From IMG/VR virus record IMGVR_UViG_3300011258_000040, positions 1 through 26,040 of that record: a stretch of 26,040 nt of DNA; one strand, written 5' to 3'. The first letter of the stretch is position 1; every line of letters begins with the position of its first letter. The notes beneath the pieces were generated by a model. The model did no database searches. It saw only the letters and a program-made list of their open reading frames with translations, and was not told the DNA's origin. Shown here piece by piece: positions 1 through 26,040 of this stretch. The DNA comes from a virus (lineage: Duplodnaviria; Caudoviricetes). The position numbers were made by a program, and so were the translations under genes.

Positions 1-135
1 AAAAGCATAGAAGAAATGAAAAAAGAAATTAAGTCGTTAAGACAAGATGTTTCTATGGGTAAAGGTGGACTTAAAGTTATCTTAGCTGTTGGGACAGTCA
101 TTGTTGGAATACTAGGTTATTTTAACTTTAAATAA
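1..135 (+). CDS. 3' end of small coiled-coil plus C-terminal transmembrane protein (partial; holin/XhlA-like architecture possible)
   Basis: Frame 1 is open from base 1: KSIEEMKKEIKSLRQDVSMGKGGLKVILAVGTVIVGILGYFNFK*. Hydrophobic C-terminus. Confidence 0.6.
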   Translation, partial: KSIEEMKKEIKSLRQDVSMGKGGLKVILAVGTVIVGILGYFNFK

Positions 136-136
136 A

Positions 137-268
137 ATGATTGACAGATTTTTTTACAATTTCTTTAGTGCAATAGATAATGCTTTTGGATGGTTAGAAA
201 AATTATTTATAAAAAATGAGAGACACAAAATTATTAGAAAAACATCACGAAAAACAACAACAAAATAA
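137..268 (+). CDS. small hypothetical protein (43 aa)
   Basis: Hand-translated MIDRFFYNFFSAIDNAFGWLEKLF.... Starts 1 nt after the upstream stop and overlaps the next ORF. Confidence 0.4.
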   Translation: MIDRFFYNFFSAIDNAFGWLEKLFIKNERHKIIRKTSRKTTTK

Positions 269-392
269 AAAACAAAACGAATTATTTAAAAATTTAAAAA
301 AAGAAGTAAACATAGGTGCTAACGGTACGCAAAGTTACACTATAAAAAAAGGTGTAAACATGGGTAAAGAGGTTAGTAAATGTTTAAAATAG
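216..392 (+). CDS. small hypothetical protein (58 aa)
   Basis: Hand-translated MRDTKLLEKHHEKQQQ...EVNIGANGTQSYTIKKGVNMGKEVSKCLK*. Fills the gap before the 380 ORF. Confidence 0.55.
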   Translation: MRDTKLLEKHHEKQQQNKKQNELFKNLKKEVNIGANGTQSYTIKKGVNMGKEVSKCLK

Positions 393-589
393 TTGCATTA
401 ATTTGTGTACTAAATGTTAGTGGACAAAACTTATGCATGACTGGTGATTTACCTTTAACAGGTAAGTTACAAACAGAAGAAGATTGTAGTAATACCATGT
501 TAGCTATAGGTAATGCTGTAAATGACGAATTTGTTGAAAGACAAATTTATATATCAATGAAATGTGAAAAACTAGGAGATAAAGTATGA
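380..589 (+). CDS. hypothetical protein with hydrophobic N-terminus and four Cys
   Basis: ORF track; GAGG RBS upstream; stop overlaps the next ATG (ATGA). Confidence 0.7.
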   Translation: MFKIVALICVLNVSGQNLCMTGDLPLTGKLQTEEDCSNTMLAIGNAVNDEFVERQIYISMKCEKLGDKV

Positions 590-708
590 TAATATTCGGA
601 GATACTCCAACATTCTGGAGAAATAAAATTAAAATTTATTTAATGAATACAGACAAAAAAATGCTAGCGGCATTTGTAGCTTGGTCTGTGTTTTTATGGT
701 GGTTATAA
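586..708 (+). CDS. small membrane peptide (40 aa)
   Basis: AGGAG RBS; MIIFGDTPTFWRNKIKIYLMNTDKKMLAAFVAWSVFLWWL*. Confidence 0.6.
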   Translation: MIIFGDTPTFWRNKIKIYLMNTDKKMLAAFVAWSVFLWWL

Positions 709-711
709 TCT

Positions 712-1143
712 ATGCCATTTGAAATGATAACTATGCTTGGCTCTACTGTATTAGGTGGAGTAATGAGTATTTGGTCACAAAGTATCAAAGCTAAACAAGC
801 AGAACAAAAGATGCTTATACAAAGAGCACAAGTTCAACAACAAGGTTTTAAAGAAGCAAGAGAATACGATAATAAAGGTTTTCAGTGGACTAGAAGAATT
901 ATAGCTTTAACTGCTGTATTCGCTATAGTATTATTACCTAAATTAATGCCAATATTTCAACCAGATGTAAGTGTAATTGTAGGTTATTTAGAATTTAAAC
1001 CTGCTTTTTTCTTTATACCTGAAAAAGAAATAATGAAATGGGTAACACTATCTTCTAATAGTTTGGTTATTACACCATTAGATACTAATTTAGTATCAGC
1101 TATTATTGGATTATACTTTGGTGGTTCATTGGTTAAAAAATAA
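712..1143 (+). CDS. membrane protein, 3 hydrophobic segments (holin-like candidate)
   Basis: Hydrophobic N-terminus, WTRRIIALTAVFAIVLLP segment and C-terminal LVSAIIGLYFGG; located in the late lysis/packaging region. Confidence 0.6.
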   Translation: MPFEMITMLGSTVLGGVMSIWSQSIKAKQAEQKMLIQRAQVQQQGFKEAREYDNKGFQWTRRIIALTAVFAIVLLPKLMPIFQPDVSVIVGYLEFKPAFFFIPEKEIMKWVTLSSNSLVITPLDTNLVSAIIGLYFGGSLVKK

Positions 1144-1146
1144 TTT

Positions 1147-1512
1147 ATGAAAATATCACAAGACACCCCAGTAAGCATGCCTATTAAAAACATGATAGGT
1201 ATTATAGCAGGTGTTGTTATGGGCGTATTTGGGTATACAGAAGTAACAGCTAGGCTTACGTCTTTAGAAACTTCAAGAGAACTGTTTCAAGCTGACCTAC
1301 TCAAAAAATCAGAACAAAAACCTACTGACCAAGAACAATTTATGTTGATTGAAAGCTTATATGCTGATGTAGAAAAATTAACTGCAACACAAGAGCAAAA
1401 CATGACTAACAAAGTTAATATAGAATTTCTTAAATCTCAATTAGAAAAAGCATTATTAGATATTGAACATTTAAAAGAAAAGGTTAGAGCAAATGGAAAC
1501 GGTCATCAGTAG
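1147..1512 (+). CDS. N-terminal TM plus coiled-coil hypothetical protein
   Basis: MIGIIAGVVMGVFGY hydrophobic segment followed by heptad-like helical sequence. Confidence 0.7.
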   Translation: MKISQDTPVSMPIKNMIGIIAGVVMGVFGYTEVTARLTSLETSRELFQADLLKKSEQKPTDQEQFMLIESLYADVEKLTATQEQNMTNKVNIEFLKSQLEKALLDIEHLKEKVRANGNGHQ

Positions 1513-1711
1513 TGTAATTGCTCTTTGTATGTTTATAGCAGGTGAATTAACAGAACACAGAATACAACCCGCTATGTCAGATTGCCTAAAAGGTAAACGT
1601 GTTGCTGAACGTAATGCAAATGATAACATAGAATACAAATGTGGAAAAGTAAAAGCTGAACTTGAAGAAAATATAGATGGTTCAAAAGCAATTAAAAAGA
1701 TAATAGAATAA
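1493..1711 (+). CDS. hypothetical protein with signal-like N-terminus
   Basis: ORF track; overlaps the previous gene; stop is coupled to ATG 1711. Confidence 0.65.
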   Translation: METVISSVIALCMFIAGELTEHRIQPAMSDCLKGKRVAERNANDNIEYKCGKVKAELEENIDGSKAIKKIIE

Positions 1712-1836
1712 TGGCTAAAAAATTTAAAGAATTTGAAGTAAGAGAAAAACCTAAGAAGAGAAAAGGAATACATGTTAAACGACCAAACAAAAGAAGTACC
1801 TTCAAAAAGTACAACAGACAAGGAAGACCACAATAA
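1711..1836 (+). CDS. small highly basic peptide (41 aa) overlapping the terminase small subunit
   Basis: TAATG coupling; MAKKFKEFEVREKPKKRKGIHVKRPNKRSTFKKYNRQGRPQ*. Confidence 0.55.
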   Translation: MAKKFKEFEVREKPKKRKGIHVKRPNKRSTFKKYNRQGRPQ

Positions 1837-2029
1837 TTTAGATAACATTATTAAAGAGTTACCTGAATTACTGGTTAAACACGCATATTCAAAATTAAAG
1901 TCAGGACAAGAGTTGACTGCTTCAGAAATGAAAGTGTGTCTTGAGGTTTGTAAGACTTATAGTACAGATAGTCTACAAAAGAAACCTGATAACATACTAG
2001 ACGAAGTACCTTTTGATACAGATGAATAG
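1772..2029 (+). CDS. terminase small subunit (T7 gp18-like)
   Basis: 85 aa, directly upstream of and overlapping TerL; LKSGQELTASEMKVCL helix pattern and acidic ...DEVPF tail typical of gp18; AAGGA RBS. Confidence 0.7.
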   Translation: MLNDQTKEVPSKSTTDKEDHNNLDNIIKELPELLVKHAYSKLKSGQELTASEMKVCLEVCKTYSTDSLQKKPDNILDEVPFDTDE

Positions 2030-3662
2030 TAAACTTAAAAATTTTAAAAACTTTTTATATCTTTGTTGGAAACATTTAAATCTTCCAGAACCAACACCAA
2101 TACAATATGATATAGCTGACTATCTACAGTCTAAAGAAAAAAGACTTGTAATAGAAGCATTTAGAGGTGTAGGTAAATCTTGGATTACTTCAGCATTTGT
2201 ATGTCACCAATTATTACTTAATCCGCAACGTAATATACTTGTAGTATCTGCATCTAAAAGCAGGGCTGATGATTTTAGTACATTTACACAAAGATTAATA
2301 GGTGAAATGCCTATATTACAACATTTACAACCTAGAGACAATCAAAGACACTCTAAGGTTAGTTTTGATGTAGCTCCGGCTACAGCTTCACACGCACCCT
2401 CAGTTAAATCTATGGGTATCACAGGACAACTTACAGGGTCACGTGCTGATTTAATTATTGCTGATGACGTAGAGAGTGCTAACAACTCTCAGACACAGTT
2501 AATGAGAGATAGATTAGGTGAAACAGTAAAAGAATTTGACGCAATCATAAAACCTGAAGTAGGACGTATTATATTTCTAGGCACACCACAAACAGAAATG
2601 TCATTATACAATGATTTGGAAGAACGTGGTTTTAAAACTAAAATATGGACAGCTTTATATCCTAGTAAAGAACAATTAACAGGTTATGGGCATAAGATAG
2701 CTCCAATGATTGCAGATATAACAGATAAAGAAGGTAAGCCTACAGACCCTAAGAGATTTGATGAAGTAGACTTATTAGAACGTATGTCTTCGTACGGACG
2801 TTCAGGGTTTAATTTACAATTCATGTTAGACACAACAATGTCTGACGCTAATAGATACCCTTTAAAACTTAACGATTTAATTGTATTATCAGGTTGTTCT
2901 AAATGGACAGAAGCTCCGGCTAAAGTACAATGGGCATCATCTCCAGAACAGATGAAAGCTATTGACCCTGAGATACCAAATGTAGGTTTAAAAGGTGACT
3001 ACTACGTGGCACCAATGCATATTAGCCCTGAGTTTACGCCTTTTGAGGGGTCTGTTATGTCAATTGACCCTTCTGGTCGTGGGGAAGACAAAACAGCGTA
3101 TGCGGTGCTTAAAATGCTTCATGGAGTGCTTTATTTGACCGCCATAGGTTCTTTAGATGGTGGTTACAGTGATGATACTATGGCTAGGTTGTCTCAAATT
3201 GCTAAACAACAAGATGTTAACTATGTGGTAATTGAGAGTAACTTTGGTGATGGTATGGCTACACAACTACTAAAACCTATTATGGCTAGAATACACCCAT
3301 GTGAGATAGAAGAAGTAAGACATAATATACAAAAAGAAAAACGTATTATAGATACTTTGGAACCCATTATGAATAGTCACAGGCTAGTTGTTGATGATTT
3401 AATTATAAAAGAAGACTTTAAACTAGAACCTGACCATCAGTTATTTAGACAGATGACTAGGCTAACTAGAGACAAAGGAGCTTTAAGACATGATGACCAA
3501 ATTGATGCTTTGGCTATTGCCGCTAATTATTGGGTACAACGTATGGACAGAGACCAAATATTATCGTACAACCAACACAAAGAAGATTTACTTGATGCAG
3601 AGCTCGAAAGATTTATGGAGACAGCCATTGGTAAAGAACCAGAAGAGGACAGATTTATATAA
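2022..3662 (+). CDS. terL: terminase large subunit (T7 gp19-like DNA maturase B)
   Basis: Walker A AFRGVGKS, GSRADLIIADDVE, LGTPQT, nuclease IDPSGRGED and HDDQIDALA. ATG 2022 preferred over TTG 2013. Confidence 0.97.
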   Translation: MNSKLKNFKNFLYLCWKHLNLPEPTPIQYDIADYLQSKEKRLVIEAFRGVGKSWITSAFVCHQLLLNPQRNILVVSASKSRADDFSTFTQRLIGEMPILQHLQPRDNQRHSKVSFDVAPATASHAPSVKSMGITGQLTGSRADLIIADDVESANNSQTQLMRDRLGETVKEFDAIIKPEVGRIIFLGTPQTEMSLYNDLEERGFKTKIWTALYPSKEQLTGYGHKIAPMIADITDKEGKPTDPKRFDEVDLLERMSSYGRSGFNLQFMLDTTMSDANRYPLKLNDLIVLSGCSKWTEAPAKVQWASSPEQMKAIDPEIPNVGLKGDYYVAPMHISPEFTPFEGSVMSIDPSGRGEDKTAYAVLKMLHGVLYLTAIGSLDGGYSDDTMARLSQIAKQQDVNYVVIESNFGDGMATQLLKPIMARIHPCEIEEVRHNIQKEKRIIDTLEPIMNSHRLVVDDLIIKEDFKLEPDHQLFRQMTRLTRDKGALRHDDQIDALAIAANYWVQRMDRDQILSYNQHKEDLLDAELERFMETAIGKEPEEDRFI

Positions 3663-3663
3663 T

Positions 3664-4203
3664 ATGGAAAATACTTATAAAGTAGACTGGAAGTTTATAT
3701 CCGGTTTAGAAGGAAATAATCACCATAAAGGCTATCAACCTACAGCTAACAGTGGTGTTACAATAGGTATTGGCTTTGATTTAAAAGACAAAACACCTCA
3801 AAGTCTAAAAGCTATGGGTTTTGATGACCTTTTAATACAGAGATTAGAGCCATATTTAGGTCTTACAGGCTCAAAAGCTAAAGGATTAGCTAAGAATTTA
3901 ATAATGACTGACCAAGAAACAGACACTATTAATACATTGTCTAAGGCTTTTTACACAAGTGATATAGCTAAACAATACAATAAAGTGGCTAATGGTAGTA
4001 AATTTACCGATTTAACAGCCGCACAGCAGACTGTAATAGCGTCTGTAGGGTTCCAATATGGTTCCCTTAGTAGAACGCCTAACTTTCTATCTGCCGCAGT
4101 TGAAGGTAGATGGTCAGATGTTGTCAAAGAATTGAATAACTTTGGAGATGACTTCAAGACTAGAAGAGAAACTGAAGCGCTCTATTTGTCGGACAGAATG
4201 TAA
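3664..4203 (+). CDS. pesticin C-terminal-like muramidase / endolysin
   Basis: VDWKFISGLEG...GYQP..NSGVTIGIGFDL and QTVIASVGFQYG...TPNF...W...L..FGD...RR..EA motifs of T4-lysozyme-fold pesticin-like muramidases. ATG 3664 lies just after the TerL stop; the 3490 start is rejected. Confidence 0.8.
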   Translation: MENTYKVDWKFISGLEGNNHHKGYQPTANSGVTIGIGFDLKDKTPQSLKAMGFDDLLIQRLEPYLGLTGSKAKGLAKNLIMTDQETDTINTLSKAFYTSDIAKQYNKVANGSKFTDLTAAQQTVIASVGFQYGSLSRTPNFLSAAVEGRWSDVVKELNNFGDDFKTRRETEALYLSDRM

Positions 4204-4501
4204 TATCTCAGGAATATTTTATAGAAAATTCTGAGGTGGTATATCACTGTAGCGGCACCCGAGTTTCCCCCATACAATCACCAGTTGCGTGGCTGTAAGT
4301 GTCCCCTGAGTGAACTTTGTGTACACCTGAGCAAGGTATATATAGCAGTGAGAAGGTAAAACGGCGGCGGCGGTATACATAAAGAAATATCTAGGCGTGT
4401 CTTCGTGCTCGTCTGTTTTTTTAGTTTGGTACACCTAGTATACACATAGAATACGCATAGACTACATATAGTATACACGTTGTAATACATACTATATCTA
4501 T

Positions 4502-4519
4502 TAAGGTTCCCGTATAAGA
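4502..4519 (+). promoter_or_regulatory. putative phage RNAP promoter (origin/packaging-type)
   Basis: TAAGGTTCCCGTATAAGA matches the copies at 7731 and 10242. Confidence 0.7.
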
Positions 4520-4571
4520 TATATAAAAGTCAATACAGTGTATACTATGTGTATATATGTATGTGTGTATG

Positions 4572-4630
4572 TACTCAGGGTATACTTAGGGTATATACTC
4601 AGGTGTCTTAGGTGTACTAAGTGTATATAC
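4572..4630 (+). repeat. tandem degenerate short repeats (tac-tYagg-gta/tg)
   Basis: tactcagggta / tacttagggta / tatactcaggtg / tcttaggtg / tactaagtg. Confidence 0.75.
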
Positions 4631-4680
4631 ACCTTATAACTATTCTAATGTAAGTATAGAATAGAGGTGTCTGTTTTTTT
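4629..4680 (+). terminator. hairpin plus U-tract terminator
   Basis: acacct/aggtgt and ctattcta/tagaatag stems followed by ctgttttttt. Confidence 0.55.
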
Positions 4681-4963
4681 CTTAGTCATGCATATCGTGC
4701 ATACCTGTTATGCAAAAATAACATTGGTGTTTAAAATTGTATCTGATATTGTGTTTTTATGTTCAATAATTTAAATACTTACCAAGTGCTAACAGCAGTG
4801 ACAGAAGGCTTAAGCTTAAGTTTTAAATTGTTTCTGACAGCCTCAGCATCATAGAGGTCACACGGGTGTGACAGCCCCAAATAAGTCGGACACCGCACCA
4901 GTAGAAATACGAGCCGGTCTAGCGCTTCAGCGTGATTGCTTTGAGCCAGTACAAACAAAATTA

Positions 4964-5019
4964 TGTTTGTCTCATATTATCAATATGACTGATGAGCTAC
5001 AGTAACAGCGAAACAAACA
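4964..5019 (+). ncRNA. hammerhead ribozyme 1 (type III), predicted cleavage after C4971
   Basis: tgttt-GTC^ tcatatt-atc-aatatga CTGATGA gct-acagtaac-agc GAAA c-aaaca. Complete core with stems I, II and III all pairing. Confidence 0.9.
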
Positions 5020-5033
5020 AACTGAGGTTTATT

Positions 5034-5276
5034 ATGAATAAGCAAGAATTAAGAAAAACAATATTAGACAAAATAAACAAAGCTAAAAACGTTTATGTTC
5101 ACAATGGTTTTACAGAATTTTATTTTAAAACTATTAAATCTGATATGTTATATCACTTTAGAAAAACTTACAAAGAAGCTAATTATAACGGCAATCAATT
5201 GCACCTTTTAGAATGGTTAAACGATTTCAATGACCGTGCAACACTGAATGATGACGGTGATTTAATGTTTGACTAA
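5034..5276 (+). CDS. early hypothetical protein (80 aa)
   Basis: GAGG RBS before ATG 5034. The track's 4992 ATG lies inside the ribozyme core. Confidence 0.75.
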   Translation: MNKQELRKTILDKINKAKNVYVHNGFTEFYFKTIKSDMLYHFRKTYKEANYNGNQLHLLEWLNDFNDRATLNDDGDLMFD

Positions 5277-5285
5277 TAATCAACG

Positions 5286-5310
5286 GGCGGCGCTCTTAAT
5301 GAGCGTTGCC
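5286..5310 (+). other. GC-rich hairpin immediately 5' of hammerhead 2
   Basis: ggcggcgctc-ttaat-gagcgttgcc, 10 bp with two G-U pairs and no U-tract. Confidence 0.7.
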
Positions 5311-5311
5311 G

Positions 5312-5362
5312 GCTGTCTGACGTTGTCAACGTCACTGATGAGACTTATTAAGTCGAAACAGC
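5312..5362 (+). ncRNA. hammerhead ribozyme 2 (type III), predicted cleavage after C5317
   Basis: gct-GTC^ tgacgtt-gtc-aacgtca CTGATGA gactt-att-aagtc GAAA c-agc. Confidence 0.92.
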
Positions 5363-5384
5363 AAACAAACAAACTGAGGTTATT

Positions 5385-5549
5385 ATGAAATATAATCACA
5401 CTATACAAAAGATACTAACTCAACACCACGCTGACAAGTTTAAAAACAAAGTTAGTAAAGAGGAGCATTTTAGAAACTATGCTAAAGAAACAGACAAAAA
5501 CAAAAAAATTGAGATGTTAAGACAAGCGGCTCAAGAAGGGTGGATATAA
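5385..5549 (+). CDS. early hypothetical protein (54 aa)
   Basis: GAGG RBS; MKYNHTIQKILTQHHADKFKNKVSKEEHFRNY...AAQEGWI*. Stop is coupled to the next ATG. Confidence 0.75.
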   Translation: MKYNHTIQKILTQHHADKFKNKVSKEEHFRNYAKETDKNKKIEMLRQAAQEGWI

Positions 5550-5860
5550 TGGATATTGCACAAATCAATTTCCCAATCAAAGACAATGACGGCGTTAAGT
5601 TAAAAGCGCCGTTGTTAATTCAGAAAGAGCTATGCGCTAAATTTGGCGGATGTACCGCCTACAATGGCGCCGGCTCATGGGTCAATGAGCGTGGCAAGCT
5701 ATACGCTGAGCCAGTTAAGATAATACAGACAGCCTTTAAAAATAACTCTAAAAATAGATTGTTTTTAAAAAACTTAGTTAAGAAATACGGTAAACTATCA
5801 AAACAAGAAGCCGTTTATCTTGCTATTAATAACAATGCTGATATAATTAATATCAAATAA
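5549..5860 (+). CDS. early protein, PII-like / DUF3574-like fold; possible SAM lyase
   Basis: FGGCT...GAGSW....G....E and ...KQEAVYL pattern; TAATG-coupled start at 5549. Confidence 0.5.
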   Translation: MDIAQINFPIKDNDGVKLKAPLLIQKELCAKFGGCTAYNGAGSWVNERGKLYAEPVKIIQTAFKNNSKNRLFLKNLVKKYGKLSKQEAVYLAINNNADIINIK

Positions 5861-5885
5861 CAACCAAACATAGGAGCGTTAAAAC

Positions 5886-6146
5886 ATGAGTAAAAAACAA
5901 ATCGACCAAAAAAGTTTATATGTAGAAAAAAGCGGTGATAAAGAAATTTATTACAGTTATAATACGACTGTTGCGGTTAAAACACCTATTGATACGTACG
6001 TTTGTGAAAACGTATGGAGCATGACAACAGCTAAACACCTTAATCGTATTGAGGAGCTGACCGGTAGTGATAGAGAATACCGGATGAGATACAGCGACTT
6101 TAGACAATTTTGTAGAAATAACAACGTTAATAAATATTACATTTAA
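5886..6146 (+). CDS. early hypothetical protein (SYxTxVA...SxTTxKH type)
   Basis: AGGAG RBS; YSYNTTVAV...WSMTTAKHLN motif, recalled as common in small phage early proteins. Confidence 0.8.
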   Translation: MSKKQIDQKSLYVEKSGDKEIYYSYNTTVAVKTPIDTYVCENVWSMTTAKHLNRIEELTGSDREYRMRYSDFRQFCRNNNVNKYYI

Positions 6147-6307
6147 TGAACTTGTCAAATTTAAGAGGCGTCACTATTCAAAAAAATGTAGCCCTAAGCA
6201 TTATCAGGGCGCATGGCTGTGAATGTGAGCTTAGCGACTTTTATAAAAACTTAGGAAACAAACAAACCTATTCGGCTATAAAACTATATCACTGGTTAGG
6301 TTATTAA
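6146..6307 (+). CDS. early hypothetical protein (53 aa)
   Basis: TAATG coupling; MNLSNLRGVTIQKNVALSIIRAHGCECELSDFYKNLG...LYHWLGY*. Confidence 0.7.
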   Translation: MNLSNLRGVTIQKNVALSIIRAHGCECELSDFYKNLGNKQTYSAIKLYHWLGY

Positions 6308-6316
6308 TAATAAACA

Positions 6317-6377
6317 GAGCGAAACAGCCCGCCATACGTGCGGGTTGTCTCATGGTTAAGCCATGACTGATGAGCTC
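6317..6377 (+). ncRNA. hammerhead ribozyme 3 (type II permutation), predicted cleavage after C6349
   Basis: gagc GAAA cagcccgc-catacgt-gcgggtt-GTC^ tcatgg-ttaag-ccatga CTGATGA gctc. Stem II (gagc/gctc) closes the two ends. Confidence 0.92.
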
Positions 6378-6414
6378 AGTAAGTTCAAACAACCAAACAT
6401 AGGAGCGTAGCAAT

Positions 6415-6546
6415 ATGAATATGCTATTTAAAATAATATATAACTATCTACACGAAAAAATGCTCGCTGATGAGCAAGCTTTTAGAAATAAAAGATTAGC
6501 CGTGAGAATGAAGTTAAACAACGGTTACAGCAAGGCGGGTCACTAA
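6415..6546 (+). CDS. early hypothetical protein (43 aa)
   Basis: AGGAG RBS; MNMLFKIIYNYLHEKMLADEQAFRNKRLAVRMKLNNGYSKAGH*. Coupled to the next ATG. Confidence 0.7.
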   Translation: MNMLFKIIYNYLHEKMLADEQAFRNKRLAVRMKLNNGYSKAGH

Positions 6547-6854
6547 TGCCTAATATCGTTGTATCTAACTTTATTAATGAGCGTTGGGTTGACCGGCTGT
6601 ACCAAAATTTTAATAAGTCAGTATACTTGTTAAAACCTGATGGAACTGTTGACCCTTGCAAAGTAAAAAAGGTAAAATCAAAATACTATTTAACCAGTAC
6701 GGGTAAATGGTTTAATAGTTCCGGCATGCGTATAGATGAGCCCGCCGGTCTTGATAAACGAGCGGAGCTTAGCAAGTTTCACTCTGAGCTTGAGAAAGCT
6801 GAGATTGACGCTAAGTTTCAAAAACTAAAACAAACAATAACAAAAGGACATTAA
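6546..6854 (+). CDS. early hypothetical protein
   Basis: ORF track; translationally coupled start. Confidence 0.8.
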   Translation: MPNIVVSNFINERWVDRLYQNFNKSVYLLKPDGTVDPCKVKKVKSKYYLTSTGKWFNSSGMRIDEPAGLDKRAELSKFHSELEKAEIDAKFQKLKQTITKGH

Positions 6855-6855
6855 T

Positions 6856-7083
6856 ATGTACATAGAGATGTCAAACTTAAAAATAACTGAAGTTGAAGTT
6901 AAAAACGGTGAGCGTAAAAAAGGTAAATGGGTTGATTATAAAAAACCTATTGAAGTTCCAAAAGTTGTATTTGAGGATAGTTATACAAATTTAATGGATG
7001 TTGCTTCAGAAATAAAACATGCCGCACAGCGTAGCCCGCAAAACAAAATAATTGTGACGTTTGAAGTTAATGCTGAGTGGTAA
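6856..7083 (+). CDS. early hypothetical protein
   Basis: ORF track; AAGGA RBS. Confidence 0.8.
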   Translation: MYIEMSNLKITEVEVKNGERKKGKWVDYKKPIEVPKVVFEDSYTNLMDVASEIKHAAQRSPQNKIIVTFEVNAEW

Positions 7084-7085
7084 AA

Positions 7086-7170
7086 GTAACACTGATGAGC
7101 CTATTATGCGTGGTAAGTGAATACCACGTGGCGAAACTAGAGCCGGTACTATCCGGCTTTAGTCTGTTAC
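7086..7170 (+). ncRNA. hammerhead ribozyme 4 (type I permutation), predicted cleavage after C7164
   Basis: gtaaca CTGATGA gcc-tattat-gcgtggta-agtgaa-taccacgt-ggc GAAA ctagagccgg-tactat-ccggcttta-GTC^ tgttac. Stem I (gtaaca/tgttac) closes the two ends. Confidence 0.93.
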
Positions 7171-7198
7171 AATTTAACCAAACAAAGGAGCTAACAAC

Positions 7199-7381
7199 AT
7201 GATTGAACTAATACTCGAACTACCGTTTGAAGGTCACGTATTAATACTAGGTACAATAATAGCCGGTATAATATATGCAATGCGTACACCTAAGAAGGAG
7301 CCTAGCATTAACCCGTTTGAACAAACAACACAACTAACTGATAAACAAATCAAAGCACTCGAGGAGCACAATGACAGATAA
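7199..7381 (+). CDS. small membrane protein
   Basis: AAGGAG RBS; VLILGTIIAGIIYAM TM segment. Confidence 0.75.
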   Translation: MIELILELPFEGHVLILGTIIAGIIYAMRTPKKEPSINPFEQTTQLTDKQIKALEEHNDR

Positions 7382-7733
7382 AGAACAAATACAACATCTA
7401 ATAGATAAAAATAACAAGTTAGAAGCTGAGCTTATTGTCTTAAAAACTAAAGCAACAGGTTGGTTTGAGGATATAGCGGAGCTTCGTAATACATTAACTA
7501 TACGCAATACTGAGCTTGCAAGTTATAAACAAACTAAAATAGATTGGGAGCTTAAAAAGAAAATCATATTGTTTTTACAAAAAACACAATCTGTTGAAGC
7601 GTATGACGCAATGACACCAAACCAAATAGCACACAGAGCGGCGCAATTTATAGAGAATATACTTAACTCAAAATTGCCACCAAAGCTTGCTATTCCGCTT
7701 GAGTTACAAGTTACTACTAGGGAACCCGACTAA
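7371..7733 (+). CDS. coiled-coil hypothetical protein
   Basis: GAGGAG RBS; heptad-like N-terminal half. Confidence 0.8.
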   Translation: MTDKEQIQHLIDKNNKLEAELIVLKTKATGWFEDIAELRNTLTIRNTELASYKQTKIDWELKKKIILFLQKTQSVEAYDAMTPNQIAHRAAQFIENILNSKLPPKLAIPLELQVTTREPD

Positions 7734-7748
7734 GGTTCCCATAGTAGA
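7731..7748 (+). promoter_or_regulatory. putative phage RNAP promoter upstream of the RNAP gene
   Basis: TAAGGTTCCCATAGTAGA, 16/18 identical to the 10242 copy. Confidence 0.75.
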
Positions 7749-7790
7749 TATTATAAACATAACCCACTGATAATTATAGGAGTTAGACAT

Positions 7791-10238
7791 ATGGCACGAT
7801 TAATCGAGAGCATGCCTACTTACAAAGACGAGTTGGCACATGAAAAAGAGATGAAAAGTTTAGGTTCTAATAGAACTAATAAACGTTTACAATCTCACAT
7901 AGAGAGAGAAGAAGAAAGTGTTACCAGTTATGGTAAAGTAATGGTAGCAAACACGATAAGACCTTTAGCAATGGCTATTGCTGAATGGACACAAGAACAA
8001 TCTAAAAAGACAATAGGCAAACCTTCTATTGCCTTCTTAAAGATGTGTGAAGTAGAGCCTGAGATACTGGCATTAATTACTGGTAAACACATCATAAATA
8101 CAATCACACAACAAAAACCATTAACGGCAACGTGTATATCATTGGGTGGTAAAGTTGAGACTGAGATTAGTCTTAAAAACTTTAAACATCTAAACCCTGA
8201 CTTATATCAAACTGTCAAACAAGACTTAGATAAGCGTAGTTTTAATTATACTTATAAGCGTAGAAAACTAAGAGAGAGTGCTAAACGTGATGAGATAATG
8301 AAATGGGAAGAGTGGACAACACCTGTTAAATTACACGTAGGACTTCGATTAGTTGAGCTTATGATTTATTCTACAGGCATGATTGAAATAGGCACTGAGA
8401 CTGTTAAACATAAAAAAGCAAAAGTAATAAAACAAACTGATAAAACTAGAGAATGGATTAAAAGTAGAAATAGTTTTAATGAACTACTTAATCCTGAGTA
8501 TTTGCCGACTGTCATGGCTCCAAAATTATGGACGTCAGTAGTTGGTGGCGGTTATTGGACAAAAGAGTTACCTGAACTTGAGCTTGTTAAACAAAAAAAC
8601 AAGAAATACAAAAAGGAACTTGAAAACTTTGACATGCCTGAAGTGTATGATGCTGTCAATACAATGCAAGCAACACCATTTAAGATTAATAATTTTATCT
8701 TAAAAGTTATGCAAGAAGCGTGGGACAAAGGATTAGCTGTTGGTGGTTTACCACCTAGTACTAATTATGATATTCCAAACAAACCGCATGACATTGAAAC
8801 TAATGTTGACAGTAGAAGAGAATGGAAGAAGAGAGCTGTAATGGCTCACACTGAAAATGCTAGAATGTTTTCTAAACGTTTGTTGTATGCTAAAATTATA
8901 CATCTTGCACAAAAGTTTAAAGATTATGAAACTATGTATTTTCCATTGCAATTAGATTTTAGAGGTAGAGCGTATGCAGTGCCTGCGTTTCTTAACTATC
9001 AATCTATTGGTGGTGCTAAAGCTTTATTATCTTTTTCACATGGCAAACCAATCACAAAAGAAAACAAAGGTGATTATTGGTTGGCTATACATGGTGCTAA
9101 TCAATACGGTGAAGATAAAATATCTTTTGCTGACCGTGTTAAATGGACTAAAGATAATGAGAGTTGGATTATTGATTGTGGTACTGACCCAATGTTACAT
9201 AGACAATGGGAAAAGGCATCTAATCCGTTTCAATTCTTATCATTTTGTGATGAGTGGAAACGATTTAAAGAACAAGGATATGGATTTGTCTCAAGTATTC
9301 CTGTAAACGTAGATGGTTCTTGTAACGGTCTACAAATTTATTCTTTAATGTTAAGAGACGAAAAAGCAGGTAAGCTTGTTAATTGTTTACCTAGTAAAAC
9401 ACCGCAAGACATTTATCAATTAGTGGCAGATGCTGTTAATGATAAATTAAAACTTGATGCAAAAGAAAACAAACCTTTTGCTCAGTTGTGGTTAGACTAC
9501 GGAGTTAAGCGTTCAACTACTAAAAGAAGTATTATGACTATCTGTTATGGTTCAACTAGATATTCATGTACTGACTTTGTAATTGAAGACTTAACAAAAC
9601 GTAAAGACAAAGGAGAAAACCATCCATTTACAGATGAGATATTCAAACCGGCTAGTTATTTAGCAAGTGTCATATGGGACAGTATCGGTGATAATTTGAA
9701 GTCTGCTAGAATTGGTATGGATTATCTACAAACAATCGCACGTATAGTTGCGAAACAACAACTACCAGTGCACTGGGTTACGCCTGTTGGCTTTCCAGTG
9801 TATCAGTCATATCCTGAGATGAAGTCTAAAAGAGTTAAGGCTATGTTGATGGGTGAAGTTATTAAGCCTCGTATAAATACTGAGACTGACCTAACTGACA
9901 AATTACGAATGGGTAACGGAGTAGCACCTAACGTAGTTCACTCGGTAGATAGTGCCGCTATGATGAGTACAGTTAATATTGCATACAAAAATGGTATCAC
10001 TAATTTCTGTAATGTACATGATAGTTTTGGTACAACAGCAGGTGATGTTGAAACACTTAATAAATCTATTAGAGAAGCATTTATTAAAATGTTTACTGAA
10101 CATGATATTCTTAATAATTTTAGAAATGATGTTCTTAAACAACTACCTGAAGAGCTACACGATAAATTACCTGAAGTTCCCGCCAAAGGTGATTTAGATA
10201 TTCAACAACTGCGGGACAGTGAGTTCTTTTTTGCGTAG
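7791..10238 (+). CDS. single-subunit T7-type RNA polymerase (gp1)
   Basis: DFRGRAY, motif A VDGSCNGLQ, motif B RSTTKRSIMTICYG, motif C VHDSFGT, C-terminal FFFA. Confidence 0.99.
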   Translation: MARLIESMPTYKDELAHEKEMKSLGSNRTNKRLQSHIEREEESVTSYGKVMVANTIRPLAMAIAEWTQEQSKKTIGKPSIAFLKMCEVEPEILALITGKHIINTITQQKPLTATCISLGGKVETEISLKNFKHLNPDLYQTVKQDLDKRSFNYTYKRRKLRESAKRDEIMKWEEWTTPVKLHVGLRLVELMIYSTGMIEIGTETVKHKKAKVIKQTDKTREWIKSRNSFNELLNPEYLPTVMAPKLWTSVVGGGYWTKELPELELVKQKNKKYKKELENFDMPEVYDAVNTMQATPFKINNFILKVMQEAWDKGLAVGGLPPSTNYDIPNKPHDIETNVDSRREWKKRAVMAHTENARMFSKRLLYAKIIHLAQKFKDYETMYFPLQLDFRGRAYAVPAFLNYQSIGGAKALLSFSHGKPITKENKGDYWLAIHGANQYGEDKISFADRVKWTKDNESWIIDCGTDPMLHRQWEKASNPFQFLSFCDEWKRFKEQGYGFVSSIPVNVDGSCNGLQIYSLMLRDEKAGKLVNCLPSKTPQDIYQLVADAVNDKLKLDAKENKPFAQLWLDYGVKRSTTKRSIMTICYGSTRYSCTDFVIEDLTKRKDKGENHPFTDEIFKPASYLASVIWDSIGDNLKSARIGMDYLQTIARIVAKQQLPVHWVTPVGFPVYQSYPEMKSKRVKAMLMGEVIKPRINTETDLTDKLRMGNGVAPNVVHSVDSAAMMSTVNIAYKNGITNFCNVHDSFGTTAGDVETLNKSIREAFIKMFTEHDILNNFRNDVLKQLPEELHDKLPEVPAKGDLDIQQLRDSEFFFA

Positions 10239-10241
10239 CAT

Positions 10242-10259
10242 TAAAGTACCCATAGTAGA
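10242..10259 (+). promoter_or_regulatory. putative phage RNAP promoter for replication genes
   Basis: TAAAGTACCCATAGTAGA, intergenic, just before the GGAG RBS of SSB. Confidence 0.75.
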
Positions 10260-10273
10260 ATGGAGAAACACAT

Positions 10274-10888
10274 ATGAAAAATAATTATGTTAAGATTGTA
10301 AGTCCTGAAGGCGTGTCACAGTATGCATGGTTAACAAAACCAGATACTAAGTTTGACAAAGATGGACATTACAAAGTAAATCTTGTAGTGCCTACTGACA
10401 AGGCTTCTTCATTGATTAAACAGATTGATGAAGAAATTAAAAAGAGCGTAGAGATTGCCAAAGAAAAAAATAAAGGCAAGGCTGTAAAACAAGCAAACGC
10501 TCCGTATGAAGAAGAGCTTGATAGTGAAGGTAAGCCTACTGGCAATACTATTTTCAAGTTCAAAAGAAAAGCACAAATAATATCTGCTGATGGTAAAGTC
10601 ATTCCATTTAAAGTAGCATTATTTGATAGCTCCGGTAAACCTCTAGTTGATGCTAACGTTTGGTCTGGAAGTGAGATGAAAGTTAGTGCAGAGTTAGTAC
10701 ACTGGTTCACTGCAATGGCAGGTGCAGGCGTAAGTCTGAGATTAAGAGCAGTACAAATAACTAAGCTAGTTGAAGGTGGTGCCGGCAATGCTGAAGGCTA
10801 CGGATTTGATAAAGTAGAAGGTGGCTATACAGCAACAGAAAGTGTGAACAATGTGGTACAAGAAGAAACCGCAGAAGCTGACTTCTAA
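10274..10888 (+). CDS. single-stranded DNA-binding protein (gp2.5-like)
   Basis: PEG...YAWLTKPDTKF, GVSLRLRAVQI..L, acidic tail ending in DF. Confidence 0.93.
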   Translation: MKNNYVKIVSPEGVSQYAWLTKPDTKFDKDGHYKVNLVVPTDKASSLIKQIDEEIKKSVEIAKEKNKGKAVKQANAPYEEELDSEGKPTGNTIFKFKRKAQIISADGKVIPFKVALFDSSGKPLVDANVWSGSEMKVSAELVHWFTAMAGAGVSLRLRAVQITKLVEGGAGNAEGYGFDKVEGGYTATESVNNVVQEETAEADF

Positions 10889-11264
10889 TCAAGTTGGTTT
10901 AAAGTATGGGTTTAGGTCAGGCTTAGAAGAAGCAATTGCTTCTGAGCTTGACACTAAAAAGATTGAGTACAAGTTTGAAGAAACTAAACTTAATTATACT
11001 AAACCCCAAAAAGTTCACACTTATACCCCTGACTTTTATCTAACTGGGTCTGACATTTACATTGAAACTAAAGGTTACTTTACTTCTCAAGACCGTCAGA
11101 AAATGCGTCTTATAAAAGAACAGCATCCTCAGTTAGATATTAGATTTATATTTTCTAATTCAAAAACAAGAATAAGTAAAAAATCAAAAACAACATATGG
11201 CATGTGGTGTGATAAGTATGGATTTAAATACGCAGACAAACATGTTCCAACGGAGTGGTTATGA
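10851..11264 (+). CDS. endonuclease I / Holliday junction resolvase (gp3-like)
   Basis: FRSGLEE, YTPDF, IETKGYF, HPQLDIRFIF, SKTTYGMWC. Confidence 0.96.
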   Translation: MWYKKKPQKLTSNQVGLKYGFRSGLEEAIASELDTKKIEYKFEETKLNYTKPQKVHTYTPDFYLTGSDIYIETKGYFTSQDRQKMRLIKEQHPQLDIRFIFSNSKTRISKKSKTTYGMWCDKYGFKYADKHVPTEWL

Positions 11265-11686
11265 GTAACATAAGAAAAGAAACAAAGTACATTGTTGTTC
11301 ACTCAAGTAATACAAATCCAAAACAAAATTTAGATGTTAAAGATTTAGACAAGCAACATAGAAAAGAGGGTTTATTCTCATGTGCGTTTCATAAGATAAT
11401 CAAAAGAGACGGTTCTATTCAGGATGGTCGTGATATTATGATAGCAGGCGCACACATTGAAACAGATGTTAACTTGTCTAATAAAAATTCTATCGGCATT
11501 TGTCTAATTGGCGGACAACATGTTGATGGACAGCCTGATTGTAATTTTACTTTCAAACAATACGAGAGTTTAGTTAAACTCGTAGATGTTTTAAAAGACA
11601 GTTATGGTGAGGTTGAAATTGTTGGTCATAGAGATATGACTGGCTCCTCATGTCCGCAGTTTGATGTAAAAGAATTGCTGACATAG
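11261..11686 (+). CDS. N-acetylmuramoyl-L-alanine amidase / T7 lysozyme homologue (gp3.5-like)
   Basis: IVVHSS, IKRDG.I..GR, GAH, SIGICLIGG, GHRD...CPQFD; GGAG RBS before ATG 11261. Confidence 0.9.
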   Translation: MSNIRKETKYIVVHSSNTNPKQNLDVKDLDKQHRKEGLFSCAFHKIIKRDGSIQDGRDIMIAGAHIETDVNLSNKNSIGICLIGGQHVDGQPDCNFTFKQYESLVKLVDVLKDSYGEVEIVGHRDMTGSSCPQFDVKELLT

Positions 11687-11696
11687 TTTGTTTGTG

Positions 11697-11727
11697 CCTA
11701 CTGGGTAGAAATATCCAGTAGGTTTTT
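11697..11727 (+). terminator. intrinsic terminator-like hairpin
   Basis: cctactgggta-gaaa-tatccagtagg followed by ttttt. Confidence 0.7.
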
Positions 11728-11757
11728 ATTAACCCAAATATTAAGGCAAAAAATTTT

Positions 11758-13356
11758 ATGGAAAATACTGATAGTACGTTTTTATATCATTCAGCATGTG
11801 ATGAGTGTGGCTCTTCAGATGCTAATTCGGTATATGAAGACGGACATACGTATTGCTTTTCATGCAACACACACAAACAAGGAGAAAAAGAAATGCAAAC
11901 AAACGTAAAAGAAAAATGTAAAGACTTTATTACAGGTACTGTATCTGCTTTAAGCAAAAGAAACATTGACTTTGATACAGCACAAAAATTTAATTATCAA
12001 ACAGGTGCATGGTTTGGAAGACCATGTCAAATTGCAAACTACTATGATAAAGATAAACAATTAGTAGCACAAAAATTAAGATACCCTGATAAAACATTTC
12101 AGTGGTTAGGTGACGCAAAGAAAGCAACACTATTTGGACAGCATCTCTGGAGAGAAGGTGGAAGAATGTGTATTGTTACAGAAGGTGAACTAGATGCCTT
12201 ATCAATTTCCAGAACTAATCAAAATAAATTTCCCGTAGTAAGTATTAAGACAGGTGCACAAGGCGCTAAAAAAGATATACAAAAAGAACTCGAATGGTTA
12301 GAAAAATTTGAGAGTGTGGTGCTTTGTTTTGACCAAGATGAGCACGGAGAAAAAGCGGCTATTGAGTGTGCAAAATTATTCACACCAAACAAAGCTAAGA
12401 TTTGTACAATGCCATTAAAAGATGCAAACGAAATGTTACTTGCAAACAAAGTAAGAGAATTAACTGATTGCATATGGTCAAGTAAACCATACAGACCAGA
12501 TGGTATTGTAGTTGGTAAAGACTTATGGACTGAAATACAAAAAGAAGATAATTATGTAACAGTTCCATATCCATTTGAATGTTTAAATATTAAAACACAT
12601 GGACTACGTAAAGGTGAGCTTGTTACTATCACTGCCGGAAGTGGTGTTGGTAAGTCTAGTTTCTGTAGACATGTAGCATTAAACTTATTAAAAAATAATT
12701 ACACCGTAGGTTACATTGCATTAGAAGAAAGTATTAAACGTAGTGCACTTGGTATCATGGGTGTTGAATTACAAAAACCATTACACTTAACAAGAGAGGG
12801 TATCAGTGAAGAAGACTTACTTAAGACGTTTAACAATACTGTGGGCAGTGGCAACTTTTATCTTTATAATCATTTTGGCTCAACAATTGCAGATAACTTG
12901 CTCTCTAAAATAAGATACATGGCTAAAGCTTGTAATGTAGATTATGTAATACTTGACCATTTACACATGGCATTGTCTGCATTAGGAGATGCAAATACAA
13001 ATGATGAACGTAAACTTATAGATTATTTTGTTTCTAAACTTAGAACGTTAGTAGAAGAAACTGGTATTGGTTTAATATTAGTCTCACATTTATCACGAAC
13101 TAAAGATGGTAACAAAGGATATGAAGATGGTGTGCAAGTATCTATGAATAGTCTTAGAGGCAGTCAAAGTATTGCTCAGTTAAGTGACATGGTGTTAGCC
13201 TTGTCCAGAGACTTACAGGCTGAAGATAATATTGCACAAGTAAATGTTTTAAAAAATAGATTTAGTGGTGAAACTGGCAAAGCTTGTAGTTTAAGATATG
13301 ACTTAGACACTGGTTGTTTAACTGAAGTACAAGCGGAGACGGTTAATGACTTCTAA
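11758..13356 (+). CDS. primase-helicase (gp4-like)
   Basis: Zn finger CDECGSSDA...YCFSC, TOPRIM EGELDA and FDQDEHG, Walker A AGSGVGKS, ILDHL, LRGSQSIAQLSD, KNRFSGETG. Confidence 0.98.
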   Translation: MENTDSTFLYHSACDECGSSDANSVYEDGHTYCFSCNTHKQGEKEMQTNVKEKCKDFITGTVSALSKRNIDFDTAQKFNYQTGAWFGRPCQIANYYDKDKQLVAQKLRYPDKTFQWLGDAKKATLFGQHLWREGGRMCIVTEGELDALSISRTNQNKFPVVSIKTGAQGAKKDIQKELEWLEKFESVVLCFDQDEHGEKAAIECAKLFTPNKAKICTMPLKDANEMLLANKVRELTDCIWSSKPYRPDGIVVGKDLWTEIQKEDNYVTVPYPFECLNIKTHGLRKGELVTITAGSGVGKSSFCRHVALNLLKNNYTVGYIALEESIKRSALGIMGVELQKPLHLTREGISEEDLLKTFNNTVGSGNFYLYNHFGSTIADNLLSKIRYMAKACNVDYVILDHLHMALSALGDANTNDERKLIDYFVSKLRTLVEETGIGLILVSHLSRTKDGNKGYEDGVQVSMNSLRGSQSIAQLSDMVLALSRDLQAEDNIAQVNVLKNRFSGETGKACSLRYDLDTGCLTEVQAETVNDF

Positions 13357-13585
13357 ACTTAAGACTAGAAAAATGAAAACGATTGCTACAAAAGATACTG
13401 TATCATGGACGTTCTATGTTTTGTCTGCTGTTAAAAAAGCAAAACAAAGTTCAACGCCTGTAATTTTAGATGTAGGAAAAGAAAGTTCTGCTTCTTTATT
13501 ACAAGATGCGTTGATGGCGTTGGCTATGAATGGCGAAGATGCGGCATGGAACGTTGATATTAAACTACACAAACACATACATTAA
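13346..13585 (+). CDS. hypothetical protein
   Basis: ORF track; GGAG RBS. Confidence 0.7.
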   Translation: MTSKLKTRKMKTIATKDTVSWTFYVLSAVKKAKQSSTPVILDVGKESSASLLQDALMALAMNGEDAAWNVDIKLHKHIH

Positions 13586-13587
13586 TT

Positions 13588-13869
13588 ATGAAACTACCTA
13601 AAATAACTAAGAAAACACTAGACGCTAAATTTATTTTATGTCACTGGCTTGATATAAATTCAGACGCTTCTTGGATGTCATTAGAAAAAGCAAAAGTAAG
13701 TACACCAACTATTTGTGTAAGTACTGGTTGGTTAATAAGACAAGATAAGAATGTACATATTTTGTGTGCTGATATTAACTTTGAAGATGATGGTACATTA
13801 GGTGACGTTGGTAACGTAACTGTTATACCAACTATTAATGTAATTAAAAAGAAAGTATTAAAATTATGA
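13588..13869 (+). CDS. conserved phage hypothetical protein (WxD...SW...CxSxGWL type)
   Basis: ORF track; stop overlaps the DNA polymerase ATG. Confidence 0.75.
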   Translation: MKLPKITKKTLDAKFILCHWLDINSDASWMSLEKAKVSTPTICVSTGWLIRQDKNVHILCADINFEDDGTLGDVGNVTVIPTINVIKKKVLKL

Positions 13870-15602
13870 GATACGTATTTGATATAGAGACAGATGGATT
13901 TTTTGATGTTTGTACTAAAATACATTGCTTAGTACTAAAAGATGTAGACACTAATAAGTTTTTATCTTTGTCAGTAGATGAGGCATTAGATAAATTATCT
14001 AAAGCAAAAGAAATTATAGGACATAATATAATTAAATTTGATTTACCTGTTATAAAAAAATTATATCCCACGTTTAAAACTGAGGCAAAAATTTTTGACA
14101 CACTTGTAGCAACAAGATTGTTATTTCCAGATGTAAAAGAAAAAGACTTTCAACGTAAAGATTTTCCAAAAGATTGTATTGGTAGACACAGTTTAAAAGC
14201 TTGGGGAAATAGAATAGGAAACTACAAAGCACAGTTTGATACTGACTGGCAAACTTTTACACCTGAAATGTTAGAGTATTGTAAACAAGATGTTGAAGTA
14301 ACTTATAATCTTCACAAAATGATACATGAAGATATGAAATACTCACAGCAAGCTATGGATTTAGAGCATGATGTAGCACAATTAATTTACAATCAAGAAA
14401 CATATGGTTTTAGTTTTGATACTGAGAAAGCTAAAAAACTTTATTCTGAATTAAACGGTAGAAGAATGGAAATAGAATATAAACTTCAAGTAATGTTTCC
14501 ACCTGAAAAAGAACACATACCTTTTATACCTAAAGTAAATAACAAAGCTAGAGGATATGTTAAAGGTGAAGTGTTTTATAAAGAAAAAACTATTGTCTTT
14601 AATCCATCTAGCAGACAACACATAGCAGATAGACTAGCTAAGATACATGGTTGGAAACCTAAAATTTATACTGATGATGGTAAACCTAAATTAGATGAAA
14701 CTATTTTAGAAAGCTTACCATATCCTGAAGCTCAAATATTATGTGAGCATTTTCTATTAGACAAAAGAATAGGACAGTTAGCAACAGGTGCACAAGCTTG
14801 GTTAAAACATGAGAAGAATAATAAAATACATGGTACGTGTAATACTAATTCTACCGTAACAGCACGTGCAACACACTCGTTTCCTAATATGGCACAAATT
14901 CCTAGTGTAGGTGTGCCTTATGGTAAAGAATGTAGAGCGTTATTTACAGTTCCAACTAATAAAAAACTTGTAGGCATTGATGTCTCAGGTTTAGAAGTGA
15001 GGATGTTGGCTCACTACATGGCTAAGTACGATAACGGCAACTATGCTAAAGTTGTTTTAGAAGGTGACATACACACTGAAACAAAAACATTAGCAGGGTT
15101 AGATAGCAGAGACTTAGCCAAGCGTTTTTACTACTGCTTTCTTTATGGTGGTGGTGTAAAAAAGATTGCATCAGTTACAAACAAAACTGTAGCAGAAGCA
15201 TCTAAGATAAAAAAACGTTTCTTAAATAATTTACCTGCATTAAATAAATTAATTGAGAACGTACAACAAGCGGCTGAACGTGGTTACTTACTAGGTCTTG
15301 ATAAAAGAAAAGTTAAAGTACGTTCAAGTCATGCCGCACTCAATACACTTTTACAAAGTTCCGGAGCCTTAGTTTGTAAACAATGGTTAGTAGAGTTTGA
15401 TAAAGTAATTAAGAATATACCGGAAGCACATCAAGTTGTATGGGTACATGATGAAATACAAGTAGAATGTCTTGAAAAAGACGCTGAGCAAGTAGGGCAA
15501 TTAGCCGTAAAAGCAATCGAAGACACTGGTAAGTATTTTAATTTAAGACTTCCTCTCACTGGTGAATACAAGATAGGAGACAACTGGAGTGAAACACACT
15601 AA
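13866..15602 (+). CDS. DNA polymerase family A with 3'-5' exonuclease (gp5-like)
   Basis: Exo motifs FDIETDG, GHNIIKFD and YCKQDV; motif A DVSGLEVR; motif B AKRFYYCFLYG; motif C VHDEIQ. Confidence 0.98.
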   Translation: MRYVFDIETDGFFDVCTKIHCLVLKDVDTNKFLSLSVDEALDKLSKAKEIIGHNIIKFDLPVIKKLYPTFKTEAKIFDTLVATRLLFPDVKEKDFQRKDFPKDCIGRHSLKAWGNRIGNYKAQFDTDWQTFTPEMLEYCKQDVEVTYNLHKMIHEDMKYSQQAMDLEHDVAQLIYNQETYGFSFDTEKAKKLYSELNGRRMEIEYKLQVMFPPEKEHIPFIPKVNNKARGYVKGEVFYKEKTIVFNPSSRQHIADRLAKIHGWKPKIYTDDGKPKLDETILESLPYPEAQILCEHFLLDKRIGQLATGAQAWLKHEKNNKIHGTCNTNSTVTARATHSFPNMAQIPSVGVPYGKECRALFTVPTNKKLVGIDVSGLEVRMLAHYMAKYDNGNYAKVVLEGDIHTETKTLAGLDSRDLAKRFYYCFLYGGGVKKIASVTNKTVAEASKIKKRFLNNLPALNKLIENVQQAAERGYLLGLDKRKVKVRSSHAALNTLLQSSGALVCKQWLVEFDKVIKNIPEAHQVVWVHDEIQVECLEKDAEQVGQLAVKAIEDTGKYFNLRLPLTGEYKIGDNWSETH

Positions 15603-15957
15603 AGCACAACCGCACTTTGATAAAGATTTAAAGTTCGGACAACAATACGAGAATGAATTTCAAGAAGCAGTAGAAGGTAAGATAGAATGTAAGACTGATA
15701 GACTGTGTCAAAAAACAGGTAACGTTTATATTGAAACAGAAAGTAGAGGTAAACCTTCTGGAATTAATACAACACAGTCAAGAAATTATGCTATCTGTTT
15801 ATGGACACAAGAGAGAACAGACCAAGTATGGGTTTTAATACCTACTGCACATCTTAAAAAACTTATGGTTAAGTACCCTATTAAGAAGGGTGGTGACAAC
15901 TGGACAAGTAAGGGACACATAATTCCAAAAGAAGATTTATTAACATTTGATATATAG
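15589..15957 (+). CDS. conserved phage protein, possible PD-(D/E)xK nuclease fold
   Basis: GTG start after GGAG; IECKTDR...TGNVYIE..SRGKPSGI motif. Confidence 0.6.
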   Translation: MKHTKAQPHFDKDLKFGQQYENEFQEAVEGKIECKTDRLCQKTGNVYIETESRGKPSGINTTQSRNYAICLWTQERTDQVWVLIPTAHLKKLMVKYPIKKGGDNWTSKGHIIPKEDLLTFDI

Positions 15958-15964
15958 GAGAAAC

Positions 15965-16714
15965 ATGAAACTAAAAAGAGTACTTTTAATTGATGGTGAT
16001 ATTTTATTATATAAGATAGCACTTAACAACGAAGTAGAAACAGACTGGGGTGATGGTTTATGGACACTACACTGTGATGAAACTTTGTGTAAAGCTGACG
16101 TAGATGCAGTTATAGATGACTTAGGTTCTAACTTACAAGCTGATGACTATGTTATTGCATTAACAGACAGCAACAATTTTAGAAAAGATGTCTTACCTTC
16201 GTACAAAAGTAATAGAAAAGACAAACGTAAACCATTAACATTAAAAGCTTTACGAGAATATGTCATAGAAAAACATAACGGAGTTGTGTGGAAGAACTTA
16301 GAAGCAGATGATGTTATGGGTATTATGGCTACAGAGCCTACAGATGAAGAGCGTATTGTTGTTAGTATAGACAAGGACTTACGAACAGTACCTTGTAAAC
16401 TATCACAAGATGCTATGACTGTAGAACAAATACCTCACAGAATGGCTGACTATTGGTTTATGATACAAACTTTGACTGGTGATAAAGTTGATGGTTATGA
16501 TGGCATAGAAGGTGTCGGAATTAAGACTGCTGAGAAACTCATTAAGAAATATACTAACGTTCCCCTTTTAGACCTATGGCAAATAGTCAAAAAGATTTAC
16601 GTAGATAAAGGGTATACTGAAGCTGAAGCTCTGCAACAAGCTAGAGTTGCACGTATACTAAGACATGGTGATTACAATAAAAAAACAGGAGAAGTAAAAT
16701 TATGGACAATATAA
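15965..16714 (+). CDS. 5'-3' exonuclease (gp6-like)
   Basis: LLIDGDIL, YKSNR, LEADDVMG, SIDKDL, GDKVDGYDGIEGVG; AGGAG RBS before ATG 15965. Confidence 0.95.
   Translation: MKLKRVLLIDGDILLYKIALNNEVETDWGDGLWTLHCDETLCKADVDAVIDDLGSNLQADDYVIALTDSNNFRKDVLPSYKSNRKDKRKPLTLKALREYVIEKHNGVVWKNLEADDVMGIMATEPTDEERIVVSIDKDLRTVPCKLSQDAMTVEQIPHRMADYWFMIQTLTGDKVDGYDGIEGVGIKTAEKLIKKYTNVPLLDLWQIVKKIYVDKGYTEAEALQQARVARILRHGDYNKKTGEVKLWTI
16555..16572 (+). promoter_or_regulatory. possible phage promoter inside the exonuclease gene
   Basis: TAACGTTCCCCTTTTAGA matches the consensus, but it lies in coding sequence. Confidence 0.4.
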
Positions 16715-16926
16715 AAAAACCGTTACACTATAATAAAGGTGGTATAGAACCTATAGATTATATCGTACAAAATAACCTTACGTACTGTGAGGGCAACGTT
16801 GTGAAGTATATTTCTAGGTGGAGATACAAGGGACATGGTATTGAAGACTTAAAGAAAGCTAAACAATACATTGATTTTATTATAGAAAAAGAAGGACAAC
16901 CAAGAGTAACGGAAACAAAAGAATGA
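16702..16926 (+). CDS. DUF3310 protein (T7 gp1.7-like nucleotide kinase domain)
   Basis: P.HYNKGGIEPIDYI...GNVVKYISRW..KG..EDLKKA..Y. Confidence 0.85.
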   Translation: MDNIKKPLHYNKGGIEPIDYIVQNNLTYCEGNVVKYISRWRYKGHGIEDLKKAKQYIDFIIEKEGQPRVTETKE

Positions 16927-18677
16927 TAGATTACGAAAGAGATAATTTACTTACTGATTTTGGTAAGACAACATTAAAAGATAGGTACTTATTACCAGAA
17001 GAAACATCACCTCAAGAAGGTTTTATGAGAGCGGCAAAAGCTTTTTCTGATAATGATGAGATGGCACAGCGTATATATGATTATGCATCTAAACTTTGGT
17101 TCATGTATTCTACGCCTGTTTTGTCTAATGCCGGTAGTAAAAGAGGTATGCCTATTTCATGCTTCTTAAATTATGTAGGTGATAGTAGAGAAGGATTAAC
17201 AGGACACTACACAGAGAACGCATGGCTTGCTTCTGTGGGTGGTGGTATCGGTGGCTACTGGGGACATGTAAGAAGTGATGGTACACAGACTTCAGGTGGT
17301 TCACAGTCTTCTGGTTCAATACCTTTTTTACATGTAGTTGATAGTGAGATACTTGCTTTCTCTCAAGGTAAAACAAGACGTGGTAGTTATGCGGCATACA
17401 TGGATATATCACATCCTGAGATAATAGAATTTTTAGAAATGAGAAAACCTAGCGGTGGTGATGTACACAGAAAATGTCTTAACCTACATCATGGTATAAA
17501 TATATCTGATGAGTTTATGCGTTTAATTGACAACTGTATTAAAGAACCAACGTTTGATGATAGTTGGAATTTAATTGACCCGCACACTAAAAAAATAGTA
17601 CGGACTGTTTCAGCTAGAGATTTGTGGTTAAAAATATTAGAGACAAGAGTTGCCACTGGTGAGCCTTATGTTTCATTTATTGATACAGTAAATGATGCAT
17701 TGCCTGAGACACAGAAAAAACTAGGATTAAAAGTAAATCATTCTAATCTATGTACAGAAATAACATTAGCTACTGATGAAAATAGAACAGCAGTCTGTTG
17801 TTTGTCTTCTGTAAATATAGAAAAGTATGATGAATGGAAGAACAATAGTTTATTTATACCTGACTTAATTAGATTTTTAGATAATGTATTACAATACTTT
17901 ATTGACAAAGCACCTGATGAATTGTTTAGAGCAAAGTTTAGTGCAAACAATGAAAGAAGTATTGGCTTAGGTGCTATGGGTTTTCATGCATATTTACAAT
18001 CAAGAGGTATAGCTTTTGAAGGTGCGCTTGCTAAATCATTAAACATGAAAATATTTAAAAGTATTAAAGAACAAGCTGTAGAAGAAAGTAAAAGACTAGC
18101 AGTTAAAAGAGGTGAGGCTCCAGACATGGAAGGTACAGGTATGCGTAATGCACACTTGTTAGCTGTGGCACCAAACGCATCATCATCTATTATTTGTGGT
18201 ACTACATCACCATCAATAGAACCATACAGAGCAAACGCTTATGTACAAAAAACAATGTCAGGTTCATTCTTAGTTAAAAATAAATACTTAGAAAAATTAT
18301 TAGATAAAAAAGGTATTAACACTGAAGAAACGTGGACTTCTATTTTAGCAAACAGAGGTTCAGTATTACATTTAGATGAATTATCTGATAATGAAAAAGA
18401 TATATTTAAAACAGCAATAGAAATTAATCAGCAATGGATAATTGAACATGCGGCAGACAGACAACAACATATTTGTCAAGGACAATCAGTTAATGTATTC
18501 GTACCTGCTGATGTAAACATAAAAGAATTACATGATATACATATGTTAGCTTGGAAGAAAAAGTTAAAGACTTTGTATTACTGTCGTTCAGAAGCAATTA
18601 AAAGAGCTGAGTTAGTATCTAAAAAAGTAGAAAGAACAATTATACCTGAAGCTGATTGTTTAGCATGTGAGGGATAA
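16923..18677 (+). CDS. nrdA: ribonucleotide reductase class Ia alpha subunit (no ATP cone)
   Basis: STPVLSN, PISCF, SNLCTEI, VCCLSS, APNASSS, TLYY, C-terminal CLAC. Confidence 0.97.
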   Translation: MIDYERDNLLTDFGKTTLKDRYLLPEETSPQEGFMRAAKAFSDNDEMAQRIYDYASKLWFMYSTPVLSNAGSKRGMPISCFLNYVGDSREGLTGHYTENAWLASVGGGIGGYWGHVRSDGTQTSGGSQSSGSIPFLHVVDSEILAFSQGKTRRGSYAAYMDISHPEIIEFLEMRKPSGGDVHRKCLNLHHGINISDEFMRLIDNCIKEPTFDDSWNLIDPHTKKIVRTVSARDLWLKILETRVATGEPYVSFIDTVNDALPETQKKLGLKVNHSNLCTEITLATDENRTAVCCLSSVNIEKYDEWKNNSLFIPDLIRFLDNVLQYFIDKAPDELFRAKFSANNERSIGLGAMGFHAYLQSRGIAFEGALAKSLNMKIFKSIKEQAVEESKRLAVKRGEAPDMEGTGMRNAHLLAVAPNASSSIICGTTSPSIEPYRANAYVQKTMSGSFLVKNKYLEKLLDKKGINTEETWTSILANRGSVLHLDELSDNEKDIFKTAIEINQQWIIEHAADRQQHICQGQSVNVFVPADVNIKELHDIHMLAWKKKLKTLYYCRSEAIKRAELVSKKVERTIIPEADCLACEG

Positions 18678-18856
18678 TGACAGACAGTGGATTATTTGAT
18701 GGTGTTAATTATAAACCAATCAAAAAGAAAAAAAGAAAACAAAACAAGAAACAAAAACAATCTGTGTTATGGACAGTATATCATACAATCCTAGCAGTAG
18801 AGTTGTTAATAATAATTATAATAGAAGGAATAGAATTATATGTCAGACAATTATAA
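18677..18856 (+). CDS. small basic plus TM protein (59 aa)
   Basis: TAATG coupling; MTDSGLFDGVNYKPIKKKKRKQNKKQKQSVLWTVYHTILAVELLIIIIIEGIELYVRQL*. Confidence 0.6.
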   Translation: MTDSGLFDGVNYKPIKKKKRKQNKKQKQSVLWTVYHTILAVELLIIIIIEGIELYVRQL

Positions 18857-18992
18857 AATACGAGACGGAAAACATATACCTACTCCTAAGTTTAAAGAGA
18901 ACTGGGATAGTATATTTGGTAAAGACAAAACTAAAGAAGAGTTACCAAAAGAAGAAGAAGATTACATTAAGGAGTTAGAAAAAAAAATATGA
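18840..18992 (+). CDS. small hypothetical protein (50 aa)
   Basis: MSDNYKIRDGKHIPTPKFKENWDSIFGK...; stop overlaps the nrdB ATG (ATGA). Confidence 0.65.
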   Translation: MSDNYKIRDGKHIPTPKFKENWDSIFGKDKTKEELPKEEEDYIKELEKKI

Positions 18993-19939
18993 GTTTATTT
19001 GACAAACGAACTTACTACAAACCATTTGATTATGGGTGGGCTTTTGAAGCTTATGACATGCAACAAAAAATGCATTGGCTTCCTAGCGAGGTGCCATTAC
19101 ACGAAGACGTTAGAGATTGGAATGAAAGATTAACACCAGAAGAAAAAAATCTTATTGGACAAATCTTAAAATTCTTTACACAAGGTGATGTAGATATAGC
19201 ACAAGCTTATCTGGATAAATATATTCCTAAGTTTAAAGCACCTGAAGTTAGAATGATGTTGTCTTCTATAGCAACAAGTGAAGCTAATCATGCACATAGT
19301 TATTCATTATTAAATGATACTATTGGTTTACCTGATAAAGAATACAAAGCATTTCAAGAATACAAAGAAATGGCTAATAAACATGAATATTTATTTACTA
19401 CTAAAGGTAAAGGACTAGAAGGAATGGCTAGAGAGATAGCTTGTTTCTCTGCATTTGGTGAAGGCTTACAACTGTTTGCATCATTTGTTATGCTACTTAA
19501 CTTTCAAAGATATGGAAGAATGAAGGGCATGTGTCAAATCGTAACTTGGTCTATTAGAGATGAGACACACCATGTTGAAAGCATGATTAAATTGTTTCAT
19601 CAGTTGATAAAAGAAAACCCAAATATTTGGACAGAAAAATTTAAAGCAAGTATCTATCAAACATGTAGAGACATGGTAGACTTAGAAGATAAGTTTATTG
19701 ATTTAGCATTTACAATGGGTGGTATCAGAGGATTAAAAGCAGAAGAAGTTAAACAATATATTAGATACATTGCTGACAGAAGACTATTACAATTGTCTTT
19801 AAAACCTAATTATGGTGTAAAAGATAACCCATTAGGTTGGTTAGATTGGGTGTTAAATGGTGTAGAACATGCTAATTTCTTTGAGAATAGAGCTACAGAA
19901 TATAACAAAGGTACAATAACAGGAAACTTGTGGGACTAA
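18989..19939 (+). CDS. nrdB: ribonucleotide reductase class Ia beta subunit
   Basis: FFTQGD, EANHAHSY, EGLQLF.SF, RDETHH, NFFE.R..EY. Confidence 0.97.
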   Translation: MSLFDKRTYYKPFDYGWAFEAYDMQQKMHWLPSEVPLHEDVRDWNERLTPEEKNLIGQILKFFTQGDVDIAQAYLDKYIPKFKAPEVRMMLSSIATSEANHAHSYSLLNDTIGLPDKEYKAFQEYKEMANKHEYLFTTKGKGLEGMAREIACFSAFGEGLQLFASFVMLLNFQRYGRMKGMCQIVTWSIRDETHHVESMIKLFHQLIKENPNIWTEKFKASIYQTCRDMVDLEDKFIDLAFTMGGIRGLKAEEVKQYIRYIADRRLLQLSLKPNYGVKDNPLGWLDWVLNGVEHANFFENRATEYNKGTITGNLWD

Positions 19940-19954
19940 AGTGCCCTTTTTAGA
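19937..19954 (+). promoter_or_regulatory. putative phage promoter for the structural module
   Basis: TAAAGTGCCCTTTTTAGA at the nrdB stop, where the late genes begin. Confidence 0.6.
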
Positions 19955-19964
19955 AGAAAACAAT

Positions 19965-20147
19965 ATGATTGACCAAGAAGATTTAGTGTTACCTACAACA
20001 GTAGATGAGTTAGTTAAACTTTTAAACAAAGTTTATCCTGAAAAGTCTCCTGTTTTAACAGATAATCCTAATAAAATATACTTTGAAGCAGGTCAACGTG
20101 ATGTTGTTAAGTTTATTAATATGTTAAAAGAGAGGACAGAGAAGTAA
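19965..20147 (+). CDS. conserved small protein preceding portal (AGQRxVV type)
   Basis: ORF track frame. ATG 19965 is preferred because GTG 19941 lies in the promoter motif. Confidence 0.7.
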   Translation: MIDQEDLVLPTTVDELVKLLNKVYPEKSPVLTDNPNKIYFEAGQRDVVKFINMLKERTEK

Positions 20148-20149
20148 TT

Positions 20150-20368
20150 ATGTGTTTATCAAAGCCAAAAGCACCTCAAATTGTGCAAGCTCCTGCACCT
20201 ATTGCACCGTCAGCGCCTATTGAAGAAGATAAAGCGCCAACAGTAGAAACAGCAGTAGACGCCGATAAAGATTTAGAATTAAAGAAGAAAAAGAAAGTTG
20301 GAACTACAGCTTTACAAACATCTTCTGGTCTAAACATACCTACTACATCAGGTTTAAATATAACTTAA
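20150..20368 (+). CDS. small virion protein (gp6.7/gp7.3-like position)
   Basis: MC start, Pro/Ala-rich, KKKKKVG..L and GLNI end; directly before the portal. Confidence 0.65.
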   Translation: MCLSKPKAPQIVQAPAPIAPSAPIEEDKAPTVETAVDADKDLELKKKKKVGTTALQTSSGLNIPTTSGLNIT

Positions 20369-20372
20369 TATT

Positions 20373-21935
20373 ATGCAATATAATAATATGTTACAACAAA
20401 GCGCTAAAGAGCGATACGAAACTTTAAAACAACACAGAGAACACTTCTTAGATAGAGGACAAGAATGTAGTGAATTAACTATACCTTCTCTTTTACCACC
20501 AGATGGATTTCATTCTTCTACAGATTTATATAATCCATTTCAATCAGTAGGCGCAAGAGGCGTTAACAATTTAGCAAGTAAACTTCTTTTACTTTTGCTT
20601 CCACCCAATTCCCCATTTTTTAGATTATCAATAGCAGGAGATGCTAAGAAAGATTTAGACCAACAAAAAGAAATTAAGTCTGAAGTAGAAAAATCTTTAG
20701 CAACTATTGAAAGAGAAGTATCAAGTAAAATAGAACAACTTGCTCTAAGAGTTAGTGTGTTCGAAGCGCTTAAACATCTTATAGTTGCCGGCAATGTATT
20801 AACTTATCTTCCTAAAAAAGGAACTATGAGAGTATTTCCTTTAACAAATTTTGTATGTAAAAGAGATGCTTCAGGAAACATTATTGAAATAGTAATAGAA
20901 GAAACTATTCATCCAACATATTTAGATGGTGATACATTAGATAGAATTTCACAGTTTGAAGATTACAAACCAGATGAAGAGTGTGATTTATACACACACA
21001 TTTATAAATTAAATGATAAAGAATTTTACACTTGCCAAGAAGTAAAAGGAATTAAAATAGAAAGTTCTCAAGGAACTTATCCAATTGATAGTCTACCATA
21101 CCAAGCATTAAGAATGGTAAGAGTTGATAATGAAGATTATGGTAGAGGATATGTAGAAGAATTTTTAGGTGATTTAAAATCATTAGAAGGATTATCACAA
21201 GCGCTTGTAGAAAGTGCGGCGGCATCTTCTAAAGTAGTATTTATGGTAAGACCTAACTCTGTTACTAGAAAAAAAGATTTAGCTAATACTAGAAATGGTG
21301 ATATTATTACTGGTAGTGCAGATGATGTAGCTGTGTTACAAGCGCAAAAACAATATGATTTACAAGTAGTAGAAAGAAGTATTGCTAAACTAGAAGAAAG
21401 ATTATCTTATGCGTTCTTATTAAATACAGCAATACAAAGAGATGCTGAAAGAGTAACAGCACAAGAAATTAGATACATGGCACAACAATTAGAAACTGCT
21501 ATGGGTGGTATATATTCATTACTATCACAAGAGTTTCAATTACCTTTAGTGACCATATTAATGAAACGAATGTCTCAAGCAAATGAGATACCATCATTAC
21601 CTAAAAACTCTGTTAAGCCTACAATTATTACAGGTGTAGAAGCTTTAGGTAGAGGTAATGACTTACAAAAATTAAGAGAATTTGTTGCTGAGATTGCAAA
21701 CTTAGCACAAGTAAATCCTGCTATAGTACAAAGTATAAATACTCAGGATTTAATAAAACGTATTGCTACCGGTTTAGGTATTGATACAGAAGGTCTTGTG
21801 AAGTCTGACGAAGAACTAGCACAAGAGCAAGCCGCTCAAGAAGATGCTATGCAAAATCAACAGATGATGCAGTTAGCAGAGAAGGCTGTAGCACCCGCAG
21901 TACAAGGTGCTATGAAACAACAGCAAGAAGGATAA
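20373..21935 (+). CDS. head-tail connector / portal (gp8-like)
   Basis: QSVGARGVNNLASKL, YGRGYVEE.LGDL.SLE.L, RDAERVTAQEIR, TGVEALGRG.D. Confidence 0.97.
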   Translation: MQYNNMLQQSAKERYETLKQHREHFLDRGQECSELTIPSLLPPDGFHSSTDLYNPFQSVGARGVNNLASKLLLLLLPPNSPFFRLSIAGDAKKDLDQQKEIKSEVEKSLATIEREVSSKIEQLALRVSVFEALKHLIVAGNVLTYLPKKGTMRVFPLTNFVCKRDASGNIIEIVIEETIHPTYLDGDTLDRISQFEDYKPDEECDLYTHIYKLNDKEFYTCQEVKGIKIESSQGTYPIDSLPYQALRMVRVDNEDYGRGYVEEFLGDLKSLEGLSQALVESAAASSKVVFMVRPNSVTRKKDLANTRNGDIITGSADDVAVLQAQKQYDLQVVERSIAKLEERLSYAFLLNTAIQRDAERVTAQEIRYMAQQLETAMGGIYSLLSQEFQLPLVTILMKRMSQANEIPSLPKNSVKPTIITGVEALGRGNDLQKLREFVAEIANLAQVNPAIVQSINTQDLIKRIATGLGIDTEGLVKSDEELAQEQAAQEDAMQNQQMMQLAEKAVAPAVQGAMKQQQEG

Positions 21936-21939
21936 TTAA

Positions 21940-22695
21940 ATGGTAGACACAGTAGAAATAAAAACAGAAGAAACTGGTATAGAAAAACCAGAAGAACAAA
22001 CAAACGAGACACAGTCAACACAAAGTAAACCTGAAGGCTTACCTGATAAATTCAATTCAGTTGAAGAATTAGCAAAGTCATATCAGGAATTAGAAAAGAA
22101 ACTTGGTGGGCAATCTCAAGAAAAACCAGAAGTAGACCCTGTTGCCAAAGCAGAACCTAAATCTACTAATGATTTAGAAATAGCTGAGAAAGCGGTTACT
22201 GATGCAGGTTTAGATATGTCATCTTTACAAGCAGAGTATGCTGAAAAAGGTGAGTTAGATGTTAAGTCTTACGAAGCATTAGAGAAAGCAGGTATCTCAA
22301 AAGAATATGTAGATAGTTATATTGCCGGTCAAGAAGCTATTGCAAAAACACAAGCAAATGAAATTAAATCAACTGTTGGTGGTGATGAAACATATCAAGA
22401 AATGGTTGACTGGGCTTCTAAAAATATGACTGATGGTGAAAAAACTGCTTATAACAAAGCTGTAAATAGTGGAGACATGGACACAGTTAAGTTAGCAGTC
22501 AATGCACTTAAAGGTCAATTTGAAAGAGCTAATGGAATTGAGCCTAAACTTGTAGAAGGTAAAGCATCACCTAGTCAAGAACAAGGTTTTGCATCATGGG
22601 CTCAAGTAACAGAGGCTATGGCTGACCCTAGATATGCAAAAGATATAGCATATCAAAATGAAGTTAAAACTAAACTAGCAAACTCAAACCTATAG
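21940..22695 (+). CDS. capsid assembly scaffolding protein (gp9-like)
   Basis: Acidic; ELAKSYQELEKKLG, VGG...Y..M..WA, AMADPRY.KD.AY. Confidence 0.92.
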   Translation: MVDTVEIKTEETGIEKPEEQTNETQSTQSKPEGLPDKFNSVEELAKSYQELEKKLGGQSQEKPEVDPVAKAEPKSTNDLEIAEKAVTDAGLDMSSLQAEYAEKGELDVKSYEALEKAGISKEYVDSYIAGQEAIAKTQANEIKSTVGGDETYQEMVDWASKNMTDGEKTAYNKAVNSGDMDTVKLAVNALKGQFERANGIEPKLVEGKASPSQEQGFASWAQVTEAMADPRYAKDIAYQNEVKTKLANSNL

Positions 22696-22705
22696 GAGAA
22701 ATAAT

Positions 22706-22813
22706 ATGTACGGAAAAGGAAAATCAAAAGGCAAGAAAATGCTAAAAGGTGGACAAAAAAGATTACCTTCAGCATTACAGAAAAAAATAATGAAGGCTAA
22801 GAAGAAAAAGTAA
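22706..22813 (+). CDS. small Lys-rich peptide (35 aa)
   Basis: AGGAG RBS; MYGKGKSKGKKMLKGGQKRLPSALQKKIMKAKKKK*. Confidence 0.7.
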   Translation: MYGKGKSKGKKMLKGGQKRLPSALQKKIMKAKKKK

Positions 22814-22814
22814 T

Positions 22815-22964
22815 ATGGCTAAACGAGGTCTTTATGCCAACATCCACGCTAAGCGTAAACGTATAGCGGCGGGTTCTGGCGAAAAAATGCGTAAGGTTGG
22901 AGCAAAAGGCGCACCAACAAAAAAACAATTTAAACGAGCGGCAAAGACAGCTAAGAAAAAGTAA
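22815..22964 (+). CDS. small basic protein (49 aa)
   Basis: MAKRGLYANIHAKRKRIAAGSGEKMRKVGAKGAPTKKQFKRAAKTAKKK*; coupled to the next ATG. Confidence 0.8.
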   Translation: MAKRGLYANIHAKRKRIAAGSGEKMRKVGAKGAPTKKQFKRAAKTAKKK

Positions 22965-23209
22965 TGCCGGCTAAACGTTATCAGTCTCCTTCTGGTGGTT
23001 TAAATGCCGCCGGAAGAAGATATTTTAAAAGAAAAACTGGTGCTAATTTAAAAGCTCCAGTTACAGGAAAAGTAAAAAGAGGTTCTAAAGCGGCAAAGCG
23101 TAGAGCCAGTTTCTGTGCACGTATGTCTGGAGTAAAAGGAGCCATGAAGAAACCTAATGGTCAACCTACAAGAAAAGCTCTAGCATTACGTAAATGGAAG
23201 TGTAGATAG
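22964..23209 (+). CDS. basic DUF6321-like protein
   Basis: GGLNAAGR...NLKAPV...RRASFCARM.G...ALRKWKC. Confidence 0.8.
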   Translation: MPAKRYQSPSGGLNAAGRRYFKRKTGANLKAPVTGKVKRGSKAAKRRASFCARMSGVKGAMKKPNGQPTRKALALRKWKCR

Positions 23210-23355
23210 TTGTGCACGCTTTTTAGCGGGCAACTTGCCAACACATATTTAATAAAGTGTAATAACTTGACCACCTGCGGGTGACAATCTTGAATGTGAA
23301 ACTGAAACATATGTAGAGGCTTTTATAAATAAACGTCATAACAAAGGAGAACACT

Positions 23356-24333
23356 ATGGCAAATGCAAGTCCAGTATCAGTTGGAAGAGTAAATGCAGGT
23401 GGTTCGGAAGACGCTCTGTTTCTGAAAGTTTTTGCGGGAGAAGTACTTACTTCTTTTGATAGAGCTTCAGTAACTCAAGGTGCAGAAATGGTTAGAAGTA
23501 TTTCTAACGGTAAATCTGCAACTTTCCCAGTAATGGGTAGAGTGGGTGCTTCGTACCATACAGCAGGTGCTGAAATAACTGGTTCAGATGTAAACCACAA
23601 CGAGAAAGTTATTACAATTAATGACCTTCTTTTATCTTCAGTATTCTTATCGAATATCGAAGAAGCAAAAAACCATTGGGATGTAAGAAGCGCTTACTCT
23701 TCAGAAATTGGTAGAGCTTTAGCTTTCCAAAAAGATAAGCATATCTTACAAACTATTGGTCAAGCGGCACAAGCTTCTGCAAACGTATCTGACAGTGGGT
23801 ACGCGGCAGGAACTGTTCTAACAAACACTAACATTGCTTCAGCAACAGCTTCGACTGCGGCTAACGCTATGATAGACAGTTTGTTTGATGCGGCTAAACA
23901 AATGGATGCTAACTACGTTCCAAAAGAAGGTAGAAAAGCTTTCATTAGATTAGAAGAGTACTACAAATTAGCAAACGGTACTAACGTAACTAACGTTGAC
24001 TTCTCAGGTCAAGGTTCAATTGCGGAAGGTAAAGTTGTTAAAGTAGCAGGTATTGAATTAATACCTACTGCACACTTTGTAGCTTCTAACGTAACTGCGG
24101 CTCCGGATGCCGGTTCAGCAACTGCGGGTGGTACAAACCCTCAAGCTGTTGATTTATCAAACTACGTATGTTTGGTATCACATCCGTCTGCATGCGGAAC
24201 TGTAAAACTAATGGATTTAGCTGTTGAAAGCGAATATGATATTAGAAGACAGGGTACGCTAATGGTTGCTAAATATGCAATGGGGCACGGCGTGCTTCGT
24301 TCTGAGGCGGCTGTTGGAATTAAAGAAGCTTAA
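23356..24333 (+). CDS. major capsid protein (gp10-like)
   Basis: ALFLKVFAGEVLTSF, RSISNGKSATFPVMGR, EKVITINDLL, YAMGHGVLR.EAA; AAGGAG RBS. Confidence 0.98.
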   Translation: MANASPVSVGRVNAGGSEDALFLKVFAGEVLTSFDRASVTQGAEMVRSISNGKSATFPVMGRVGASYHTAGAEITGSDVNHNEKVITINDLLLSSVFLSNIEEAKNHWDVRSAYSSEIGRALAFQKDKHILQTIGQAAQASANVSDSGYAAGTVLTNTNIASATASTAANAMIDSLFDAAKQMDANYVPKEGRKAFIRLEEYYKLANGTNVTNVDFSGQGSIAEGKVVKVAGIELIPTAHFVASNVTAAPDAGSATAGGTNPQAVDLSNYVCLVSHPSACGTVKLMDLAVESEYDIRRQGTLMVAKYAMGHGVLRSEAAVGIKEA

Positions 24334-24351
24334 TAGCTTAACTTTAATACT

Positions 24352-24389
24352 TATAGTGGCGGTAGAGGGAGACTGAAGCCGCCGCTATA
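24352..24389 (+). other. stem-loop after the capsid gene (T-phi position; no clear U-tract)
   Basis: tatagtggcggt / gccgccgctata, a 12-bp stem with G-U pairs. Confidence 0.6.
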
Positions 24390-24406
24390 CTAACTAATAG
24401 GATATT

Positions 24407-25012
24407 ATGACAACACAGATTACACCAACTACTGAGCTTCAAGCAATTAATATAATGCTGTCCGTTATCGGAGAAGCTCCCGTAAACTCAATTACAGGCA
24501 CTACATCAGTTGATGTAAGTACAGCAAAAAATCTTTTAGATGAAACTTCTATGTCTGTCCAATCTCAAGGATGGCATTTCAACACACAAGAAAATTATAA
24601 AAATTTGGCATTAGACCAAAATAATAAAATTCCCCTACCTTCAAATTGCGTTAAAGTTGACGCTAGTAAAAACTTCAGATACATAAACATAACATTAAGA
24701 AACGGTTTTCTATATGATTTAGAAAAACATACAGATGTATTTACAACAGTACCTGAAGTAGATTTAGTTTTAGTACAACAGTTTGAACAATTACCAGAAT
24801 ATGCTAGACAGTATATTACACAAAAAGCTTCAAGAAGATTTGCGTCAAGATTTCTTGGTGATAATCAAATTGTACAATTAATTGGACAAGATGAAAATGA
24901 ATCATTAATGGCATTTCATCAAGCAGACAGTCAAGCAACTGATGCTAACATGTTAGAAGGTGACAGTAATACTTATTCAATAATTAATAGACCAACTAGA
25001 AGGACTTATTAA
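24407..25012 (+). CDS. tail tubular protein A (gp11-like)
   Basis: TELQAINIMLSVIGEAPVNS, QSQGWHFN, FEQLPEYARQYI..ASRRF. Confidence 0.95.
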   Translation: MTTQITPTTELQAINIMLSVIGEAPVNSITGTTSVDVSTAKNLLDETSMSVQSQGWHFNTQENYKNLALDQNNKIPLPSNCVKVDASKNFRYINITLRNGFLYDLEKHTDVFTTVPEVDLVLVQQFEQLPEYARQYITQKASRRFASRFLGDNQIVQLIGQDENESLMAFHQADSQATDANMLEGDSNTYSIINRPTRRTY

Positions 25013-26040
25013 TGGGTGGAGTAGTATCTCAGAGTATTCCTAATTTTCTGAATGGTATCTCACAACAAACACCAACACAGAGAGGTATCAATCAAGCAGA
25101 AGAACAGGTAAATTTACAAAACAATATTGTAGATGGTTTATCTAAAAGACCTGCTTTTGAATACATAGACACTATAGATGCTACTAACGTATATCCAAAC
25201 ACAGTAAAATTTTGGTCTATACAAAGAGATAAAGACAATCAATTTGTTGTAATTCTTTATAATGGTGGTGTAAAAGTTTATGATTTAGATGGTAATGAAA
25301 AAACAGTTACAGTTGCAAGTGGGTCTAGTTATCTAACTACAACTAATCCAAAAGCAGATTTTAAATTAGTTAATATTGCTGATTATACTTTTATTGCAAA
25401 TAAATCTAAAACAGTATTAGCAGATACAACATTAAGTACAGCAAAAATAGAAGAGTTTTATATTAATGTTGTAACATCTAATTATGGTCGAGAGTATGCT
25501 GTAACAGTAAGACACCCTAATATGTCTTATGATGTTAAAGCTTCTTTACAAATGCCTTCAGGTTCTAATTTGAACCATGATGCAGTATTTAGAGATACTG
25601 CTCACATTGCAGATATTTTATTTAGAGGTACATCTAGTACACATTTTGATAGTGCGTCTGATGCTAGTTTTAAATTAACTAGAGAAGACACAGGAGCAAC
25701 TTTAAGTACAACTCAAGGATTAGGTACATCTAGTGAAGTAACAAATTATTTTACTATGTCTCAATATCCGGGAGTTATCAGAGGTATTTCAACAAATGGT
25801 AATAGTAATTACACCGTGTTAACTGCTGATGGTTCAGGTAATACAGGTATGTATTCTATAAGAGATGAAATATCTGACTTTACAAAATTACCTTATCACG
25901 CAAGTACAGACAGTATTATAAAAGTTACAGGTGATGAAGGAGATACTTTATCTGATTATTATGTTAAGTTTGAAACAGATGGTGTTTGGAAAGAAACAAT
26001 AGGTCAAGGTGTTAGTCTTGGTTTAGATAATTCTACAATG
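25012..26040 (+). CDS. tail tubular protein B (gp12-like), partial, runs off the window
   Basis: TAATG coupling; MGGVVSQSIPNFLNGISQQ...GLSKRP, IADYTFIANK; open to the window end. Confidence 0.93.
   Translation, partial: MGGVVSQSIPNFLNGISQQTPTQRGINQAEEQVNLQNNIVDGLSKRPAFEYIDTIDATNVYPNTVKFWSIQRDKDNQFVVILYNGGVKVYDLDGNEKTVTVASGSSYLTTTNPKADFKLVNIADYTFIANKSKTVLADTTLSTAKIEEFYINVVTSNYGREYAVTVRHPNMSYDVKASLQMPSGSNLNHDAVFRDTAHIADILFRGTSSTHFDSASDASFKLTREDTGATLSTTQGLGTSSEVTNYFTMSQYPGVIRGISTNGNSNYTVLTADGSGNTGMYSIRDEISDFTKLPYHASTDSIIKVTGDEGDTLSDYYVKFETDGVWKETIGQGVSLGLDNSTM

Follow-up and report, generated by a model that had tools for sequence, protein, structure and literature searches.

The window, that is, the whole stretch of 26,040 nucleotides of viral DNA analysed here, is by sequence comparison about 99% identical to Pelagibacter phage HTVC031P across most of its length, and the T7-like RNA polymerase that it encodes is 99.9% identical to that of HTVC031P. 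This polymerase, the gene order and the lack of an integrase upstream of the polymerase place it among the HTVC019P-type pelagiphages, in the HTVC031P lineage; HTVC031P itself is described in excerpts of bioRxiv 10.1101/410191 as having no integrase. The early region lies on the plus strand and starts with a non-coding left-end region (4204-4963; HTVC031P has no gene annotated over the corresponding stretch), followed by early gene 1 (5034-5276; 80 aa, no family match), a block of four small open reading frames (5385-6307, comprising 5385-5549, 5549-5860 (DUF3574), 5886-6146 and 6146-6307), a block of three (6415-7083, comprising 6415-6546, 6546-6854 and 6856-7083) and, behind the last ribozyme, the genes of 7199-10238, namely 7199-7381, 7371-7733 and the T7-like RNA polymerase (7791-10238; phrog_414, E 3e-261). 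Four hammerhead ribozymes (HHR1 to HHR4) are set in this region, all of them intergenic, on the sense strand and 5' of the polymerase gene.

A descriptor scan of the window returned exactly four hammerheads, all on the plus strand and in the order III, III, II, I, and 100 dinucleotide-preserving shuffles of the window, searched on both strands, yielded no hit; the scan thus recovered the same four that the original prediction had described as all three hammerhead permutations within 2.2 kb. Each has, at its three-way junction, the CUGANGA, GAAA and UH core of the class, in the form CUGAUGAG, CGAAAC and a GUC cleavage triplet, with stems I, II and III paired next to the core (1.1-2.1, 10.1-11.1 and 15.1-16.1). 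With stem lengths given as I/II/III in base pairs, HHR1 (type III, 4964-5019) has stems of 7/3/7 and a predicted cut at 4971/4972, its stem II measuring 3 bp in the window and 4 bp in HTVC031P; HHR2 (type III, 5312-5362) has stems of 7/5/5 and a predicted cut at 5317/5318; HHR3 (type II, 6317-6377) has stems of 7/4/9 and a predicted cut at 6349/6350; and HHR4 (type I, 7086-7170), which begins 2 nt past the stop codon 7081-7083, has stems of 6/3/11, a predicted cut at 7164/7165 and an additional 8-bp hairpin (7108-7129) within loop II. The four stem I pairings proposed from the letters alone are correct, HHR3 being able to gain a seventh pair (U-G), and so is the 34-nt leader from HHR4 to the ATG at 7199. 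A fifth hammerhead at the CTGATGAG of 6467 or 17506 was rejected (no stems, both within open reading frames), as was a decayed type I core at 6290-6307, upstream of HHR3, that might have been left over from a type I/III fusion: this segment closes ORF 6146-6307 and shows synonymous variation in L004.

In the window, HHR3 and HHR4 score 25.6 bits (cut-off 37) and 29.9 bits (cut-off 56.3) against Rfam, both below the gathering threshold, and HHR1 and HHR2 give no Rfam match at E<=1; the best-scoring orthologue, that of HHR2 in L024, reaches 45.5 bits for Hammerhead_3 (threshold 48.5, E 9e-7). The best-matching models are RF00008 (Hammerhead_3) for type III, RF02276 (Hammerhead_II) for type II and RF03152 (RAGATH-1-hammerhead) for type I. 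Since the scanned clade copies all fall below gathering thresholds, routine annotation overlooks them; such scores lower the filing into families and leave the hammerhead reading unaffected. Inspection by eye revealed no clear pseudoknot of at least 4 bp. In types II and III, a U follows six stem I pairs in every listed copy and most type III copies have a CAGNA-like loop II, while type I has an A after six stem I pairs in 102 of 105 copies, together with a U-rich loop II. The conservation of these residues makes a contact likely, as judged from the sequences.

At least two hammerheads are present in all 31 loci with a polymerase identity of at least 82% and at least 2.9 kb of upstream sequence, and all three types occur together in 16 of the 18 loci with a polymerase identity of at least 90%. 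Elsewhere among viral contigs, none of 25 arrays combines the three types and 20 use a single one; the group at 82-85% polymerase identity holds six loci with type I only and one with III-II-II, so no single layout is required, and more distant pelagiphages have few or no hammerheads. Among prokaryote genomes, the search recovered a single contig, L349, with types III and II. Counts differ by set, as a strict scan missed type II in seven loci (stem III mismatch) that a profile search recovered; for L084-L088 the first 7-7.8 kb are covered, and a first-position ribozyme at the other record end would be missed; the polymerase tree is a quick version that serves for orientation and not for counting changes. 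Eighteen type I copies chosen from the clade pair in 99.6% of 269 cells, and 10 of 15 pairs change on both sides, a level of covariation, covering all three stems, that none of 500 shuffles reached; for types II and III, covariation was seen by eye. The argument that covarying stems reflect selection on function is thus borne out by the type I test.

That argument had been extended to independent origins and unrelated stem sequences. The stem I pairs are as quoted, but HHR1 is 76% identical to HHR2 and 72% to HHR3 over 29 nt, much of which is invariant core, and the leaders are shared: an A/C-rich leader with a Shine-Dalgarno sequence (5011-5029, plus strand), overlapping the 3' strand of HHR1 stem III, recurs as an identical 19 nt at 5363-5381, and a 16-nt leader motif is repeated at 5862, 6391 and 7176. 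One relative contig fuses the two shared 18-19-nt leaders, skipping 349 nt with the loss of gene 1 and HHR2, and the same arrangement is found in L029 and L080; one in two type II tails is similar to the rear half of the first type III. The four hammerheads thus have leader and core segments in common and behave as recombining cassettes, which explains the mixture of types and speaks against independent origins. This raises the question as to whether the motifs are mainly recombination handles, or near-neutral passengers of mobile gene cassettes, whose cleavage is of little importance. The cassette lost through the shared leader would fit, as would a core-deleted hammerhead remnant in L044 and L064, the rarity of hammerheads in more distant pelagiphages and the junction 5860-5886, which is without a ribozyme in the window and occupied by a type I in the near-identical L005 and L006 (polymerase 99.8-99.9% identical). 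However, compensatory changes keep the three stems yet lower identity, the opposite of what handles need; by far most of the copies detected retain intact catalytic cores, a count that is partly circular since the scan requires cores; and the profile search turned up few decayed copies. Such a role is very improbable.

In all 28 mixed arrays, a type III is never preceded by a type I or II, and the genes behind the first type III belong to 8 families across 30 loci. As these arrays are related and have inherited a single leading type III, "III first" does not amount to 28 separate events; of five mixed arrays on other contigs, L118, L228 and L303 follow the rule, of which L228 shares early genes with the HTVC031P-like clade, and L245 and L254 break it. 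The original prediction saw in the topology a code for differential stability or translation, each gene block being matched to the permutation that gives the right half-life. Within the clade, the type is constant at orthologous sites and thus does not vary at random; the retention of all three types in most close loci, when most arrays of other contigs are single-typed, points the same way, and several gene families keep one type throughout, as a gene-linked code would predict (type II for a 43-aa family in 18 hits, type I for the gene at 7199 in 33, type III for the gene at 5385 in 19). But where gene and position separate, the type follows position: one gene family has 32 hits behind type I and 2 behind type III, another has 2 behind type I and 1 behind type III, and in both it is type III when the gene comes first. 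(Gene cluster D0, built by single linkage, had merged two families and was split by eye on length and type.) Furthermore, an identical type I core stands ahead of two different genes (L020 and L021 versus L022 and L024), and sister clades have similar genes with type I only. These comparisons suggest that topology tracks array position and is not a code for message lifetime.

The predicted product ends bear on the same code. Fold predictions are of secondary structure at 37 °C, the programs ignoring tertiary contacts and ribosomes. Over the last 45 nt of the upstream product, the mean folding energy is -18.9 kcal/mol for internal type III (4 sequences, from a single lineage), -15.0 for internal type II (14), -19.5 for internal type I (48) and -8.0 for first-position type III (20). 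Internal type III owes a predicted 3' hairpin that matches those of types I and II in stability to a separate GC-rich hairpin lying upstream: in the window, a 10-bp hairpin directly 5' of HHR2 (5286-5310, plus strand) is predicted to cap the 3' end of the gene 1 message, and an equivalent hairpin of other sequence precedes the HHR2 orthologue in L024, L028, L047 and L081. On the downstream side, type II had been expected to leave one 5' hairpin, yet its product is predicted to fold two, the second (6371-6387, plus strand) forming as the core/stem II 3' strand 6371-6376 pairs with the tail 6382-6387; all 12 distinct orthologous type II tails (25 loci) allow at least 6 bp with the core strand, against 2.4 expected from shuffles, by two distinct solutions of 6 tails each. 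For type I, a 5' hairpin of at least 5 bp is possible in 18 of 38 products. HHR4 in the window does leave a nearly unstructured leader in the predicted fold, as proposed, and the final type I ahead of the polymerase gene in most cases forms a 5' helix of just 4 bp (12 of 14 distinct sequences, those preceding families D1, D4 and D7), which may make this product the least protected and would suit the code. Overall, however, predicted 3' ends are alike across types, type I 5' ends vary by flank and not by topology, and flanking hairpins largely equalise the ends that topology was supposed to set; the code, as stated, is unlikely.

In context, predicted stem probabilities (I/II/III) are 0.94/0.96/0.53 for HHR2, 0.96/0.56/0.97 for HHR3 and 0.91/0.92/0.97 for HHR4, and 0.86/0.04/0.00 for HHR1. 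An upstream copy of the HHR1 stem III 3' strand (4951-4957, plus strand) is predicted to pair with 4964-4970 and compete with stem III; several HHR1 orthologues are likewise predicted to misfold, and HHR1 may thus cut slowly or never. Of 19 type III contexts, 12 have an upstream competitor of at least 6 bp where 5.8 would be expected, a weak excess. The ribozymes could accordingly be pictured as gated switches, cutting only if the stop codon is free of ribosomes (type I) or a competing helix has opened (types II and III), and processing would then report host translation. Type I starts within -10 to +3 nt of the upstream stop in 61 of 64 contexts, with the stop inside stem I in 28, competing helices are predicted for HHR1 and HHR3, and the predicted accessibility of the ribosome-binding site behind HHR4 rises from 0.41 to 0.82 on cleavage. 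It is nearly unchanged for HHR1 (0.40 to 0.38) and HHR2 (0.60 to 0.65), however; dense packing at stop codons is expected in a compact phage genome, for types I and II the competitors emerge in transcription only once the ribozyme has been made, more in keeping with a post-cleavage role, and Rfam found no ligand-binding element. Gating of this kind is quite unlikely.

The explanation that probably holds is that the hammerheads split the early transcript, that topology answers to local constraints and that cassette recombination gives the mixture; it draws on observed sequence, conservation, covariation, position and gene associations, and on predicted product folds. A single early transcript would start at one or more host-polymerase promoters, presumably near 4715-4770, leaving a leader of about 200 nt that HHR1 would remove. 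There is one 9-of-12 sigma-70-like match (4743-4770), and TTGACA stands at the aligned place in 3 of 17 relatives; the promoter scan gave 20 sites against 23.5 in shuffles, thus no excess, and no conserved structure was found in the leader upstream of HHR1 (consensus energy -3.4 kcal/mol, 17 sequences). The four hammerheads would likely cut the long transcript into this leader and four gene blocks, every block being predicted to carry a protective 3' hairpin and most a 5' hairpin, with presumed effects on stability in the cell. Type III adds almost nothing to the upstream piece, which would fit the trimming of a non-coding leader, while types I and II would provide the upstream message with hairpins of their own, and a type I can begin within the upstream stop codon. 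Where a topology leaves a bare end, the flanking sequence would supply the hairpin, and ribozyme-leader-gene cassettes would be gained, lost and swapped through recombination between shared cores and leaders. Five public sequencing runs cover small shares of the stretch, all as assembled contigs of low depth: in run X1, whose RNA status is a guess, two contigs of depth 2-6 end at 7157 and start at 7166, flanking the HHR4 site, while at the same depth an X1 contig crosses the HHR3 site and X2 contigs cross those of HHR1 and HHR4, so these contigs provide no evidence either way on cleavage.

A more elaborate version, doubtful at present, would amount to a cassette grammar of pelagiphage hammerheads: type III would trim the leader; type I would sit on the upstream stop, where the ribosome, on terminating, gates cleavage or strips the product; a strand-exchange helix within the cassette would refold the product, block re-ligation and set 5' protection, the polymerase message being least protected; and type II would have arisen within the array by recombination of a type I with a type III at the cleavage triplet common to both, so that a circular permutation would be seen in progress. 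If true, this would explain the interconversion of the three permutations and offer insulator parts tested by evolution. Most known examples of such ribozymes come from uncultured contigs or prophages, and their function in bacteria and phages is an open question in the passages available of PMC6765202. The host phage lineage can be propagated on SAR11 cultures and, according to parts of PMC11066056, ranks among the most abundant phages of the ocean; as a lytic phage on a cultured host, it makes the array directly testable by RNA-end mapping through infection. Natural alleles with and without single ribozymes and the type-I-only sister clades are ready comparisons.

In phage T7, the early transcript is processed by RNase III, which removes the leader and cuts the polycistron into blocks with 3' hairpins. 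The present array occupies the same genome position in the same phage family, and a leader and gene blocks would again be separated. Unlike RNase III processing, self-cleavage requires no host enzyme and yields 5'-hydroxyl and 2',3'-cyclic phosphate ends instead of a 5'-phosphate (PMC6765202, in part). The relevant excerpts of the review by Weinberg et al. 2019 (PMC6765202) call the part played by bacterial ribozymes largely elusive and put forward polycistron processing into products differing in stability or translation efficiency; the general hypothesis is alike, but those excerpts draw no link from permutation type to product fate, a link that the original prediction had added and that is weakened here. 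A literature search that covered few subscription papers gave no paper dealing with pelagiphage hammerheads or with the order of types within arrays, and the word "ribozyme" is absent from the main text of two HTVC031P papers.

By comparison with the PeSL cassettes of the T4-type phages RB49/phi1, described by Arbiol et al. 2010 (PMC2839356), small regulatory repeats between non-essential early genes likewise drive modular shuffling by recombination; PeSLs, however, consist of promoter and terminator hairpins, while here the repeated unit is a ribozyme with a ribosome-binding leader. The closest likeness is to the prophage clusters of Perreault et al. 2011 (PMC3088659), whose text passages report cleavage in vitro and in E. 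coli: as in those clusters, several co-oriented hammerheads flank genes or short blocks; the passages also report inconstant gene identities, types I, II and III all in bacteria, and a proposed processing of long transcripts. Set against what those passages describe, the present array differs in combining three types within 2.2 kb of a lytic marine T7-like phage and in having no clear 4-bp pseudoknot; type order, stop-codon overlap and product-refolding helices are not discussed in the same passages, figures aside. Ribozyme-punctuated phage operons are thus already known (Perreault et al. 2011); what the present analysis would add are type I stems overlapping the upstream stop codon and predicted refolding helices that capture the released strands.

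Four hammerheads, numbered HHR1 to HHR4 from 5' to 3', and no others are found in the window by a descriptor scan of both strands. HHR1 (4964-5019, predicted cut after 4971) and HHR2 (5312-5362, predicted cut after 5317) are type III, HHR3 (6317-6377, predicted cut after 6349) is type II and HHR4 (7086-7170, predicted cut after 7164) is type I; none occurs in 100 dinucleotide shuffles of the window, and the three-type array of the original prediction is confirmed. In all four the core is complete and the triplet is GUC. The hammerhead is the predicted minimum-energy fold of the isolated cores of HHR2, HHR3 and HHR4; for HHR1 it lies 1.3 kcal/mol above the minimum, and HHR1 is also predicted to misfold in its context. 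Rfam scores fall under threshold, and annotation pipelines would thus overlook all four; in GenBank, the nearest phage is annotated with protein-coding genes only. Loop II of HHR4 carries an inserted 8-bp hairpin (7108-7129), the 5' arm of which repeats 7078-7083 just upstream; the insert is found in part of the group with 90-100% polymerase identity, and a plain 5-nt loop is present in L002, L017, L020 and other relatives.

The array is located between the non-coding left end and the RNA polymerase gene (7791-10238), among small genes of unknown function. The polymerase shares 99.9% identity with its counterpart in Pelagibacter phage HTVC031P, and the window is about 99% identical to the genome of this phage across most of its length; some 105 nt at the end of the HTVC031P ribonucleotide reductase alpha gene are missing from the window (18676-18680). 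Within the non-coding left end, a GTATAC-containing unit recurs at 4430-4640 as short repeats, both direct and inverted, which are probably genome-end or packaging signals.

Conservation was assessed in 89 sequences: the window itself, 77 viral contigs retrieved with the polymerase and 11 records of cultured phages. A strict scan gives 167 matches in 62 of them, many of the other 27 having little DNA upstream of the polymerase; array counts refer to the 41 with at least 2.9 kb there. Among these, all 31 loci with polymerase identity of at least 82% have at least two hammerheads; HTVC109P has four, HTVC019P two, and HTVC021P and HTVC121P one each. The strict scan detects none in six of the 41, two of which hold a variant type III by profile search. 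The three types occur together in HTVC109P and in 12 of 18 loci at 90% identity or more (16 of 18 when type II copies whose stem III has a mismatch are counted as well). None of the 13 loci at 82-85% has all three: six are III-I-I, six have type I alone and one is III-II-II. Among 18 type I copies, hand-picked for their spread over the clade, 99.6% of the 269 cells are paired and 10 of 15 pairs vary on both sides, a level of pairing that no shuffled or slid control approaches. Selection on the hammerhead fold is thus well supported by covariation, which bears out the selection on function originally proposed.

Several variants were observed among the relatives. The type III hammerhead of HTVC121P (L085:668) has a loop II insertion of about 60 nt, and the 10.1-11.1 pair, usually G-C, is U-A-like in L070/L071 (1894-1955) and A-U in L034/L035/L072, with the core otherwise intact. 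The early regions of HTVC109P (L082:1174, 1216, 1437) and HTVC019P (L083:2337, 2754, 2989) each contain three copies of a conserved motif, GACTAGACGGC, about 12 nt long, which is found nowhere else in either genome and often lies within or next to ribozymes; it recurs in several ribozyme tails of L003, L028 and L029 and was not found in the window, HTVC031P or HTVC142P. A role as promoter or protein-binding site is possible.

The independent origins first read from the differing stems are contradicted by shared leaders, a leader-to-leader junction and the gain and loss of cassettes. An identical 19-nt leader follows HHR1 and HHR2, and the window has three copies of a second leader motif. One contig of the public sequencing run X2 (depth 3.2) joins a relative's two leader copies, skipping 349 nt, so that gene 1 (the early frame at 5034-5276) and HHR2 are gone, a layout shared by L029 and L080. 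Relatives L005 and L006, with near-identical polymerases, have a type I at a junction where the window has no ribozyme, and L044 and L064 retain a type I with a deleted core. Of 11 distinct type II tails, six match loop II, stem II and the GAAAC region in the first type III more closely than their shuffled versions do (0.01-0.10 of shuffles reaching the score), the other five showing no such match; by eye, the type II front half resembles the type I back half. A type I/III recombinant at the common cleavage triplet would yield a type II with just such a tail. This is the putative origin of type II; shared function could also account for the likeness.

This raises the question as to whether type follows gene or position. 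Within a clade, type goes with gene and position alike: a 43-aa gene follows type II (18 matches), the gene at 7199 type I (33) and the gene at 5385 type III (19). Where gene and position separate, however, position prevails. The first type III lies ahead of eight gene families in 30 loci, and type III follows type I or II in none of 28 mixed arrays. One family lies behind type I in 32 matches and behind type III in two loci, in both of which it comes first; a second family is behind type I in two cases and type III in one; and two different genes are found after type I cores of identical sequence. As the arrays share ancestry, their order reflects a single inherited layout more than a choice made repeatedly. 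Type III is first in three of five mixed arrays from other contigs.

Such mixtures are not common. Two pattern scans of IMG/VR, covering 2 and 1 of its 64 parts, imply thousands of stretches with hammerhead-like patterns. From these, the first 80 of 135 and of 125 loci (those with flanks) were taken, minus 10 same-contig duplicates; several hammerheads lie within 3 kb in 18 of 74 type II-seeded contigs and 10 of 76 type I/III-seeded contigs (looser settings), 23 and 40 contigs, respectively, yielding no valid fold. This pelagiphage clade accounts for three of the 28 arrays (on two contigs); the other 25 hold one type in 20 cases, two in five and three in none. Hammerhead arrays are common, but three types within one array are not. 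An unrelated viral contig, L145 (IMGVR_UViG_3300038412_000035), carries nine or more type II hammerheads over about 4.2 kb, and a pelagiphage-like contig, L349 (NZIV01000032.1; polymerase 74% identical), combines types III and II; it comes from a Neomarinimicrobiota-labelled genome bin, into which it was possibly mis-binned.

Product ends were predicted by folding related sequences. At internal sites, the 3'-terminal 45 nt of upstream products reach -18.9 kcal/mol for type III (four sequences of one lineage), -15.0 for type II (14) and -19.5 for type I (48), and -8.0 at a first-position type III (20). Type III topology gives the upstream product no 3' hairpin, and a separate GC-rich hairpin (5286-5310) provides one. 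The original count of two, one and zero 5' hairpins for types III, II and I holds for HHR2 and HHR4 only. The core of the HHR1 product is predicted to pair with the ribosome-binding site, and type II products have a predicted second hairpin that captures the core and a stem II strand (at least 6 bp possible in 12 of 12 distinct tails from 25 loci versus 2.4 expected, through two different pairings). For type I, a 5' helix of at least 5 bp is possible in 18 of 38 distinct products versus 9.0 expected; for 30 of 43 tails, pairing is stronger with their own strand than with a foreign strand on average. HHR4 departs from this, its predicted helix having 4 bp and its predicted leader almost no structure, and so do 12 of the 14 last-position copies that precede gene families D1, D4 and D7. 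These predictions point to product ends determined by topology plus flank. Of 64 distinct type I contexts that have a gene upstream, 61 have stem I starting within -10 to +3 nt of the stop-codon end, and 28 have the stop codon inside it; a terminating ribosome would cover stem I and could delay the cut or later strip the product, or this closeness may simply come with a compact genome.

Most likely, the host polymerase makes one early transcript from a putative promoter at the left end; HHR1 would trim a leader of about 200 nt, and HHR2-HHR4 would release gene blocks with 5'-hydroxyl and structured 3' ends. RNase III processes the T7 early transcript, which such cutting would parallel, here without a host enzyme. 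Pelagibacterales RNase E is short (PMC5436854) and RNase J1 still accepts a 5'-hydroxyl end as substrate (PMC3997798); 5' hairpins would thus make sense against RNase J, if the host has one. The array is real and conserved, and phage hammerhead clusters are themselves already known: Perreault 2011 describes clusters flanking phage genes, with cleavage in vitro and in E. coli, and proposes that they process polycistronic RNA (PMC3088659), and a 2019 review names differential stability as a hypothesis (PMC6765202). No literature on hammerheads in pelagiphages or on type order in arrays was found, the type labels of the clusters in Figure 3 of Perreault 2011 lying outside the comparison. The main interest of the array is that a cultured phage-host pair and a natural allelic series make the open role of such ribozymes testable. 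For its cassette recombination, a precedent is provided by T4-type phages, in which shuffling proceeds via repeated regulatory cassettes (PMC2839356).
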